IMG/VR virus record: IMGVR_UViG_3300032805_000004
Coordinates: 1 to 64,000 of that record
Reading direction: 5' to 3' (one strand)
DNA length: 64,000 nucleotides
Origin: a virus
The notes beneath the pieces were generated by a model, which did not search any database, was not told the DNA's origin, and worked only from the letters and a program-made list of their open reading frames with translations. The first letter of the stretch is position 1, and the number at the start of each line of letters is the position of its first letter. The translations under genes and the position numbers were made by a program. Below are positions 1-64,000 of the stretch, piece by piece.

Positions 1-143
1 GCGGTGGTGATCTGGGTGGCGCGGAACACGGCTTTGGCGGTGAGGAACTGGAAGTAGCTTGTGATCTGGCTGGTCAGGTTCGCGAACGTGTCGCCTTGGC
101 CGAGGGTGCCATGGGGTGCCGATCCGGCGATGAACGGGCTCAC
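1..143 (-). CDS. Minor tail protein, 5' part (runs off window)
   Basis: GTG at 143 overlaps the stop of the upstream gene (GTGA); open frame MSPFIAGSAPHG...FLTAKAVFRATQ resembles the FLTYPPICRL module of the upstream gene. Confidence 0.6.
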   Translation of the reverse strand, partial: MSPFIAGSAPHGTLGQGDTFANLTSQITSYFQFLTAKAVFRATQITT

Positions 144-1417
144 GCCGCCAGCCAAAGGATGATCAGTTTTGAGGTGCCGGAGGCGGCGCCGCCGATGGTG
201 ATCCCCCCTACGGTGGTTGCGTTGCTGTAGCCGATCACTTCGACGTAGTCGGAGGCGGCGGCGCGGATCATCTGGCAGGCGATGGAAATGTGCCCGAGGA
301 CAGTGTTGGCTGCGGTTTCGGTGCTGCCCCACTGGGTGGTGCCGCCGTTGACACGCAGCCCGCACGCCCGGTCAGTGCCGGTTGTGTCGTTGAGGAAGTT
401 GACCTGGCCATAGACGAAGTAGAGACCAGCTTTGGGGAAGGTGTAGCGGGTGGTGCCGTTCCATCCGGACCAGTTGTCGACGGTGGCGACGTTGAACGGG
501 ACCGCGGTCCCGGCCGGGAACGTGGTCGACGCTAGCTGGACGCTGCTGTTCCGCTGGAGCCGGCAGATCGGCGGGTAGGTGAGGAAGTTGACCGTGTCCC
601 GCAGGTTGGTGTTCATGAACGCGCCGGTGATCTGCGTCGTGTCAGAGAACGCCGTGTTCGCGGGGACCGGCAGGGATGTGGACCAGGCCGGTGGGGCGGA
701 CGGCAGCGCCGCGTAGATGACGTTCAGTGTCGGGTACTGGCCTGCGGTGGTGTTCGTGTTGACGGAACCGGAGGTGGTCTGGAACCCGGCGAGGCTGACA
801 GTGTCACCGGTGGCCGGGTTGAGCGTTTGGAGCTCGACGACGGTTTCGAACGGCCGGAACGTCGCCTGGGTGGGGGTTTGCTGCCCGATCCAGGCGGTGG
901 CGACGTTGTTCTGGGTGACGGCGATCGTCGCGTTGTAGATGACACCTGTGCCGGTGGTGGTGGTGTTGTACGTCATCACCCCGATGCACAGGTACCAGCC
1001 GAGATAGTTGGCGTAGATGAGCTCCGGCTGGGCTGGGTTGCTGTGCATGGCGAGCGGGTCGAGCAGGTCGAAGTCTTCCGGCACGTAGTAGTAGGCGTTC
1101 TGGGGGATCGGCCAGATGCTGTGGAGCTGCCCGGAGTACATCGGCGGGTCGATCAGGAAAACGATGCTGTCGTCGGCGTCGTTTTGCAGGATCGTGGCGC
1201 TGATGGTTTCGACGCCGGTGAGGCTCCACGTTTTCAGGTTCGCGGGTGGCCCCGGGTAGGGCGGGTCGATGGGGTTCCGCGGCCCGTAATACGGCGACCC
1301 CGGGTCTGGGGGCGGTGGGGGGACCGGCGGCTGGTATGAGACTGCGGTGCCAGCGCCGGGTGTGCCTGCGGGGCCGGTGACCGCCCTGGCCGGTGCCCGC
1401 CGTTGGGTGATGCTCAT
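140..1417 (-). CDS. Minor tail / tail fibre-like protein
   Basis: 425 aa, Thr/Gly-rich beta content, C-terminal RYTFPKAGLYFVYGQV C1q-like module; lies downstream of tape measure. Confidence 0.7.
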   Translation of the reverse strand: MSITQRRAPARAVTGPAGTPGAGTAVSYQPPVPPPPPDPGSPYYGPRNPIDPPYPGPPANLKTWSLTGVETISATILQNDADDSIVFLIDPPMYSGQLHSIWPIPQNAYYYVPEDFDLLDPLAMHSNPAQPELIYANYLGWYLCIGVMTYNTTTTGTGVIYNATIAVTQNNVATAWIGQQTPTQATFRPFETVVELQTLNPATGDTVSLAGFQTTSGSVNTNTTAGQYPTLNVIYAALPSAPPAWSTSLPVPANTAFSDTTQITGAFMNTNLRDTVNFLTYPPICRLQRNSSVQLASTTFPAGTAVPFNVATVDNWSGWNGTTRYTFPKAGLYFVYGQVNFLNDTTGTDRACGLRVNGGTTQWGSTETAANTVLGHISIACQMIRAAASDYVEVIGYSNATTVGGITIGGAASGTSKLIILWLAA

Positions 1418-4400
1418 TTCCCGAGGACCACTGTCCCGTTCGGGAACCCGTACGTGGCCGAGTTGGTGGAAAGCACATTCCCGGAGTAGGGGCTCAGGGT
1501 GAGCTGCACTGTCGCGGTCCCGGTCGCCCAGTCCAGGGTGCGTTTGATTTTGAGGATCAGGCAGGTGATTGTGATCTGCGGGGCTGCGCCGGTGACCGGG
1601 CGGCGGTGGAACAGCACTATGTCACCGATGTCGCCGTACAGCACCAGCGGCCATGCCGCCGTGGTCTTGGCGGCGTCGATGGTGACCTGCTCGACACGCA
1701 GGTGGGCGGTGCCGTTTGTTTCCACGATCCAGTTGACCAGGTTGGTGACTGCGTCCAGGTCGGCGAGGTAGACGGTGGGGGTGGCGGTGATCGTGCCGAA
1801 CCTGTTCTGTGACGCGGTGATGAATGGCAGCAGCTCGAGCGAGGGGGTGACCGCTGGGCCGTTCTGCTGGGTCGCGGTGACAGTGTTAGCGATCAGTGTC
1901 GGGTCGTAGCCGACGCGGGCATCCGGGAGGTAAGGGATCTCTCCCCCGGCTGTGTTTTCCCCCAGTACCCACTGCGGTGTTTCACCGTCGAATGCGCCGT
2001 ACGCCTCGTAGTTGAGGTTCCCGTCGCCTGCGATGTACAGCAGCCCGCCGTCGGAGTCGGTCATGTCCTGGATAGCGGCGGACGTTTGTTTCCCGGGGAT
2101 CTCGGTGGCGGCGGTGGTGTAGCTCTGCCCGTAGGTGTTGTCGGTGAAGTCGATGCATTTGGGCCCGTAGTAGCCGCCGGCTTGCAGGTAGCGGTGGACC
2201 CGGTCGGAGACCGAGTCGAAGGACGTGTTCTCGCCGGGGACCGTCGCGAGCGACGTGGAGGTGGCGGCGTACTGGTTGAGGAGCCGCTGGTGGGGGACGA
2301 GGTAGTCGAAGATCGCGATGTGGGCGAGTGTTCCCGTCCCGCCGCCGTTGAAGCAGAAACCGTTGTCGATGGAGTCAGCGAAACCGCCCCACGACATCCA
2401 CCCCCACGTCGACGCCAGGTTACATGTCCCCGACGAGGGGCTGTTCGTGAACCCGCCGGCGTCGGTGAGAATCTGCCACGTGGTGGGGGTGAGGTACAGG
2501 GTCAGCATCGTCCAGTCCTCACCGGCCCAGACGCTTGTGCCGATCTGGGTGTCTGTCTCGGCGCCGGTCGCCTGATCGTAGACGGCCATGTGCATCGTGC
2601 CGGGATTGGGCTGGGCGGAACCGGCGAGCCAGATCGCGGCCATCGGGGTTCCGGTGCGCCGGATACCGAGCAGCGTGTTGTTAGTAGGCTGCGAGTCCGC
2701 TGAGGCTGCGGCGTTGAACCAGAAACTGACAGTGATCCCGTTCGCCAGGGACTGCGGAGCCGACGGCTGGTAGAACAGGCAGTACCCGAACGTCTCGTCG
2801 CCGGAGGTGAAAGCCTGGTCACCGGCTTGCGGGTTCACCTGCGCTGGTGGGGAGAAGGTGAGGAAGTTCGGTGAGCCGGATTGCAGCGACGTCACAACGA
2901 ACGTGGTGGGTTCTTTCAGCTGCGCTGACGAGTTGAACAACTGGAAGTGGTCACCGACGTGGGCGTTCGAAGGGAACGCGTTAGTCGATGCGAGGAAATA
3001 GTTTCCGCCCGATGCGGCGGTGGCCACGAAATCCCACGGGGTTTCCAGGCCGGTCTGATCCCACGTCGACGCGCCCGCGATCAGGTCGTTGCCTGTGACA
3101 CCGAACGCGTAGCTGGCGGACCCAGGCCCGTAGCTGGCTTCCCTGACGAGAAGCTGGTCGGTGTTGGCGGGAGCCAGGTTCGCTGCGGCTGATGATCCGG
3201 CCGCGTCGTCACACGGCCAGTAGGCGAACGGGCCGTCGTTGAGGATCTCGGTTTGCCCGATGGGCCGCAGGACAGCGTTGAGGACCGACCACAGGTCGGT
3301 GAACACGGCCGCTGATTCTTGCCACCACGCCCCCGATGACCATTCCTGCGGCCACCGTTCGGTGAACCCGCAGAAACTGACCTGCGTCCGCCCGTTCCAG
3401 GTGGTGAGCAGCCGCACCGGAACGTAGGAGGTGACCTGTCCGACCTGGATCGGTGTCAAAGTACCGGACTGGGCGACGTTCCCGGCGGCCGATGCCGCAG
3501 CGGCGGCGGGGGTGAAGGTGACCAGGCCGGTGGTGGTGTTGACCTTGGTCACCTGGAACACAGCCGGTTGCAGCAGCGCCCCGGCGGAGGTGTAGAGCTG
3601 GAAGTAGTCGGTGACGGTGACTTTCCCGGCGTCAGCGACGGAGACGGGGATGGTGGTGGTGGTCCCGGTACCGGTCGCGGTGATCGCCCACGGCGGGCGG
3701 GGGGTGAACGCCCCGTCATGGTTGTCGATCAGGGCGTTGACTTCGGCGGCCTCAAGCTTGTCGAGTTCGTATTGGCCGCCGCGGGTTTCGTCCCAGGACA
3801 GGAGCCGCCCAGACATGTCGACCCAGATCCGCTGATCGGGTGGGGTGGCCTGCCCGGCGGGGCCGCCGGTGGTGGTGCCGAGCGCGGCTTGCAGCTGCAC
3901 CAGCGGCCAGTTCGCCGACAGCTGGGCCGGTGGCGGCTGGGCGACGGCGACGGCGGCGATGACTGCGGTGACGTCGATCGCCCCTGTCCCGGCCGGGTTG
4001 GCCGGTTTCCATGTCGCCGATGTCGCGCCGGAGGTGACCTGGGAGGCGATACCGGCTTCGAGGTCGAGCCCGTACCCGCCGCCGCCGTGATCAACTGAGG
4101 TGTTGCCGTTGATCCAGCCTGCGCCGGTGAGGCTGATCGGCTGGGTGTAGGTGTCGTTGTCGTAGGCCCCGGCGGTGATGACCAGGCTCGACTGGGCGAG
4201 GGCGCCGAGGGACACGGTGGTCCCGGCCGAGGCTGATGTGCCGGTCGCGGTCGCATATCCGGTGACCAGGAACCCGTTGGCGAGGCCGGAGAACTCCTGC
4301 ACATAGAGCCCGCGGACGGTTGCCCCCGCCGACGGTGCCACATACACGACGCTCGCTGGGCGGGCCGCCGGGGCCGCCCACAGGCCGACCGAGCAGAGAC

Positions 4401-4638
4401 TCGTCTGGAGCGCCGGGCCGAGCGGGTACCACAGATTGTGCGCATCATCACCGATCGACACGGTTCCCGGCTGGGCGAGGTTCATCGACGTCCACGACGC
4501 GGCGGCGATCAGCCAGTTCCCGTCGTTGTTGCCGATGACCACGGTCTGGTTGACCAGCGACGGCGACGGGAACGTGAACCCGGACACCCCGGCGGGGACA
4601 TATACCCCGGACCATGTGTTGACCAGTGCGACGGGCAT
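1414..4638 (-). CDS. Large minor tail protein with LamG/concanavalin-like domain
   Basis: 1074 aa; PFAYWPCDD...TVSFWFN...LAHIAIFDY LamG-like motifs; immediately follows tape measure. Confidence 0.75.
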   Translation of the reverse strand: MPVALVNTWSGVYVPAGVSGFTFPSPSLVNQTVVIGNNDGNWLIAAASWTSMNLAQPGTVSIGDDAHNLWYPLGPALQTSLCSVGLWAAPAARPASVVYVAPSAGATVRGLYVQEFSGLANGFLVTGYATATGTSASAGTTVSLGALAQSSLVITAGAYDNDTYTQPISLTGAGWINGNTSVDHGGGGYGLDLEAGIASQVTSGATSATWKPANPAGTGAIDVTAVIAAVAVAQPPPAQLSANWPLVQLQAALGTTTGGPAGQATPPDQRIWVDMSGRLLSWDETRGGQYELDKLEAAEVNALIDNHDGAFTPRPPWAITATGTGTTTTIPVSVADAGKVTVTDYFQLYTSAGALLQPAVFQVTKVNTTTGLVTFTPAAAAASAAGNVAQSGTLTPIQVGQVTSYVPVRLLTTWNGRTQVSFCGFTERWPQEWSSGAWWQESAAVFTDLWSVLNAVLRPIGQTEILNDGPFAYWPCDDAAGSSAAANLAPANTDQLLVREASYGPGSASYAFGVTGNDLIAGASTWDQTGLETPWDFVATAASGGNYFLASTNAFPSNAHVGDHFQLFNSSAQLKEPTTFVVTSLQSGSPNFLTFSPPAQVNPQAGDQAFTSGDETFGYCLFYQPSAPQSLANGITVSFWFNAAASADSQPTNNTLLGIRRTGTPMAAIWLAGSAQPNPGTMHMAVYDQATGAETDTQIGTSVWAGEDWTMLTLYLTPTTWQILTDAGGFTNSPSSGTCNLASTWGWMSWGGFADSIDNGFCFNGGGTGTLAHIAIFDYLVPHQRLLNQYAATSTSLATVPGENTSFDSVSDRVHRYLQAGGYYGPKCIDFTDNTYGQSYTTAATEIPGKQTSAAIQDMTDSDGGLLYIAGDGNLNYEAYGAFDGETPQWVLGENTAGGEIPYLPDARVGYDPTLIANTVTATQQNGPAVTPSLELLPFITASQNRFGTITATPTVYLADLDAVTNLVNWIVETNGTAHLRVEQVTIDAAKTTAAWPLVLYGDIGDIVLFHRRPVTGAAPQITITCLILKIKRTLDWATGTATVQLTLSPYSGNVLSTNSATYGFPNGTVVLGK

Positions 4639-7600
4639 TCAGGACTGCCGTCCGGCGAGGAACCACCCATTCCCCGGGTTACGCCGCGTGTAGCGGAGAA
4701 CGCCTTGCTGGGCGATCTGCCGGAGCGTGGTCTCGGCGACAACACTGCCCTGGATATTGAAGTTCTGGATCACGTTCCCCCCGCCGCCGCTGGTGGCGTA
4801 GCCGGTGGCGGATCCGAGGCCGGGGAACGCTGACACGTTGGTGCCGGTGAACCGGTTCACCAGGCCCGGGGTCACCGCGAACGAGGTTTGCAGGTCACGG
4901 CCGAACCGGCGCATGAAATCGTGCGCCTCATGCTCCCGGTATCGCATGCCGTTGACCAGGCCCTGGATAATGTATTCGCCCTGCTGGTGGAACTTCTTAG
5001 ACGGCGAGATGGATGCGATCGCATTCGCGAACGTGCTGACGACACTATTAGCGACCTGAGTGACGTAGTTAAACAGCCCGGTGGCCGCGCTGGAAATCCC
5101 GTTAATCAGCCCGTTTATGATATTGGTGCCGATGTTTACCATTTGTGCCGGCAGGTTAGCGAAGGCGTTGACGATCTGGCCCGGGATGCCCTGGAACCAC
5201 GATACGAAGCTGTTCCAGGCGGATTCGGCGTTGGAACTGATGCTGTTCCAGATCCCGGACAGGTACGATACGAGACCGTTCCACTGCGATTCCGCGACAG
5301 TGACAAGCCCCGTCACAGCGTTAGTGATGAAATTGGTGAAGCTGTTCCACGCGGACGTCGCATCCGACTGGATCGTGTTCCAGATCCCGGACAGGTACGA
5401 TACGAGACCGTTCCACTGCGATTCCGCGACAGTGACAAGCCCCGTCACAGCGTTAGTGATGAAATTGGTGAAGCTGTTCCACGCGGACGTCGCATCCGAC
5501 TGGATCGTGTTCCAGATCCCGGACAGGTACGATACGAGACCGTTCCAGATGGCCTCGGCAGCGGACACGACTTGCTCAAACGCCTGCGGCATGCCCAGGA
5601 TGGCTGAGGTGAGGAAACTGACGACAGTATTCCACGCGGCCTCGATCAGCTGACCCGCCAGCTGGATAGCGCCTACAACATCGTTCCAGATGCCCTTCCA
5701 GAAGTCGCGGAACGCAGCGCATTTCACCCACAAGATCACGAACGCGGCAACCAGGCCAACAATCAACAGGATGACCGCCCCGATCGGGTTGGCGTCCATC
5801 GCAGCGTCAAGGAGCCACTGCGCCGCAGTTGCCGCCTTTTGCGCGATCTCCAGATCCTTGAACGCCTGCACAGCACCCCGGATCATCGCAGGAATGCCGA
5901 CAATAAATGTGAACGCGCTGCTGATCCCCGAAGCAGCAGTCGTAACGAGACCTATGGCCAACTGTAGCCCTTTGAACGCAGCGACCGCAGACAGGATATC
6001 GACAGCGATACGGCTGACGATCGGGTTCGACAGGACCGCGATGAACGCCTGGATCAGCGGATTGATCGCGTTCAGGAGCCCTGGGATCATTTTGAGCGCC
6101 GAAATGAACGGCGAGTTCGGTGTGAGGAAATTCTCGATGATCGGCTTGGCGGCCTGGAGAATAGCGATGAGGTCTTTACCGAGGATCTGTATTATCTGCG
6201 TGACGACCGGAGTGATTGATTGGAACGCTGCCCCTATGTCTGTGATCAGCGCTGTGGCAAGTTGTGACAAGGATGGCAGCAAAGGCGTAATCGCCTGGCC
6301 AAGGGCGAGCATCAACTGGCCAAGGACCTTGAATGCGGCCACTAGCGGCCCTGTCAGTGCCTTGACGAGTTCATTAAAAAAGTTGATCAACGGTGTGGCT
6401 ACCGGGGCAAGAGCCGTGGTCAGCTGCACGAACAAGTTAATCAGCGACCCGGTGAGTTGCCCGATCGCGGGCAACGCCACCTGCGCCAGCTGGCCAAGCT
6501 GATGAATGAAGTCGATAATCTGTGGCGTGTGCTGCTGGATCACCGTCATCATCTGATCCAGCGCGTTACCCGCGATAATCGCCAGCCCTTGCACCGACGG
6601 CAGGATGGTCCGCAGTACGTCGAGGCCCTTGTTGAAGATAGACAAGATGTCGGGCTGGAGAGCCTTCGCCAGGTTGTTGAACTCTTTCTCGAATCCCTGG
6701 ATCGCGGTGATGACCTGCTGCTGCTCGGGTGGTATCGACGCCCAGTCCGCTTTGATCTGCGCTAGCGCCTTGTTCTTCGCCGACGCGGTGGCAGCGGTGT
6801 CATATTTTTGCTGGGCATCGGACATCATCTGCATGTTCTTGACGACACCCATGATCGTCGGCGCTGCCATCGCGCCGAACGCAGCCACGCCGCCGCTAGC
6901 CCCGATGAACGCCGGCGCGAGCGGCACCGCCGCTGCGACCGCTGCGGCGATCGGGCCGATCAGGCCGGCGAAAGACGTTGTGGCCTTGATCGTGGATCCG
7001 CCCATCAGATCCATCAACGTCGATGACTCCTGCGACTTGTCACCGACATCCTTCAGGGCATCGCTGGCGACATTTGAGCTGCTGCGGACATGGTCGAGCT
7101 TGGTAGCCGCCTCATCCCCGACGTTGCCGAGCGCGCTGAGTTTGCTGTCCGCGTCGCTGGTGTCGACCGTGATGTGGATCGTCTTGTCAGACAGTGCAGC
7201 CTCTTCGGCCTTCACCTGATCAAGTTTCGCGGTGACATCACTGACGTCGGCGGTCACCTTAATATTGGCGGCCGTACCGGCGACCTTGTCCGCCTCGGCC
7301 TGCACCGTCGCGAACTTCGCGTCCGCGTCAGTGATATCTGCGGTCACCTTGATCGTGTCCGCCGTACTGGCGACCTTGTCGGCCTCGGCCTGCACCGTCT
7401 GAAGTTTCGCATCTGCATCGGAGATGTCGCCGGTGACCTTAATACTGTCTGTCGTTCCGGCGAGCTTGTCCGCCTGCGCCTGCACTTCCTGCAACTTCGT
7501 ATCCGCGTCAGTGACATCCGCCGTCGCTTTGACGTTGACGTCTTTGACCCGGTCCTGCGCATCCGCCAGCTGGTTCGTTTTGTCGATCATTTCGTCGATC

Positions 7601-7665
7601 GGCGGGATGTACGCAGCAGAATCCGCGATGAACTGGGCTACCGCAGGCGGGAGCTCATCTGCCAC
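4639..7665 (-). CDS. Tape measure protein
   Basis: 1008 aa, Ala-rich helical; AMDANPIG motif, Trp-periodic repeats, ISPSKKF C-terminal motif. Confidence 0.92.
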   Translation of the reverse strand: MADELPPAVAQFIADSAAYIPPIDEMIDKTNQLADAQDRVKDVNVKATADVTDADTKLQEVQAQADKLAGTTDSIKVTGDISDADAKLQTVQAEADKVASTADTIKVTADITDADAKFATVQAEADKVAGTAANIKVTADVSDVTAKLDQVKAEEAALSDKTIHITVDTSDADSKLSALGNVGDEAATKLDHVRSSSNVASDALKDVGDKSQESSTLMDLMGGSTIKATTSFAGLIGPIAAAVAAAVPLAPAFIGASGGVAAFGAMAAPTIMGVVKNMQMMSDAQQKYDTAATASAKNKALAQIKADWASIPPEQQQVITAIQGFEKEFNNLAKALQPDILSIFNKGLDVLRTILPSVQGLAIIAGNALDQMMTVIQQHTPQIIDFIHQLGQLAQVALPAIGQLTGSLINLFVQLTTALAPVATPLINFFNELVKALTGPLVAAFKVLGQLMLALGQAITPLLPSLSQLATALITDIGAAFQSITPVVTQIIQILGKDLIAILQAAKPIIENFLTPNSPFISALKMIPGLLNAINPLIQAFIAVLSNPIVSRIAVDILSAVAAFKGLQLAIGLVTTAASGISSAFTFIVGIPAMIRGAVQAFKDLEIAQKAATAAQWLLDAAMDANPIGAVILLIVGLVAAFVILWVKCAAFRDFWKGIWNDVVGAIQLAGQLIEAAWNTVVSFLTSAILGMPQAFEQVVSAAEAIWNGLVSYLSGIWNTIQSDATSAWNSFTNFITNAVTGLVTVAESQWNGLVSYLSGIWNTIQSDATSAWNSFTNFITNAVTGLVTVAESQWNGLVSYLSGIWNSISSNAESAWNSFVSWFQGIPGQIVNAFANLPAQMVNIGTNIINGLINGISSAATGLFNYVTQVANSVVSTFANAIASISPSKKFHQQGEYIIQGLVNGMRYREHEAHDFMRRFGRDLQTSFAVTPGLVNRFTGTNVSAFPGLGSATGYATSGGGGNVIQNFNIQGSVVAETTLRQIAQQGVLRYTRRNPGNGWFLAGRQS
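5244..5547. repeat. Perfect 132-bp tandem repeat (about 2.3 copies) inside tape measure
   Basis: Unit starts at 5244, 5376 and 5508; encodes the 44-aa repeat WNGLVSYLSGIWNTIQSDATSAWNSFTNFITNAVTGLVTVAESQ. Confidence 0.9.
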
Positions 7666-7686
7666 GGCTCACACCCCCGCCCTGGG

Positions 7687-8124
7687 TCATGCGCCGTAAA
7701 CCGACTGCTGGAACGCCTCCACAGCCTTATTCCGCAGACTCCCATCCGCCACGATCAAATCCAGCGCGGGCCGCAGATACGGCCGCGGCGGCAGATGTGT
7801 CTTATGCCCCCGCCCGGCGTTCCCCCCGAGCTCGTGGATACGCGCGTACACCGTCGTTGCCCCGACCTGCGTCTGCCAGCGTGTCCCGGCCCCGGTGACC
7901 GGGTCCGCGCGCACCGAACGCCGCAGATCACCGCCGACCATCGCCGGTGGCATACCCGGCTGCGACGGCGTCGGCGTCCCCTTCACATGCGACGACAAAC
8001 CCAGTTGGAGCATGGTGGCGCGGACCATCACCGCACCCATCGCGTCCGCCGCCGCCCGGCACCCATCCGGCGCCTTATCCTTCATCCCCTGCAGCCGGAT
8101 CGCGATCTCGCGCACGTCACCCAT
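7687..8124 (-). CDS. HK97 gp10-like tail completion protein
   Basis: GDLRRSV...VYARIHELGG...LPPRPYLRPA motifs; ATG at 8124 after GGAGG. Confidence 0.8.
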   Translation of the reverse strand: MGDVREIAIRLQGMKDKAPDGCRAAADAMGAVMVRATMLQLGLSSHVKGTPTPSQPGMPPAMVGGDLRRSVRADPVTGAGTRWQTQVGATTVYARIHELGGNAGRGHKTHLPPRPYLRPALDLIVADGSLRNKAVEAFQQSVYGA

Positions 8125-8400
8125 GCATGCCTCCCGTGAACCGCGCCCGGCCCGGATCCGGCGGCGGCTCATAGTGCCGCGCCGACGACTCCGACGCCCG
8201 CTTCACCGCCCGATCCCAGCCCGCAGCCATGTCCGGTAGCAGCTCAGCGAAATCAAGCGGCAGGTTGTCGTACTGCTCCGGCGTCCAGTGGTAGCGTTCC
8301 GCGACCAGGAACCACTCCACATACCGCTGCTCCGCCGGGCACGACGTACCGGGACGGCCTAGGAAGTAGTCGGTGAAACGCTGCCGGAGATAACCCGCAC
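8117..8400 (-). CDS. Tail assembly chaperone, C-terminal (-1 frameshift) extension
   Basis: The -1 frame from the slippery site is open through RYHWTPEQYDNLP to the stop at 8117. Confidence 0.7.
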
Positions 8401-8739
8401 TTTTGGGCCCTCCCCGTTGTCTCCGCTTTTGATGCCCATGACCCGGTTGTAGATCGGCTCGATCGCGTCGGCCAGCGCCTCAATATCGTCCAGCGGCAGC
8501 GAGTTGATCAGGCCGATCGGGTCGACCACCATCGACGGCACCGGCTGCCCGATATCCCACGACACGATCAGCCGGGTCAGCAGCGCATACTTCACCTGAT
8601 CCGTCATCGACGCCGACAGCACCCGCGTGCCGTCGTCCTGCACTTCGACTTTGATGGCCTCGTTCGCGGCGTACTTGTCCCCGGCGAGGACCTGGTCCCG
8701 CAAGTCGGCCTCGTGGCCGGACGGCAGCGCAACCTTCAC
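8359..8739 (-). CDS. Tail assembly chaperone (gpG-like)
   Basis: Between tail tube and tape measure; GTG at 8739 after GGAG; slippery heptamer near the 3' end. Confidence 0.75.
   Translation of the reverse strand: MKVALPSGHEADLRDQVLAGDKYAANEAIKVEVQDDGTRVLSASMTDQVKYALLTRLIVSWDIGQPVPSMVVDPIGLINSLPLDDIEALADAIEPIYNRVMGIKSGDNGEGPKVRVISGSVSPTTS
8401..8407 (-). promoter_or_regulatory. -1 ribosomal frameshift slippery site C CCA AAA
   Basis: XXXYYYZ heptamer CCCAAAA in the correct phase at the GPK codons; joins the two chaperone ORFs. Confidence 0.75.
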
Positions 8740-8762
8740 GAGCGGCTCCAAATCTGTTTCGG

Positions 8763-8837
8763 TAGAATCTTGGTACGCGAAAGCTCCGGCACCTGCGGTA
8801 ACAGGCCCGGAGCGCGGCCGACTAACGAGGAGTCGAC
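8763..8837 (+). promoter_or_regulatory. -10 promoter (TAGAAT) plus two-hairpin leader of the HNH gene
   Basis: TAGAAT 8763-8768; GCTCCGG..CCTG..CAGG..CCGGAGC hairpin; CGACT-AACGAGG-AGTCG hairpin over the RBS. Confidence 0.65.
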
Positions 8838-9434
8838 ATGAACGACGCTACCCCTGAGCGGTGGCTACCCGTACCCGGCTACGAGAGCCTCTACGAGGTC
8901 TCAGACCACGGGCGAGTCCGATCGCTGCCCCGCCAGACCGTGTCAGGAATTCGCGGCGGCACCATGCTCAAGGGACACAAGCTGTTCGAACTGGAATATG
9001 TGCAAGTCTTTTTGCACGCCCAGGACAGGGGAACACCCTTCTGCGTACACCACCTGGTGGCCCTCGCATTCATCGGCCCCCGCCCAGACGGCATGGAAGT
9101 ACGTCACCTAGACGGGGACGCGTCCAACAACGCTGCAGCAAATCTCGAATACGGCACCCGCGCCGACAACATGCAGGACATGCTGCGCCACCACCGCGGA
9201 CAGATCGCCAAGACACACTGCCCATACGACCACGAGTACACCGAGGAAAACACACGTCTGTATCGCGGTGGACGCTTCTGCAGGGCATGTGAGCGTGACA
9301 GGAGCCGTCACCGGCAGCCATCAGGGCCACCCTGCACGACTAGCGGATGCGACACACCACAGACAGCAAAGGGACTCTGCCCACGCTGCTACGCCAGGGA
9401 ATGGCAACGCAGGAAACGCGCACAGAACACCTAA
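8838..9434 (+). CDS. NUMOD4-HNH homing endonuclease (free-standing, antisense to operon)
   Basis: ERWLPVPGYESLYEVSDHGRVRS (NUMOD4); VRHLDGD..NN...NL (HNH); KTHCPYDH and C-terminal Zn-finger motifs. Confidence 0.9.
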   Translation: MNDATPERWLPVPGYESLYEVSDHGRVRSLPRQTVSGIRGGTMLKGHKLFELEYVQVFLHAQDRGTPFCVHHLVALAFIGPRPDGMEVRHLDGDASNNAAANLEYGTRADNMQDMLRHHRGQIAKTHCPYDHEYTEENTRLYRGGRFCRACERDRSRHRQPSGPPCTTSGCDTPQTAKGLCPRCYAREWQRRKRAQNT

Positions 9435-10681
9435 TAAGACATAATTGCGTTCTGTATCGTAATCGACAACGGACTATACCCCCCAGAGATCCCAGCGTTA
9501 GTCGTATTCGCCACAAGAAGCGCCTGCTCATTGAACCCGAAAACACTTCGTTTATCGTCGAGCGCGGCGGTGTCGAACGCGGTGAGCTGGGCGCTAATCG
9601 TAAGCGTGGACGACTTGGTGCCTGGCAGCCCATTCGCGGACACGATCTGCATCGTCGGCTGCGTGTTGTTCAGGTAGTACAGGAACTGGGACTCGTCCAA
9701 AGCTGGGTCAAACATGAAGTTGACCTGCGCGGTGAGTTCGCCGCGGGGGATCGCATAAGGGGACTGCTGCCCCTGGTCGGTCCAGATCGGCTCAAGCTTA
9801 CGCATGATCTGGATCTTCCATTCGGCGATGTTGAAGACTTGCGCCCCGGCGAAACTGACGCTGGAGGTCCAGGCGGCCTGCGGCACTGCGTTCGTGATCG
9901 CCGAGGTGGGTGACTGCGAGGCGATCACCGACGCGAGTCCTTGTGCTTTCGCATCCCACGTGATCAGTGCGGTGGAGGTGCCGGTCAAGGTCACGTTGGA
10001 CAGGCACGTGAATGCGTACTGGCGGGCCCCGGACACTGCCGGGAGACCGGTGTAGTCGGTGAACGTGTGTGTCACCGGCTGCGCGTTCATCGCCCCACCG
10101 GCGCCGGTGCCGGAGTTCAGGAGGGAGAAGTTGTGGGTGTAGAGGGAGGTGGCGGTGCCGGCGGTCAGCGTGGAGGTGATGCCGTGCGGGTAGTACAGCG
10201 GCCGGTTCAGCACGTACGGGCCGGTGCCTGTCCCCGATGTTGGGACGATCACTTCGGCGGGGCCGGACGAGTCGGCCAGGTAGAACAGGTACGGGGTGTT
10301 GAGGACCAGCGACCCGGAGGTGAGCGTGATCGAGGTGGTCGCCGCCGGGTACGCCGCGACCGAGGTGACACTGGCACCGGGGTTGGTCATGGCGGACACG
10401 TAGTAGTCACCCAGGATGTTGTTCAGCATGTAGCCGAAGCTGTCGGGGAAGAACGGGCCGCCGAGGGCGATGTCACCGATGATCGGGCCGGGGATCATGT
10501 TGTACAGGCCGGCCATGGCGTTACGCCACGCCTTGTCCTGCAAGTAGGTGATTTTGTCGACGGGGTCGAATTTGGTCAGCGGCAACGTGAATGTCGGCAC
10601 CACCGGCGTACCAGGGTTCAGCTCGGCCCCGACACCGACGAACCGTCTAGTTACCGGGTAGACATGCGGCGCGTTAGCCAT
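9431..10681 (-). CDS. Major tail (tube) protein
   Basis: 416 aa; N-terminal FVGVGAELNPGTPV motif; position upstream of the chaperones. Confidence 0.75.
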   Translation of the reverse strand: MANAPHVYPVTRRFVGVGAELNPGTPVVPTFTLPLTKFDPVDKITYLQDKAWRNAMAGLYNMIPGPIIGDIALGGPFFPDSFGYMLNNILGDYYVSAMTNPGASVTSVAAYPAATTSITLTSGSLVLNTPYLFYLADSSGPAEVIVPTSGTGTGPYVLNRPLYYPHGITSTLTAGTATSLYTHNFSLLNSGTGAGGAMNAQPVTHTFTDYTGLPAVSGARQYAFTCLSNVTLTGTSTALITWDAKAQGLASVIASQSPTSAITNAVPQAAWTSSVSFAGAQVFNIAEWKIQIMRKLEPIWTDQGQQSPYAIPRGELTAQVNFMFDPALDESQFLYYLNNTQPTMQIVSANGLPGTKSSTLTISAQLTAFDTAALDDKRSVFGFNEQALLVANTTNAGISGGYSPLSITIQNAIMSY

Positions 10682-10684
10682 GCC

Positions 10685-11677
10685 TTATTCCCCTTCCCCG
10701 TCATCATGCCAGGCTGTCTCCGCGGCCGGTTCATCCGGCGGCATCGGGAACGGATCCGCAGCTACCCCCGGATCACCAGGGCCGTGCACCGTGAACAAGG
10801 TGGTGATCGGCGCGATGACCGCGAGGACACCTGCCTGATGCGTCGGGGTGACCACCGTCATCACAGGGTTGTCTATCAGCGCCCCGACAGGTGGGGCCGC
10901 ATAGATGTCGGTGAAGGCGTGGGAAACCGCGGACGTCGCCGCCGTGGATGACGCGTTCGTCCACGACGCGGCCGGTGTCCACGTCGGTGTGCCGACCAGC
11001 GATTCCATGCACCAGGCACCGATCGCATACGACGTCAGGTAGGTGACAGGCGGCACCGCGGTGATAGTCGTCGTCCCGGTCGTCCCCGTGAAAGTGGTGG
11101 TAGTCACTGAGGAGTTGTCCAGGTACTGCCCGTTGAGTTCCATGAGGAACGCGGTCATCCGGGTTGTGGCGACGGTGCCGACACAAAGCGCGTTGAAGGT
11201 CGGCGCCGCGTCGCCGCCGGCGGCGACTTTCACGAAGATAGCGGCCGCTGTCCCGGCGGTGACCGCAAAACCGAGCCTGGCCCAGGTGCCGCTGACCTCG
11301 GTGATCCCGGTGGTGCCGATACCCGAGTCGCCGTAGGAGGTGACGACGGCGACGAGGAGGTCACCGAAGGTGCGGGGCTGTGTCCCGGACCAGGTGCCGG
11401 TGACCGACCCTGTCGATATTCCCGTGGTCTGCACCACGGTCGATGGGGTGCCGACCTGGGTGACGGCGGGCCAGAACGGGGTGACGGGGGCGGAGAGGGC
11501 CCCCCAGCGGCCGTCGGTTGGTGGGATAGCGGCGGCGCCATACACGTCGGCGCCGTCCCCGGGTACCGCAGTCATGAGGTAGGTGCCGCCGGGGACTGCC
11601 CATAGGGGTTTCCCGCCGGGGGATGTGAGGTACTGCGAGTAGAACCTCGGCACAGTTCCGAGGTACGGGTAGGTCAT
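10685..11677 (-). CDS. Putative virion structural protein
   Basis: 330 aa Thr-rich; GDLLVAVVT beta module shared with 28291-29712; RBS GGAGG. Confidence 0.6.
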   Translation of the reverse strand: MTYPYLGTVPRFYSQYLTSPGGKPLWAVPGGTYLMTAVPGDGADVYGAAAIPPTDGRWGALSAPVTPFWPAVTQVGTPSTVVQTTGISTGSVTGTWSGTQPRTFGDLLVAVVTSYGDSGIGTTGITEVSGTWARLGFAVTAGTAAAIFVKVAAGGDAAPTFNALCVGTVATTRMTAFLMELNGQYLDNSSVTTTTFTGTTGTTTITAVPPVTYLTSYAIGAWCMESLVGTPTWTPAASWTNASSTAATSAVSHAFTDIYAAPPVGALIDNPVMTVVTPTHQAGVLAVIAPITTLFTVHGPGDPGVAADPFPMPPDEPAAETAWHDDGEGE

Positions 11678-11704
11678 GCGTCCTCCCCTAGACGGGTTAG
11701 ATAG

Positions 11705-12208
11705 TCAGGCTTGGAACAGCTCGAGGATCGGCAGACTGAACTGGGCGTCGTACCGCAGGTACCGCTGATCCGCCACCGCCCGCACCGGCGGATAGTCGTA
11801 GTTGATCCGCTCACCCACATCGATCAGCAGCGACCAGTCACCGGTGTCCGGGTCAGTAGCCTCGGCCGGATTCGGCGAGCCCCGCAAAATCTGGGTGATG
11901 GTGTCAATCACAGCGGGAAACGCGGTATCGGTGTCGGGGTCGGTTTCCTCACCGAACCAGATAACCCACAGGTGCGCGGTGTGGTCGATCTGTTTCCACC
12001 CGGCGGTGCCGAGCTTGACATTGCCGCGGGGGATAGCGCGGCGTGTCTCCGGCCCGAGAGAATCCCACACGTACACGCCGGGGCGGAACGTTTCCTCGTT
12101 GGGGTTCGGCGGGGAGATGAACGCCTCCAGCGGCCCGCTGGACGAGGGAACGGGCACACCGTCGAGGAGCCCGAACAGGTACGACTGCACCACGTTTGTG
12201 CCAGGCAC
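11705..12208 (-). CDS. Putative tail terminator / head-tail completion protein
   Basis: 167 aa; position and size. Confidence 0.55.
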   Translation of the reverse strand: MPGTNVVQSYLFGLLDGVPVPSSSGPLEAFISPPNPNEETFRPGVYVWDSLGPETRRAIPRGNVKLGTAGWKQIDHTAHLWVIWFGEETDPDTDTAFPAVIDTITQILRGSPNPAEATDPDTGDWSLLIDVGERINYDYPPVRAVADQRYLRYDAQFSLPILELFQA

Positions 12209-13152
12209 TACACAGTCCTTTTAAACGGGCGACACAGCGCCTGGGCGCGTGTGGTGAGACCATCCGGGCTGCTCCCCGAACCCGACGCCGCCCCCGTGAT
12301 CGTCTGCACCGTCGTCGCTGTCGCACCACGGGTCAGCGCCTGCGCCGCAGCGAAGTTGATCGCCGCCCACTGGATCTGCGCCGGTAGCGCCGACACCGCC
12401 ACCCCAACGCCATGCCCGTATACCAGCGGCGACCCGAGTGTCAGCGTCCCGGGCCCCGACTGGGCGCTCGCGGCGGTGCAGGTGATCGTCTCCTGGGTGC
12501 CGGAGTCGAAGATGGTGCCGGTGGCGCCCTGGCCGCCTGGGGTGACGGGCGCCCAGCCGGTGCAGTCATCCACCTGCAACGACGTCACCCCGGCCATGGC
12601 CGCAGTCGTGATCCCGGCGTGCGGCCAGCCGTTCAGGTAGGTCACCTGGAGCACATAGCCGACGCGGCCGGCTGACCAGTTGATGTAGCCGCCGCCGATG
12701 TCGATGGCCTGCCCGCCGTCCGCCGCGCTCGACGGCACCGACGTGCCGTAGATGCCGACCGGCGGCACATGCGGGGCCATGAACTGCGGCGGGATAGTTG
12801 TCCACTGGTAGGGCAGCGAGTTCGGGGCGCATTGCCCGGCGAGGACCTGGGTGACAGGCCAGCGGGACAGGACCGCACGGGCGTTCCCGGCGCCGTTGCC
12901 GCCGACGGTGAGCCGGAACGCCGGGCCGTGCAGGGTTTCGACGTCGATGGTGGCGCGGAGGACCTGGTTGCAGTAGGCGTCGATCATGGCGGTGGCGCGC
13001 ATGCACAGGTTCAACTGCTCGGCTTGCTGCTGCGCCGGTGACGCCGACCTCGACGGAATCGTCGCCCAGCTGATGCCGGTCTCTCATAATGTCGGCGCCG
13101 AAACGAGGATTTCGGGCGTTACGTAGGGGGTTCCTGGGCCGGCGACAGGCAT
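12208..13152 (-). pseudogene. Head-tail adaptor-like gene with in-frame TGA at 13084-13086 (interrupted or recoded)
   Basis: ATG 13152 after a GGGGGTG RBS reads MPVAGPGTPYVTPEILVSAPT-L*E-TGISW... in frame with the 12208-13014 ORF (ATAMIDAYCNQ motif). Confidence 0.65.
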
Positions 13153-13167
13153 CTGGCATCACCCCCT

Positions 13168-14178
13168 TTAGCTGTCCGCGCGCTGATCCGCGAACAGCTT
13201 GCTAGCTAGTTCCTGTTTGCGCGGTAACGCGAGCGTGGAGCCCGCGTAGAGCGCTTCGGCTAGGAGCCTTGCCTTTCGGCTACCGCCGACAGTCCAGTAC
13301 CAGCACCGTGGTGCCGTTGAATGCGGGGCAGCCTTTGCGTTAGATCCGCACACCGTCTTGGCCCATGCGGCAAAGCCTTGAACGCACGCCTCGCTGCCGC
13401 AGATGTTGAGGTACCAGCCCTGCGTCTTCCTGATCATCCCGATGCTGCCGTCGCCATCAAACAGACCGCGCCAGTAGTGGTGCATCAGGTCGGCAGGGCC
13501 ATTCCACGGTTGAACCGTGGCGCTCTTGCGGGGACCGATCCCGAGTGCTGCGAGGTCGTTGAGCATCTGCCACGAGTCGAACGTCACCTTGAAGCAGGTT
13601 CGGTTCTGCGTGATCGGCCGGTCCGACCCGAGGTCATCGCACAACCGGACGAGGTGGTCTCGATCCCGTTCTGCTAACTCGACGCGAAGGCTGAATGATC
13701 TGTCTGCGCGGATGATCCCGCCATCGGCTGTGATGAAGCCGAGCCAATAAGCGCGAGCCTCGTCATTAATGTCCGCGAAGAAGTGTTCATTGAGCGTGTA
13801 CTTCCGGCTGCCAGAGCGTGCGGGCGGATCGCAGCGTAGAGGGTCACCGTGAGTGCTCCAGCGTTGCCAGTGCTTGCCGCACCAGCCTCGTGCGACCACG
13901 GAATCGGTGCAGTCAGCGACGGAGCATGTCAGTCCGAGACCGTAACCGCGCAGTGGACGCAGCTCAACGCCGTGGCGTAACTGCCAAGCATGGCTCCCGC
14001 AATAGCCACGCGAATCAAAGGGCTTGTCGCATCCGGGGAATGAGCACGTCTTCTGCCGCTCGGGTGCTGCGCCTAGCGGGTCGCCGTAGCGGATCCAACG
14101 CTGGTAGTGCGGAGCGCACCAGCCGCGAGCGGAGTGTGGTTTTTCGCAGCCGTCGATGCTGCACGTACGCTGAACCAT
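13168..14178 (-). CDS. Free-standing LAGLIDADG homing endonuclease with three N-terminal Cys/His Zn-finger repeats
   Basis: YWLGFITADG and YWRGLFDGDG motifs; 3x CS..GC......RG.C..H. Confidence 0.9.
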   Translation of the reverse strand: MVQRTCSIDGCEKPHSARGWCAPHYQRWIRYGDPLGAAPERQKTCSFPGCDKPFDSRGYCGSHAWQLRHGVELRPLRGYGLGLTCSVADCTDSVVARGWCGKHWQRWSTHGDPLRCDPPARSGSRKYTLNEHFFADINDEARAYWLGFITADGGIIRADRSFSLRVELAERDRDHLVRLCDDLGSDRPITQNRTCFKVTFDSWQMLNDLAALGIGPRKSATVQPWNGPADLMHHYWRGLFDGDGSIGMIRKTQGWYLNICGSEACVQGFAAWAKTVCGSNAKAAPHSTAPRCWYWTVGGSRKARLLAEALYAGSTLALPRKQELASKLFADQRADS

Positions 14179-14250
14179 GTCGGCCTGCTTCCTCAGGTCG
14201 AACGTGCCCCGGGGTGTTGACGCACCGCCGGGGTTCTTTCGTACATTCTA
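14179..14250 (-). promoter_or_regulatory. -10 promoter (TAGAAT) plus two-hairpin leader of the LAGLIDADG gene
   Basis: TAGAAT 14250-14245; CCCCGG-CGGTG..CACC-CCGGGG hairpin; TCGACCTG-AGGAAG-CAGGCCGA hairpin over the RBS. Confidence 0.65.
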
Positions 14251-14254
14251 TCGG

Positions 14255-14467
14255 TTAGCCGCCTGTCACGGTCAGGTTGAAATCCCTGGCGCACCGGGCA
14301 CACACATTCCGGCCACCCTTGCTGTCCCAGCGGACATGCCGCTGGCACACCGCCTCCCGGCACAGAGCACAATCAGCCACCGGATCGGACTTACGCGCCG
14401 CCCGGCCCCGCTGCGGACCGCCGCACAGGCCGCACAACCCGGCGTGGCCTCCGGTGCGCCGCCTCAC
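14255..14467 (-). CDS. Small Cys-rich hypothetical protein
   Basis: 70 aa with several CxxC motifs; fills the operon gap. Confidence 0.45.
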   Translation of the reverse strand: MRRRTGGHAGLCGLCGGPQRGRAARKSDPVADCALCREAVCQRHVRWDSKGGRNVCARCARDFNLTVTGG

Positions 14468-14480
14468 ACGCCCCCAGGAA

Positions 14481-15128
14481 TCACGCCGCGGCGGACAGCC
14501 GCTCGATCAGCTCAGGCTTAGTGCCCTTACCTGACAGGCCCCTTGTCGCCGCGAGCCGCTTCAACTCGCTGTACGGCAACGCAGCCAGATCCAGCGGCGG
14601 CTGGTCAGCAGGCGGCTCCGGGAGCGGCACATCGGCCACTACGTACGAGTCCACCGCGAACTCGGGCGATGGCGCATCTGGCACCAGCCCGGCCACGGCC
14701 GGGTCACGGGCACCGCACTCCGTGCAGAACCGCTGCCCGGCGGTCACGTCCACCCCGCAGTCACGGCACGGCACCACCGCGGCTACGGCTACTTTCTGCC
14801 CGGCTACGAGCGCGGTCAACGCCTCAAGGATGCCCGGCATCTTCGCCAGCTCCTCGAGCGCGACCCCGGTCGCCTCCGACTGTTCTTTAGCGCCGCGTTT
14901 GTCCCGGTCCTCCCGGACGCGGGTTTCGTCGGGTGTTTCGGGGATCTCGGAGACCGTACCGGCCCACAGCGGATCACCCTTCAGCACAGCGCAGCACCGG
15001 GGGCAGTCCAGTACCCATATCTTCGCTGGGGCGCCGTCTTTCACGGGCCGGCTGTGCAACTGGCCACAGCCTCCGCTGGAGACGGGAATGATCGCGCCCT
15101 GAATATCCGAGCGCGCGTGCAAAACCAT
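14481..15128 (-). CDS. Zinc-ribbon + C-terminal SAP/HeH domain protein
   Basis: CRDCG...FCTECG; ELKRLAATRGLSGKGTKPELIERL. Confidence 0.75.
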   Translation of the reverse strand: MVLHARSDIQGAIIPVSSGGCGQLHSRPVKDGAPAKIWVLDCPRCCAVLKGDPLWAGTVSEIPETPDETRVREDRDKRGAKEQSEATGVALEELAKMPGILEALTALVAGQKVAVAAVVPCRDCGVDVTAGQRFCTECGARDPAVAGLVPDAPSPEFAVDSYVVADVPLPEPPADQPPLDLAALPYSELKRLAATRGLSGKGTKPELIERLSAAA

Positions 15129-15131
15129 AAG

Positions 15132-15407
15132 CTACTCCGTTTCGGTTGGTGTGCTGCAGCGCGGGCAGGCGTCCGCCCACCGCTGCGCCAGGAACCGGCA
15201 CCGAGGACAACGCCGGCCGCCTTTAGTGCCGATCGCGTACGCCTTCGACGCGGACAACATCCCGATCCGCCCATGCTGCGACGTCCTGATCGCCGCGGCG
15301 TGCCGGTCGGCCACATCGACATGGCCACCGGGTTTGCCGTCGTACTTGGTACCGTCCGCGCATTCCAGCCCATAACAGCCAGGGGGGAGCTCGACGCGGG
15401 TACTCAT
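15132..15407 (-). CDS. Small zinc-ribbon protein
   Basis: CPRC...CPRC; ATGA overlap with the upstream gene. Confidence 0.65.
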   Translation of the reverse strand: MSTRVELPPGCYGLECADGTKYDGKPGGHVDVADRHAAAIRTSQHGRIGMLSASKAYAIGTKGGRRCPRCRFLAQRWADACPRCSTPTETE

Positions 15408-16444
15408 GCGGTCCACGGCTCAAAAATCTCGTACGCCACGACACTCGTGTCAGCGGTGCCATCGACGGCTGTGTTCGTAGATCCGATCGTGAAACTCGTT
15501 CCTGGAATCCTGCTCGCCACGTACGGCGAACCGGTTATCCCTGGGGCAGTAGCTGGCACCTGGACAGTGAGGAAGATCCGCGAGTTGGCTGAAACGGACG
15601 TGTTCGCCACTGTCACCTGGCCAGGAACCGGTGGATCATCCGTGCCGAGAGTCGCTACGCCCTGTTTCCCGTTCGAACCCTCAGAGACGATCAGCCCCTG
15701 ACCGACGGTGCCGATACCGAGGCTGCCGCCGATGATGGACCCACCGGACAGCGGCAGGTACGAGCCGGTCCCAGCCTGCGTGAACGTCCTCGTCGCGCCG
15801 TCGGTGCAGATCCAGATTTTCCCGGTCTGGTCAATGACGAAGTCGCCGTTGGCGAACGTCCCCGATACGGGTGCGCCGCTAGCGGTGGCACCCGCATACC
15901 GGCTAGCGGCGGTCGCACCTGGCATAGATGCGGCGATGGCCGGTACGGTCACGGAACCTGTAAAAGTGGCACCGGCCAGCAGCGCGACACCGGCCGCAGC
16001 GACAGCGGCGGACACCCATATACCGGGATTACCCGCGTCGGTGCAGATCCACAGGGCACCGTCCTGCCCGATCACCCAGTCGCCTTTGGCGAACGTGCCC
16101 GTGATCGGCGCCCCCGACGCGGTGGCCCCAGCGTAACGGGACACCGCGACAGCGCCTGTGGCCCCGGACGCGGACACGGTTTCAGCGGTGATATCGCCGC
16201 TGATCTGGCCGCCGCCATCCAATGACAGGAACGTCCCGGAACCGGCCTGTGCCCATACGGCGGGCGGCCCAGGATCGGTGCAGACCCAGATCGCCCCGTC
16301 CTGCGCGATCACCCAGTCGCCGAGGCAGAACGTTCCCGTATCCGGTGCACCCGTCGCGGTACCGCCCGCATACCTAGATGCGGCAGTCGCACCGGTGACC
16401 CCGGAGACGGCTACGCTTACCGCACCGAACTCTGAGCAGGCCAT
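15404..16444 (-). CDS. Putative head fibre/decoration protein with three internal repeats
   Basis: 3x SRYAG.TA.GAP..GTF..GD.VI.Q.G..W.CT. Confidence 0.65.
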   Translation of the reverse strand: MACSEFGAVSVAVSGVTGATAASRYAGGTATGAPDTGTFCLGDWVIAQDGAIWVCTDPGPPAVWAQAGSGTFLSLDGGGQISGDITAETVSASGATGAVAVSRYAGATASGAPITGTFAKGDWVIGQDGALWICTDAGNPGIWVSAAVAAAGVALLAGATFTGSVTVPAIAASMPGATAASRYAGATASGAPVSGTFANGDFVIDQTGKIWICTDGATRTFTQAGTGSYLPLSGGSIIGGSLGIGTVGQGLIVSEGSNGKQGVATLGTDDPPVPGQVTVANTSVSANSRIFLTVQVPATAPGITGSPYVASRIPGTSFTIGSTNTAVDGTADTSVVAYEIFEPWTA

Positions 16445-16708
16445 TCAGGACACCCACCATTCGTCGCCGTGAAGCTCCCAGTACACAGTCGACGTATCAC
16501 TGATACTGGAACTGGAGATCACAAACACCTGGCTGATTTTGCTAGCGACACGAAGCTGACCGGGCGTGCCGGATTCCTGCTGGCATGTCAGCAGGACGCT
16601 GGTCCGGGATGTCACCGACGGATTGATAACGGTCGCCTCACCTGCGACGAGTGTCGCGGTGCCGCTGCGAGCAGCGGTGGCCGCCGCGGAACCACCTGAT
16701 CTCGGCAT
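16445..16708 (-). CDS. Small structural protein (paralog of the 15404 C-terminal domain)
   Basis: GTATLVAGEATV...SDTSTVYWE resembles GVATL...ADTSVVAYE. Confidence 0.6.
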   Translation of the reverse strand: MPRSGGSAAATAARSGTATLVAGEATVINPSVTSRTSVLLTCQQESGTPGQLRVASKISQVFVISSSSISDTSTVYWELHGDEWWVS

Positions 16709-16723
16709 AACTTGCCCCTCCCG

Positions 16724-17011
16724 TTAACTGTCCGTGACGACGAGCACGTTCACCGTCGAGGTGCCCGCGCAGAACCCGTACAGCGGCGTGCTCCGCGAAC
16801 CCGGATAGGAGGAGATAGTCACCGGCACCACCGGCAGGGCCGTCCCCGACGCCGGAAGCACCGCCCCGCTAGCCGTACCAGGCGTACCCGGACCGAACGT
16901 CACCGCCGCCGTACCGACATTCCACAGGCTCACCCGGCACTCACCCGGCGGCACAGTCACCAAAGGCACCGGCAACGTCCCCGACACCACAACCTGGCTC
17001 GCTGAGATCAC
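16724..17011 (-). CDS. Small putative head decoration protein
   Basis: 95 aa, beta-rich; L.N.G...V..G pattern shared with neighbours. Confidence 0.55.
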   Translation of the reverse strand: MISASQVVVSGTLPVPLVTVPPGECRVSLWNVGTAAVTFGPGTPGTASGAVLPASGTALPVVPVTISSYPGSRSTPLYGFCAGTSTVNVLVVTDS

Positions 17012-17012
17012 C

Positions 17013-17498
17013 TCAGCACGACGCTTCCGTATGAATAGCCGACCCGGCAGGTGTCACCGGCCCAACCGGTGACGCCGTCCGGTGGTCATACTTCAGCGCC
17101 GACACCGTCAACGTCCCGGTCCCGCCACCAGCAGTGATAGACACAACCTCGGCGTTGCTACCGGTGCCGATCTGCGCCTGCCCGCCATTGACCGCCGCGC
17201 TGTAAAAAGCGCCAGCGAACGTCAAAGACGTCGCGCCGCTGTTGAACACCGCATTCGTGTTGATCGTCGTACCGGCAGATGCAACACCAGAAGCGGCGTA
17301 CAGCGCTACCGGGGCGAACGGCAGCGACACCTCCTGCGACGGCTGCAACGGCATGCCGTTCGCCGAAGTCACCCCCGCCTGCCCGATGTAGACGATGGAC
17401 GAGCCCTCGTTGATGAGAGTCACGTGCGGGGTACCGGCCGACGCCGGGGTGTAGATCAGCGTCGGTACTCCGCTGACCGGTGTGTGAATAGTCGCCAT
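17013..17498 (-). CDS. Putative head decoration protein
   Basis: LINEGSSIVYIGQAGVTSANGMPL motif. Confidence 0.6.
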   Translation of the reverse strand: MATIHTPVSGVPTLIYTPASAGTPHVTLINEGSSIVYIGQAGVTSANGMPLQPSQEVSLPFAPVALYAASGVASAGTTINTNAVFNSGATSLTFAGAFYSAAVNGGQAQIGTGSNAEVVSITAGGGTGTLTVSALKYDHRTASPVGPVTPAGSAIHTEASC

Positions 17499-17503
17499 GA
17501 CGG

Positions 17504-17800
17504 TCAGTCCACCGCCAGGACCGTCGCGAGCCCGGCCTCAACGTAGGCGGTCCCGGACGCGGTGATGCCCCACAGGTTGACCGCCGCCCCAGACAGGGTC
17601 ACCTGGCCGCCTGCGGCGACCGGGAAACCGGTGACAGCCGGGGACGACGTGCCGCCGATGAACAGCGTCGCCGGGCCGGAGTTGACGACGGTCACGTTCT
17701 GGGGGCTGACCAGGCCCGACGCACTGATGTTGTAGACGGTTCCGGCGCTGCTGCCGATGGCGGCCTTCTGGTAGCCGGGTGTACCCGCGAATATGGCCAC
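17504..17800 (-). CDS. Putative head decoration protein
   Basis: VVNSGPATLFIGG...GFPV motif, paralogous to neighbour; GTG at 17800. Confidence 0.6.
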   Translation of the reverse strand: MAIFAGTPGYQKAAIGSSAGTVYNISASGLVSPQNVTVVNSGPATLFIGGTSSPAVTGFPVAAGGQVTLSGAAVNLWGITASGTAYVEAGLATVLAVD

Positions 17801-17843
17801 GGAGGGCCCCTTTCTCTTAGACCTTTGCATATAGAATGTGTCT

Positions 17844-18650
17844 GTGAGCGGAAAGCGCGGCGGCTACTCGCCCCCATGGACCGATGAAAACGTGCAGTTC
17901 CTGCGCGACAACTACGCGACTATGACCGCATCGCAGATCGCCGAGAAAATCGGGCGAACCTGCATCGCAGTTCACGTGCGCGCACACCTTGAGGGCCTCA
18001 AATCCCTGCACCGCACAGGCGTCAACTCGCTCATCCCCGGCTACTTCCGGGTCATCGACACGCCAGTTAAGGCGTATTTGCTCGGCCTCCTCGTAGCCGA
18101 CGGCTCAATGTCGAAAGCAGGCCAGCTCAAACTGGAGCTGCACGAGAAGGACGCCTGCCTAGTTGAGCTAGCGCGCGACGAGATCGCACCAGGCGCCCGG
18201 ATCGGGCATTACCGGACCCGTACCACTCCGATGGTCCGGTTCATGGTCAGCGCACCGGATCTCGTGGCCGACCTCGCCAGCCACGGTGTGGTTAATGCTA
18301 AGAGCCTCATCACCCGCTGGCCCGACGATGTACCGCCCAAGCTTGAGAGCAGTTACATGTGTGGCTATTTCGATGGTGACGGCAGCCTTCGCGCAGAACC
18401 GCCGTACCGGTGGACGGTCGTCTCCGGAAACCCGGACTTCCTTGAGGTGATGCAGGACCGCATCAAGACGCACACGGGCGTCAAAGTCGGCGGCCCTTAC
18501 CGGGACACGCGGCACAAAGCGGCGTGGTCGATCGTGGCGACCGGCAAGCCAGTCCAGGCACTAGATGCATGGCTGCACCGCGACGTACCCGGACTGGCCC
18601 GCAAACGGCTCCCGCAACCCAGCCAGATGGAACTGGACATTACGGGATAA
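17844..18650 (+). CDS. Free-standing LAGLIDADG homing endonuclease with N-terminal HTH (convergent with capsid gene)
   Basis: YLLGLLVADG and YMCGYFDGDG; WT......L....MT..QIA..IGRT HTH; TAGAAT 6 nt before GTG 17844 (alternative start 17838). Confidence 0.9.
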   Translation: MSGKRGGYSPPWTDENVQFLRDNYATMTASQIAEKIGRTCIAVHVRAHLEGLKSLHRTGVNSLIPGYFRVIDTPVKAYLLGLLVADGSMSKAGQLKLELHEKDACLVELARDEIAPGARIGHYRTRTTPMVRFMVSAPDLVADLASHGVVNAKSLITRWPDDVPPKLESSYMCGYFDGDGSLRAEPPYRWTVVSGNPDFLEVMQDRIKTHTGVKVGGPYRDTRHKAAWSIVATGKPVQALDAWLHRDVPGLARKRLPQPSQMELDITG

Positions 18651-18655
18651 AACGG

Positions 18656-18746
18656 TCAAGAATACGGAGTTGTGTCACTGACTTGCAACCCCTGGAGAAT
18701 ACCGGAGTAGAAAGGCGCCGACGCAACGAGGGCGCCAAAGAGGAAG
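18656..18746 (-). CDS. Major capsid exon 4 (missed by ORF track)
   Basis: Follows terminal G at 18747; encodes FLFGALVASAPFYSGILQGLQVSDTTPYS*. Confidence 0.8.
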
Positions 18747-21700
18747 CGATCTGTTACCCCCCGCTAAGCGGGTGGGCTGGTCATTTCTGCCAGCCTCTGC
18801 ATCTTTCCCATCGATGCAGACCGGACTGTCTCACGCTCTGCGGCCGGGCGCCCGTAATGCCCCGGGTGGCCGTCCATAACACAGAGCCAGCACGTACAGT
18901 CTCTACACTGCGGCGGGCATCGCCGCAGCTCGGGATTCCCCAGCAATTGGAGGGGTTCCCCGAACAGTGCCGTTTTCCACGGCAGGTCACCCTGCCGCGC
19001 CACCCATTCAGTTCAGCGAGAACTGGACGTTGTTGATGGAATAGCGGAACGAGGCATCGATGACGGGCCAGGCGATAGACGCGTAATCTTGTACACACGT
19101 CATTTCCCAGGCATTAGCGACATTCGTCCACGTCTGTGGCAACTGGTAGGACATCAGGAGTGCGGTGCCCTGGGTGAGCCACGGGTGGACGACCAGCTTG
19201 AGGATGGATCGGGTGATGGGGTTCTGGAACTCGCTGACCGCTGCGCCGACGCGGACGCCGGCGACGTCGGGCTGGTCGAGGAACAGCCGGTAGTTCGTGG
19301 CCGTGCCCTGCGAGATCACATCGTTGGACAGGCGCATGATGTCGCCGCCGTCACCGACCAGCTCAGCCGGGTCAGCGCGGAACGCACCCGGCGTAGTAGA
19401 ACCGGTCTGCGACTCCCACAACGCGTCAAGCGCCGTGTAGATGGTGTTGTACCCGAGGTGGGTGCCCACACCCTGGTTGACGTAACCGCCCTGCCAGTTC
19501 GCCGGGTACACACCCGCAGTCGCGGACCTGCCGGTCAGGGTGGGGATGATCCCCTCCATGCGGGTCGCCGCACCAGTACCGGTGTCAGCCGCCGGCGGCG
19601 CCGCAGTCGTAGTGATGATCGCACCCTGAACCGTGTAGCGGAGACCGCCGATCCCGGACACCTGCTTGAGGCAGGCCGTCGAAGCCGACGCGCCTGTAGC
19701 GGAGAAGGCGTAGATATTCCACGACAGGGCACCTGGCGGCAGGGTCACCGTCAGGTCAAACACGGATGTACCGGACGTGTACACGGCGTCGATCACATTG
19801 GATGCGACGGTTTCGCCGTAGTAGTTGGTTGCGGTCACACAGAACGACAGGTGAGTGCTGACGTCCGTTACTGCGGTCTCGTTCGAGCCGGGAGTCCGGG
19901 CAGTCGCCGACACCAGCGTTGGCGGTATCAGGGTTGTCGATGTGCCGGCGAGCATCATGTACTCTTCCGCGCTGTTACCTCTCGCTTACTGAAAAGCGAG
20001 CGGGCTGGTCATTTCTGCCAGCCTCTCATGCTTTCACATGAGGCCGGACCATATCTTCACCCCACGTGGGGTGCCACGTACATGGTCTCTGAACCATCCC
20101 GTCGGAGCGAATCCAGGCGGGCTCGGCTGCTGATTTTCCCTACCCTTGGCTTCTCGAACCGTCGCGCTCGGGCTTTCGCCCCACGCTGTGGTGCCAAGGT
20201 CTAACAGGATGTCCCAGCAATTCTCGCGGTTTAGGCTGGGCAAAGAGGTCTCAACCCAGCATCATTTCCTGTAGCAAAATGCACGCTTGTTACTCACCAT
20301 CCCTGGGATGGCGGGGCTGGTCATTTCTGCCAGCCTCTGCACGTCTCCGTGCAGGTCAGACTATGTCTCCATCTGGTTTAGGTATCGGACGCAGGTTTCT
20401 TGCCCCTCCGGCTGCGGATGATCGCAACCGGGTCCTCCTCCGGATACAGGCCGAACCGCTTAACGAGATGCTCAACACAGCCATCTACATCGGCTTCGAC
20501 CTGCTCGTTGGTGAACCGGACGACCGTGTAGCCAGCATCGCTGAGCGCGGCATCGCGCTGCCTGTCGAACTCTGCGGCTGCTGGCATCTGGTGTCCCCAG
20601 CTGTCGATCTCAACAATGACCGGCTGCTGGTGGAGCTTGATGTCAGGGTAGTAGCGGTCCAGCTCGCGAGACTGTGTCTCGAAGCTGAGCGCGGCCCTGA
20701 TTAGTGTCTGCTGGAACAACTGCTCCTGCGGCGAGTTCATCTTCGGCGACTGCAATCCGAGTCGCCGGAATCGCTCACGCTGGGCTCCCTGGAAGGCGCC
20801 GCGTTCTGTAGCTTCGCGGCGCTTCTCGTACTGCTCCGGCCCCCATGTCCAGCCGTCGTGGCCGCTCCTGCGCATTTCCGTACCAGACATCCAGAGCCGC
20901 AGGTAGATGCTGCTCTGACTGCTGTGGAATCGCTCAGCAAGTTCAGAGGCGGTAGCGCCGTCCTCGTAGAGCTTGCGAAGCTCGTCAGGGTCTAGGTGTT
21001 CTTGCCGCCATCGTCTACGGCTGTTGACGCCTAGTTCTTTGGCCTTGCGGCTGACGGTTTCGGGAGCGACACCGTACTCCTTCGCTACGGCCTTGAAGGA
21101 ACCCAGTCGTTCGTAGTCCGCCCGGAGGTTGTTCCAGTCCAATCCAGATGCTCCGCGTGTAGTCGTTACGGCTCGCCCGCTACGTGCGGGATTGCCTCGG
21201 CGTTGTCCACATGACCCATCATATCATGGATGATGATGGCGAAGGAGGTTCACCGATACAGCGGAGATCCCATCCGCACGTCACCGTGCGGTGGCCCCCT
21301 AATTGAGGTTTGCTAGCGCGGAAATGTCTTCGAATCCTTGCCCGGCGAATTGGGCGAGCCAGGAAAGGGATTCCGTAAGCCCGAAGAAGCGGTACGGTAC
21401 CGCCAGATTCACTTCGGTCTGTGCGCCGGCGCCTGGCAGGTTGTTCGGCCAGTTCGCGGCACCGAGGCCACCGCCGGCCTGCACCAGTTCGGGGATCGAG
21501 ATGTCGACGACGCCCTGGCCGCCGGTCTGTGATCCGGAGATGCCGGTGATGACACGTTCTTGCCGCATGGTGCCTTGGCCTTGTGGCCGAGGTAGCTTGT
21601 TGCGGAAAACGGTATAAACCGGATAAATGAGACGAGATGGTGCAAGAAGGTCAAACGGGACCAAACCGGACACGGTGCCGATCCCGAGATTCCCTGCGGT

Positions 21701-22105
21701 GAAGGACTTGAGCGCGTCGGCGCCGCCGGGCATGCCGCTCACGAGCTGGGTGAGCTGGTCACCGATCGACGGCATCGACAGGGCGGCCTTCAACCGGCCG
21801 AACTGGTTGAGGAAGCCCTGGTCGAAGCCTTTGTTGACGACCGCGTGTTTGTCGTTGTAGCCGCGCCATGTTTCGGTGCGGAGTGCCATGGTGGCGGTGT
21901 GGGTGCGGGTAGCGATGTCGGCCTGGTCGGTCAGCGGGGTGTTCCCGCCGGGCTGGGAGAACCCGGCGCCTTTGACCATGGCAGGCATCCGGGCTTTGAT
22001 CATGTCGCCGGTGCCGCGTGCCCCGGCTGATTCTGCTGCGGCCTGCTCGAAGACGCCGCCGGGGGCGGTCGCTCCGTCGATGGCCGGCGGTGTGGTGGTT
22101 GCCAC
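18656..22105 (-). CDS. Major capsid protein, 4 exons: join(complement 22105-21306, 20281-20254, 19967-19036, 18746-18656), 616 aa
   Basis: Exon lengths 800+28+932+91=1851 nt form one open frame: ...ISALANL|ILLQEMMLG|EEYMMLAG...FRYSI|FLFGALVASAPFYSGILQGLQVSDTTPYS*; follows the prohead protease; PFDL..P....YP...FRN.LPR capsid-type motif. Confidence 0.88.
18747..19035 (-). ncRNA. Group I intron 3 (289 nt, ORF-less)
   Basis: Exon ends CCAU pairing with GUGG (U-G at splice site); P3 CGGCAC/GUGCUG; P7 GACUG/CAGUC; terminal G. Confidence 0.88.
19036..19967 (-). CDS. Major capsid exon 3
   Basis: Corresponds to ORF 19008-19958, extended to EEY at 19967. Confidence 0.85.
19968..20253 (-). ncRNA. Group I intron 2 (286 nt, ORF-less)
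   Basis: P1 CUGGGU/GCCCAG; AAUUGCUGGGA (P) and AAUCAGCAG (Q) elements; P7 GACCA/UGGUC in AAGAUAUGGUCC; terminal G. Confidence 0.9.
20254..20281 (-). CDS. Major capsid micro-exon 2 (28 nt)
   Basis: C ATT TTG CTA CAG GAA ATG ATG CTG GGT lies between a terminal G and a U-G P1; restores the frame. Confidence 0.85.
20378..21142 (-). CDS. Intron-encoded HTH + Vsr/DUF559-like homing endonuclease
   Basis: Two HTH repeats; SPQE...YYPDI...VEIDSWGH...DRQRD..L...GYTVVRFTN. Confidence 0.88.
   Translation of the reverse strand: MDWNNLRADYERLGSFKAVAKEYGVAPETVSRKAKELGVNSRRRWRQEHLDPDELRKLYEDGATASELAERFHSSQSSIYLRLWMSGTEMRRSGHDGWTWGPEQYEKRREATERGAFQGAQRERFRRLGLQSPKMNSPQEQLFQQTLIRAALSFETQSRELDRYYPDIKLHQQPVIVEIDSWGHQMPAAAEFDRQRDAALSDAGYTVVRFTNEQVEADVDGCVEHLVKRFGLYPEEDPVAIIRSRRGKKPASDT
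21218..21226 (-). promoter_or_regulatory. Extended -10 promoter (TGn-TATGAT) inside intron 1, probably driving the endonuclease
   Basis: TGATATGAT about 75 nt upstream of TTG 21142. Confidence 0.45.
21306..22105 (-). CDS. Major capsid exon 1
   Basis: ORF 21299-22105; its TAG lies in the intron P1 loop; GGAGG RBS. Confidence 0.85.
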
Positions 22106-22132
22106 ACGCCTCCTATGTGGTGATAGGCGCGC

Positions 22133-24850
22133 CTAGGGGAGTCCGAGGAGCCGCTGGATCGCCTTGTAGGCGTTTTCGCGGGTCGCCGGGTCCGGGTCGG
22201 TGCGCCACGTCTGGGTGAGGTCGTTCAGCAGCGTCCCTTGTGCGGTGGACGCTGCTTTCTGGACCGCGCTGGCAGGCTCCGCCTGGGCACGCGCGGGCGG
22301 GTAGCCGGACATGAGTCCCTTGAATGGGGGGTCTCGCGGGTCCGGCATGCGTGCCATTTCCTCGACCTGGGCCCGGAGTTCGTCGTAGTCGCGCCGCGAC
22401 TTTTCGAGCTGGGCGTGCAGATCACCGATCTGCTTGGTGAGGTCTGGGCTGGTGATGGTGTTGCCGACCGCCGCCTTGTTGACGGTGGAAGTTTTGTCGG
22501 TCCCGGCCTGTGGTGGTGGGACTGGCTCGGGTTCGGCTGTCTTAGTCACATCCGGTTCGGGCTGGGCCGCGGGCGGCTGGGCCGTCTTGCCGGACATGGG
22601 GCACAGGTCGGGGAACGTCTGCGCGATGTGGTCGTGCATGGACTGCATCGCGCTGCGGGCCGAGTCGCGGGTGGCGTTCGTGTAGAAGGTGCGGCCTGGG
22701 CGTCCCGTCGCCGCGGGCGGCGTGACTTTGTCGTTGGAGCCCTCGTCGCTGGACGGGGACGGCCGTTCGTGGCCGGCGGTGACCGGGCCGCGGTTGTAGT
22801 CACCCGCGTCCGGCCTGGTCGTCGGAACTTTCACGTCCGGTTTGCCGACGGTGTAGCCGGTGGAGGGCCGTTCATGCCCGGCGGTGAGCAGCGGCCGGTT
22901 GTACCGCCCGGCCTGCATGTCCCCTGGTGTCAGCGGTGAACCGGGGCCGGGGTTGGCGTCCTGGAACGCCTTGTGGAGCTCGTCGTGGACGCGGGCCAGC
23001 TCATCCGGGCTGGCCTCTTTCAGGGTTTCGGCGTGCCGCCACAGATCGGTCGCGTGGCGGGCTTCGTCGATGGGTGCCCCGGCGGCCTTGTCGACTGCGC
23101 GGTCCCGCCAGTAGCTGATGTCGACGGCGTCGCGGACGTCGGCGAGCCACGGGTAGGTGTCGCCGAGGGTTTTCGCTGAGTAGGCGGGGCAGAGCAGGTC
23201 GTGGAGGATCGCTTCGCCGGGGTGGGCGCCGGTGGCGGCGCGGCGGCGGGCGGCTTTCACCTCGAGCGGCGCGTCGGGGACGGTCGGCAGCCCGGCGTCG
23301 TGTTCGAGTGCTTCGATGGCGGGGCCGTCGGGTTCGCGGTGTTCCGGTACCGGATCGACGTTGATGCCCATTGCGTCGTCGCCGGGGGTGGGCTTGGCGG
23401 TCTTCTCTACGGCAGGGAGTTTCTTCCCGCAGTTCTCGCAGAATCTCGCCGGCGAGTCGGAGTGGTAGTTTTTCCCGCAGCCGTGGCAGGCTTTGCCGCC
23501 GGATTTGAACGCGGCCTGCGGCAGGCTGCCGCCCACCTGCTTCTTCGTGGTCTCTTCCTCGCCGGGGCCGCCGGGAGTGATGGCGCCGTCGCCGGCGCAG
23601 TCGGGGCATCTGCGGTTGCCGGCGAGGATTTTGCCGGAGCCCTTGCATGTCTTGCACTTCGTACCGGCCGTTTTGACCGCTGCGGCGCCCTTGGCTGCTT
23701 TGCGGGCGGCCTTGGCGGCCTTCTTCCCGGCCATCTCGTCCCGCCATGCCTGCGGCAGCTCCGCCACAAACGACGGGCCTTTCCGCTTGGCGATGCGGAT
23801 GATGTTCGACTTCAGTTTGTCTGAGCTGAAATTGTCTGCGCCTGCGCGGCCGATGGATGATGCGGCATCGGACACGTCGCCGGGTGTGACGATCGGGAAG
23901 GACCGGTTTTTCCCGGCGAAGTCCTCGGCGGGGATCTTGTCGCGGTCTACGCCGCCTCCGACGTCGGGGTCCATCTTGCGTTTGCTGATGCTGGGGGCGC
24001 CGCCGGTTTTGCCTACTTGTTCGTCGGCGTCGTCGGCTTCGATTTCGGCGTCGCTGGCCTCGGCGTCCTTCTGCTCACCCGAGTCGTCGCCGGATGCCCC
24101 ATCCCCATCGTCTCCGTCATCGTCCCCGTCGTCCCCGTCGTCCCCGTTTCCATCCCCGTCGTTGTCATCACCGGCCTTACCGTTGCTACCGTTGCTGCTA
24201 CCGCCTTTCTCCAGCTCGGCGCGCAGCCGCAGCAGTTTCGCCATGTCCGCCGGGGTGAACGTCACCGTCCCCGTGATCCCGCCGTCGTCTGGTGCGGCGG
24301 CCTTCGCGAGGAAATCCTCCGCGCCGAACACCTTCCCCGTCAGCTCCGCCGTCCCATCCGCAGCCGACTTCACCAGCTGGATGGAGCAGTTACCATTCGC
24401 CGGCCGGTCCACCAAGCTGAGCTCAGACAGCACCCCGCCTTTGATCAGGCCACCGCGGGCCTTACCGGTGATATCCCGTTCAATCACCGGCCGGGAGATC
24501 CCCACGCTGTAGGCGCGCAGTACCCCTTTCTCGACGAGACGCTTCGCTACGGGTTCGACGATGAGGGCCTTGACGTAGTGACCGTCCTCGGTGAACTCAA
24601 CACCGACGCCTTTACCGGCCGGGTCGCGCTGCGCCTGATGCTGGACGCGGACGTTCCCGCCTGTCTCCAGCCAGTCGGCGAGCGCTTTCCGGGACCAGGC
24701 CGGGTCCACGATTTGCTCATCGCTGTCCACGGTCCCGTCTGTAGCGCGGCCAAAGACCAGGAGATCCCCGTCTGCGTCCTTCTCGAATTTTTCGATGGGG
24801 AAGTGGGCGTAGGTGAGCAGATCGCTGTCAGCGGTCATTGTGGCGGCCAC
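22133..24850 (-). CDS. HK97-type prohead protease fused to scaffold/accessory domains
   Basis: VDSDEQIVD...VRVQH...YSVGI...ELSLVDRPAN; acidic linker, DFAGKNRSFPI domain, Zn ribbons, C-terminal coiled coil; GTG 24850 after AGGAGG. Confidence 0.85.
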   Translation of the reverse strand: MAATMTADSDLLTYAHFPIEKFEKDADGDLLVFGRATDGTVDSDEQIVDPAWSRKALADWLETGGNVRVQHQAQRDPAGKGVGVEFTEDGHYVKALIVEPVAKRLVEKGVLRAYSVGISRPVIERDITGKARGGLIKGGVLSELSLVDRPANGNCSIQLVKSAADGTAELTGKVFGAEDFLAKAAAPDDGGITGTVTFTPADMAKLLRLRAELEKGGSSNGSNGKAGDDNDGDGNGDDGDDGDDDGDDGDGASGDDSGEQKDAEASDAEIEADDADEQVGKTGGAPSISKRKMDPDVGGGVDRDKIPAEDFAGKNRSFPIVTPGDVSDAASSIGRAGADNFSSDKLKSNIIRIAKRKGPSFVAELPQAWRDEMAGKKAAKAARKAAKGAAAVKTAGTKCKTCKGSGKILAGNRRCPDCAGDGAITPGGPGEEETTKKQVGGSLPQAAFKSGGKACHGCGKNYHSDSPARFCENCGKKLPAVEKTAKPTPGDDAMGINVDPVPEHREPDGPAIEALEHDAGLPTVPDAPLEVKAARRRAATGAHPGEAILHDLLCPAYSAKTLGDTYPWLADVRDAVDISYWRDRAVDKAAGAPIDEARHATDLWRHAETLKEASPDELARVHDELHKAFQDANPGPGSPLTPGDMQAGRYNRPLLTAGHERPSTGYTVGKPDVKVPTTRPDAGDYNRGPVTAGHERPSPSSDEGSNDKVTPPAATGRPGRTFYTNATRDSARSAMQSMHDHIAQTFPDLCPMSGKTAQPPAAQPEPDVTKTAEPEPVPPPQAGTDKTSTVNKAAVGNTITSPDLTKQIGDLHAQLEKSRRDYDELRAQVEEMARMPDPRDPPFKGLMSGYPPARAQAEPASAVQKAASTAQGTLLNDLTQTWRTDPDPATRENAYKAIQRLLGLP

Positions 24851-24888
24851 ACGCCTCCTAGGCGGGGATGACGGACAGTGGAAGGTGT

Positions 24889-27800
24889 TCAGGCGGGCCG
24901 CAGGAGGACCGCGGGTTGCTGCGTGATGAGCTGCTGCCCCGGCGGGTCGATGTGCGCGGGGGCAGCAGGGGCGATACGCCCTGGTGGGGTGACATCGACG
25001 CCCATAGGTGGTGCGAAGACGACGTCGATGGTCATCGGTGCCGCCGGGTTGATGACGATGGTCATCGGTGCTGCGGGTGCGGCGAGAACCGTGACGGGTG
25101 GCGGCACCGCCGCCGGCGGCGGCGGTGGCAGGTTGACCGGGCCGGTGATGCCGTGCGGGATGGTGACCCCGCGTGCGGGTGGCGACTGGAACCTGATGAT
25201 CGGGACCGTCGGCTGCGGCGTGCCCAGCGGCGGCGGTGGTGTGACGACCCGGGAGGCGAACCCGCGCCACAGAACCCGGTGCGGGGCTGGCCGGATCGCC
25301 TGCGGCGGCAGCGGCCGGTGCAGTACCGGGAGGCTGCCGAGCGGGGTGACGATCGCAGATGCGATCCCTGCGGCGATCTGGCCGCGTGGGCCGACCTGTG
25401 CCCGCGCCGGACTGGGCCGTTTAACCTGCGGCGCGGGCCGCTGGTAGGCGGTGACAACGGGTGGCGCCGGCGGCAGGTTGGTCGGGCCGTGAACAGGGCG
25501 GGGGCCTGTGTGGGCGCGTGCCGGTGGTGGTGGCCGGTATTCGACGATCGGGACGGTTGGCTGCGGCGCGCCCAGTACCGGGGGTTTGGCGACGGCCAAA
25601 CCGTGCCAGATAGCCCGTGCCGGGGTGGGACGCCGGATCTGCGGTGCGATGCGCTGGTAGGCGGTGACCGGGATGGGCGGCGGGGCGGCGGGGCCGGCGG
25701 CTCCGTACCACAAGACGCGCCGTGGCGGCGGCGGCCGGTATTCGACAACCGGGACAGTGGGCTGGGGTGTGCCGAGCGCGCGGAGTATGTAGGAGGCGAT
25801 GCCACCTGCGGTGCTCCCGTGCCCGACCCAGGCGCGGGCCGGGGCCGGGCGGCGGATCTGCGGTGCGATGCGCTGGTAGGCGGTGACAACCGGCGGTACC
25901 GGGGTGACGATCCGGGATGCGACACCGCCGGCCAGGGCTCCCCGCGGGCCGAGGCATGCGCGGTGCGGTGCGGGACGCTTGACCTGGACCGGTGGGCGCC
26001 GGTAGGCGGTGACGACCGGTATGAACGGCGGCGCAGACCCCGCGAGGCCGCCCCGCAGTCCACGGGGGACACGTACCGGCGGCCGGTATTCGACCACCGG
26101 GACTGTGGGCTGGGGGACGCCGGGGGGGATCGGGGGGTAGACGAGGGACCGCTGGATGTGCCCGGCGCGCAGGAAGACGACGCGGACACCGGCTGGCTGC
26201 GGAAGCCCGGGTGTGACGGCCGGCTGGTAGGGCGAAACGGCGGAGGTGAATACCCGGCCGTAGCGGCTGAGCGGCCCTCCGCTGCCGCCGGTAGCTGCGG
26301 GTGCGGCGGCAGCGGCACCGGATGCGGGCAGCGGCGAGACGGGCAGCCGGGCGGTGACCGGGCCATGGAGCGGGTAGAACTGTGGCCCGGCTGTACCTGG
26401 GGGCAGGTTGGTGAGGCCGCGGACGCCGCCGGCGACTGGGTTGTGGCCGGTCCATGCGCGGGTGATCTTCGGCGGGAACTGCGGGATCTTGCGCGCTGGC
26501 GGGGTCGACCCGAGTGGGGTGACAATCCGTGACGCGATACCGGCGCCCAGCGCGTCCCGGGCACCGGTTCTGGCGCGTGCGGGGGCAGGGCTGCGGAAGA
26601 TGAACGGGTACGGGCGGGCTGGTGTTCCGTACGGGGATGGGTTGACCAGCCCTATCTGGCCGGCGCCGACGGTACGCCGCCCGGCGGTAGCGCGCGTGGT
26701 TTTCGGCGGGAAGATCGGGACTTTCCGCGCGGGCGGGATCTGCCCTAGCGGGGTAATGATCTGCGAGGCGTAACCGGTGGCGGGCAGGCCGCGGGGGCCG
26801 AGGTGCGCCCGCGCGGGTGCGGGACGCTTGACCTGGACCGGTGGCCGCTGGTAGGCGGTGACGACCGGTGGCAGGTTCTGGGTGGCGAGCCCGCGCCACA
26901 GGATCCGGTGCGGCGGGTGCTGGATGACCGGCCGGGGTGGCGGCTTCGGGGCGCTGCCCAGCGGGGTGGCAACCGCAGAGGCGATACCGGACGCTGCCAG
27001 GCCACGCGGGCCGAGCCTGCCACGCGCCGGGGCGGGGGACCGGAAGACGAACGGCTTCGGCCGTGACGGTGTCCCAAGCGGCGGTGTGACGGCTGTGGCG
27101 GCGATACCGCCCGCGACCACACCACGGCCGATCCGGGCACGTGCCGGTATGACGGACCGGAAGACGATCGGTGAGATGAACGGCTGCGGGTAACCCAGCG
27201 GGGTGACGATCTGCGACGCGAGACCATCGCCGCATGCCAGGTTGCTGCCGAGCCGGGCACGGGCGGCCGGCGGGGACCGGAATATGAACGGGTGTGTCCG
27301 CAGCGCCGCCACAGCCGACGGGTAGTTTCGGGTGGCGACGCCGCGCCACAGCACCCGCCGTGGGGGCAGATGCTGGATGACGGGCCGTGGGGCAGGCTGC
27401 GACGGTGAACCAAGCGGGGTCGAAACCGCGCTTGCGACACCGCCCGCAGCCTGACCACGCAGGCCAAGCCGTGCCCTCGCCGGGGGGACGTGGACGAAGA
27501 CGGGGCGGGGCGGTGGCTGCTGCCGGAACCCGAGCGGGGTGACAATCTGGGATGCGACCCCGGCGGCGAGGAATGTGCCGGGGCCGATCTTTGCCCGGTG
27601 CGGCGGCAGGTGAACGATGACCGGACGCGGCGCAGGCTGCGGCGGGTAGCCCAGCGGTGTCACAACATGGGATGCGACACCTGCTGCAACTGTTCCGCGT
27701 GGCCCGCAGCGGGCACGAGCAGGCGCCGGGCTGCGGAACACGAACGGTTTCGGCGTTGCAGCCGCGCCGAGCGGGGTCTGCACCCCGCTGCGGCCAGCGC

Positions 27801-28257
27801 CCACCGCCCGCGCCAGCGGCCCGACCTGGCCTAGCTGCGAGACCGGGCGACGTACCTGCGGCGACGGCCGCTGGTAAGCGGTGACGACAGCGAATACGGG
27901 GAACGGGGCTGCGATACCGCCGCCGATGGTGCGGCTACGCGGTCCCAGCCGGGCCCGTGGCCGGGTCTGCAGCAGCGGGCGCCAGATGAACGGCTTCGGC
28001 CGCGACGGTGAGCCGAGTGGGGTGCTGATCGGGGATGCGACACCGCCGCCGGTGCGGCCGTAGCCGGTTACCGCGCGGGGCGCTGGGCGCCGTGTCCGCA
28101 GCGCTGGCGACACCGACTGGATCGTGATCGCCGGAACCGCCGGTTTGTAGACGGCGACACCGCCACCGCATTGGAACCTGCCGCCGACCTTCGCCCGGGA
28201 ACGTTTCGGCCGGGTGACATACAGCGGCGCTAGTGACAGCGGGTCGCCAGCGGCCAT
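24889..28257 (-). CDS. Large Pro/Arg-rich repeat protein of unknown function
   Basis: 1122 aa; high GC at codon position 3 in this frame; RBS; recurring RA.LGPRG..A.G.AS.IVTPLG and VVTAYQRP motifs. Confidence 0.75.
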   Translation of the reverse strand: MAAGDPLSLAPLYVTRPKRSRAKVGGRFQCGGGVAVYKPAVPAITIQSVSPALRTRRPAPRAVTGYGRTGGGVASPISTPLGSPSRPKPFIWRPLLQTRPRARLGPRSRTIGGGIAAPFPVFAVVTAYQRPSPQVRRPVSQLGQVGPLARAVGAGRSGVQTPLGAAATPKPFVFRSPAPARARCGPRGTVAAGVASHVVTPLGYPPQPAPRPVIVHLPPHRAKIGPGTFLAAGVASQIVTPLGFRQQPPPRPVFVHVPPARARLGLRGQAAGGVASAVSTPLGSPSQPAPRPVIQHLPPRRVLWRGVATRNYPSAVAALRTHPFIFRSPPAARARLGSNLACGDGLASQIVTPLGYPQPFISPIVFRSVIPARARIGRGVVAGGIAATAVTPPLGTPSRPKPFVFRSPAPARGRLGPRGLAASGIASAVATPLGSAPKPPPRPVIQHPPHRILWRGLATQNLPPVVTAYQRPPVQVKRPAPARAHLGPRGLPATGYASQIITPLGQIPPARKVPIFPPKTTRATAGRRTVGAGQIGLVNPSPYGTPARPYPFIFRSPAPARARTGARDALGAGIASRIVTPLGSTPPARKIPQFPPKITRAWTGHNPVAGGVRGLTNLPPGTAGPQFYPLHGPVTARLPVSPLPASGAAAAAPAATGGSGGPLSRYGRVFTSAVSPYQPAVTPGLPQPAGVRVVFLRAGHIQRSLVYPPIPPGVPQPTVPVVEYRPPVRVPRGLRGGLAGSAPPFIPVVTAYRRPPVQVKRPAPHRACLGPRGALAGGVASRIVTPVPPVVTAYQRIAPQIRRPAPARAWVGHGSTAGGIASYILRALGTPQPTVPVVEYRPPPPRRVLWYGAAGPAAPPPIPVTAYQRIAPQIRRPTPARAIWHGLAVAKPPVLGAPQPTVPIVEYRPPPPARAHTGPRPVHGPTNLPPAPPVVTAYQRPAPQVKRPSPARAQVGPRGQIAAGIASAIVTPLGSLPVLHRPLPPQAIRPAPHRVLWRGFASRVVTPPPPLGTPQPTVPIIRFQSPPARGVTIPHGITGPVNLPPPPPAAVPPPVTVLAAPAAPMTIVINPAAPMTIDVVFAPPMGVDVTPPGRIAPAAPAHIDPPGQQLITQQPAVLLRPA

Positions 28258-28290
28258 ACCTGCGCCCCCTCCCGCCCGGCTAGCGGGGGG

Positions 28291-29712
28291 TCATCTCCAC
28301 ATCGAGATCCCGCGTGTCATCGTCGTCACCGACGCCGCCGGGGCTGCGGTCGTGGAGAAGACGGCGACAAGCGCGGCCCCGTAGGCGGTGGTATCGGTGG
28401 AGAACTGGCCCTTGTCGTTGAGCGTCGCGCCGGAAGGCGGGCTGGCTGCCACACCGATGTAGGTCTGGCACACCGATGACACGTTGTTCCCGGACAGCAG
28501 CGCACCGAAGTAGCCCCCGGTGCCTGAGTCGGTCCATCCCCAGATACCCGCCGCCCGTTCCTGGCAGAACACGGCGATAGCGAACTCGCCGGCCGCTGCG
28601 ACGTTGCCGGTGGTGGTGGCGGTGAACGTGGCCGCAGCCAGCGTGGCGGTTGAGCTGCCGGAGGCGAACACGCCGGACGTGTCGATCGGGGTGGTCGTGT
28701 TCGCGGCGGTGAGCTCGAGCAGCATGCAGTCCATCGCCCCGGTGCCGGACAGGGTCGAGGTGAAGGTAGGTGCCGCGTCGTTGCCAAGGGCTGTCAGTGT
28801 CCAGATGGCGGCGCGGGCGTGCGCGGTCGTGGAGTTGGGTTCCTCGATGCCGTGACCGGCGGCCTGTGACCAGCTTGACGAGGTGGCCGTGGCGGTGCAG
28901 CTGGTGGCGGCGGCTACGGTGACGGCGGCGACTAGCAGGTTCCCGGCTGTGGTGGTGTGCCCGGCCCAGGAGCCGGTGACGCTGCCGGAGGTGGCGTGCA
29001 CGTTGACCGGAAGGTTCGCCACGGTGATGCCGGTACTCGCAGCCGGTACGGTAGCGGTCCACACGGACGCTGCCTGGTCGACGGCGGTGCTCGGGGCGAC
29101 GGCACGCTGGGTCCAGGTGAGGCCGCCGCCGCTGACCGTGGTGGTGATACCGGAACCGCCGCCGGAGCCGCCGACCACGACCATCGCGACGATAACCGAT
29201 CCGGCCGGGGGCAGGAACGTCGCGGTGGTGATGGACACCGAGCTGCCGTTGCTGGCTAGCGCCGGGGATGATGCGTCGACTACCGGGGTAGACGCGCCGG
29301 ATGGGGGGACTTCGTAGACGGCCCAGCTGGACTGGTCCGGGCTGCCGATGTTAGCGGACGCCCCGCAGGTGATGGGGGTACTCGCCGTGACGGTACCGGA
29401 GTAGTACCCGGAGCCGTATGCCCAGGTGTCGGTGGTGTTACCAAGATTCTGGTAGGCGGTGTTGTTCGCGGCGATGGTGAACGAGGGGGTGGCGCTTATG
29501 TTGTCTGCTGAGATCGCCCACACTGGCAGCGAGTTCGTGAAGTTCGGGGTGATAGTTCCTTGCGGTGCGGCGCCGGTGAGGGAAACCCCGGACGTGGAGG
29601 CCCCCCCGGCCTCGGTGGCTCCGGTCAGCACCCGCACCTCAAGGTAGACGCCTTTGTTGGCGCTGCTGCCGCTTTCAGCGGCGGTGACAGCCATGACCGT
29701 TGAGAAGCTCAC
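28291..29712 (-). CDS. Putative virion structural protein (two Thr/Ser-rich beta domains)
   Basis: 473 aa; paralogous modules in 32846-33649 and 10685-11677. Confidence 0.65.
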   Translation of the reverse strand: MSFSTVMAVTAAESGSSANKGVYLEVRVLTGATEAGGASTSGVSLTGAAPQGTITPNFTNSLPVWAISADNISATPSFTIAANNTAYQNLGNTTDTWAYGSGYYSGTVTASTPITCGASANIGSPDQSSWAVYEVPPSGASTPVVDASSPALASNGSSVSITTATFLPPAGSVIVAMVVVGGSGGGSGITTTVSGGGLTWTQRAVAPSTAVDQAASVWTATVPAASTGITVANLPVNVHATSGSVTGSWAGHTTTAGNLLVAAVTVAAATSCTATATSSSWSQAAGHGIEEPNSTTAHARAAIWTLTALGNDAAPTFTSTLSGTGAMDCMLLELTAANTTTPIDTSGVFASGSSTATLAAATFTATTTGNVAAAGEFAIAVFCQERAAGIWGWTDSGTGGYFGALLSGNNVSSVCQTYIGVAASPPSGATLNDKGQFSTDTTAYGAALVAVFSTTAAPAASVTTMTRGISMWR

Positions 29713-29726
29713 GCCGTCACCTTCAT

Positions 29727-31115
29727 CTAAGGTCCCCGCAGCACAAGAAGCCAGTCGGCCTCGCCCAGCGAGTTGGTGCCGGGATGGTTGTAGGTGGGTG
29801 CGATCGTCGCCGCTGTTGTCGCGCCGCTGACCGGGTCGATCCAGTGGGCGGTGTAGCCGCTGACCATCAGCGCCCCGTTGACGGTGATCGTCGCATTCGA
29901 CGGGATGTAGATCACCGCGAGGGTGCCGCCAGGTGTGATACTCGCCGTCACGTACGTATTGCCGCCGGTGTACTGGGTTCCGGCGCCGCCGGACTGGATC
30001 TGCGGGGCGTGGGTGCCCCGCCCGGCGGTCACCAGCGTGCTGCCGGTGTCTGGTACCAGCAGATGCCAGCCGGGCAGCGCACCGAACGTATTCCAGATGA
30101 TGTTCAGGTCCGAGTTGTCGAACTCGTTATTCGTCAAGTTCGCCAGCGCACTCGTGTCCCAGCCGTAGATGGACTCACGGCCATACAGGAAACCCCGCGA
30201 CCCCGAGCTCAGCGACCACCACTGCAGGATCCGGTTGAAGTCGCGGTACGTGTTGTCGCCGCCGTTGCCCTGGTCGTAGTAGCCGTCGGAGTGCAGCACC
30301 GTGATAGGTGACGCTTCCGTATAGGCGTATTCGAGGACGTCATAGCCGACATTGTAGGAGTAGCAGAAGTTGAAGTTCGCATACGCAGTACCCAGCGCAA
30401 ACACCGAGTTGTTGTAGCAGTCGAACCGGCTCGTTGATTCGTCGTAGTTTTCAACCGACACAAGATGTGTGTCACCAGTGTTTTTGATACCGGTAAGCAG
30501 CGCACCCAACTGGGTGTCATAGGTCCCGAAGTAATCTTCACCGACCGTCCAGATAATGTTCGGGTAGCCTTTGTACCGGTTCCCGAGCGCGGTGCCGTAG
30601 TTGGTGAACTGGCCGGTGGTCTTGTTGTACAGCGCCCCGCCGGAGTCGTCTAGTGACGTGGTGGTCCCGACGTTCATGAACACGGTCATGCCGTTGTTGC
30701 GAGCTGATGTCAGCAGGTAGTCGACCCGCGCCCAGTAGGCGTTTGTGAGCGTCCCCGGGTCCCCGCCAACGAACGGGAGGATCCCATCCCACGTTTCGCC
30801 GTTGACGTTCACGCCGCCGTGGACCGTGGTCGGCGGAACCGCTATCTCCGTGGCGTTGAAACCTTGTGAGGCGCGGATCGACATGTAGTTGTCGATGTCC
30901 GACTGCCAGGTGACCGAACCCCCCGCAGCGCCGGCGTTGACCGGCAGTGCCCAGACTGTGTCGGACCGGACCATTATCGGGTTGCTGTTGGCGTCGGTGA
31001 AGTATTTCGCCGCACCAGACCCCGCAGTCCCGGTGATAAACGACGGGCCGCTCACACCCTGCGGGGAGGCAGTGTTCACCGATGCGACCCAGGCCGGGTT
31101 CACTATTGGGCGCAT
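29727..31115 (-). CDS. DUF4038 (GH140/apiosidase-like) + collagen-binding-like domain protein, copy 2
   Basis: DT.W...Y...RASQGFN...YWARVDY...YG..LGNRYK.YPN.IW..G.D; C-terminal WIDP..G...DWLLVL. Confidence 0.8.
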   Translation of the reverse strand: MRPIVNPAWVASVNTASPQGVSGPSFITGTAGSGAAKYFTDANSNPIMVRSDTVWALPVNAGAAGGSVTWQSDIDNYMSIRASQGFNATEIAVPPTTVHGGVNVNGETWDGILPFVGGDPGTLTNAYWARVDYLLTSARNNGMTVFMNVGTTTSLDDSGGALYNKTTGQFTNYGTALGNRYKGYPNIIWTVGEDYFGTYDTQLGALLTGIKNTGDTHLVSVENYDESTSRFDCYNNSVFALGTAYANFNFCYSYNVGYDVLEYAYTEASPITVLHSDGYYDQGNGGDNTYRDFNRILQWWSLSSGSRGFLYGRESIYGWDTSALANLTNNEFDNSDLNIIWNTFGALPGWHLLVPDTGSTLVTAGRGTHAPQIQSGGAGTQYTGGNTYVTASITPGGTLAVIYIPSNATITVNGALMVSGYTAHWIDPVSGATTAATIAPTYNHPGTNSLGEADWLLVLRGP

Positions 31116-31118
31116 GGT

Positions 31119-32849
31119 TTAGCCGCAGACCACGACGGCGGTCCACACCCCGGCGTAGCCGCTGACAGTTGCAGACGACGAATAGTTCACCGTCAGCGAC
31201 ACGTAGTCGACGGATTCGGTCGCCCCGGCAGATGCGGTGCCCTGATGCCCGAAGATCCGCACCCGCAAGGTGGCGAGCTGGCTGTAGCTGACCCCGGTAA
31301 ACGTGGCGGTTGACACGTTCGAGCTGGAAGTAGACGCCGTCCCGGTCTGGGTGGTGCCGATCTGCGCCGTGCCGGCGTCCCACAGCTGGAAGGTGCACGC
31401 CCCCATCGCCGACGTGGACTGGAACTCGCCGATGCTGACAGTGACCGAGTTGATGATCGAGGTGGAGTCGATCCCAGCGAAGCTGCCGAACCCGGATACC
31501 TCAAGGGCCGGGGAGGTTTCCGGGACGGTGGACTGCAAAACCAGCAGCCAGTCCGCGGCGCCTGCCGAGTTGGTGCCGGAATGGTTGTAGGTGGAGGCTT
31601 TGGTGGCTGTTGTCACTGCGCCGTTGACCGGATCGATCCACTTTGCGACGTAAGGTTTGGCCATCTGGGTGTCGCTGACCGTGATCGTCGCGTTTGACGG
31701 GATGTAGATCACGGCGAGGGTGCCGTCGGCGGTGATGCCTGCCGTGACGTAGGTGTTTCCGCCGGTGTACTGGGTTCCGGCGCCGCCGGAGGCGATCATC
31801 GCTTTGTGGGTGCCCCGCCCGGCGGTCACCAGCGTGCTGCCGGTGTCTGGTACCAGCAGATGCCAGCCGGGCAGGCTGGCGAATGTGTTCCAGATGGTGT
31901 TCAGGTCGGAGTTGTCGAACGTGTTGTTCGTCAGGTTGGTGAGGGCGCTGGTGTCCCAGCCGTAGATGGCTTCGCGGCCGTAGAGGAAACCGCGTGATCC
32001 GGAGCTGAGAGACCACCACAGCAGGTTACGGCAGAACGAGCGATAGGTATTATCGCCAGCGTTGCCCTGATCATAGTAGCCGTCGGAGTGCAGCACCGTC
32101 AGCGGTGACGCCTCACCGTAGGCGTATTCGATGACGTTATAACCGGTGTTGTATGAGTAGCAGGTGTTGTACTGCGCGTAGGTGGTGCCCCATGCCATCA
32201 CGTTGTTGTTGTAAATGTCGAAACGGCTGGTTGACTCGTCGTAGTTTTCGATTGACACCATGTGCGTGTCACCGCTGCTACGGATACCTGTCAGCAACGC
32301 GGTCAGCCGCGAGTCGTAGGTGCCGAAGTAGTCTTCGCCGACGATCCAGATGACATTCGGGTATGTTTTGTACCGGTTCCCGAGCGCGGTGCCGTAATTC
32401 TGGAACTGGGTGGTTGTCTTGTTGTACAGCGCCCCGCCGGAATTATCAATGGCGGTGGTAGTGGCGACGTTCATGAACACGGTCATGTTCTGGTTCTGCG
32501 CCGACGTCAGCAAGTAGTCGACCCGGGCCCAGTAGCCAGAAGTCAAAGATCCCGGGTTGCCGCTGGCAAACGGCAGGATCCCGTCCCACGTTTCGCCGTT
32601 GTCGCTGACAGCGCCATGCACACTGGTCGGCGGCACTGCGATCTCGGTGGCGTTGAAACCCTGCGACGCCCGCGTCGACATGTAGTTGTCAATATCATTC
32701 TGCCAGGTGACCGCGCCGCCTGCCGCGCCCGCATTCACCGGCAGCGCCCACACCGTATCGGCCCGGACCATGATTGGGTTGCTGGAGCCGTCGGTGAAGT
32801 ACTGGCCGGTGCCCGATCCAGCGGTTCCGGTGATGAACGGCCCGCTCAC
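31119..32849 (-). CDS. DUF4038 (GH140/apiosidase-like) + collagen-binding-like domain protein, copy 1, with extra C-terminal beta domain
   Basis: Same motifs; highly similar to the downstream paralog. Confidence 0.8.
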   Translation of the reverse strand: MSGPFITGTAGSGTGQYFTDGSSNPIMVRADTVWALPVNAGAAGGAVTWQNDIDNYMSTRASQGFNATEIAVPPTSVHGAVSDNGETWDGILPFASGNPGSLTSGYWARVDYLLTSAQNQNMTVFMNVATTTAIDNSGGALYNKTTTQFQNYGTALGNRYKTYPNVIWIVGEDYFGTYDSRLTALLTGIRSSGDTHMVSIENYDESTSRFDIYNNNVMAWGTTYAQYNTCYSYNTGYNVIEYAYGEASPLTVLHSDGYYDQGNAGDNTYRSFCRNLLWWSLSSGSRGFLYGREAIYGWDTSALTNLTNNTFDNSDLNTIWNTFASLPGWHLLVPDTGSTLVTAGRGTHKAMIASGGAGTQYTGGNTYVTAGITADGTLAVIYIPSNATITVSDTQMAKPYVAKWIDPVNGAVTTATKASTYNHSGTNSAGAADWLLVLQSTVPETSPALEVSGFGSFAGIDSTSIINSVTVSIGEFQSTSAMGACTFQLWDAGTAQIGTTQTGTASTSSSNVSTATFTGVSYSQLATLRVRIFGHQGTASAGATESVDYVSLTVNYSSSATVSGYAGVWTAVVVCG

Positions 32850-33649
32850 ACCACAGTCCAGACCGCGTAGGAGCCGTCACCGGGACCGTCCGCGTTCGTA
32901 GGGTTCGTCCAGGTGCCGGAGCCACCCGCCAGGCCGGTGGCTGACCCGCCATAGTTGGGGCCAGCGTTCTGGGGCCCGGTGGAACCGCCCCATTTCATCT
33001 GCTCAACCCAGGTCAGGGAACCGTTGTCGTCGGTCACCTGCACACTGACGTTGGAGCCGGCGGTGGCGACCTGGGCGATCAGCAGCGCCCCCATCGGCGG
33101 CTGGAAACGGGCAGTGGATACCGTCGTCGCCGCAGCGGTAGAAACCGGCGACGGGCTAGACGCATCCTCGGCGAGCGTGCCGGTGGCGCGGATCTCCACG
33201 GCCGTGATCCCACCACCCGACGTGCCGTCCCCGTTGGTAGCGCCAACAGTGATCGGGGTGCTGGCGGTCGTCGTACCGGTCGAGCGGAATGTGCCGTAGG
33301 CGGCGCTGTTGGTGGAGTCCGCGACGTTCTGGGTGAACGTGGACCCGGTCATCGCTGTCCAGGCGGTGGCCGTGTCGGTGCGGTTCGCCGCCCCGTACAC
33401 CCATGATCCGGTGCCGTCCGGGGTGACCGTTACCTCAGCGGGTGCATAGGCGCTGTTGCTTCCGGCCGCTCCGGGCAGCAGGGCGTACTGGTAACTGCTG
33501 GGGCCTATGTCGATGATGGCCGCGCCGGTGACTACCTTGACGGTGAGCACCATCCCGTTGTGCGTACCGGAACCGGTCTGGGTGGCGGTGACCACCGGGG
33601 CGACAGCGTTGCACTGCCGCCACGGCATGATATGGATCCCGCCGATCAC
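32846..33649 (-). CDS. Putative virion structural protein
   Basis: 267 aa; paralog of the 28291 N-terminal domain; C-terminal WTNPTNADG motif. Confidence 0.6.
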   Translation of the reverse strand: MIGGIHIMPWRQCNAVAPVVTATQTGSGTHNGMVLTVKVVTGAAIIDIGPSSYQYALLPGAAGSNSAYAPAEVTVTPDGTGSWVYGAANRTDTATAWTAMTGSTFTQNVADSTNSAAYGTFRSTGTTTASTPITVGATNGDGTSGGGITAVEIRATGTLAEDASSPSPVSTAAATTVSTARFQPPMGALLIAQVATAGSNVSVQVTDDNGSLTWVEQMKWGGSTGPQNAGPNYGGSATGLAGGSGTWTNPTNADGPGDGSYAVWTVV

Positions 33650-33659
33650 GGCAGCCTCC

Positions 33660-34271
33660 TTATCCGACGGCCACGTCGATCCAGAAGTTCCCTGACGAGC
33701 TACCCGTCGACGGGTAGTTCACGGTCGGATCCGAACCGGCGGTGCCGAATGAGCCCTGCGCGCCGCCGAACGGGTCCGGGGTGGTGCCGCTGGAATCGGA
33801 GTAGGCGAACAGCGGCCCGCTGGTGATCCCCGCATAGTACGGTTCAGGGAACCCGCCGAACTGGTTCCCGGTGAACGGGAAATAGTTGCTGAACCCGGTG
33901 ACCGCCTTGTACTCGGTGCCCGAGGTCAGCGGGACCGGCGTCAGATACGGCACATAGTTCCATTGCCCGATGCTCAATACCCCAGACGAAACTGCCGAGC
34001 CGGCGACGAAACTGCCAGCGGAGACACTGGTGACTGTCCACAGGCCGAAGTTCTGCGCCGCGACGGACTGGTTCGCATCAGCGACCCACCAGTTGAATCC
34101 CCGCAGCGACAGCCCGCTAGAAGTGACTTTGAACGCGACACCGACCGTGATCGCCCCGAAGTAGGAGGTGGACGCCGCCGGGCCGCTCACGGACGAGAAA
34201 AGAGAAAAGGTAGGTATCGGCGCCGGTGGCTGCACGTGGGCGACATACACCGGGTTCATGGCAGTTCTCAT
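33660..34271 (-). CDS. DUF4082-like carbohydrate-binding protein
   Basis: TVGVAFKV...GQWNYV....PVPLTSG..Y...NFWIDV. Confidence 0.7.
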   Translation of the reverse strand: MRTAMNPVYVAHVQPPAPIPTFSLFSSVSGPAASTSYFGAITVGVAFKVTSSGLSLRGFNWWVADANQSVAAQNFGLWTVTSVSAGSFVAGSAVSSGVLSIGQWNYVPYLTPVPLTSGTEYKAVTGFSNYFPFTGNQFGGFPEPYYAGITSGPLFAYSDSSGTTPDPFGGAQGSFGTAGSDPTVNYPSTGSSSGNFWIDVAVG

Positions 34272-34281
34272 CGCATCCGCC

Positions 34282-35916
34282 TCAACGCCGCCCGGCCCGG
34301 TTCGGCACCGTAACCGGCGGCTGAGCAGGACCCGGCCAGCCGCCCCTAGCGGGCGGCGGCGGGCTGGAGTTCAGAATGCTCCCCGCGTCCTGGCTGGACG
34401 GCGGCGCCTGCCACATCGGCCACGGCAGCGGGGCGCTGCCGAGCTCGTGTGACATGTACAGCCACGGCCCGTTGTAGACGTTGCCGGAGAACACGTTGTT
34501 CTGGTTGTAGGTGATGTTGTTCTCGACGAACTGGCCTGTGTACGGCGGGTAGGTACCCGATTCGGAGAACACCCCGTTGAAGCCGCAGAAACCGGGTGTC
34601 GGGTTGCAGCCTGATCCGATCACCGACGGGGTGAAGTTGAATACGTTGCCGGAGACGGTCACGTTCTGCGTCTTCCACCGGCAGTCGTCGATGTAGGGCG
34701 TCATGGCCAGATCGGTCGCGTTCGCACAGGTGGTGAGGGTGGCCACGGTGGGGTTGACCAGGGTGCAGTAGCCGGTGGAGGTGTTCGCCGAACTTGAGCA
34801 GTACCGGTTAGCGTTCTCCCACAAGACAACACCGCCCCAGTTGTCAGTGAACGAATTGTTCGTGACATCCATCGCTGTATAGCCGAACGCGTTCGGTGCC
34901 CGGCTGTCGAACCCCGACTCGGAAATATAGACCGCAGAGCTGGGGAAACCGGTTCCGGCGTTACCGCTGCCCCAGGCGTTGTCCACAAACGTGTTGTCGT
35001 TGATCAGCGCGTTGTAGCTGATCTCATAAATGATCCCCGGCCCCCAGTTGCCGCTGATGTAGTTGTTCTCGAAGTCGAATCCGGAGTTGTCGGTGTCCGC
35101 CCACAGCCCGGTCGACAGGTTGTCATGCACGTAGTTGCTGGTGACAGTCACGTCGTAGGCGTCCCAGAACTTCCCGCCGCCGGTGCAGCCGCAGCCCGGC
35201 TGGACGGTTTCCCAGTCGTAGGTATCGTTGTGGTCGATCTCGTTGTGGTCGATCGTCACCCCGGACGGCCCGGCCGCCGAATACACCTGAAACCCGTACT
35301 GCTGGTTGTCTTTCAGGCAGTTATAGCTGGCGCTGTCGCCGGAGCCGAGGAACAGCCCGGCGCCGGCGTTGTCCCGGATCGTGTTGTACTCGAACACCCA
35401 TCCGACGCCGGAGTCATGGTTGACGACACCTTCGTTCTGGTCACTGCCCCATGTGCCGAAATTCTGGATCGTCAGGTAGGTGATCGTCACATCCGTGGAG
35501 CCGCCGACGAACGCGTACAGGTTGGTCTGCTTACCGTCGATGACAGCACCGGGCGCGCCCGTGAACGTTGATCCTGAGCCTGGGTTGATCTGCGAGAACG
35601 CGCCTGTGCCGAGGGTGTGGGTGCCCGGCGCGAACCAGTAGGTGGTCGATGCCAAGCTGAAGTTGACACCGGAGTCATCCCCGGCTGGGACGGTCACCGC
35701 ACCACCCGGCGGGGTGACGGGGCCGCCGCCGAGGATTGCCGGGTTCCCGCAGATCACCGGGGACCGCGACGACGGCGCCGGCATGTGCGCCTGCGTATGC
35801 ACGAACAGCAGGATCAGCGCGACCGAGGTAGCGACCGCGGCCAGGTCCCGCATCAGCCCCAGGCCGTACCGCCGCACTAGCCACGTAACGATGAGCGCTA
35901 CTCGCTGAACACGCAT
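34282..35916 (-). CDS. Right-handed parallel beta-helix (pectate lyase-like) protein with N-terminal hydrophobic segment
   Basis: GAVIDG, NTIRDNAGAG, GGGKFW, NYVHDN..GLWADTDN, GIIYEISYN repeats; start uncertain. Confidence 0.8.
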   Translation of the reverse strand: MRVQRVALIVTWLVRRYGLGLMRDLAAVATSVALILLFVHTQAHMPAPSSRSPVICGNPAILGGGPVTPPGGAVTVPAGDDSGVNFSLASTTYWFAPGTHTLGTGAFSQINPGSGSTFTGAPGAVIDGKQTNLYAFVGGSTDVTITYLTIQNFGTWGSDQNEGVVNHDSGVGWVFEYNTIRDNAGAGLFLGSGDSASYNCLKDNQQYGFQVYSAAGPSGVTIDHNEIDHNDTYDWETVQPGCGCTGGGKFWDAYDVTVTSNYVHDNLSTGLWADTDNSGFDFENNYISGNWGPGIIYEISYNALINDNTFVDNAWGSGNAGTGFPSSAVYISESGFDSRAPNAFGYTAMDVTNNSFTDNWGGVVLWENANRYCSSSANTSTGYCTLVNPTVATLTTCANATDLAMTPYIDDCRWKTQNVTVSGNVFNFTPSVIGSGCNPTPGFCGFNGVFSESGTYPPYTGQFVENNITYNQNNVFSGNVYNGPWLYMSHELGSAPLPWPMWQAPPSSQDAGSILNSSPPPPARGGWPGPAQPPVTVPNRAGRR

Positions 35917-36398
35917 TCGATGCTGAACTCGGTGGATGTCCCAGCGGCCGAGCAGGTCAGGAAGATCGCCGCATATGCTGCCGCGCCGGAGCTGCTGGTC
36001 GGGCCGATGCGCCATTCACTTCCGGGGGTGACCCATTCGGCCCAGTTCGCCCCTGCGGTGAACGGCAGCACCTGCCCCCACAGGATGGTTCCGAATGTGG
36101 GGGCCAGCGACCAGGACGCGATCGTCCACGCCGTGTTCGCGGCGATGTCGGCCGGGTTATGCGGCCGCGGTATCACCCCGGTCCCGCCGGTTGGGCTGTT
36201 TCCGGCGCGGGCGAGGTAGCACTGCACGGTCCCGTTCGGTGGGTAGGAGACGCCAGAGCCGGAGAAGGTGCCGATGCGGATGGCCTGAATGTCGCAGATG
36301 GCGGTGGTGGTGGTGGTGACCAGCAACATCGGGGTCTGCGCGGTGGAGGCGAGAGTGATCTGCCCTGAGTCGACTGTGTAGGTTCTGCCAAGCGGCAA
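35898..36398 (-). CDS. Putative structural protein, paralog of 42321-42809
   Basis: ILWGQVLPFTAGANWAEWVTPGSEW vs VLWEQELPQTTGSSWEEFPPAGYEW. Confidence 0.65.
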   Translation of the reverse strand: MPLGRTYTVDSGQITLASTAQTPMLLVTTTTTAICDIQAIRIGTFSGSGVSYPPNGTVQCYLARAGNSPTGGTGVIPRPHNPADIAANTAWTIASWSLAPTFGTILWGQVLPFTAGANWAEWVTPGSEWRIGPTSSSGAAAYAAIFLTCSAAGTSTEFSIECVFSE

Positions 36399-36413
36399 CG
36401 GACTGCCTCCTTG

Positions 36414-37115
36414 CTAAGTCCCGGATGCGACCTTGCGCAGTGCCCGGACGGTGGCCACGTCGGCTTCCATCCGTTCGGCCCGCCACGTCTCGTACGCCTG
36501 CTTGTCAGCTGGCACGCCTTCGAACGCCTCCCAGTAGGTGGCATCGAACTGGCTGCGGCCTGCGGCGGGATGGTTGTGCCGCACTGTCACGTCCGGCAGG
36601 TAGGCGAGGCAGTCGGCTTCGCGGCCGATGACGGTGATGACCTCGTCGACCCACCAGTGCTTCAGAGTCGGTTCGCACATCCAGCCGAGCGCGCGGACGA
36701 TGTCGGCGGACATGACCCAGGCTTCGCCGACGTCGTCGCGGATCCCGTCGTCGGGGTAGGCGATGCCGGTGCCGCCCATGCCGGCGATCGCATCTAGCAG
36801 CGACTTGTCCCAGCCGTGGGTCTGCGGCACGTGGTCATCACCGAACGACGCGAGGGCCCGGTAGTCGACGGCGAAAGTAGCGGCGAGCTCATTCGTCCAC
36901 GCGCCGAGCCCTTTACGGGGGGCGGTGACGACGATGACTGGTACCTGCGCGGAATGCGCGGCGCTGATCGACTTCTGGAGGTCGGGGTCGTCGTTGTCGA
37001 AACCGAACACGATGTCGGTCTGGGCGGTAGATGTCGCGGCGACGGCGCGGACGAAGCGGGCCACGTTGCCGGGCCTGCCCCGTGAAGGGACGATCACGAG
37101 GAGGTCACGTGGCAT
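36414..37115 (-). CDS. GT-A (family 2-like) glycosyltransferase
   Basis: LLVIVPSRGRP; FGDDH (DxD-like); HWWVD; ATG 37115. Confidence 0.8.
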   Translation of the reverse strand: MPRDLLVIVPSRGRPGNVARFVRAVAATSTAQTDIVFGFDNDDPDLQKSISAAHSAQVPVIVVTAPRKGLGAWTNELAATFAVDYRALASFGDDHVPQTHGWDKSLLDAIAGMGGTGIAYPDDGIRDDVGEAWVMSADIVRALGWMCEPTLKHWWVDEVITVIGREADCLAYLPDVTVRHNHPAAGRSQFDATYWEAFEGVPADKQAYETWRAERMEADVATVRALRKVASGT

Positions 37116-37121
37116 TAGCCT
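37116..37121 (+). promoter_or_regulatory. -10 element TAGCCT for leaderless transcription of the NDP-sugar cassette
   Basis: TAnnnT 7 nt before GTG 37129; no RBS on the plus strand. Confidence 0.5.
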
Positions 37122-37128
37122 TCTTCCT

Positions 37129-37896
37129 GTGAAAGTTGCGATCATCGGATACCGGGGCGTCGTCGGCAGCGCCCAGATGCGCCTGTGGGCCGGGCATGAC
37201 ATCGTCGGCTACGACACTGCGGACGGTGGCCCGTACCCGGCTGAGATCGCGAGCTGTGATTTCGCTGTGGTGTGCGTGCCGACCCCGACCGTGCCCGGCG
37301 GCGGCGCCGACCTGAACTACCTTCACCAGGCGCTCGGGCAGCTACCGGATGGAGTACCGGTGCTGATCCGCTCGACTATGCCGCCCGGCACAGTGGACTC
37401 CATCGGCGTCACATGGCCGGACAAACTGGTCGCCCACGCCCCCGAATTCATCTGCGAACGTGCTGGTGCGCGGATACGCGAATCCGCTGATGTGCCATGG
37501 ATGCTCCTCGGTGGCACCCCGGCGGCCCGTGAGTTTTTCCGCCCACGGCTCGCTGAGGTGTACCCCGATGACCGCATCCACGAGTGGCCCGCTATCGTCG
37601 CCGAGCTCGCCAAGTACACGGCCAACCTGCACTGGGCAGCCAAGGTCACATTCGTCAACGAAATGGCGCAAATCTGCGAGGCGACCGGCGCCCAGTGGGA
37701 GCAGGTGCGTGAGGCGTGGCTAGCCGACCCGCGGGTCGCGCGGGACTACACGGCGATGGACGGGTTCCCGCCTGGGTTCGGTGGCCCCTGCTTGCCGAAA
37801 GACCTCGCCGCCCTGATCGCGGAAAGCCTTGACGCAGGCTACGAACCGGAGTTCCTCATCGCCATCGAAGATGCCAATGCCAGGTTCCGCGGGTGA
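37129..37896 (+). CDS. UDP-glucose/GDP-mannose dehydrogenase family protein (short, lacks C-terminal domain)
   Basis: KVAIIGYRGVVG; VCVPTP; IRST.PPG; PEF; AELAKY; F.NE; GFGGPCLPKD. Confidence 0.88.
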   Translation: MKVAIIGYRGVVGSAQMRLWAGHDIVGYDTADGGPYPAEIASCDFAVVCVPTPTVPGGGADLNYLHQALGQLPDGVPVLIRSTMPPGTVDSIGVTWPDKLVAHAPEFICERAGARIRESADVPWMLLGGTPAAREFFRPRLAEVYPDDRIHEWPAIVAELAKYTANLHWAAKVTFVNEMAQICEATGAQWEQVREAWLADPRVARDYTAMDGFPPGFGGPCLPKDLAALIAESLDAGYEPEFLIAIEDANARFRG

Positions 37897-38915
37897 GGGT
37901 CCTGCTCACCGGCGCGGCCGGGTTCATCGGCGGCTACGTCGTCCGCGAGCTCCTCGGCCGCGGCTACGACGTCACCGGGCTGGACAACTTTTCCAAATAC
38001 GGTCGCCTGACCCGCGACTACTTCGCCGATCCCCGCTATCGGCACGTCGCCGGGGACGCCCGCGACGTTGGCCTGATGCGGCGTCTCGCTCTCGACGCCG
38101 ACTATCTCATCGCTGCGGCGTCGATGATCGGCGGGATCAGTTTCTTCCATGCCTACCCGTATGATCTGCTCGCCACTAACGAGCGGATCATCGCCTCCAC
38201 CTGCGACGCCGCGATCACTGCGCATCAGGCCGGGCGGCTGCGCAAGGTCACCTACGTGTCCTCGTCGATGGTGTACGAGTCGGCGACCTCGTGGCCGACC
38301 GCCGAGGGCCAGGAACTACTCATGCCGCCGCCAATGTCCAGCTACGGGTTCCAGAAGCTCTGCGGCGAATACTTTGTCGATGCGGCCTGCGACCAGTACG
38401 ACCTGCCGTACACGATCGTCCGCCCGTTCAACGCTGTCGGGATCGGTGAACAGCGCGCCATCGGCGAGCGCGAGGTGAAGTCCGGGAACCTGCGGCTGGC
38501 CATGTCCCACGTCGTCCCGGACCTGGTGCAGAAGGTTCTGCGGGGGCAGGACCCTTTGCACATTCTGGGTGATGGAACGCAGGTGCGGCATTACACCTAC
38601 GGCGGTGACCTGGCCCGCGGGATTGTGACGGCGATGGAGCACCCCAGCGCCGAAGGTGAAGACTTCAACCTTTCCACCGCAACATCCACGACGGTGGTGG
38701 AGCTGGCGGAAATGATCTGGCGGAAGATCAGAGGCCCGCGGGTGCCATTCCGTTACGTCCACGATCCGCCGTTTGAGCATGATGTCCAGTGCCGTATCCC
38801 CGCCACCAGGAAAGCGTGGGAGGTGCTCGGCTTCGAGGCCGCTACGCCGCTGGATGTGATGCTGGACGAGGTGATCCCGTGGGTGGCTCAGGCCATCGAA
38901 GACGGCTCAATCTGA
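37893..38915 (+). CDS. NAD-dependent epimerase/dehydratase (extended SDR)
   Basis: TGAAGFIG; SSSMVY; YGFQK; RPFN..G. Confidence 0.92.
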   Translation: MRVLLTGAAGFIGGYVVRELLGRGYDVTGLDNFSKYGRLTRDYFADPRYRHVAGDARDVGLMRRLALDADYLIAAASMIGGISFFHAYPYDLLATNERIIASTCDAAITAHQAGRLRKVTYVSSSMVYESATSWPTAEGQELLMPPPMSSYGFQKLCGEYFVDAACDQYDLPYTIVRPFNAVGIGEQRAIGEREVKSGNLRLAMSHVVPDLVQKVLRGQDPLHILGDGTQVRHYTYGGDLARGIVTAMEHPSAEGEDFNLSTATSTTVVELAEMIWRKIRGPRVPFRYVHDPPFEHDVQCRIPATRKAWEVLGFEAATPLDVMLDEVIPWVAQAIEDGSI

Positions 38916-40624
38916 ACCTGATCCACGGGCGGGATGCAGATACGGCCTAGCCCGTACCGGCCGAAACCAATCTCCTCCCACGCCAGGCCGTTCTCGGCGC
39001 AGTAGGTGTCCAGAGCCTTGGCGACGGTGTCACCGGGCCAGTTCAGCGTGTCATGGCACAGCACCACCCCACCGGGCAGCACCGACGGCACAAACTTCCG
39101 CAGCTCCGCGAGAGTGTGCTCGTACTCATGCGAGGTGTCGATGAACAGCACGTCACACGGCCCCGGCTTGATGTCTTCGGACATGTCGTCAGCAACGTAC
39201 AGATCCCACCGGCCAGACCTGGCCCAGTAGTCCGGCACCTTCGGCTGCTCCAGGTCAACCGACCACACATGCCCGTCTACCTCTTCGGCTGCGGCGAGAA
39301 ACGCCACCGTTGAGGCACCCTGCCGCACCCCAAGCTCAGTGACCTGAACTTGCGGGTAGCGGGCCGCGGTTTCGCGGAGGACCGGCATGTAATGCTGCAT
39401 GTCGGATGGCTGCGCCCAGCATTTCAGGTAGTCGGCTTGCAGATCCGTCCCCGGCTGCGGGGCCGCGGCGGCGCGGCCGGTGACCATCTCCTCGAGCTTG
39501 GCGAGCACCGGCACCCAATACTGCTCGAACACCGCGTCCACGTCGTATTGCAACGCGAACTCGCGGGCCTCTTTCCGCCGTGCCTCGTTACCGGGCCATT
39601 CGGCGTACGCCTCCTCGTAGGCGTCGAGGATACCTTTGACCGAGGGGCGGACCCACCACGCCTCATGTCCCGTCGACCAGTGCGGCTCACCTGCGACTTT
39701 CCACCCAGAACCGCACAACTCGGTCATGGCGGACCCGTCGGTCACCACCACCGGGACACCGCACGCCTGCGCCTCCAGCGACGGCAACCCGAACCCCTCG
39801 GCGAGGGAACACCCCGAGTACAGGTCAAGACACTGGAACCACTCGGCCATCGTCTCGTCCCCGATGAGGCCGCAGGTGTAGGCGTGCTGGTCTGGGAACA
39901 TCACATGGTCGGCGACGCCGAGGCTGGTGGCGATCGCTTTGAGGTTCAGGCCGCCGATCGGCTTCGCGTCGATCACCGAATGGACGACGAGCATGGAGTT
40001 CGGGTGACGGCGGTGGAACTTCGCGAACGCGGTCATCTGCTCCGGGAGTGCTTTGCGGTTCCCGGAGTCCTTGTTGATCGCGCAGATGCCGATCAGGAAC
40101 GTGTTCGCCCCGATCCCCATGTCTTCCCGCAGCTGGTCACGGTCCGCGGCGGGCCGGAACAGGGCGGTGTCGATGCCGTGGGGGACGTAGAACGGGTCCC
40201 AGCCGGCTTCGCGGAGTTTTGTCTCACCGAATCGGCTGAACGCGATCGGTGTCCCCCCGGACTGTTCCAGTTTCAGTTTGTCGAGCGCGCCGAGGGGGTT
40301 GCAGTCGATCGGCATCCAGTGGGCGACGTTGAGGCTCTTCAGTTTTTTGGCGTCCATGGCGAATACGTCGCACAGGGTGATGAGGAGGTCGGCTCCGGCG
40401 TAGCGGTAGTGGGCGTCGATGACGTCACTGCCGAAGGCGTCGAGGCCGCCGGGGAGGACGGTGTGGCCTTCCCAGGCGAAGGCGTTGCCGAAGAAGCTGT
40501 AGGGGGAGGAGACGGTGACGTCGTGGCCTGCGGCGGCGAGCCGCCGCACCAGCAAGCCAGTCTGAATACCGTACCCGGTCTTAAGGAATGGCGCATTAGA
40601 ATTAACGACTATTTTCACAAGCAC
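38888..40624 (-). CDS. GT-B (family 4) glycosyltransferase fused to a class I SAM methyltransferase
   Basis: VPHGIDT; EGFGLPSLEAQACGVPVV; ELGVRQG.ST; FIDTSHEY; PGGVVLCHD. Confidence 0.88.
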   Translation of the reverse strand: MLVKIVVNSNAPFLKTGYGIQTGLLVRRLAAAGHDVTVSSPYSFFGNAFAWEGHTVLPGGLDAFGSDVIDAHYRYAGADLLITLCDVFAMDAKKLKSLNVAHWMPIDCNPLGALDKLKLEQSGGTPIAFSRFGETKLREAGWDPFYVPHGIDTALFRPAADRDQLREDMGIGANTFLIGICAINKDSGNRKALPEQMTAFAKFHRRHPNSMLVVHSVIDAKPIGGLNLKAIATSLGVADHVMFPDQHAYTCGLIGDETMAEWFQCLDLYSGCSLAEGFGLPSLEAQACGVPVVVTDGSAMTELCGSGWKVAGEPHWSTGHEAWWVRPSVKGILDAYEEAYAEWPGNEARRKEAREFALQYDVDAVFEQYWVPVLAKLEEMVTGRAAAAPQPGTDLQADYLKCWAQPSDMQHYMPVLRETAARYPQVQVTELGVRQGASTVAFLAAAEEVDGHVWSVDLEQPKVPDYWARSGRWDLYVADDMSEDIKPGPCDVLFIDTSHEYEHTLAELRKFVPSVLPGGVVLCHDTLNWPGDTVAKALDTYCAENGLAWEEIGFGRYGLGRICIPPVDQVQIEPSSMA

Positions 40625-40642
40625 CCTGCTTTTGTGTAGGCT

Positions 40643-41425
40643 TCAATAGCGCGGCCGGAACCATTCCGGCGGGCATCTGCGCTTATAGATCCACTGCGGC
40701 CACGTCTCGTCCACATCCACCGGGATCAGATGCTGCACACCTTCCTGCTGGACACCGTGCCGGACCGCACCGGCCTCACCGAACCGGTACCAGCGGGTGG
40801 CACCATCCATCACCTGCGCGTACAGCTCCAGATGGCACATCACCTTCGCTTTCGCCCGGATCGCGTCCGGGCCACCGAGCCAAGTCAGGTGCCAGCCGCC
40901 GTCGTCCAGTACCGGGTACATGCCGCGGCCGTCCCGTGCCGTGGTGAAACACGAGATCGCGTCCGCGCGTGCGGCCACCGCCCCCTGCCACGGGACAGGG
41001 ACCAGCCAGTCCACCGCGTAGGCGGCGAACCTTTGCGCCAGCGAGATGAACGGCTTCGGGCGGCAGGCGACTGCGGCAGGTGACGGGATCTCGTCCACAT
41101 CGCAGATGAGGACCGTGTCACCCTTGGTGGTGCCTGCCTTGCCGAGCCCGTCCCACGTCCAGGACCGGTGGACGTGTTCCCGCGCCCACGGGTGGGCCTG
41201 CCAGCCGTGGGTTTCGTCGGCCACGATGTGCACGATCCGGTCTTTCCACGGCCCGAACCTGCCGTTCGCGTTGTCGGCGTAGTGCAGGGGTTTCGGTTTG
41301 CCGTGGTGATCCCATGGGGCTTCGACGAGGATGTGCCGGTAGATGGGGGTGCTGTCAAGTTCGGTGAGGCGGCATTCGAGCATGTCCAGTTCGTTGTTGA
41401 ACAGGAACGCGTCGAAAACCCTCAC
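40643..41425 (-). CDS. GT17-like (GlcNAc-transferase III family) glycosyltransferase
   Basis: VFDAFLFNNELDMLECRL; W.RE..HR; DVDEIP; GGWHLTWLGG. Confidence 0.85.
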   Translation of the reverse strand: MRVFDAFLFNNELDMLECRLTELDSTPIYRHILVEAPWDHHGKPKPLHYADNANGRFGPWKDRIVHIVADETHGWQAHPWAREHVHRSWTWDGLGKAGTTKGDTVLICDVDEIPSPAAVACRPKPFISLAQRFAAYAVDWLVPVPWQGAVAARADAISCFTTARDGRGMYPVLDDGGWHLTWLGGPDAIRAKAKVMCHLELYAQVMDGATRWYRFGEAGAVRHGVQQEGVQHLIPVDVDETWPQWIYKRRCPPEWFRPRY

Positions 41426-41438
41426 AGGCGGCTCGCTT

Positions 41439-41669
41439 CTACGGGACCACTCTCACCAGGGCGTGGTCGCAGTCGTTCGGCAGGTCACTGAACGCCGGGC
41501 AGGTAGATGGAATCGTATAGGTGATCTGGGTTGTGCCGTCCGGGCAGAGCAGGATCAGCTGTGTGCCGGGTTGAAGGTTGCCCATTTGCTGCGGGTCACC
41601 CAAGATGCTCATTCGCTTGCCTGCTGTCTTGCATCCTGCGGCGTCTTTGACGCAGGTGGTCACATTCAA
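41439..41669 (-). CDS. Small hypothetical protein
   Basis: 76 aa; fills the operon gap. Confidence 0.4.
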   Translation of the reverse strand: MNVTTCVKDAAGCKTAGKRMSILGDPQQMGNLQPGTQLILLCPDGTTQITYTIPSTCPAFSDLPNDCDHALVRVVP

Positions 41670-41748
41670 CGCTAGTGACAGCAGGGCTTCACGGGCCCCC
41701 CTACCGGATGACTTTGATCACACCGTGGAAACCCAAGACCAGACACGA

Positions 41749-42288
41749 TCACTCACTCCGTTCGTGGGTTGTCCCGCAGGTCGGACATACGCACACAGCA
41801 TTCAGCCGTTCTCTCCACCGGCTACGGCGGTTTCGCGCCTGCTGCGCCCGTGTAGCCCACTGGACGTTGCCCGGCTCGTAGTTGCCGTCGTTGTCCATAC
41901 GGTCGAGCGTCGCTCCACCTGGTCGCGGGCCGAGTTCCTGATTCAGGTCATCCCGGAAACGGGTGAACTCGTGCCACGGCTCGTACAGGATGATGCCCCG
42001 GCCACCGTAGTAGCGGTAGTCGTAGTAGGTCACCTGGTAACACTTGACCTTGATCCTGCGCCACAACCGGTACAGGTAGTCGTCGTACCCGCTGCCGTGC
42101 TTGTAGCGACGCTTTCCCGTGGTCTCTCTTGTCAGGCAGCCACAGGACTGTGATGTACCAGTTGTCAGGCTGCTCCGCAGGACTTCGCGCTCTGTACCGC
42201 AATCACAGCGGCACAGAGCCTTCGGGTTGCATCGCTCAAGAGAGAGGACAGTCCAGCGGCCGTACCGATCGGCTGCTTTTATTCTCAT
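41749..42288 (-). CDS. HNH-type homing endonuclease with CxCxCG N-terminal domain
   Basis: CRCDCG...SCGC; YGGRGI; TLDRMDNDGNYEPGNVQWAT..QQ..NRR; TACGAT 7 nt upstream (leaderless). Confidence 0.85.
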   Translation of the reverse strand: MRIKAADRYGRWTVLSLERCNPKALCRCDCGTEREVLRSSLTTGTSQSCGCLTRETTGKRRYKHGSGYDDYLYRLWRRIKVKCYQVTYYDYRYYGGRGIILYEPWHEFTRFRDDLNQELGPRPGGATLDRMDNDGNYEPGNVQWATRAQQARNRRSRWRERLNAVCVCPTCGTTHERSE

Positions 42289-42320
42289 GCAGCCAATCGT
42301 ACCGCAACCTGATGGAGACT

Positions 42321-42809
42321 TTACTCACTCCAGATGAGGTCCACGTTGTAGGTGCCGGGGAACGAGGACTGGTTGAAAAACATGTGCACTCCGCCCGAGG
42401 CGACCGCGGTGCCGGAGCCGAGGGGGACGCCCCATTCGTAGCCGGCCGGGGGGAACTCTTCCCAGCTTGAGCCGGTGGTCTGGGGTAGTTCCTGCTCCCA
42501 CAGCACGGTGCCGATGTTCGGCGGGGTACCCCAGCTGGTGGCGATGGTGCCGAGCGACGGCGGCGCGGAGTAGTCGTGCGCGCCGGCGGTCTGGATGTTG
42601 GTGACGGTGCTGGCCTGCCCGGAGCGGCACAGCTGGAATAGCACGTTGTTCCCGGCTGCGGCCGTGGTGGAGATGATGTCGATCCGGACGCCGACGACCC
42701 ATAGCCGCTTGGTGCCGGTGGCGTACAGGGACAGGCAGGGGATCGCGGTCGTCGAGGTAGCGCTACCGAACAGGCTCGCCCGACCCACGTAGATGTCGCT
42801 GATGGGCAT
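42321..42809 (-). CDS. Putative structural protein, paralog of 35898-36398
   Basis: 162 aa; GGAGG RBS; shared motifs. Confidence 0.65.
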   Translation of the reverse strand: MPISDIYVGRASLFGSATSTTAIPCLSLYATGTKRLWVVGVRIDIISTTAAAGNNVLFQLCRSGQASTVTNIQTAGAHDYSAPPSLGTIATSWGTPPNIGTVLWEQELPQTTGSSWEEFPPAGYEWGVPLGSGTAVASGGVHMFFNQSSFPGTYNVDLIWSE

Positions 42810-42900
42810 GGTGCTTCAACCTCCGTTGATGTTTCCGCCGCCAAGGGCAAGGCGGCCTGATATTTGCCCCGGCGAATCTGGGCAGGGCGAAAAGTGAAAG

Positions 42901-43293
42901 CTAGGGCGCTGGTGCGCCCTCGATCAGCAGCGAGCCGTCGAACACGGCCAACGCGGCCGAGGTGCCTGGGTTCATCCACAGGCAGTGGTAGTAGGTGTCC
43001 GGCGCCAGAGTCGCCGTCGCAGTCGCCGTCATCACGAGCAGCACCTGGGACAGGATCGCGGTCTGGGTGACGGTGATCTGCCCATCCGGCCCTGATGTGG
43101 TGTTGATGGAGATGAGCGGGCCGGAGATGTCGGTCGGTGTGATGCGGGCGACGTATTCCCAGGTGGCGCCGTTCGGGATGGGGTAGGGCACGTATCCGCT
43201 GGGGGATTGTGTGGTGAGGGTGAACGTCCACTGCTGCGCACTACCGGCGGGCATGCGCAGGGTCCAGGCGGCGACGCTGGTGGAGACGGCCAT
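42901..43293 (-). CDS. BppU-N-like / Ig-like structural protein
   Basis: 130 aa; T..L....YY..L....G.....V.DG.L.I pattern. Confidence 0.55.
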   Translation of the reverse strand: MAVSTSVAAWTLRMPAGSAQQWTFTLTTQSPSGYVPYPIPNGATWEYVARITPTDISGPLISINTTSGPDGQITVTQTAILSQVLLVMTATATATLAPDTYYHCLWMNPGTSAALAVFDGSLLIEGAPAP

Positions 43294-43297
43294 CGGG

Positions 43298-43501
43298 TCA
43301 CCTCCGGGTCAGGGCGATCCCGATGTCGATGGCGAGCCATATGAACAGGGCTGCGATGAGCACGGCGACGGCGGTGTTGAGCAGCAGGTCACGTACCGGG
43401 TGGGGGGGTGGTGTGGCGCGCCATACGGGGGTGGACGGGACGTCGGTGAAGGGTGGTTTGGTGCCGGTGGGTGGTCCGCACATGGGCCACTGTCCGGGCA
43501 T
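43298..43501 (-). CDS. Small membrane protein
   Basis: C-terminal hydrophobic helix; start uncertain. Confidence 0.4.
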   Translation of the reverse strand: MPGQWPMCGPPTGTKPPFTDVPSTPVWRATPPPHPVRDLLLNTAVAVLIAALFIWLAIDIGIALTRR

Positions 43502-43533
43502 TGGAACCCACCACCGTAGTTTGTCCGTCTAGG

Positions 43534-43581
43534 TTGACGATGGTCGGCTGGCTCCGATAGATTGTCTGTGTAGCCAGACAA
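43534..43581 (+). promoter_or_regulatory. Sigma-A type promoter with overlapping inverted repeat (operator)
   Basis: TTGACG-18nt-TAGATT; TTGTCTG-N6-CAGACAA palindrome at 43562-43581; AAGGAG RBS. Confidence 0.7.
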
Positions 43582-43593
43582 GGAGAACCCCAG

Positions 43594-43680
43594 ATGACCA
43601 GCACAGACGGCGCACCGGCCCTCGACCCGGACACCGAATACTTCTACCGCCTTGAGCAGTGCGACGAGGAGGAACTGTGA
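43594..43680 (+). CDS. 28-aa acidic peptide
   Basis: AAGGAG RBS; GTGA coupling to the next gene. Confidence 0.45.
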   Translation: MTSTDGAPALDPDTEYFYRLEQCDEEEL

Positions 43681-43973
43681 CCCGCCGCCAGCTCACCCCG
43701 ATCAACGTCACCGCCCGCCACCGCAACTTTCGCACCGGACGCCCAGAGATCTGGGCCGCGCGGTCCCGCGACGGCCGCTGGACCTACGACCGGGAAGAGA
43801 CCCCCGGCACCCCGTGGATCGTCCAACACCGCGAAACCGGCGAGGAACGCTGGTTCGGCACCCTCGGCGCCGCACGCGCCGCCACCGCCAACGGCTGGGG
43901 CAACAACCTCGCCATCTGCCCGGACTGCCAGATCCGCGGCGGCCACAACGACAAATGCCCCGCCCTCACCTAA
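43677..43973 (+). CDS. Hypothetical protein
   Basis: Coupled ORF in the plus-strand cassette. Confidence 0.6.
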   Translation: MTRRQLTPINVTARHRNFRTGRPEIWAARSRDGRWTYDREETPGTPWIVQHRETGEERWFGTLGAARAATANGWGNNLAICPDCQIRGGHNDKCPALT

Positions 43974-43985
43974 AGGACACCCCCG

Positions 43986-44216
43986 ATGACCACCACGACC
44001 CGCTACGCCGCCCTCATCGGCCAAACCATCACACGCTGGGACGGCCAAACCTTCCGCATCGCCACCATCGGCGAACCCACCATCGGCGGACTGTTCCTCC
44101 CCGTCACCGCCATCAACGCCAACTGCGAAACCTGGCCAGCGCTCCTCGACGCCGGGTTGGCTACCCTCGGTGATGCTGTCGTCTTCTGCACCGACATGGC
44201 CGCTACGTCAGCGTAG
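43986..44216 (+). CDS. Hypothetical protein
   Basis: AAGGA RBS. Confidence 0.6.
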   Translation: MTTTTRYAALIGQTITRWDGQTFRIATIGEPTIGGLFLPVTAINANCETWPALLDAGLATLGDAVVFCTDMAATSA

Positions 44217-44233
44217 CCCTACACTGACAAACC

Positions 44234-44512
44234 ATGGGCATCCAGATCATCCAGCAACCAGACGGCAAACTCTCCGTCTACTCAACCATCGTCAGCGACT
44301 GGATCTACACCGGGAAAACAGCGCAGGAACTTGAAGACATCTACGCCGAGGAAGCAGCCGAAGATGCGCGGTCTTCGATCAGGCGGATCACCGGCGCTGT
44401 CCTGTCCGGCGAAGCGCGCAAGGTGTACCACCAGTTCACCATGACCTTCGAGCAGGCCGAGAAGCAGATCAAGTCCGATCAGCAGGCCCACGAAGAAGGC
44501 GACGGCCAATGA
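44234..44512 (+). CDS. Hypothetical protein
   Basis: TACACT -10 just upstream; natural composition. Confidence 0.65.
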   Translation: MGIQIIQQPDGKLSVYSTIVSDWIYTGKTAQELEDIYAEEAAEDARSSIRRITGAVLSGEARKVYHQFTMTFEQAEKQIKSDQQAHEEGDGQ

Positions 44513-44883
44513 CCACCCGGCGCAAACCCACCCTCGTCTTCGGCGTCGCCGGCGTCGCAGCCTGGCTCGGCGTCCAACCCGGCACCGTCACCCAATGGCT
44601 CGAACGAGAAAAACGAGGCGAAGTCCCCCCAACGCCGCCACCAGACGTCCTGCTCACACCAGGCCGGTCCGGTGTCCCAGACCGCGGTTGGCTCGTGACC
44701 CGGCGCCCCGAATGGGAAGCGTGGAAAGCGGCCCGGCCTGGCCGCGGCGCACCCGGCGTGCCCAGATCCCGCGACACCGTGGATGCATCTGGACTGCGGA
44801 TCTGCTGTGGCACCAAGCCCGATACCGGACATCGGGGCACTTGCCAATACTCGACAATGCGCTCCGCCCGCACCCCCGGGTAA
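44509..44883 (+). CDS. HTH DNA-binding protein (MerR/excisionase-like)
   Basis: GVAGVAAWLGVQPGTVTQWLER...PPPD...GW. Confidence 0.65.
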   Translation: MTTRRKPTLVFGVAGVAAWLGVQPGTVTQWLEREKRGEVPPTPPPDVLLTPGRSGVPDRGWLVTRRPEWEAWKAARPGRGAPGVPRSRDTVDASGLRICCGTKPDTGHRGTCQYSTMRSARTPG

Positions 44884-44907
44884 CGCGCACCAGCGACAAG
44901 GAGACCG

Positions 44908-45120
44908 ATGATGCCTGACGAGCATGGCATGACCAAAGGCGCCGGGATCTGCCCCGTGTGCAACCGCTCATACATGATCAAAGATAACGGCACCCTGCGG
45001 AAGCACTGGTCGCGTGACGGCATGGGCAAGGCCCTGCCGTTCAGCAACCCCTGCGAGGGCTCCGGTAAACGGCCGTTCGTAATTGGATCAGCCGCCCCGG
45101 GTCCATCGACAACCCAGTGA
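44908..45120 (+). CDS. Small Zn-binding hypothetical protein
   Basis: CPVC...H...C.GSG; AAGGAG RBS. Confidence 0.6.
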   Translation: MMPDEHGMTKGAGICPVCNRSYMIKDNGTLRKHWSRDGMGKALPFSNPCEGSGKRPFVIGSAAPGPSTTQ

Positions 45121-45153
45121 TCCCCTGGCCTGCCAGCGACAAGGAGACCGGCG

Positions 45154-45564
45154 ATGGATGAAAAACTGAGCCCACGTAAGAGCCCATGTCCGTCGTGCCC
45201 TTACCGGATCGACGTTCCATCCGGTCTGTGGCACGCCGACGAATACGACAAGTTACCCCGCTTCGACGGCGACACCATCGAGCAAGCGAAAGCAGGCGCA
45301 TACGGCGTATTCCTGTGCCACCAAGCCGATGGGTTCCTATGTGCTGGCTGGGCCGGATGCCATGACATGCACCAAAGCCTCGCGCTCCGCATGGCCACCA
45401 ACGACGTTGACCTCGATGCAACGGTTAGCTACGTCTCGCCGGTCCCACTCTTCGGCTCTGGCGCTGAAGCGGCTGCACATGGCAAGCGCGACATCGCAGC
45501 TCCTAGCCCGCAAGCTCAGATCAAAATACGCCAGCTAGCACGGAAGAAGGAGACAAAGCGATGA
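45154..45564 (+). CDS. DUF6283-like protein
   Basis: PCPSCPYR.DVPSG.W...EY.KL..FDG; F.CHQ....CAGW. Confidence 0.7.
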   Translation: MDEKLSPRKSPCPSCPYRIDVPSGLWHADEYDKLPRFDGDTIEQAKAGAYGVFLCHQADGFLCAGWAGCHDMHQSLALRMATNDVDLDATVSYVSPVPLFGSGAEAAAHGKRDIAAPSPQAQIKIRQLARKKETKR

Positions 45565-45761
45565 AACGGCTCGCGTTCGCGGCCCTGTGCGCCTTCGTAG
45601 GCGTCATGGGAATCCTCTGCCTGACTTCCACCAACCGGATCACACCACCAGGACTGCAGCACACCAGATTCGCAGCTGTGCACTCCGGCATATGCCCCAC
45701 CGGGTGGCGCTTCCAGTGGCACTGGTGGCTCCCACACGGCACCTGCGAGGAGCAGTTCTGA
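45561..45761 (+). CDS. Small secreted/membrane protein
   Basis: MKR + hydrophobic N-terminus; RBS. Confidence 0.5.
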   Translation: MKRLAFAALCAFVGVMGILCLTSTNRITPPGLQHTRFAAVHSGICPTGWRFQWHWWLPHGTCEEQF

Positions 45762-46003
45762 TGTCGCATAGCTACCGCACCCACATAGCCCGCAACCCTG
45801 ACGGGTCCACTACCCGCACCGTCACCCGCCTGCACCCAGGATGGCGACGCATCGGCCGGGCCATCTGTGTCTGGGTGGCGCTCGTCTGGCCGCTCACCAT
45901 CGGCGCCCACAACGGCACACCCACCGTCCTCGGCTGGGTCCTGTTCGCCTGCTGGCTACCCGTAGCAGCGGCCGTGCTGGTGTGCATGCCCCGGAAGCAC
46001 TAA
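45761..46003 (+). CDS. Small two-TM membrane protein
   Basis: TGATG coupling; two hydrophobic segments. Confidence 0.5.
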   Translation: MSHSYRTHIARNPDGSTTRTVTRLHPGWRRIGRAICVWVALVWPLTIGAHNGTPTVLGWVLFACWLPVAAAVLVCMPRKH

Positions 46004-46064
46004 CCAGCTCTTCGCTTGGCACCGGTGGTTCCCATACGGCACCTGCGAACAGCAGTTCTAGCGG

Positions 46065-46535
46065 TCACGGCAGTGGGATGAGACAGCCAGCGCTGCCCGT
46101 CCGCCCCGGCCAGAACCGGTCAAAATCCGCCGCATACGCTATTTCCGCCTGCGGACGCCCCGCCAGGACAAGCTGCCGCGCCGCATCTGGCGGGAACCCC
46201 ATACACGCCCGCAGCACACCGTAGGCCATGCTCGGCCCGCGGTTGACCCCGGCCGCGCAATGCGCATACACGCAGGTCCCGAGGCGGCTATACGCCCCGG
46301 TAGCGAACATGAGCCCCGACGACCACCACGTGTCAGGTTTCGGCAGCCCATCATCCGCTGTGGGATCCCACAGATACGTCAACCCGGCACCGGCGAGCAG
46401 TTGCGCATCGTCGAACTCGGCGCGGCAATCCAAAACGTGGGTGACCCCGGCGCGGATCAGTGCGGTCACATCGGCCTGGTCGGTGATCGCGGCGCCGGTG
46501 GCCAGCCGGGCTGTGATCATCCCGAAATCAGCCAC
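46065..46535 (-). CDS. Dual-specificity / protein-tyrosine phosphatase family protein
   Basis: HCAAGVNR (HCX5R); GVTHVLDCR; PTADDG general-acid loop. Confidence 0.88.
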   Translation of the reverse strand: MADFGMITARLATGAAITDQADVTALIRAGVTHVLDCRAEFDDAQLLAGAGLTYLWDPTADDGLPKPDTWWSSGLMFATGAYSRLGTCVYAHCAAGVNRGPSMAYGVLRACMGFPPDAARQLVLAGRPQAEIAYAADFDRFWPGRTGSAGCLIPLP

Positions 46536-46540
46536 GACGC

Positions 46541-49500
46541 CTACTTGCCGCGTTCCCTGGCGGCGTGCTGCGCAGGCCAGTACCCCAGCGCCTCGTGATG
46601 ACGCAAGTTACAGAACCCGTGCGCCTGCGCCTCAGTCATCTTCGCGTGCTCCATAACCAGCCGGGTGCACCTGTCGAAGTCCCCGGGACTGCCCCATTTG
46701 ATCTCTTCGGCATAGGCGAAGTGGGTTGGGCCGCCGTGCGCCTCATGCGTCCAATACTCCCGCAAAGTCTCGGCGTTCCCGGCCTTGGCCACCGGGGCGG
46801 GCTCCCAGCGGTCGCACACGTCCGCCGGGTCGATCACCCCAGCCACCAGACTGCACGCATGATCTTCGTACATGCTGCAGGTGCCGCACGAACGGTCCGG
46901 GTCGGTCGCGGCGCGGTAGCGGACACTGTTCTTGCTCACCTTGACCCGCTTCGCCGATGCCGTACCGAGCGCGGCGAGGACCGTGTCGAGGTCGCCGGCG
47001 AGTTCGGGCCGCACCGCCGGGTTGTCCCGCAGTAGGGCCGGGTCCCACCAGGCGATCGCCTCGACCTGGTCGCCGTCGGGGTCGTCGGGGTTGGTGACCT
47101 GCCCGCGGCCATCGTCGATGGGCACGGTGTCCTCGTCGGGGACGGCGTGGACGAATCCTTGGTAGACGCCGTCTGGGCTTGTCCAGCCGCCAACAATGTC
47201 GCCGTCGGGTACCGTATGGCCGGTTTCTTCGGCCCACTCCCGCTTGGCGGCCTCGAGCGGTGTCTCACCGGGGTCGAGCTTCCCGCCGGGGAACTCCCAA
47301 CATCCGCCGTCAGGGTCGTCTTCACCGAGGGCGCGCTGCAACATGAGCACCCGCCCAGTCCCGCGAGCCTGCACCGCCAGCCCCGCAGCGGTAGGGCCGG
47401 CGGTCGTCTTGTTCGCCGGATCGGCGCCCTGATGGAACTGGAACGAATGCGTCTCATCCCACGGGCCGCCGTCATGGTCCACGAACCCGACATACGCCTT
47501 CACCGGCCGACCCAGCTTTTTGTACGCCAACGTCCGGTGATGCCCGTCGATGATTTTGACCTTGTCGTCGCCGGGTTCCTGCACCGCGACCACCGGATGC
47601 AGATGCGCCCGTTCATGCTTGATGTCCGCAGTGAACTGTTTCACCCGGTCGGGCTGGTGCGACGCCGCCCACGAGCCGACGTCGTCGTAGTCGACCCGGT
47701 CCTGGGGGATCAGCACCGGCCCGATCCACCGGGCGTCATCGATCCAGCCGAGCGCATGCTCGGGGTAGTTCTTGCGGAGCTGGTTCTTGACGTGCTCCGG
47801 CTCGACCGGGTTGGGATCCGTGAGGTCGGCGGCGTTCTTCACCAGAACAGGTACGGCGGCGAGGGTCACGGCACCGATCGCAGCCGGCGCGAGAGCGCAC
47901 CTGCAGTTATGCGCTATGATTCCGTTGGCGAAATACCATCCGTCAACGGTTTCGAGATTGTAGACATGACCAGACCAGTCGCAATGACGCCTGAGCTCAG
48001 CGACGCGATCGACGCCTACAAGAGCGGCAAGTCGCTCAGTGAGTGCGCGGCCATGTGCGGCATCGTTGGGCCAACCTTCAGGAACCGCCTCATCAAACTG
48101 GGCATCCCCCTGCGAGACACGCACTGGCTCGCCACATCCCAAAAGCTCGCCCTGCCAGTCGCTCTCATCGAGGAGTTCCACGGCGGCGCGACCATCAAAT
48201 CCCTCACCCTGCGCTACGGCCTGTCTGGTAATACCATCCGCCGGAGACTCACAGAGTCCGGGGTCAACGTCAACCGACGCATACACCCGACCCCACCAGG
48301 CCTTATCGAGGATTACCTCGGCGGACTCGCCGTCAAGCCCATCGGCGCCAAGTATGGACTGGACCGCAACACCGTCTACAGGATGCTCCGCGAAGCAGGT
48401 ATCGACGGCCGGAACCGGTCGGAAGCAATGCAACTGCGCTGGCAGCGCGCGAACGTGGCCGAACGGCGCATCATGCTTGACCGGGCCCACGAGACGGCCC
48501 GTGGACGAGTCGCCAGCGCTGAGGAACGCGGCCAGATCGCTACCGCGAAAACAGGCGTGACCTTCAGCGGCAATGAGACAATCCTCGGCACACTCCTCGC
48601 CGACCTCGGCTACGACATCGCCTACGGTGTCCCCTGCGGCCCATACAACATCGACGTAGTTATCGCCGGAACCGTCGCCGTGGAAGTCAACGGCGGTAAC
48701 TGGCATGAGACCGGACATCACCGGGCCCGCTTCGGCGAGCGTGCGCGCCACATCCTCGATGCGGGCTACAGCCTGGCGATCATCTGGGCAGACGATCGCC
48801 GCTACCCGGTCAGCGCTATCTGTGCGGAGCAACTCGGAACCCTCACCGAGATCACCCGCGGGCACCCATCCATCGGGCGTCAGCACTGGGTGATTCGGGG
48901 TGACGGGCACTTCCTTACCGTCCGCGAAGACGATGGTGACGAGGTCCCCTTTATAACGTCGAGCGGTCGCCGCGACAGCTGACGGCCCAGTTACCACCAC
49001 GCCAGCAGGGAAACAACGCGGGTGGCCCGGCGGTGACGGCACCCCCGACGGGAACAGATCCCCCGTCGGGATCGGCCCGGCGTCACGGTTCGCCTGGCAG
49101 GCCACGCAGACACGCCCATCATCCGGTGCGGTCAGCCACTCCGTACGCGTCACCCCAGCATCGCTGTAGCGGTCCATCGACGCGGCGGACACGGCGCGGG
49201 CGATCTCCGTGTGGGCGATCATCTCCGCCCGGTTCTTCACATCAAGAATGCCCGGCAAGTCACGGGCGACCGTGTCCACCGGCTCACCCGCCCGGACACC
49301 CTCACTGATCGCCTGCGCGAGGTCGTCCATCTTGCTGTCCGCGACCGCGCTGATCCCCCGGACGTCGTACTCGTCAAGGAGGTTCCGCAGCCCAGTCTCA
49401 TCGGCGATCTTTGCGGCGGCTTTCGGGTCGCCGGGTTTCCAGTCGCCCCAGTCCGGCGGCCCCGCATTCAGCACAGCCGTGGCGGACGCGTCACCCAGCG

Positions 49501-50455
49501 CGTAGCCCTCAGTCCACACGTTCGGCAGGATCGCGTCGAGCGCGGCCCGGATGATGTCAGCGACCGCACCGATCAACGACTGGACGGTGACCGGCAGTTT
49601 CCCCGCCTGCCAGTCAGCGATCAGGTCACGCGCCTTGCCGATGGCCGCGGCGAACGCCTGGCCGATGCGTTTCGTGTAGACGGCGACGAGGGCGAGGTCG
49701 CGTTGCCAGCCGGGCCAGTCAGGCTGCCCGCCACCACCGGGGGGCGTCTGCCCTTTTGGGCCCGCATCATCTGCCTTGACGAGCTCGACGTCTGCGGCGG
49801 ATTTGATATGACCGGCGGCGAGAACAGCTTTCGCCTGGTTGAACAGCTGGGTGGCCTGGCGGCGCAGTACGCCGGCCTTGTTCTCCAGCTTCGTGATCTG
49901 CTTCGTCTTCGTCGCGACACTGCTCGCCGTAGACGGTTTCTTCGCCGCTGCTGGTTGTTTCCCAGACGCTGCGGCCGACGACGCGGCAGGTTTCGCTGCG
50001 GTAGCCGGCTTCTTCCCAGTCGCGGTCGCCCGCGACGTCGCCGCCGCCACCGTAGCTTTAAGCGCGGCGACCTGCAGATCAATCTGGTGGGCTTGTGCGA
50101 GCAAAGCACGCGCCTGACTGCGAAGATCGGCGGCCTCCGCCTTCGCTGCGGCGGAGATTTTCGGCTTACCGCCGCCGCTGGGCTTCTTCGCCCCGCTAGC
50201 GGGCTTCTTCGCAGCCGGTGCCTTCGCCGGTTTCGCCGCGGGCTTCGGCGCCGAGATGCCGCCGGACTGGTTGTAAGCGGCAATCGCCGATTCCTGCTGC
50301 TGCACCGGGGTGCCTTGCCCGGTCGCCGAGAACTGGCCACCCTGCGTGGTGCCCTGCGGTGCCCGTAGCTCCTGTTTGGTGACGGTGTCGAACGCGGCGA
50401 GGGCAGCTTTGAGGACTGCCCCGGCCATCAGGTCCTCAACGTCGTTAGCGGTCAC
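46541..50455 (-). CDS. Polyvalent MuF (SPP1 gp7-like) minor head protein: MuF (intein-split) + ParB/Srx-like + NUDIX + HiPIP-like + C-terminal conserved domain
   Basis: RA..IA.TE..RA...EWLTA.D.RVC..C..N...PP.HPR|CRC; IIDGHHR; GGKLDPGETPLEAAKREWAEETG; C..C..Y....C..V.G.I.P...C..W. Confidence 0.88.
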   Translation of the reverse strand: MTANDVEDLMAGAVLKAALAAFDTVTKQELRAPQGTTQGGQFSATGQGTPVQQQESAIAAYNQSGGISAPKPAAKPAKAPAAKKPASGAKKPSGGGKPKISAAAKAEAADLRSQARALLAQAHQIDLQVAALKATVAAATSRATATGKKPATAAKPAASSAAASGKQPAAAKKPSTASSVATKTKQITKLENKAGVLRRQATQLFNQAKAVLAAGHIKSAADVELVKADDAGPKGQTPPGGGGQPDWPGWQRDLALVAVYTKRIGQAFAAAIGKARDLIADWQAGKLPVTVQSLIGAVADIIRAALDAILPNVWTEGYALGDASATAVLNAGPPDWGDWKPGDPKAAAKIADETGLRNLLDEYDVRGISAVADSKMDDLAQAISEGVRAGEPVDTVARDLPGILDVKNRAEMIAHTEIARAVSAASMDRYSDAGVTRTEWLTAPDDGRVCVACQANRDAGPIPTGDLFPSGVPSPPGHPRCFPAGVVVTGPSAVAATARRYKGDLVTIVFADGKEVPVTPNHPVLTPDGWVPAGDLGEGSELLRTDSADRVAAIVCPDDRQAVARIEDVARTLAEAGPVMSGLMPVTAVDFHGDGSGDNYVDVVWAAGDTVGDVVAEVGEECAEDCLIAAEGHACFRGSDLAAFLSAGDSSTGRLVGPVKHDAPFGHVRALPAQLHCFRPVPAVDTCFAEHPVDGVAVQSILGADGLDGESAEVILDKAWWGRVYASVDVDPGLCESPADGITRQAVAQGEGFDGRAAVELLDESDWQGELLGCGEPVRVSQGDAQFDEAVPEGWPNDAAHGRALTERLAALVGVDRVAELRRHCDWSGHVYNLETVDGWYFANGIIAHNCRCALAPAAIGAVTLAAVPVLVKNAADLTDPNPVEPEHVKNQLRKNYPEHALGWIDDARWIGPVLIPQDRVDYDDVGSWAASHQPDRVKQFTADIKHERAHLHPVVAVQEPGDDKVKIIDGHHRTLAYKKLGRPVKAYVGFVDHDGGPWDETHSFQFHQGADPANKTTAGPTAAGLAVQARGTGRVLMLQRALGEDDPDGGCWEFPGGKLDPGETPLEAAKREWAEETGHTVPDGDIVGGWTSPDGVYQGFVHAVPDEDTVPIDDGRGQVTNPDDPDGDQVEAIAWWDPALLRDNPAVRPELAGDLDTVLAALGTASAKRVKVSKNSVRYRAATDPDRSCGTCSMYEDHACSLVAGVIDPADVCDRWEPAPVAKAGNAETLREYWTHEAHGGPTHFAYAEEIKWGSPGDFDRCTRLVMEHAKMTEAQAHGFCNLRHHEALGYWPAQHAARERGK
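47906..49015 (-). mobile_element. Intein (370 aa) in the MuF HPR|CRC motif
   Basis: Starts CFPAG; block B VTPNHPVLT; block F VYNLET; ends HN followed by Cys; removal restores HPRCRC. Confidence 0.92.
47966..48982 (+). CDS. HTH-repeat + Vsr/DUF559-like endonuclease encoded antisense within the intein
   Basis: Three HTH repeats (Y..G.S....A...G....T....L...GI); E..L...L...G......PCGPYNID...AVEVNGGNWH...R...I...GY....IW; TATGAT at 47915. Confidence 0.85.
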   Translation: MTRPVAMTPELSDAIDAYKSGKSLSECAAMCGIVGPTFRNRLIKLGIPLRDTHWLATSQKLALPVALIEEFHGGATIKSLTLRYGLSGNTIRRRLTESGVNVNRRIHPTPPGLIEDYLGGLAVKPIGAKYGLDRNTVYRMLREAGIDGRNRSEAMQLRWQRANVAERRIMLDRAHETARGRVASAEERGQIATAKTGVTFSGNETILGTLLADLGYDIAYGVPCGPYNIDVVIAGTVAVEVNGGNWHETGHHRARFGERARHILDAGYSLAIIWADDRRYPVSAICAEQLGTLTEITRGHPSIGRQHWVIRGDGHFLTVREDDGDEVPFITSSGRRDS

Positions 50456-50488
50456 GGCTCACCCCCGGGTCTCGGCAATAATGCGGGG

Positions 50489-50812
50489 ATGAGCACCGAA
50501 CTGCTGCGGCTCCCGCCAGGACACAAGCTATACAGCTTTGATGCTCGTGAGGTCGCTGCTCCAGGGGCCATCTATCTAGCTTGGATGCCTGGCGACCTCG
50601 AAACATTGTTCGGGCCAGCACGGGAACTCCGCGACCGGGAGTTCCTGCTAGAGGTGGACGGTGAACAGTGGCTTGCTACTCCGATGCCGGATCTATTCAT
50701 GGCTACCAATGATGATCACGTGATGGTCCTCGATACGGCCAGCATCAACGCGCGGACCAACGGCGAGATAACTACGATCGACTTCAAGCTACTGCGTCCT
50801 ATCCAGCCTTAG
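50489..50812 (+). CDS. Hypothetical moron protein (antisense, leaderless)
   Basis: AATAAT 6 nt before ATG; lower GC. Confidence 0.6.
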   Translation: MSTELLRLPPGHKLYSFDAREVAAPGAIYLAWMPGDLETLFGPARELRDREFLLEVDGEQWLATPMPDLFMATNDDHVMVLDTASINARTNGEITTIDFKLLRPIQP

Positions 50813-52934
50813 CGAGCGCGGTCTTAGCATCCGCTATCGCGGTGGTGACGGACTGCCCGTCACCGAGATCGAACCGGACCACGTCGAGGACGTCGCCGGG
50901 TAGGTGACGCGCATCCCACGAGGCCGGGTCACGGCCTTTGCGGAGGTGCCGTTCGAGGGCGTCGAGCTCGGCCCACGCTGCTTTCCCCACAGCCGCAGCC
51001 GTAGTCGGCCCGCTCGGGCTGCCTTGGCCGCGGCCGCCAGTATGCACGTCCGCGCCGGCCTCGCTGGCGGTGTGACCCGGGGTTTGTCCCGTGTTACCCG
51101 CACCCGACTGTGGTTTGTTGCCGCCGCCAGCCTCCGCCGGGGCGCTCGCAGGCCCGGCCGGCGCCGCGCCAGCCCCGGGCGGCTTCGGCGCACCCGGCGG
51201 AGGTGCCCCCCCTGCAGCCGGTGCGGGCGGCCCGCCCGGCTGACCAGGCAGCGGCGGCTGACCGGGCACAGGCTGCGGACCGGCATTCGGATCCGGCTGT
51301 CTCGTCTGCGGATTCATCGCACCCAAAGGAACCACACCAGTCTGGCTGGCCCACACCGGATCCGAAGTGATCGGGATCCCCCACGGGTCCCGGTTCAGCT
51401 CAGCCCGCGCCTCATCAATGGATGACAGGCCGGCGCCGATCTGGGTGACGAGCAGCCCGGTCAACGTTTCCTCGTCTTCGTCCTGCTCGAGGCCTTCGGG
51501 CATCCATTGCAGGTCGTCTTGGCCGCACACGACCTGGAGGACCTTGTCGAACAGGGATTGCTTCAGGAACTCCAGCGTGGGGATCAGCGATTTGCGGGCG
51601 TGAACGTCCTTCGTCATCTTCGACATCTGGTTCGCGGCGCCGACGGACATCGTGGTGGATGCGCGTGGGGTGAGGCCGAGTTCCATCGGCATCACCTGGA
51701 AGGCCATGCAGACCTCTATCGACACGATGGAGTCGAACTCGGTGGCGAGTTCGGGTGGTTTCTGCGGGTCGGTTTTGGATCCCGGCGGCAGAACGACGAT
51801 CTTGTGTTTGAAGCCGACGTCACCGGCCAGCGCGTTCAACGCGTCCTGCAATTCGCGGATCTGCGACGGGGTCATGTTCACGTCACCAGGGCTGACGAAC
51901 ATGCCGGGGATGGAACCTTCGCGGTAGAAGTCCATCTGGTACTGCTGCTTACCGAGCCCGGTCATGACCGGGACGAGGGCTTGTTCGATCGGTGGCATCC
52001 CGTACGGAGATGTTGTCTGCCGGGTGTACGGCAGGTACAGCAGTTGATCGCCGCGGTATTCGGCGACCTGGCCGGCTTTGAGTTCGTCGGTGAGGTCGTT
52101 TTGGTTGATGAGCTGCATGAGGTCGACGCGGGGGACGCCCCACAGGTACTGCTGGAACGCTGGGGCTGGTGGTCGTGGGCGGGAGCCGTGGAGGTCGAAC
52201 AGGGGGCGCAAGGTGTCACCGGCGATGAGCTCGAGCGCGGTGAGGTCGGAGCCGAGGAGGCCTTTGCCTTTGCCCCAGGTGGGGCGCAAATAGACGGACA
52301 TGGCGTCGATGGCGTAGAGGTCTTCGAGGAGGGTGTCGAGCCACGATGACCAGGAGCCGTATTCGGGGTCGGGGTTTTTGAAGAAGGCGACGGCTTGGGC
52401 TCGTCTCTCGCCGAAGTCGGCCATTGCTTTGTGGTCGCCGCGCATGGCTTTGGCGGCGTCTCGGGTGGGGATGATGTCCCATTCGAGGCCGCGGATCTCG
52501 GACTTGAGTAGCTGGATGCATGCCCTAGCTACCGAGTAGAGGGATGCGAGACTGCGAAGTACCTGGAAGTCGGCGAGTTTGACGCCTTCGGTGCCCGGCT
52601 GGCCGACGGGGAGGTTCCATCCGACCTGGTAGGGGAGCCGGCGTGGCATGGCGCGTTCGGCGCCTTCGGGTGGCTCGTCGATCGCCATCGGGTAGATGGG
52701 TGCGAACGGTCCGAAGGCGCCGGCTTGGAAGTTCTGCGGCGACCTGGGGAGGAAACTGCCGTAGCCCGAGGCGTAGCCGGCTTGTGGTCCGCCGCCTAGC
52801 TGTGCGGCGAGTGGGCTGATCTGGCCGGTGGAGGGTCCTGTGGGGCCGGTTGGCATGGCGAGGGCGCCTTGGCCGGATGGTGAGGCGGCGCGGGCGGCGC
52901 GGGCACCACCGATGATGGCTGCTGGGCTTGCCAA
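50799..52934 (-). CDS. Portal protein
   Basis: SPYGMPPIEQA; FYREGSIPG; AFQVMPMELG; SIDEARAEL; Pro-rich tail. Confidence 0.9.
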   Translation of the reverse strand: MASPAAIIGGARAARAASPSGQGALAMPTGPTGPSTGQISPLAAQLGGGPQAGYASGYGSFLPRSPQNFQAGAFGPFAPIYPMAIDEPPEGAERAMPRRLPYQVGWNLPVGQPGTEGVKLADFQVLRSLASLYSVARACIQLLKSEIRGLEWDIIPTRDAAKAMRGDHKAMADFGERRAQAVAFFKNPDPEYGSWSSWLDTLLEDLYAIDAMSVYLRPTWGKGKGLLGSDLTALELIAGDTLRPLFDLHGSRPRPPAPAFQQYLWGVPRVDLMQLINQNDLTDELKAGQVAEYRGDQLLYLPYTRQTTSPYGMPPIEQALVPVMTGLGKQQYQMDFYREGSIPGMFVSPGDVNMTPSQIRELQDALNALAGDVGFKHKIVVLPPGSKTDPQKPPELATEFDSIVSIEVCMAFQVMPMELGLTPRASTTMSVGAANQMSKMTKDVHARKSLIPTLEFLKQSLFDKVLQVVCGQDDLQWMPEGLEQDEDEETLTGLLVTQIGAGLSSIDEARAELNRDPWGIPITSDPVWASQTGVVPLGAMNPQTRQPDPNAGPQPVPGQPPLPGQPGGPPAPAAGGAPPPGAPKPPGAGAAPAGPASAPAEAGGGNKPQSGAGNTGQTPGHTASEAGADVHTGGRGQGSPSGPTTAAAVGKAAWAELDALERHLRKGRDPASWDARHLPGDVLDVVRFDLGDGQSVTTAIADAKTALAKAG

Positions 52935-53136
52935 CTTTGGCTCACCCCCGCGCGTCTTTCCTTATGATTTGTGACTCTCGGTCCCCTCGACGGCATCATC
53001 CACCCCACAGCCGGACAGGGGACCGAGCCATTTACCAACACCTAACCGCCCAGCAACCCCCCACACACCCACGCCCCGCAAGCTTGCAGTGTGCTGCTGA
53101 CGGACACCGACGGCCGCCGCTACGTCCGCACCCAAC

Positions 53137-53388
53137 CTACGAACTGGACTCCCGCAGCGCTCGTTTCACCCGCCGCTCAAGCCGCTTCGCCGCAGCCTTC
53201 GCCGTCTTCGGACCCCCATACCCCATCGCCCTGCCTACCTGCGCCCACGTCGCCCCGTTAGCGATCGCCTCACCCACCAGCTGCAAGCGGAGCGCATCGC
53301 GTTGCACACCTGGTTCCGGCATCACCGGGTTCGTCCCCGCCATCGCGGCCAACGACGCCAACTGCTCAGTCTCAGACGGTGAAGTCAT
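53137..53388 (-). CDS. Small HTH-like protein
   Basis: GATWAQVGRAMGY. Confidence 0.55.
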   Translation of the reverse strand: MTSPSETEQLASLAAMAGTNPVMPEPGVQRDALRLQLVGEAIANGATWAQVGRAMGYGGPKTAKAAAKRLERRVKRALRESSS

Positions 53389-53539
53389 GGACGTCCCAAG
53401 TTGCGCTCAGTTCATCCCGCGTCAGCAGCCCATCCCGCGCGATAGCAGCCTCAAGGCGCAAGCGCTCTAGTTCCGCTTGCAGCAGGTCGAACAGCGCATC
53501 CCTCCGCTTCGCCTGCTCGGTTTCAGACGGTGGGGCCAC
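53372..53539 (-). CDS. Small hypothetical protein
   Basis: Coiled-coil-like; begins PSETEQ like its neighbour. Confidence 0.4.
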   Translation of the reverse strand: MAPPSETEQAKRRDALFDLLQAELERLRLEAAIARDGLLTRDELSATWDVHDFTV

Positions 53540-53741
53540 GGACCGGTCGCACCCCGCAATGCTTACACGGCCCCGGCAGCAAATCCGGATGCTCACGGGT
53601 CAGGTCGTAGCAGTGGCCGCCGCGCTGCACGCACATCTCCTGGCTGACGGTCTGGCGGTCGGAGGCGAGCTGTTCCGCCTCGGCTTCCGGGTCGGTGATG
53701 ATGCGGACGACCCCATGGGGGAACCCGGGCGGCAGGGTCAC
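53523..53741 (-). CDS. Small Cys/His hypothetical protein
   Basis: GTGA coupling; C....GH......CKHCG. Confidence 0.45.
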   Translation of the reverse strand: MTLPPGFPHGVVRIITDPEAEAEQLASDRQTVSQEMCVQRGGHCYDLTREHPDLLPGPCKHCGVRPVRGPTV

Positions 53742-54079
53742 GCAGCAGGCCCCGGCTCGTACGGTGGCCGCTCGATGGTGGCCTGGTCTGGTTCTGGCCG
53801 GTCGTTCGGTGTCTCGGCTACGGCGAGCTGGTCGGCGCGGAGGACGATGGCGCGGACCCCGGCTTGCTGCAAGGTTTGGGTAACGCCCTGCGCGTATTGG
53901 GCGAACACCGGATCGGGCATCGTCACCGGCAGACGGATGATCAGCATCTCGCCGGGACGGACAACCGTCGCGCATTCGCGGACGGCGCGGAGCAGCAGGT
54001 CACGGTCGATGACGGGGGTGCCGTTGCCGAGGAGATGCGCGCCAGGCGGAATGATCGTACCCGGGTTGATCAAGTTCAC
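53738..54079 (-). CDS. Hypothetical protein
   Basis: GTGA coupling; GAGG RBS. Confidence 0.6.
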   Translation of the reverse strand: MNLINPGTIIPPGAHLLGNGTPVIDRDLLLRAVRECATVVRPGEMLIIRLPVTMPDPVFAQYAQGVTQTLQQAGVRAIVLRADQLAVAETPNDRPEPDQATIERPPYEPGPAA

Positions 54080-54627
54080 AGGGTCCCCTCCTCCTCATCG
54101 CCGTCATCTTCTGCCACGTCTTCCGGCCACAGGATGCTATCGGTGGGCCATTTCCCGTGCGGCCAGTACCGGACCGCCGAAACCATCGTCCCGTCACGGC
54201 TAAACGACTTCACCCGCGGGCACGCCACACCCTGCGCGGCGTGGATACCGGAGCAGTATTCGCAGCCGCCTTCGGCGAGGAGTTTGCGGGCGTCTTCCTT
54301 CTGCTGCGCGGTGAGCCTCGGCCGCCCCGTCGTCCCATCCCATGACGGGACATGTTCATCTGGGAGCAACCTGGCAGGCGGTACACCCAGCGCTGCTGCG
54401 ATGACGAGCAGTTCGGCGATGCTGAGAGCTTCCCTGTGGCCGTTCTCAAGATTCGTCAGCACCGAACGCGGAACCGCGAAACCTAGCTGCTCGCAGCGGT
54501 CGGCTAGCTTCTGTGCGCTCATCTTGTGCCCTATCCGGTGCCGCCGGATCTCGGCGGCGATGGCGCAGGTGAGCCACTGTTGCCAGTCTTCTTGTTCTGC
54601 AGTTGCGTGGAATTGCGTTTCGGGCAT
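54076..54627 (-). CDS. XRE-family HTH regulator with C-terminal Cys/His domain
   Basis: IRRHR....MSAQKLADRC...RSVLTNLENG......EL..IAAALGVPP. Confidence 0.8.
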   Translation of the reverse strand: MPETQFHATAEQEDWQQWLTCAIAAEIRRHRIGHKMSAQKLADRCEQLGFAVPRSVLTNLENGHREALSIAELLVIAAALGVPPARLLPDEHVPSWDGTTGRPRLTAQQKEDARKLLAEGGCEYCSGIHAAQGVACPRVKSFSRDGTMVSAVRYWPHGKWPTDSILWPEDVAEDDGDEEEGTL

Positions 54628-54658
54628 GAGCGGCTCCAGCATGCGGTAGCAATGACGG

Positions 54659-55261
54659 GTGGCGGCGGATGGGGTGGAGCACGGCCGGATCATACGGCTC
54701 GGTGTAGCCGCCGCCGCTGCGGTCACATCCGCGTTCGCCTGCTCCCGGCTGTTCGGCACGGGTGGCACCCTCATCGGTACCGCTGTCGGCGCGGTCGTCT
54801 CCGGTGCCGCAGCTGAACTGTACGGGCGCGCCGCAGCCGCCGCCAAAGCACGTCTGCCGCGGCCGGAGCTGAACGGCCGCCTGGTCGCCGAGGTCGCGGC
54901 AGGCTGCGCGGTGGTGGCTGTGGCGGCTTTCGGGGTCGTCTACGGTGTCGAGAAGGCGACGGGGAGGCCCCTGTCGGCGGTGACGACAGGGGCGGATGTG
55001 CGCGGTGACTCGTTCACCGGTTCAACGCCGTACACGCCGCCTGCCGCACCTGCGCCGTCGGTGTTGCCGACGGTGGATCCGTCGGTGCCGCTGGCCACGC
55101 CGTCGCTGTCATCGGTTGCGAGCCCGGGTGTGGTCACCTCGAGCGCGGCGCCGGGCCCGTCACCGTCGGCGACCGAACCCGCCGTATCGCCCAGCGAACA
55201 GTCGCCGGAGGTTCAGGCGCCGCAGCCCGCCGGGACACCGATCGTTACCTCGTCGCCCTAA
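54659..55261 (+). CDS. Membrane protein with Pro/Ser-rich tail (antisense moron)
   Basis: GTGGTLIG.AVG.VVS TM hairpin; third TM; low-complexity tail. Confidence 0.65.
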   Translation: MAADGVEHGRIIRLGVAAAAAVTSAFACSRLFGTGGTLIGTAVGAVVSGAAAELYGRAAAAAKARLPRPELNGRLVAEVAAGCAVVAVAAFGVVYGVEKATGRPLSAVTTGADVRGDSFTGSTPYTPPAAPAPSVLPTVDPSVPLATPSLSSVASPGVVTSSAAPGPSPSATEPAVSPSEQSPEVQAPQPAGTPIVTSSP

Positions 55262-56823
55262 GCGGCCTCCGGAACAGGCTGACCACAGTGCGGGCACGCC
55301 GTCTTCCCCGCCATAAACGGCCGGCCACACCCATCACACCGCGTCACACCGTAAGCATCCAGCCACGACACACCATCGATCCAATACGCCTGGATCACCG
55401 CATCACCGTCATCGGTGGACCGGCCCAGCCGCTTCCGGATGTCATCCTTCGACTCAACCTGAATCTTCCCACCCGACAAAACCTTCCACCCAGGCGCCGA
55501 CAGATCACCCAGCAGCATGTCATCATCAGGCAGGCACACATCCGGAGTCGCCGACGGGTCGAGCTGCTCCCGCAGACCCCACCACGCGGCGGAACGGATG
55601 TTGGTGAACGCGAGCTCACCGGTGGCGTCCCGTTTGCGGGTACCACCCGATGCGGTGAACGGTTCCGCTTTCGCGCCCATCTCACGCAGCCGGTCCAGCA
55701 CACCGGCACCGATCCCGATCACATCGACCAGTGCGGTCGCCTCCGGGTCGGCGTCGAGGGCGCCTTTGACCCGGCCGGTGGTCTGCATCGTGTCCTCTTT
55801 GGCGGAGCGGCGGAGTTCGACGAGGACGGGGCCGCGGCGGATCGCCTGGACGGTGCGGTCTTCACCGGAGCGGGCGACGTCGACACCGATGATGTGCGGG
55901 CCTGGCAGGTCGGGCCGTCCAGCGTGGTCCCATTCGTGCCAGCGTTCGACAGCGGCCTCTGCCCAGGCCAGCGGCACGACGGAGTCCTCATCGCCGGCGT
56001 GGAAGTCACCGAGGACACGGTTTACGTAGATGGCGGACTGTTCGCCCCATTGGCGGGCGCGTTGTTCGGCCCAGTCCTGTGAGATGCGGCCCGCGTCGAT
56101 CGCCTCGGCGAGGGTGACGTGGCGGGCGTGCCAGTCTTCGTAGCCGGGGCGGTGGGCGTGGATGTCGTAGAACCGGCCTTGCGGCTGCCCGGGTGTCGAC
56201 AAGGCCAGGGCGTACGCCTCGCCGAGGCCGGAGAACGCGCCTTCGCAAGCATCGAACGTGCCCGCGGGGATGCTTTTCGACTCGTCATAGATGAACAGGA
56301 GCCGGTCGGCGTGCGCGCCTTCGATCAGGGCGGGGTTAGTGCAGGCGGCGGCGAACGCGGCGCCGTGACCGAGCCGCATGTTCAGGTTCAGCAGTTCAGC
56401 TTTGGTGAAGGTGCGGTCGCGGACTTTGTCCCAGCGGAGCCGCCCGGCCCATTTGTGGATCTCGGGCCACAGGTAGTTGATGAGCTGCCGCCACGCCCCG
56501 GCGGTGGTGACCGCTTTCCATTCGACTCCGGCGGCGTCGGAGGTGAGCGCAAACCACAGCAGCGTGATCGCAGCGATCGCTGACTTGCCGAGACCGTGGG
56601 GACCGCGGACAGCGCAGCGTTTCCGTTCGGCTAGGCCACCGATGATGTCTTGCTGGTAGGGGGTGAGACCGTCACCGCGCCAGTCGATGCAGTCGGCGGC
56701 GAACCCGAGCGGGTCGTCGTAGTAGAGGGCTACGCCTTTTTTGATCCTCGCCGCGCGCTGCTGAAGTTCCCGCAGGTAGCGGAGACGGTCAAGGGGTGCC
56801 TGAATGATCTGGGTTGAGGGCAA
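55258..56823 (-). CDS. terL: Terminase large subunit
   Basis: Walker A GPHGLGKS; Walker B FIYDE; LSTP; nuclease GVDVARSGED; RSTDDGDA. Confidence 0.95.
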   Translation of the reverse strand: MPSTQIIQAPLDRLRYLRELQQRAARIKKGVALYYDDPLGFAADCIDWRGDGLTPYQQDIIGGLAERKRCAVRGPHGLGKSAIAAITLLWFALTSDAAGVEWKAVTTAGAWRQLINYLWPEIHKWAGRLRWDKVRDRTFTKAELLNLNMRLGHGAAFAAACTNPALIEGAHADRLLFIYDESKSIPAGTFDACEGAFSGLGEAYALALSTPGQPQGRFYDIHAHRPGYEDWHARHVTLAEAIDAGRISQDWAEQRARQWGEQSAIYVNRVLGDFHAGDEDSVVPLAWAEAAVERWHEWDHAGRPDLPGPHIIGVDVARSGEDRTVQAIRRGPVLVELRRSAKEDTMQTTGRVKGALDADPEATALVDVIGIGAGVLDRLREMGAKAEPFTASGGTRKRDATGELAFTNIRSAAWWGLREQLDPSATPDVCLPDDDMLLGDLSAPGWKVLSGGKIQVESKDDIRKRLGRSTDDGDAVIQAYWIDGVSWLDAYGVTRCDGCGRPFMAGKTACPHCGQPVPEAA

Positions 56824-57289
56824 CTTCGGCCTCGAGCCGCCGGATTTCGGCTTCGATCATGTCTTGGGTGACGACTTCGATGCGGGCCTGTGCGGGGGCG
56901 TAGAGGCCGCGGAGTTTGTATTCCTCGACGTCGATTTTCACGAGCCGGTCGACGGCGGCGAGTATCGGGAGCAGGTCGGGGAGGGGGGTGCCGTCAGGGC
57001 CAGTGACGATTTTCCCGGATGGGCTGGTGATGTAGTGGCGGCTGGAGGCGACGCGCCAGGCGAGGCGGCGGTAGTCCTGGAGCCGGTCGAGCATCATTTG
57101 CATGACTTCGGGGCTGCGCAGGGTTTCGCTGGCGGCTGTTTTGGCGTGGCGGCGGATGGCTTCGCCGACTGATCTGGTGCTGCGGAGGCCGACTTGGGGC
57201 ATGATCTGCCGGTAGGAGAAGCCTTTGCAGTAGAGGTCGGCGCATTTGGCGTCGCGTTCGAGGGTTTCTACTGAGGGGCGGCGTGGCAC
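56789..57289 (-). CDS. terS: Terminase small subunit
   Basis: N-terminal HTH (GFSYRQI); KLRGLYAP motif; directly upstream of TerL. Confidence 0.75.
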   Translation of the reverse strand: MPRRPSVETLERDAKCADLYCKGFSYRQIMPQVGLRSTRSVGEAIRRHAKTAASETLRSPEVMQMMLDRLQDYRRLAWRVASSRHYITSPSGKIVTGPDGTPLPDLLPILAAVDRLVKIDVEEYKLRGLYAPAQARIEVVTQDMIEAEIRRLEAEVALNPDHSGTP

Positions 57290-57343
57290 GTTTTGTTCAC
57301 CGTCCCTTGCGTTGCGTACACGTTAGGTGGTTTGACCTGCTGC

Positions 57344-57847
57344 TCACTGCGGGATGAACTCGACGCCGCACGCTGGGCAGATGATCGGCGGTTTCTCGTC
57401 GGCGTGGAGTTGCTCTTCTTCAGGTGTGGGTGTGAAGTGCGGCGGCTCGATCAGTTTCGCGACGTCTTCAGCGGTCCAGCCTGTGCCGTCGTAATCATCG
57501 TCCAGATAGGACAGGAGTTCGGCGAGTTCGTCGGGGTCGTCTGTCGCGATGTCCGAGAGCCGGTTGTCGGCGACGTTGACGCGTCGGGCTTCGTCGTCGG
57601 TGCAGCGGATCAGCCCGCAGTGCGCGGTCTGGTGTCCTTCGGCTTGCATGGCTTGGATGGTGTGGTTCCCGGCGAGGACGACGAACGATGGGGGTTCGTT
57701 GATGACGCGGACGACAACGGACCTGTATTGGCCGAGGCGGCGCACCGATTTGCGGATCTCATCTAACTGGCCGCGGCGGGCGTTGCCGGGGAAGAGGGTG
57801 AGCTGGCCGATGTCGATGTCGCGGACTCCGAGCATCTCAACCGCCAC
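57344..57847 (-). CDS. ParB/Srx N-terminal domain protein
   Basis: PGNARRG...IRKS...GQY...LAGNHT...ADNR; C-terminal CPACG. Confidence 0.8.
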   Translation of the reverse strand: MAVEMLGVRDIDIGQLTLFPGNARRGQLDEIRKSVRRLGQYRSVVVRVINEPPSFVVLAGNHTIQAMQAEGHQTAHCGLIRCTDDEARRVNVADNRLSDIATDDPDELAELLSYLDDDYDGTGWTAEDVAKLIEPPHFTPTPEEEQLHADEKPPIICPACGVEFIPQ

Positions 57848-58039
57848 TATGCCTCCACGACTGGCCGGAAGTGGCGGTCTTCGGGTTCGGGTAGCCATCC
57901 GCACATGGCGGCGACGACCGTGACCAGATGGGGGGTGGGCGAGGTGATGTCGAGGTCGCCGGGGAGATCGAACACGATGCGAGGTTACAGGCCGCGGCCG
58001 GGCGGGGGGTGTGCTCCGACTCCGTCCCGGCCGCGGCAC

Positions 58040-58210
58040 CTAGCGCCCAGAAGGTGGTGGACTATTGGGCACCAGGTAAACAAGGAGCGCTGACAGGCAC
58101 GCGGTGACTGCGGGGGCCCATTGCGCCTGCGGGTAGGCGGTCTGGACGATGGTCAGCGCGGCGCCTGCGGCGGCGACGAGCAGCTTCGAATACTGCCCGG
58201 CGTTCCTCAT
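58040..58210 (-). CDS. Holin-like two-TM peptide (56 aa, not in ORF track)
   Basis: MRNAGQYSKLLVAAAGAALT...LSALLVYLVPN; the VY.VPN ending resembles actinophage holins. Confidence 0.55.
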   Translation of the reverse strand: MRNAGQYSKLLVAAAGAALTIVQTAYPQAQWAPAVTACLSALLVYLVPNSPPPSGR

Positions 58211-58213
58211 CGG

Positions 58214-58780
58214 TTAGGGCGTGGGGGGCTGGTCTTCGGGGGTGCCCTCGGTCACCACCAGCGACGTCGCCGCACCAGACACAACCGTCAAAACGAGAGC
58301 GCCGGTGAGGGCCGGGTTCGCGGTGTCGGCGACGGTGATGTTCGCGACACCGGGGGCACCGGCGACGAACTCGGCGCTGTAGGTGTCGGTGGAGACGTTG
58401 AGGACACCGGCGGCGGGGTTGTCAGACGTCCAGGTGAGGGTGTCGGCGGTGACGGGTTCGCCTTTGGCGTCGGTTTCGGCGACGGAGAGGAGGACTTGCT
58501 GGGTGTCGGTCAGGGTTGCCATGTGAATACTTCCTTCGTTGTAGATGGTGGGCGTGCCGTGACCGGCGCGGGGGGCGTTCTGCGGATAGGTGAACGGGGC
58601 GATCTCCGTCTTCAGCCGTATGGGGGTAGTGAGCCAGCGGTAGAAAATGTCAGCGATCTGGGTGACGGTGGTCGCATGTTGCAGCGGACCGGGGCCGTAT
58701 TGCGGGCCTGGGGTGGTGACGGCGGTGTAGTAGGTGACGGCCTCAAGGAGGGCGGCCTGCCGGTTATCTTGCCCGTGCAA
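58214..58780 (-). CDS. Protein with C-terminal Ig-like (Big_2) domain
   Basis: DAKGEPV....TWTSDNP...GVANITV; possible internal start MATLTD after GAAGGAAG. Confidence 0.6.
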   Translation of the reverse strand: MHGQDNRQAALLEAVTYYTAVTTPGPQYGPGPLQHATTVTQIADIFYRWLTTPIRLKTEIAPFTYPQNAPRAGHGTPTIYNEGSIHMATLTDTQQVLLSVAETDAKGEPVTADTLTWTSDNPAAGVLNVSTDTYSAEFVAGAPGVANITVADTANPALTGALVLTVVSGAATSLVVTEGTPEDQPPTP

Positions 58781-58807
58781 AAGCTCACCCCCTTCCGTTA
58801 GACGGCT

Positions 58808-59044
58808 TCACGCCGCACGGGTCGTTTCACGGCGGGCACGCTTGCGGGTCTTGTACTCCGCCTTCGCCACATCAGTCATGCGGTACAGGGAGCGGCCCTG
58901 CTCATCGATCCCCGCCTTGGGGAGGTGCCCGCGGTGCACCCACAAGCGGATCGCGGCAGCGGTCACGTTGGCGAGCTGCGCGGCCTGGGCGCCCGTGACG
59001 AGACCGTCCGGGTCGTAGGAGACCACATCGTTCATCGTGATCAC
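58808..59044 (-). CDS. MerR-like HTH protein
   Basis: LVT..QAA.LANV....IR.WV.RG.L.......GR.LY...DV..AE. Confidence 0.75.
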   Translation of the reverse strand: MITMNDVVSYDPDGLVTGAQAAQLANVTAAAIRLWVHRGHLPKAGIDEQGRSLYRMTDVAKAEYKTRKRARRETTRAA

Positions 59045-59055
59045 CCCCGGGCGTC

Positions 59056-59080
59056 AAAAAAGACCCGCCCGGGGCGGGTC
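59056..59080 (-). terminator. Intrinsic terminator
   Basis: GACCCGCC...GGCGGGTC stem followed by TTTTTT on the minus strand. Confidence 0.7.
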
Positions 59081-59156
59081 AAGGCATGGGTGTACTGCTG
59101 TTACGAACGTTACGCGATACAGGACCCGGTGAACGAACCCGCCGCGTAAAGATTTT

Positions 59157-59891
59157 TCAGGAGGCGGCGCGCAGACCGGCGGCCGCGGCAGCATAGGCGT
59201 CGTAGTCGGCGCGGGACAGCAGCCTTCCACAGTCTCTCGTGGAGCAGCGGATGTACTCTTCGCCTTCCCGCAGCGACAGGCTGATCTGGTCGCAGCGGGG
59301 ACACGGCAACGGCTTGTGCTGCACACCGGTTCCGGTTTTGGCGCGGATGTGGAGTAGCCGGTGCCAGTCGCGGATCTCTTCTCCGAGGGGTACGCCGATG
59401 TCGGGGTGGGAGATCATGCCGGGGAAGTGGTCGAGGAGCCATAGGACGGTATCGGTGAATTTGTCTGCTAGGTAGCCGCGGCGGTCGGGTGGGCCGGGGC
59501 GGTGGAATCGGGTTTCCCACCAGGCGCATTCCCAACCGTAGAGGACGCTGTACGCCTCGTCGATGACGTCGAAGTTGGGGCTGGGGGAGCGGTGGCCGGG
59601 TGTGCCGGAGACTCGTTCTCCGAGTGCGACTGCGGCGGCGTAGCCGTCGGCGTTGCCGGATAGGTGCGCGGCGAGTGTACCGAGCTCACTGAGTTCGCGG
59701 CGGATGGTGGCTTGGCATCCGCCGCACCACGGATTACCGGGTGTGGCGGTGATGTCGGGTTTGACGGGCCGTGACTGATCTTTGTCGAGGGGGTCGTAGG
59801 CGGCGATCGCTTCGAGCCAAGCGTCGCGGGCTTTGCGGAAGTGGGTGTTGCAGCGTCCTGGGCATGGACTTTCGGTCATCGGCAGCACCAT
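59157..59891 (-). CDS. Zn-finger protein, putative late-gene regulator
   Basis: CPGRCN, WCGGC, PCPRC...C...CG; position at the early/late boundary. Confidence 0.6.
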   Translation of the reverse strand: MVLPMTESPCPGRCNTHFRKARDAWLEAIAAYDPLDKDQSRPVKPDITATPGNPWCGGCQATIRRELSELGTLAAHLSGNADGYAAAVALGERVSGTPGHRSPSPNFDVIDEAYSVLYGWECAWWETRFHRPGPPDRRGYLADKFTDTVLWLLDHFPGMISHPDIGVPLGEEIRDWHRLLHIRAKTGTGVQHKPLPCPRCDQISLSLREGEEYIRCSTRDCGRLLSRADYDAYAAAAAGLRAAS

Positions 59892-59932
59892 CCCCGGCGG
59901 GAGTTACACGACCGTGATTAGTCTGCCACCTG

Positions 59933-60127
59933 CTAGAAGCCGGCGAAGTAGGCGTAACGCTTGATATCGGCAAGGAACGCCGCCCACGCCGGGCGGGTGA
60001 ACGACAGGTGCGGGCCGTCGGGGTTTTTCGAGTCGCGGACGAGGATGCGGTCGTCTAGGGCTGCCGCTTGGACGCAGCAGCCGTTGGCTGCGGAGTGGGT
60101 GGATGTGCGCCAGCGGGTGTCGTCCAT
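59933..60127 (-). CDS. DUF397 protein
   Basis: WRTSTHS..NG.CV.......VRDSK.P.GP.L.F....W.AFL. Confidence 0.9.
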   Translation of the reverse strand: MDDTRWRTSTHSAANGCCVQAAALDDRILVRDSKNPDGPHLSFTRPAWAAFLADIKRYAYFAGF

Positions 60128-60367
60128 GGTGTGTCGCCTTCTTTGCGTTTGTCGTGTTCGGGTAGTACGACGGCGAGGATGGCTGCCATGCCTGCGACGT
60201 CGGTGGGGAATCCGTGTCGGGCCCAGACACGCCACGCGATCTGCGCCAGGTCAGGCGTAGCCACGTCGCCGCTCACTGGCCGCGCCGGTTCCGCCACCGT
60301 TTCCACCAAATCAAGATCGCTACGGTTACGGCTCCTGAGACGAAGGCGATAAGAGAACTTATGCTGC

Positions 60368-60595
60368 TCACGCCACCTCCTGCCGGTCAGGTACGTACTC
60401 ATCCCGTTCCTCGTCATATCTCGTGCAGTGATTGCACCAGTGGCCGTCATCCCGCATCAGCCAGCCGTTGTCTTCAGCGTCGTTTACCGCTCCGTCCTCG
60501 TCGGACCACGCGTACCAGTCGGTCCCGTCCTGGGCGGATTTGCCGCAGCGGTCACAGACGAGCCGGTACATGGTTACTTCGATGATCGCCATCAC
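60368..60595 (-). CDS. Small Zn-binding hypothetical protein
   Basis: CDRCG...GW......HWC..C. Confidence 0.65.
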   Translation of the reverse strand: MMAIIEVTMYRLVCDRCGKSAQDGTDWYAWSDEDGAVNDAEDNGWLMRDDGHWCNHCTRYDEERDEYVPDRQEVA

Positions 60596-60888
60596 GCCGC
60601 CTCCTGCTCCAGTTGCGCGCGCCGGTCCCGCCGCAGCACCCGCCGCTCAGGCGCCGTCAACCCACCCAGCACCCCATGCTCATCCTCATCGGATGTGAGA
60701 CTCAACGCCCATTCCAGGCACTCAGCGCGTACCTCACATCGTGCGCAGACCTGGCGGGCTTTCCGGGCGGTTTCACCTTTCTCCGGGAAGAACAGGTCCC
60801 GGCCGATCTCGGCGCACAACGCCTCGTGACGCCAGTCCGCAAGGTCCGGCACATGCGGGCGGATGATCCCTCTCGGTGGCCAGGTCAT
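60592..60888 (-). CDS. whiB: WhiB-family Fe-S transcription factor
   Basis: W...ALC......FFP......A..VC.RC.VR.ECL..AL....HGV.GG....ER. Confidence 0.92.
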   Translation of the reverse strand: MTWPPRGIIRPHVPDLADWRHEALCAEIGRDLFFPEKGETARKARQVCARCEVRAECLEWALSLTSDEDEHGVLGGLTAPERRVLRRDRRAQLEQEAA

Positions 60889-61271
60889 GATGTCCCCTCC
60901 TCGCCTAGGTCATACTGCGCCCGGTACTGGATCTGCCGGCAAGTAACGGAGATAGAAGCAACTGGATCTTCAGTTACGGCCGTACTCAGGTTTTCCGACC
61001 AGTCGATGCCCTGCGGGAGGTCTTGCACTAGCAGGGGTCTCCCATCTGCGGCGCTGAGCGTCACCGTCGTTATTTCCATCGTCACTAGCTTCGCGAGCCG
61101 CTGCTCGTCGCTGACGACAACGACCGCGCATTGATCGTCGTCGTAGGATGCCCGGCACCGGTCCCGGCCGAACTGGTCGCGCCACCGCTCCCCAGGGTTA
61201 CCGCGCGTGACTTGTTTTCCGCAGCGGGTGCATTTGCCGGTCTGGAAGGGTATCCGGGCAAGTTCAGGCAT
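60885..61271 (-). CDS. Hypothetical protein
   Basis: Coupled ORF with RBS. Confidence 0.6.
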   Translation of the reverse strand: MPELARIPFQTGKCTRCGKQVTRGNPGERWRDQFGRDRCRASYDDDQCAVVVVSDEQRLAKLVTMEITTVTLSAADGRPLLVQDLPQGIDWSENLSTAVTEDPVASISVTCRQIQYRAQYDLGEEGTS

Positions 61272-61512
61272 GGTCTGTCTCCTCTTCGTAGACGGTGGCG
61301 AGCAGCCTCAGCCGCCGTTCCACGCTTCCGTCGTGCTGGTGGCCGGTGAGCAGGTCTTCGATGAGTGCCCGTTTGAACGCGATCTCGCGGAGTACGCGGG
61401 CCGGGTCGTTGTAGGCGATGAACACCGCCCCGTCACCGTGGGCGATCCGTTCGTCTCTTTCGATGTGGTTGTTCAGGATCTCGGTCAGGTCTGGGATGCG
61501 GGTTTCGCTCAA
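61264..61512 (-). CDS. DUF6221-like protein
   Basis: DPARVLREIA.KRAL...LRLLA.VY; TTG at 61512 after AAGGAGG. Confidence 0.65.
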   Translation of the reverse strand: MSETRIPDLTEILNNHIERDERIAHGDGAVFIAYNDPARVLREIAFKRALIEDLLTGHQHDGSVERRLRLLATVYEEETDHA

Positions 61513-62291
61513 CGGGTGGCCTCCTTGGCGGCGACGAGGTGGGGGCGTCTCATGTCGGCTTTCCACCGCTGGGCGGTGCGTTGCGTCACCCCGCATTTGC
61601 CCGCCAAGTCGGCGGCGGAGATCGCGGGGTTGCCGGCGACGAGCCGGGCTGCTTTGGCGCGTTTCTTGTCGCCCCCGGCGATGGTCGCCTGTCGTGTCCG
61701 TATCGTCATCCGTGTCGTCGTTGTTGTCGTGTCGCCTGTCGCGACATCTGCCGTGTCGCCTGTCGTGTCATCAACCGGTGCCACCGCGACAGCTGGTGGC
61801 GCAGCGACCGCGACGGGCTCAGCGGCCAGCGGCACCTCGGGCACCACCGCAGGCACAGCCACAGGCCCAGTGTCGCCGGAGCGCAGCAGATGAACCAGAG
61901 CCGTCCCGAACGCCAGCGTCACAACCGGCATCACCGCAACCACAACCACGATCGGCCACGGCGCGCGCGGAAGATGCGCCGCGGCGAGGAGGTGATAGAT
62001 GACCTGACCGGCGCACCCCAGCGCGAGCGCGCCGAGCGCGGACCGGCGGGCGAACCTGCGGGCCCGCGTATCGCCGGTGCCGGTGAGCCAGGTGCCGAGC
62101 GCGAACGCCGCATACGCCTCAACCCCCACCGGCAGCGTGATCGCCGTGTTCAACCGGATCCCATCCACGATGCCGGGCAGCGGCTGGACGACACCGAACC
62201 CGGCCATCTCACCCAAGCCGACCCAGCCACTCCAGATCGCGATGGCGGCGGGGGCGGCGATGAGGAGCAGCGGCCACCGCCGGGCGGGCAT
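61509..62291 (-). CDS. Multi-TM Spd-like membrane protein with C-terminal HTH
   Basis: IWSGWVGLG...TLPVGVEAY; four TM; LAGKCGVTQRTAQRW. Confidence 0.7.
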   Translation of the reverse strand: MPARRWPLLLIAAPAAIAIWSGWVGLGEMAGFGVVQPLPGIVDGIRLNTAITLPVGVEAYAAFALGTWLTGTGDTRARRFARRSALGALALGCAGQVIYHLLAAAHLPRAPWPIVVVVAVMPVVTLAFGTALVHLLRSGDTGPVAVPAVVPEVPLAAEPVAVAAPPAVAVAPVDDTTGDTADVATGDTTTTTTRMTIRTRQATIAGGDKKRAKAARLVAGNPAISAADLAGKCGVTQRTAQRWKADMRRPHLVAAKEATR

Positions 62292-62356
62292 CACAGCCGC
62301 CGCCAAAGCTGGAGACCTAACAGGACGACAGCGACGATGACGAGGAAAGTGATCAT
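62291..62356 (-). CDS. 21-aa single-TM peptide
   Basis: MITFLVIVAVVLLGLQLWRRL; TAATG and TGATG coupling on both sides; AAGGAG RBS. Confidence 0.5.
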   Translation of the reverse strand: MITFLVIVAVVLLGLQLWRRL

Positions 62357-62736
62357 TAGATCTCCTTGCGGGCTGCGATGTCACGCAGCGACAGCCGGTG
62401 GACGGGGATGTCTTCATGGCGTCCTGCGGGGGGAAGTTCCGCGCGCCTCTGCGGCGCGGCGACAGCAGGTTGATGCCGCCAACTGTTGACGCGCACCATG
62501 TCGCTGCCGTTGTCGCCACGCACAGCGGCACGTGGCGACGCGAGCAGCGCCATGACACGCCACACCGCCAGCGACACGACGGCGACAACGACCGTCACCT
62601 CAGCGCCGATGAGAACCGGCATCATCTCCGTGACCGCGTGCGCCACCATCAGCGCCCCACCACCGACGCCGGCCACGCAAACGGCGACAGCAACTGCGGC
62701 GGCTCCTGCGCCGCCACCACCGGCCGGTCTGCACAT
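62356..62736 (-). CDS. Membrane protein (two TM)
   Basis: TGATG coupling; hydrophobic N-terminal half. Confidence 0.6.
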   Translation of the reverse strand: MCRPAGGGGAGAAAVAVAVCVAGVGGGALMVAHAVTEMMPVLIGAEVTVVVAVVSLAVWRVMALLASPRAAVRGDNGSDMVRVNSWRHQPAVAAPQRRAELPPAGRHEDIPVHRLSLRDIAARKEI

Positions 62737-64000
62737 CAGGTCACGATCCCTTCCCGGCTCCTCGCCGCCGTGTAGGCGTCGATCTCGTCCACGTCGTACA
62801 AGTACGTCCGGCTGCGGTAGTCACGCGGCTCCGGGAACGCCTTGTCCCGTTCCCGGTCACCATGCAGAGCACGGATCGTTTTCCCATGCGTGCGGCCCAT
62901 GTCAACCGCCTCAGACAGGCTCACCAGCGTCCTTGTGACAGATGCGGTGTTTTCCGCGTCGTCTAGCGCTGACCTGCTGTTTCCCAGGTCTGTGATTGTC
63001 ACAGCCCCCTGATCTGTGACAGGTACAGACGTCCCGTCGAGACGGCGACCGGCCCGTGCGTAGTCCCGCCAGATCGCCGCTGACTTGTTCGCGTCCAGAT
63101 CCGCGATGATCGCCTGCACCCAAACCTGGGTCGAGCCGTTGACCAGGCACCAGCGGCCCTTCTGCGGCGGCGCCGCAGGCACCGGAGTGGTGCCGACAAG
63201 CGCTTTCCAGTTCTGCGGCTGGTAGCCACCGAGCAGCCGCAGACCGATCGAGTTGCGGATACCGCGGATCGTCGCCGACTCGATGTTCTGCCCGGCGGTC
63301 AGGAAGTTTTTCTTCACGAACGCGCCTTCCCAGACGCCCTTCTTGGGGACCCGCCAGATCGGCGGGGTCTTCTTCGCCCGCTTCGGCTTCCACAAGATCG
63401 TGCCCCGGTAGTCCTCGTCTTCCTCAGGCCAGTTCTCCCAGAACTCGTCACACATCTCCGAGAACTGGTTGACCTCCTCGATTACCAGCAAGTCCCGGCA
63501 GAACTCGGCGGTGGGATCTTTGGTCCGCTCATCGATCCGGGTGTCGAGGTCGTCGCCCCACGCCTGGATCGCGGCCCAGATACCGGGCATGTCCCGCGGG
63601 TTGTCACACAACGTCAACCCCGGCAGGCCCTTCAAACCCTGGATCGACGTCCGCTTCACATCGATGTACGTCACCCGGCCGCCCTTGCGCAGCACCTGGC
63701 AGACCATGCCTTCCTCGGTCTCCGTCTTACCGTGCCTGCTTCCAGCGTTTATGAGGCCGTGGGGAGATTCGGAGCCCCAGTCCCAGCAGACGAGCTGGCC
63801 CTGGTCATCAATACCGATGGCGGTCTTGTCCTCCGGGAGGGCCTCAACCTTCTCCAGCACCGAATGCAGGTAGACGATGCGTGGCAGTTCATGAGCGCGG
63901 GTGAGGACCAGGGCTGGCCGCTCATCAGACGTGCGCCACTGCGGGACCAAGTCGAGACCGGTGCGGGTACGCCACAGGTCCTCGACAGCGGCGCGTTCCT
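62736..64000 (-). CDS. FtsK/SpoIIIE (TraB-like) ATPase with C-terminal HTH, 5'-truncated by window
   Basis: SPH.LI.AGSRHGKT (Walker A); IDVK; LLVIEE.N (Walker B); frame open to the window end. Confidence 0.8.
   Translation of the reverse strand, partial: ERAAVEDLWRTRTGLDLVPQWRTSDERPALVLTRAHELPRIVYLHSVLEKVEALPEDKTAIGIDDQGQLVCWDWGSESPHGLINAGSRHGKTETEEGMVCQVLRKGGRVTYIDVKRTSIQGLKGLPGLTLCDNPRDMPGIWAAIQAWGDDLDTRIDERTKDPTAEFCRDLLVIEEVNQFSEMCDEFWENWPEEDEDYRGTILWKPKRAKKTPPIWRVPKKGVWEGAFVKKNFLTAGQNIESATIRGIRNSIGLRLLGGYQPQNWKALVGTTPVPAAPPQKGRWCLVNGSTQVWVQAIIADLDANKSAAIWRDYARAGRRLDGTSVPVTDQGAVTITDLGNSRSALDDAENTASVTRTLVSLSEAVDMGRTHGKTIRALHGDRERDKAFPEPRDYRSRTYLYDVDEIDAYTAARSREGIVT

What the first reader, a model, noticed from the sequence alone, without database searches (positions are those of the whole stretch)
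18656..22105. Major capsid gene split by three group I introns with a 28-nt micro-exon
Seen: three segments each start after a U in a U-G P1 helix and end in G. Their P7 helices covary (GACUA/UAGUC, GACCA/UGGUC, GACUG/CAGUC). Removing them gives one 1851-nt ORF. Introns 1 and 2 are separated by only 28 nt (ILLQEMMLG). Known: phage group I introns mostly sit in DNA-metabolism genes and only occasionally in structural genes. Three in the most abundant virion protein is unusual, and standard annotation would fragment the gene. Inference: capsid output depends on three splicing events, which could act as a timing control. Skipping the micro-exon would frameshift.
Basis: partly seen in the sequence, partly recalled or inferred. 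Interest (0 to 1): 0.88.

Follow-up and report, generated by a model that had tools for sequence, protein, structure and literature searches.

The report
Phage capsid gene with three introns
The main head-protein gene of an uncultured wetland phage is cut into four pieces, one only 28 bases long, by three self-splicing-type (group I) introns. The case is real and cleanly defined, but it belongs to a kind of gene interruption already known in phages.

Summary
On the minus strand, four exons (22105-21306, 20281-20254, 19967-19036, 18746-18656) join into one 1851-nt, 616-aa frame. That frame aligns without gaps across both junction zones with 19 uninterrupted homologues.

A modelled homologue has the HK97 capsid fold, and the 78-kb virus record holds no second copy of the gene.

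All three inserts are group I introns of one large family:
- I2 scores 49.9 bits on Rfam RF00028, against a cut-off of 50. Its relatives score 51-83 bits. One of them sits at exactly the I2 site in another capsid gene whose exons 1 and 2 are contiguous.
- I3 fits a P1-P9.2 structure with strong covariation across 12 relatives.
- A covariance model built only from non-window relatives finds I3 (E 5e-26) and I1 (E 6.5e-15) and nothing significant elsewhere in the window.

Each intron follows a U that pairs with G in P1, and each ends in G. I1 carries an HTH+DUF559 endonuclease gene in its P8 loop. A LAGLIDADG-like gene abuts the capsid stop codon.

No RNA data exist, so splicing itself is inferred and the timing-control idea is untested.

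Published precedents are Twort orf142 (three introns, 23-nt exon), crAss Zeta-group capsid genes, and mycobacteriophage LittleE. Earlier notes of this scan report similar cases on other DNA. This is a new member of a known kind.

The parts
21306..22105 (-). Exon 1 of the capsid gene. It is 800 nt, starts at GTG 22105 and ends ...GCA AAC CU.
   Evidence: ORF list. Matches phrog_13692 profile positions 23-138. Matches homologue P0003 residues 15-259, E 4e-66. Junction alignment.
20282..21305 (-). Intron 1 (1024 nt), a group I intron. Helices: P1 CCUC/GGGG with U21306-G; P2 21291-21274; P3 21266-21261 with 21156-21151; P7 GACUA 21164-21160 with UAGUC 20363-20359; P8 CAUCUGG 21150-21144 with CCAGAUG 20376-20370, enclosing the ORF. 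P9, P9.1 and P9.2 follow, and the last base is G20282.
   Evidence: Model R1, built without window sequences, scores 63.3 bits, E 6.5e-15, on 21293-21149. RF00028 gives a partial hit on 20368-20339. P1 fold.
20378..21142 (-). ORF inside intron 1 (254 aa): HTH domains plus a DUF559/Vsr-like nuclease domain. It is a candidate homing endonuclease and lies in the P8 loop.
   Evidence: Pfam DUF559 at 46 bits (cut-off 20.6) and HTH_7 at 31.5 bits. Homologues lie inside capsid-gene introns of L025, L045/L054 and L024.
20254..20281 (-). Exon 2, the 28-nt micro-exon. It supplies the last base of a Leu codon plus ILLQEMMLG.
   Evidence: The nine residues are conserved without a gap in 19 homologues. The same sequence is contiguous with exon 1 in L070.
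19968..20253 (-). Intron 2 (286 nt, no ORF). Helices: P1 CUGGGU 20259-20254 with GCCCAG 20241-20236; P10 CUCUUU 20247-20242 with GAAGAG 19967-19962; P7 GACCA 20087-20083 with UGGUC 20051-20047. The last base is G19968.
   Evidence: RF00028 scores 49.9 bits, E 8.4e-11. The fold z-score is -5.1. An intron at the same site in L070 passes Rfam's cut-off at 51.4 bits.
19036..19967 (-). Exon 3 (932 nt), running from EEYMMLAG to FRYS plus AU.
   Evidence: phmmer finds 119 representatives at E<=1e-10, and full-length ones align to it at about residues 270-600. Matches phrog_13692 profile positions 191-470.
18747..19035 (-). Intron 3 (289 nt, no ORF). Helices: P1 19039-19035 with 19004-19000 (U19036-G); P2 18999-18978; P3 18972-18967 with 18893-18888; P4-P6 18962-18908; P7 18901-18897 with 18828-18824; P8 18886-18836; P9 18819-18797; P9.1 18795-18775; P9.2 18772-18760. 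The last base is G18747.
   Evidence: Covariation on alignment A2 shows 89% of cells paired and 40 pairs changed on both sides. R1 scores 104.8 bits, E 5e-26. The fold z-score is -3.35.
18656..18746 (-). Exon 4 (91 nt): the last base of an Ile codon, then FLFGALVASAPFYSGILQGLQVSDTTPYS and the stop.
   Evidence: The C-terminus is conserved in homologues. Matches P0003 residues 606-635 at 80% identity. L034 has the same exon behind the same intron.
17838..18650 (+). Free-standing LAGLIDADG-like endonuclease gene, convergent on the capsid gene. It ends 5 nt from the capsid stop codon.
   Evidence: phrog_4645 'endonuclease' E 1.8e-32. Pfam LAGLIDADG_3 scores 21.0 bits, below its 22.5 cut-off. A 77%-identical copy sits at the same place in L034, which also has intron 3.
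18775..18795 (-). Copy of the 21-nt P9.1 hairpin GGCUGGCAGAAAUGACCAGCC. Identical copies lie at 20003-20023 and 20315-20335.
   Evidence: There are three copies in the 78-kb record, all in this gene. Exact copies occur in 67 other viral loci.
22133..25270 (-). Upstream neighbour with a prohead-protease-like domain. This is context for naming the split gene a capsid gene.
   Evidence: Weak PHROG hits to head maturation protease families, and phrog_21715 at E 1e-13.

Best explanation
The gene at 22105-18656 (minus strand) encodes the phage's only HK97-fold major capsid protein. It is interrupted by three group I introns of one widespread family found in uncultured phages.

The primary transcript has to lose all three introns by the standard group I pathway. 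A guanosine attacks after the U of the P1 U-G pair. The freed 5' exon then attacks after the terminal G of the intron.

The 28-nt exon 2 serves two roles. Its first bases are the 3' exon of intron 1. Its last six bases (CUGGGU) are the P1 substrate of intron 2.

The introns are mobile or once-mobile selfish elements, not a device of the phage. I1 carries its own HTH+DUF559 endonuclease gene in P8. ORF-less I3 is probably mobilised by the adjacent free-standing LAGLIDADG-like gene. I2 is an ORF-less intron shared at the same site with a relative.

What is shown: the exon structure, the fold, the RNA family membership, and the covariation. What is inferred: actual splicing, self-sufficiency of the ribozymes, and endonuclease activity and targets.
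For: 1. The exons join to a 616-aa frame that aligns without gaps with 19 uninterrupted homologues across both junction zones.

2. L070 encodes ALANLILLQEMMLG contiguously and has an intron only at the I2 site. Its P1 is the same as in I2. Its P10 changes in step with a synonymous exon change: UUCUUU/GAAGAA there against CUCUUU/GAAGAG here.

3. I2 scores 49.9 bits on RF00028, E 8e-11. Seventeen relatives score 51-83 bits, above the cut-off.

4. For I3-type introns, the hand-drawn P1-P9.2 structure pairs 89% of cells against 34-42% when the partner strand is slid. Forty pairs change on both sides. None of 500 shuffles reached these values.

5. Model R1, built from 11 relatives without any window sequence, hits I3 (E 5e-26) and I1 (E 6.5e-15). 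It finds nothing else significant in 64 kb.

6. All three 5' splice sites show a U-G pair in P1, and all three introns end in G.

7. I1's P7 and P8 strands pair across the 765-nt ORF.

8. The AlphaFold model of homologue P0003 (pLDDT 77) matches phage capsid proteins including HK97 at E down to 2.5e-11.

9. The record holds no second capsid copy.

10. The phage DNA is present in five wetland metagenome runs, which may include its source sample.
Against: There is no RNA evidence of any kind. RF00028's curated cut-off is not reached by any of the three introns: I2 misses by 0.1 bit, and I1 and I3 are not found as whole introns. I1's P1 is only 4 bp, and I could not find a convincing P10 for I1 or I3. 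The capsid assignment rests on a modelled homologue and on gene order, not on a Pfam capsid family (none matched) or on virion data. The record is about 84% complete, so a second capsid gene in the missing part cannot be excluded.
Confidence: 0.9

Rival explanations
1. The introns are genuine group I RNAs but do not splice on their own. They would need a protein helper, such as a host factor or one of the two endonuclease-like proteins acting as a maturase. This differs from the best explanation only in the cofactor.
For: I1 has a short P1 and an 800-nt insert in P8. LAGLIDADG proteins are known to act as maturases in organelles (general knowledge). The P9.1 loop is conserved, and its stem covaries in L025, which could mark a protein-binding site.
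Against: ORF-less relatives with the same hairpin occur in many loci without a nearby endonuclease gene. The cores are complete, and phage group I introns generally self-splice in vitro (general knowledge).
Confidence: 0.2
2. Splicing of the three introns, or skipping of the micro-exon, is used by the phage to time or limit capsid production.
For: Exon skipping around a 23-nt exon is reported for Twort orf142 and around a 34-nt exon in Coxiella 23S rRNA (PMC10136302). Here skipping would shift the frame (800 + 932 nt).
Against: Close relatives manage with none, one or other sets of introns at other sites. That pattern is expected of selfish invasion rather than a conserved regulatory device. 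No expression data exist.
Confidence: 0.08
3. The gene is a decaying pseudogene, or the contig is a defective phage. One or more introns no longer splice and no functional capsid protein is made from this locus.
For: Splicing is unverified. I1's P1 is weak. The record is incomplete.
Against: All four exons keep an open, conserved frame with about 55% identity to homologues and no stops. All core helices are intact in all three introns. The sequence recurs in five metagenome runs. No other capsid gene is in the record.
Confidence: 0.04
4. The 28-nt segment is not an exon. I1+E2+I2 would be one composite insert, or the inserts would be removed at the protein level (inteins) or bypassed by the ribosome.
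For: Rfam's alignment of I2 extends over the micro-exon as if it were P1/P2.
Against: The nine residues it encodes are conserved without a gap in all 19 homologues, and joining E1 directly to E3 shifts the frame. In L070 the same bases are plain coding sequence. The inserts carry in-frame stops within 2-9 codons and contain no intein domains. L025 has an analogous 27-nt exon between two introns.
Confidence: 0.01

Closest known systems
Staphylococcus phage Twort orf142 (Landthaler and Shub 1999, as described in PMC10136302)
   Same: One phage gene holds three group I introns, and two of them flank a very short exon (23 nt there, 28 nt here). Exon skipping is a known risk in that arrangement.
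   Different: The gene and host type differ: this is a high-GC wetland phage with an HK97-fold capsid gene. The two flanking introns here are of different subtypes, and the upstream one holds a DUF559 endonuclease gene. Splicing here is unverified.
Capsid-gene introns of mycobacteriophage LittleE and lactococcal phage Tuc2009 (PMC3706429)
   Same: A group I-type intron sits in a major capsid gene of a phage. In LittleE the host is also high-GC Gram-positive, the exon ends in U, the intron ends in G, and a LAGLIDADG gene lies on the opposite strand.
   Different: Those genes have a single intron. In LittleE the LAGLIDADG gene lies inside the intron, whereas here it is free-standing just past the stop codon. 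LittleE splicing was proven by RT-PCR and N-terminal sequencing.
Intron-rich capsid genes of crAss-like Zeta/Delta phages (PMC7886860), and multi-intron terL/pol genes of Jug phages (PMC12880540) and Bastillevirinae (PMC11878797)
   Same: Core phage genes, including the capsid gene (five fragments in one Zeta genome), are split by several group I introns, which breaks standard annotation.
   Different: The phage lineages and intron families differ. Micro-exon anatomy and RNA structures were not worked out for the crAss capsid gene.
Collaborative homing of an ORF-less intron with a free-standing endonuclease (cyanophage psbA, Zeng, Bonocora and Shub 2009; recalled from memory, not read here)
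   Same: An ORF-less intron (I3) lies about 100 nt from a free-standing endonuclease gene. The two co-occur in L034 and are both absent from L070, L025 and L045.
   Different: The cleavage site and activity are untested. The co-occurrence rests on two closely related contigs.

Membership tests
Group I intron (Rfam RF00028) | 5' splice site follows a U that forms a U-G wobble pair in P1 with an internal guide sequence | tested here: met
   I1 CCUC/GGGG, I2 GCUGGGU/GCCCAGC and I3 CCAUC/GGUGG all appear in local minimum-energy folds. The positions are fixed independently by the protein alignment.
Group I intron (Rfam RF00028) | Intron ends in G (omega G) at the 3' splice site | tested here: met
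   G20282, G19968 and G18747. Relatives show the same UAACA(R)-NNNG tail.
Group I intron (Rfam RF00028) | Conserved core P3-P9 with the P3/P7 pseudoknot, supported by covariation | tested here: met
   For I3-type introns, P2, P3, P4, P6, P7, P8, P9 and P9.2 all have compensatory changes and 89% of cells pair. I1's 5' half fits the same model at E 6.5e-15, and its P7/P8 pair across the ORF. I2 aligns to RF00028 over all 253 positions.
Group I intron (Rfam RF00028) | Score at or above Rfam's gathering cut-off (50 bits) | tested here: not met
   I2 scores 49.9 bits. I1 gives only a 20-bit partial hit. I3 gives none. Seventeen I2-type relatives score 51-83 bits. I3-type introns are missed by this model.
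Group I intron (Rfam RF00028) | Guanosine-dependent splicing with exon ligation | not testable with these tools
   No RNA run holds the sequence. It needs an in vitro or in vivo assay.
HK97-fold major capsid protein | HK97 fold (spine helix, A and P domains) | tested here: met
   Tested on homologue P0003, which is 55% identical to exon 3. The AlphaFold model has pLDDT 77 and pTM 0.70. Foldseek's top hits are all phage capsid proteins, E 2.5e-11 to 1e-4, including HK97 1ohg. The window's own joined protein was not folded.
HK97-fold major capsid protein | Match to a curated capsid sequence family | tested here: not met
   No Pfam family matches either large exon. The PHROG match is to phrog_13692, annotated 'unknown function'.
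HK97-fold major capsid protein | Position in the head module next to the protease or scaffold, as a single copy | tested here: met
   The upstream gene has weak head-protease hits. Only one set of capsid pieces is in the 78-kb record.
Homing endonuclease, DUF559/Vsr-like (I1 ORF) | Nuclease domain match and location inside an intron loop | tested here: met
   Pfam DUF559 scores 46 bits against a cut-off of 20.6. The ORF is bounded by the P8 strands. Homologues lie in other capsid introns. Cleavage activity was not tested.
LAGLIDADG homing endonuclease (17838-18650) | Two LAGLIDADG motifs or a family-model match | tested here: inconclusive
   Pfam LAGLIDADG_3 scores 21.0 bits, below its 22.5 cut-off. 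phrog_4645 'endonuclease' gives E 1.8e-32. The motif-like stretches LLVADGS and YFDGDGS are visible. The only PDB hit is I-MsoI at E 0.21.

The most novel reading that the evidence does not exclude
The stretch encoding the capsid spine helix (ALANLILLQEMMLGEEY) may be a recurrent landing zone where related introns re-target by small shifts. The window and L025 both carry a homologous upstream intron and a second intron flanking a 28- or 27-nt exon, but the two splice sites are displaced by 9 and 10 nt. In both loci the upstream intron's guide reads a ...CCU site. If so, this phage clade could show how group I introns move to nearby ectopic sites, by reverse splicing or by drift of endonuclease specificity. 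It could also show how ORF-less introns pair up with free-standing endonucleases.
Probability: 0.2. Interest if true: 0.55.

Novelty: new member of a known kind. Interest (0 to 1): 0.35.

Why it matters
For annotation, gene callers break this capsid gene into fragments. The protein databases already hold such fragments, for example P0001 and P0007, which start at exon 3's Met. Rfam's model also misses two of the three introns.

For biology, this is a clean high-GC phage example of a capsid gene that depends on three ribozymes and on a 28-nt exon shared between two of them. It also points to a large, mostly unannotated intron family: 67 other viral loci share the 21-nt hairpin. That family repeatedly invades this capsid gene at different sites.

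It does not open a new kind of mechanism.

Tried and rejected
- A megablast of the locus against GenBank phages found no match. A tblastn of exon 3 found only a distant Thermoanaerobacterium phage hit. No cultured relative is available.

- Pfam found no capsid family for the exons.

- The Rfam gathering scan of the window found nothing, and the sensitive scan added only I2. A weak LOOT RNA match (26 bits against a 46.4 cut-off) overlaps I2's 3' hairpins. I read it as a by-product of those hairpins.

- No RNA holder is listed among public runs, so expression and splicing could not be examined.

- Laying contigs of four wetland DNA runs gave only short, fragmented pieces. No contig joined cleanly across an intron, so I found no intron-less allele. 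The joints listed do not coincide with splice sites.

- I first read I3's AAUUGCUGGGG as a P4 strand, from its likeness to I2. Alignment with relatives showed it is the P5 loop and 3' strand, so I dropped that reading.

- An alternative 3' splice site directly after the conserved UAACAG was considered. It is rejected because it breaks the frame, and because L070 and L034 place the junction 4 nt further on.

- PDB sequence searches with the two endonuclease-like ORFs gave nothing useful.

- The intron subgroup (IA, IB or IC) was not determined, because no subgroup models were available.
Full report
**What is there**

The gene lies on the minus strand.

| Part | Coordinates | Length |
|---|---|---|
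| E1 | 22105-21306 | 800 nt |
| I1 | 21305-20282 | 1024 nt |
| E2 | 20281-20254 | 28 nt |
| I2 | 20253-19968 | 286 nt |
| E3 | 19967-19036 | 932 nt |
| I3 | 19035-18747 | 289 nt |
| E4 | 18746-18656 | 91 nt |

The exons sum to 1851 nt and give a 616-aa frame with no internal stop. Unspliced, the frame stops 2 codons into I1 and 9 codons into I3.

**Are the junctions real?**

A phmmer search of 1.8 billion representative proteins with exon 3 found 119 proteins at E<=1e-10. Many are 560-635 aa long and align to exon 3 at about residues 270-600. That leaves room for exactly the lengths of E1+E2 and of E4.

I aligned the joined product with 19 such full-length proteins. There were no gaps in either junction zone:
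- ...GQGFEDISALANL-ILLQEMMLG-EEY... is the best conserved motif of the family.
- ...FRYSI-FLFGALVASAPFYSGILQGLQVSD..TTPYS matches to the last residue.

One viral locus, L070, encodes ALANLILLQEMMLG as uninterrupted DNA and has an intron only at the I2 position. Another, L034, has the I3 intron and exon 4 (96.6% identical protein) at the same site.

**Is it the capsid gene?**

Pfam gives nothing. Both large exons hit one PHROG of unknown function, collinearly.

I modelled homologue P0003 with a 50-sequence alignment, giving pLDDT 77 and pTM 0.70. Foldseek against the PDB returns only phage major capsid proteins at the top: Pa223, SPO1, SU10, D3, T5 and HK97 itself, at E 2.5e-11 to 1e-4.

The upstream gene has weak prohead-protease matches. 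The whole record is an IMG/VR virus contig of 78,255 bp, about 84% complete. It contains no other copy of this protein.

From the homologue's model, I1 and I2 fall inside the long helix at P0003 residues 253-275, and I3 falls inside a core beta strand. Calling that helix the HK97 spine helix is my inference.

**Are the inserts group I introns?**

*I2.* Rfam RF00028 aligns over all 253 model positions at 49.9 bits, E 8e-11, which is 0.1 bit under the curated cut-off.
- Its P1 is CUGGGU/GCCCAG with the splice-site U paired to G.
- The bases just 5' of the guide (CUCUUU) pair with the first six bases of exon 3 (GAAGAG), forming P10.
- In L070 the same-site intron has UUCUUU opposite GAAGAA. That is a compensatory change tracking a synonymous codon change.

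*The family.* All three introns carry the identical 21-nt hairpin GGCUGGCAGAAAUGACCAGCC near the 3' end. The only three copies in the record are in this gene.
- An exact-match scan of IMG/VR found it in 67 further loci, 76 instances in all.
- In each it is followed by a variable hairpin and a UAACA(R)NNNG tail.
- Seventeen I2-type relatives in 16 of these loci pass RF00028's cut-off at 51-83 bits.

*I3.* RF00028 does not see it. I aligned it with 11 I3-type relatives and drew P1, P2, P3, P4, P5, P6, P7, P8, P9, P9.1 and P9.2 on it.
- 89.3% of cells form standard pairs, against 34-42% when the 3' strands are slid by 1-3 columns.
- Forty of 76 pairs show changes on both sides.
- None of 500 shuffles reached any of the five measures.
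- P2, P3, P6, P8, P9 and P9.2 carry most of the compensatory changes. The fifth P7 pair alternates between A-U and G-C, and the fourth P4 pair among U-A, G-C and C-G.

*I1.* I built a covariance model (R1) of the 5' half, P2 through the 3' strand of P3, from the 11 relatives only, with no window sequence. It was run over the whole window.
- It finds I3 at 104.8 bits (E 5e-26).
- It finds I1 at 63.3 bits (E 6.5e-15).
- Nothing else scored below E 6.
- I1's P7 (GACUA/UAGUC) and P8 (CAUCUGG/CCAGAUG) strands lie on either side of the 765-nt ORF and are complementary. RF00028 picks up its J8/7-P7-P9 part.
- Its P1 is only CCUC/GGGG, but it forms in the local minimum-energy fold with the U-G pair at the splice site.

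**Endonucleases**

The I1 ORF (21142-20378) has HTH domains and a DUF559/Vsr-like nuclease domain, Pfam 46 bits. It sits in the P8 loop. Homologues lie inside capsid-gene introns of L025, L045/L054 and L024.

A convergent LAGLIDADG-like gene (17838-18650, plus strand) ends 5 nt from the capsid stop. A 77%-identical copy occupies the same place in L034, which also has I3. It is absent from L070, L025 and L045, which lack an intron at that site. This fits collaborative homing of ORF-less I3, but it rests on two related contigs.

**Wider pattern**

Six other hairpin-bearing loci hold homologues of this capsid gene, and all are split, at several different sites:
- about residues 145-160;
- about residues 240-256;
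- residues 267-277;
- residues 563-587.

This sample was selected for carrying the intron hairpin, so the rate is not a frequency estimate.

L025 has its own pair of introns around a 27-nt exon in the same motif. Its splice sites are shifted 9 and 10 nt upstream of the window's. Its upstream intron is 73% identical to I1's 5' part.

I3-like sequences (77-79% identical) sit at other positions of the capsid gene in L025, L045 and L024. The family therefore moves among sites in this gene.

**How it most likely works**

The capsid mRNA must undergo three independent group I splicing reactions. E2 is both the 3' exon of I1 and the P1 substrate of I2. Joining E1 directly to E3 would shift the frame.

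The introns are best read as selfish, homing-endonuclease-driven elements that target conserved capsid sequence. An intron endonuclease can also serve in phage-phage competition (PMC11620839), which is a possible side benefit here.

Nothing supports a timing function. Close relatives carry other sets of introns or none.

**Limits**

- No RNA run holds the locus.
- Contigs of four wetland DNA runs were too fragmented to show intron-less alleles.
- Splicing, self-sufficiency of the ribozymes and endonuclease activity are inferred.

**Comparison and novelty**

Published cases:
- Three group I introns in one phage gene with a 23-nt exon and exon skipping are reported for Twort orf142, and a 34-nt exon between two introns for Coxiella 23S rRNA (PMC10136302).
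- Capsid-gene introns are reported for LittleE (spliced, LAGLIDADG on the opposite strand) and Tuc2009 (PMC3706429).
- A crAss Zeta-group capsid gene is split into five fragments (PMC7886860).
- Multi-intron terL and polymerase genes occur in Jug phages and Bastillevirinae (PMC12880540, PMC11878797).

Earlier notes of this scan list many capsid genes with several group I introns and micro-exons on other DNA. I did not check those.

This case is a well-resolved new member of a known kind. The modestly new points are the intron subtype that Rfam misses and the repeated, slightly shifted twin-intron arrangement in the spine-helix motif.

Noticed in passing
L025:6560-8030: A related capsid gene has its own twin introns flanking a 27-nt exon (about 7664-7690) in the same ALANLI(M/L)LQEMML motif. 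Its splice sites lie 9 and 10 nt upstream of the window's. Its upstream intron is 73% identical to I1's 5' part, and its guide pairs with GCCCU instead of (A)CCU. This looks like re-targeting of an intron to a nearby similar site.
   Followed up: partly
window 18775-18795, 20003-20023, 20315-20335; loci L004-L070: The 21-nt hairpin GGCUGGCAGAAAUGACCAGCC occurs exactly in 67 other viral loci (76 instances), in introns that otherwise diverge. In L025's second intron the stem covaries (GACGGG/CCCGUC) while the loop CAGAAAUGA is kept. The conserved unit is therefore the loop plus a helix, perhaps a tertiary contact or a protein-binding site.
   Followed up: partly
loci L007, L025, L035, L040, L041, L043, L057, L067 (alignment A2): I3-type introns form a coherent subfamily with strong covariation, yet none was reported above Rfam RF00028's gathering score (for L007, L025, L035, L040; for I3). 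Standard Rfam-based intron screens would miss them.
   Followed up: partly
L024, L045/L054, L025, L034, L070: Homologous capsid genes are interrupted at several other positions (about residues 145-160, 240-256 and 563-587), often with DUF559-type ORFs inside. I3-like sequences (77-79% identical) sit at different sites in different genes.
   Followed up: partly
window 17838-18650 (+) and L034:323-1126: A free-standing LAGLIDADG-like gene sits just past the capsid stop codon. It is present only in the two contigs that carry intron 3, which fits collaborative homing.
   Followed up: partly
window 21297 (run X1): A wetland contig matches I1 from 20165 to 21297 exactly and then continues into unrelated sequence 8 nt short of I1's 5' end. 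The same intron with its endonuclease gene may also sit in another gene or phage in that community.
   Followed up: no
window 22133-25270 (-): The 1045-aa ORF upstream of the capsid gene begins with about 150 Pro/Arg/Ala-rich residues that look like an over-extended frame. The protease-like match covers residues 158-318. The rest has acidic runs and CxxC pairs, so it may be a protease-scaffold fusion.
   Followed up: no
proteins P0001, P0007, P0018: Database proteins begin at the equivalent of exon 3's first Met, and others cover only parts of the protein. Split capsid genes of this family are therefore probably already stored as fragments in public protein collections.
   Followed up: no

Follow-up and report, generated by a model that had tools for sequence, protein, structure and literature searches.

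A Vsr-like endonuclease gene antisense to a predicted class-1 intein in the MuF gene of an uncultured wetland phage

Anti-sense Vsr-like endonucleases in inteins of actinophage minor capsid proteins have been described by Gosselin, Arsenault & Gogarten (bioRxiv 10.1101/2025.01.02.630785), whose preprint covers PhagesDB only and does not discuss promoters, start codons or phages outside this database. Antisense ORFs of the LAGLIDADG type are known from the Ssp dnaX and Chloroflexus SpoVR-like inteins (Gorbalenya 1998; Gogarten 2002; both cited in the same preprint); as far as described there, these inteins likewise carry the endonuclease opposite the intein strand and keep the intein frame open, but they differ from the present case in nuclease fold, host genes and organisms. 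Endonucleases of the EDxHD/Vsr-like class, in turn, are represented by I-Bth0305I (PDB 3R3P, Taylor 2011), which resides in a group I intron, and by the fractured-gene ORFs located between the halves of split inteins (Dassa 2009). Finally, in canonical bifunctional inteins such as PI-SceI and PI-PfuI, the coding sequence of the mobility enzyme interrupts the HINT domain, and the element homes into intein-free alleles.

Here, we analysed a stretch of 64,000 nucleotides from IMG/VR virus record IMGVR_UViG_3300032805_000004, referred to as the window, which carries an intein and an endonuclease gene on opposite strands of the same DNA. Like the inteins reported by Gosselin et al., it combines a MuF/minor capsid host gene, an antisense Vsr-like ORF in a contiguous intein and an unstructured middle part in the intein's own frame, and the preprint reaches the same structural reading independently. 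The novelty implied by an earlier note, which had been made from the DNA letters alone, is consequently not upheld, given that the layout was already in the preprint: our analysis confirms that this layout is real and under selection, and that the window is a further member of a described kind rather than a new one. However, the window derives from an uncultured wetland phage with only distant relatives in GenBank, its antisense ORF spans from block F to intein residue 13 with start signals in the codons of blocks F and G, and the family reaches beyond the scope of the preprint into proteobacterial phages and into prophage-like contigs from many phyla. The locus shares with canonical bifunctional inteins a HINT domain interrupted at the same topological position by coding sequence for a mobility enzyme, as well as the predicted life cycle. 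In contrast to canonical inteins with in-frame LAGLIDADG or HNH domains, the endonuclease would be a separate polypeptide made from the other strand, and would therefore be neither part of the host protein nor tied to its expression.

Anatomy of the intein and of the antisense nuclease gene

The host gene (46541-50455, minus strand) is a single ORF of 1304 aa including the intein, and encodes a MuF-like minor capsid / head morphogenesis polyprotein. Pfam places Phage_Mu_F at residues 378-481, i.e. before the intein, and NUDIX at residues 1026-1142 after it, and the Intein_splicing match is split between residues 494 and 850. The C-extein (46541-47905, minus strand) is unusually long and contains the NUDIX match (3.7e-18); the MuF protein of the window is accordingly a polyprotein whose enzymatic cargo follows the intein. 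Other intein-bearing MuF hosts also carry C-terminal cargo, namely a HipA_C-like stretch in one case (L098:2-4477) and DUF6883 in two (L093 and L124).

The intein itself comprises 370 aa (47906-49015, minus strand) and interrupts the MuF motif between HPR and CRC. It possesses C1 (CFPAG...), block B with T39-P-N-H42, block F with GHVYNLE and a terminal H369-N370 followed by Cys+1, and C1, T39, H42, the terminal H369-N370 and C+1 are all invariant in alignment A2. The boundaries, which had been delimited in the same way in the earlier note, are confirmed as exact at the sequence level by a metagenome contig (see below) and by the intein-free homologue of Arthrobacter phage Mufasa8, the closest GenBank MuF with 41% identity, which reads ...PPIHPRCRCAMAP and supports a precise in-frame insertion. 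Structure prediction assembles a HINT fold from two lobes: an N-terminal lobe with blocks A and B (residues 1-105; 48701-49015, minus strand; TPNH at 48890-48901; pLDDT 82-98) and a C-terminal lobe with block F GHVYNLE and block G NGIIAHN (residues 330-370; 47906-48028, minus strand; pLDDT ~95). On the basis of its sequence blocks, predicted fold and precise insertion we assign the element to the class-1 inteins, splicing itself being a prediction. The linker of residues 128-314 (48074-48634, minus strand) has pLDDT values <50 and no Pfam match; indeed, the split Intein_splicing match is the only one found by Pfam in the intein frame, with none in its central part. As modelled, this linker is an antisense shadow of the nuclease gene that is kept open and contains no folded domain, in line with the proposal that the middle of the intein is antisense junk devoid of an endonuclease motif.

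The plus strand carries an ORF of 338 codons plus stop (47966-48982), which pairs codon for codon, as an exact reverse complement, with intein codons 350 to 13, such that nuclease residue k faces intein residue 351-k. The ORF thereby covers blocks F and B together with most of the N-terminal splicing lobe, and its start ATG (47966-47968) is the complement of the CAT codon of block F His350. Pfam detects REase_MTES_1575 (3e-7) and HTH_28/23/58 in its product, and 25 homologous database sequences share 28-60% identity with it. For these homologues, P0003-P0027, nesting was inferred only where the termini carry antisense signatures of blocks F/G and of block B. AlphaFold modelling with the 25 homologues (mean pLDDT 85.9) predicts three three-helix modules followed by an alpha/beta domain. 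The former correspond to three helix-turn-helix modules (residues 9-44, 65-97 and 113-143; 47990-48394, plus strand) assigned by secondary structure and the HTH_58, HTH_28 and HTH_23 matches, and the latter to a predicted Vsr/EDxHD-type nuclease domain (residues 199-328; 48560-48949, plus strand) assigned by the model and conserved residues. Profile searches with the nuclease retrieved the tandem-HTH protein 2lvs (2.5e-6) and the DUF559-type protein 3hrl (8e-5). Foldseek returned no match at E <=0.001 for the whole nuclease model, and VIA re-alignment resolved its match to Vsr, which points to a Vsr-like fold. Three HTH repeats and a Vsr/DUF559-like nuclease had been anticipated from the sequence, and both stand: the plus frame is predicted to fold as such a nuclease, and the intein-frame middle has no known folded domain.

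Residues E204, D230 and E240 are invariant among the homologues, H247 reaches a conservation of at least 90%, and D265 hardly varies among the closer relatives (alignment A3); the nuclease of the window keeps all family-invariant residues. The distance from D230 to H247 is 17 residues, as between D196 and H213 of I-Bth0305I in a comparison of sequence spacing. The protein appears to share the conserved Asp, His and Asp of the EDxHD/Vsr-like endonucleases at this Asp-to-His spacing, and it has in common with I-Bth0305I and the Dassa-type ORFs an N-terminal modular DNA-binding region combined with a C-terminal Vsr-like domain. However, it uses HTH modules instead of NUMOD motifs, and its gene lies antisense inside a contiguous intein. 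Three of the more distant homologues (P0020, P0021 and P0022) bear an additional Cys/His-rich C-terminal tail, GxCHCGCG…GH.

Conserved nesting, dual coding and embedded start signals

A blastn search detected no close relative of the window among GenBank phages. Using tblastn, the nuclease matched 103 records of GenBank phages, and the majority of the matches lie beneath MuF or head-morphogenesis genes. In all 11 GenBank loci inspected, from phages of Gordonia, Mycobacterium, Salmonella, E. coli, Aggregatibacter, Vibrio, Idiomarina, Edwardsiella, Klebsiella and Cronobacter, the match lies antisense to a MuF-like gene in the same register. IMG/VR contains 455 related stretches, and the best 80 of these 455 were inspected and found nested alike (80/80). 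The same was true for 36/36 contigs of bacterial genomes and MAGs of many phyla, retrieved with alignment A3; one of the two patterns of this search is the antisense of block B, which biases this set toward nested copies. Including the window, all 128 loci exhibit the same nesting and register, with both frames open and the MuF frame uninterrupted, and some of them have a G+C content of only 38-50%. When ten host ORFs were scanned with Pfam, eight contained Phage_Mu_F or Phage_min_cap2 (in one case joined to a portal domain), and two gave no capsid family. Searching 1.84 billion representatives with the intein by phmmer yielded 4729 matches at E <=0.001, including 201 at <=1e-30. The intein-frame motif DFHGD, which is the complement of the nuclease strand VAVEV, recurs as a DFHGD-type shadow motif in 125 of the top 150 matches; conversely, the nuclease segment WVIRG is the complement of TPNHP in block B.

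The nuclease gene lacks an annotation at the majority of the inspected GenBank phage loci, well-used Salmonella and E. coli phages among them, and therefore annotation pipelines miss a real nuclease gene; one GenBank record annotates a partial ORF on the nuclease strand. In E. coli phage Snoke, the antisense nuclease gene is without annotation, and GenBank lists the intein as a mat_peptide (L004:1893-2522) that falls short of the 272 aa we delimit for it (1899-2714). Gene 8 of Mycobacterium phage Sejanus (L009:1905-2720) carries the same intein and antisense nuclease in a MuF-protease fusion, at the site …LQKVWV/C…HN/CTIDGKTRPSH and not at HPx/CRC, which suggests that the intein/nuclease unit has moved between target sites within MuF. 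A MuF-like ORF on a contig of a Scytonema sp. MAG (L097:1262-4051) has HINT-type insertions at two places: residues 65-195 match PT-HINT/Hint_2, and residues 230-554 form the antisense-nuclease intein. Furthermore, tblastn detected a Vsr-like antisense ORF under MuF-like genes in the Gordonia phages Affeca, Angelicage and Keitabear (H19, H66 and H94), whereas endonuclease VII-like out-of-frame HENs have been reported for the cluster that includes these phages (bioRxiv 2025.01.02.630785). Either two elements are present or the classifications differ.

Both frames of the window are free of stop codons over about 1 kb, as had been pointed out before, and both frames are open at all 128 loci. In the window with its 66% G+C, two open frames are expected by chance with P ~0.34, judged by extein codon usage, and the open double frame in this window alone is not by itself significant. 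In contrast, no TTA, CTA or TCA codon occurs in either frame of the 12 loci first examined, and in phages with 43-53% G+C such absence of stop-codon complements has P values from 1e-2 to 8e-7 per locus (extein codon usage). For the middle of the intein, omega values from six pairs of relatives, bearing in mind that overlapping frames share sites and their values are not independent, are 0.75-1.2 in the intein frame; the nuclease frame yielded 0.12-0.46 in four pairs, 0.76 in the most saturated pair and a value that was not computable in the remaining one. The middle of the intein frame is neutral, and the nuclease frame is under purifying selection there. The contrast is reversed in the N-terminal HINT lobe for the closest pair, L003/L004 (intein frame 0.11, nuclease frame 0.47), and for the window and L002 (0.28 versus 1.32), while in the remaining four pairs the frames are alike or the nuclease frame still has the lower value. 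Because the Vsr-like domain of nuclease residues 199-328 faces intein residues 152-23, ~80 codons (48710-48949) are predicted to be folded on both strands, where the minus strand gives HINT residues 23-102 and the plus strand gives residues 249-328 of the Vsr domain, according to the residue mapping and the pLDDT blocks; the pLDDT of the C-terminal hairpin of the nuclease is perhaps inflated by the conservation that block B imposes.

The putative start signals of the nuclease gene likewise lie in codons of the intein. In the window, the block G codons ATC-ATA (Ile-Ile) read on the opposite strand as the -10-like hexamer TATGAT (47915-47920, plus strand), which precedes the ATG by 45 nt; the MuF ORF of 1304 codons has just two ATA codons, and both fall within the intein. 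A weak Shine-Dalgarno-like GAGA (47954-47957, plus strand) is located 8 nt before the ATG and is the complement of block F Asn-Leu (AAT CTC). Both signals are weaker than their counterparts in many relatives, which mostly have GAGG or GGAGG at the Shine-Dalgarno position. Wherever block F was anchored, the nuclease starts at the complement of the block F His codon, and among 56 distinct sequences this codon is CAT in 46 and CAC in 10. The block F Leu codon is CTC in 47/56, giving GAGG ~8 nt upstream of the start, and a match of at least 4/5 to GGAGG is present in 44/56 as compared to 21.6 expected under synonymous recoding. A -10-like hexamer, defined as TAnnnT with at least 5/6 identity to TATAAT in the last ~20-27 intein codons, occurs in block G or nearby codons of 45/56 sequences versus 10.5 expected (recoding with intein codon usage), and its background in equal windows of the nuclease body is 8%. 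TATAAT is perfect in 20 sequences, and most hexamers are located 45 nt upstream as complements of block G Ile-Ile or Ile-Val (ATT-ATA, ATT-GTA). As the 56 to 128 loci are related, P values overstate their independence, but the effect is nonetheless large: synonymous codon choice in blocks F and G produces a candidate ribosome-binding site and a -10-like element far more often than recoding predicts. The idea that the nuclease has a promoter of its own receives comparative support from the -10-like hexamers; however, a scan of the window and of Salmonella phage sam with the sigma-70 consensus found no plus-strand promoter and no -35 element, a scan that demands a -35 match and is uninformative for -10-only or extended -10 promoters.

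Intein-free alleles and the question of mobility

The window stretch was found in wetland metagenomes, and contigs of four runs were compared with it. In run X5, a contig of 362 nt with a depth of 21.5 joins position 47869 to position 49014 with 34 other letters between. Read in frame on the minus strand, it gives ...SPPGHPR-CRCAAAPAALGTVTLAAVPVLVKN..., i.e. ...PPGHPR-CRCAAAP..., so that PPGHPR continues directly into CRCAAAPAALGT. Judged from this junction, the contig is a precise intein-free allele. The intein-bearing contig of the same run has a depth of 18, and run X4 contains loose ends matching the intein-free contig of X5. The first 12 codons of the C-extein (47870-47905, minus strand) are strongly diverged between the two alleles, with 24/36 nt identical, as compared to 64/69 and 84/90 in the outer flanks. 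This 36-nt tract would fit co-conversion from a divergent donor or, alternatively, divergence of the target site in the uninvaded allele. Across the runs, the intein is represented by a single variant and its flanks are polymorphic, which may reflect just one strain with the intein. The presence/absence polymorphism could consist of one intein-bearing strain beside intein-free strains rather than of ongoing homing.

Our preferred explanation, to which we assign a probability of about 0.82, is that of a mobile class-1 intein from the MuF/minor-capsid family of phages, with the opposite strand encoding its homing endonuclease as a gene of its own. According to this model, translation of MuF on the minus strand would read through the element without a break, and the HINT lobes (residues 1-105 and 330-370) would fold together and excise the whole insert, including the ~190-residue unstructured linker that is the antisense translation of the nuclease gene, thereby rejoining HPR to CRC. 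The plus strand would be transcribed and translated into the 338-aa protein with three HTH modules and a Vsr/EDxHD-type domain. As the putative ribosome-binding site and -10-like element of the nuclease lie in block F/G codons, the mobile DNA would carry its own expression signals. The nuclease would then cut intein-free MuF alleles at or near HPx-CRC, and repair would copy the element in. We infer that such an arrangement uncouples homing from late expression. Going further, we lean slightly towards a single ancient, obligately two-strand element specialised for the MuF superfamily and distributed over phages of many bacterial phyla, which has its start signals in synonymous sites of blocks F and G and ~80 dual-folded codons.

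An improbable alternative to a mobile element is that it is now inherited only vertically, the nuclease being an intact non-homing remnant or co-opted for another phage function, e.g. DNA-binding regulation or nuclease activity against competitors. Some Vsr-like cases indeed look vertically inherited (bioRxiv 2025.01.02.630785), and the start signals of the window are below the family norm. However, retention of every family-invariant nuclease residue in the window, purifying selection on the nuclease frame in relatives, and an intein-free allele of comparable depth that diverges sharply in the tract adjoining the insertion site argue against mere vertical descent. Even less credible is that the insert is not spliced as one polypeptide, with MuF either being made in two pieces as in a split intein or tolerating the insertion. 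Although the first Vsr-like endonuclease genes to be found lay between the halves of split inteins (Dassa 2009), the window has one uninterrupted 1304-aa ORF with a complete set of class-1 catalytic residues and no internal start or stop that divides the intein, and the open MuF frame in 128/128 loci would not be required by a split arrangement. A last reading, in which the plus-strand ORF arose by chance from antisense translation of G+C-rich DNA and has no protein product, draws on the rarity of codons giving antisense stops at 66% G+C and on the many long spurious antisense ORFs around the site; it is refuted for practical purposes by Pfam matches, codon absence, omega values, VIA re-alignment and nesting in IMG/VR and genome contigs.

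Implications of a two-strand selfish element

Taken together, a mobile intein with an antisense nuclease gene would be a selfish element that separates two functions: splicing protects the host gene, and the nuclease spreads the element. Placing them on opposite strands would let the nuclease use its own signals instead of the expression of a late structural protein. The contribution of the window itself is that alleles with and without the intein are seen side by side in the same wetland samples; its value is otherwise modest. The family provides a natural system for antisense overlapping genes in which both products have recognisable folds and clear functions and, if true, the two-strand MuF element would be among the clearest natural cases of antisense dual coding.
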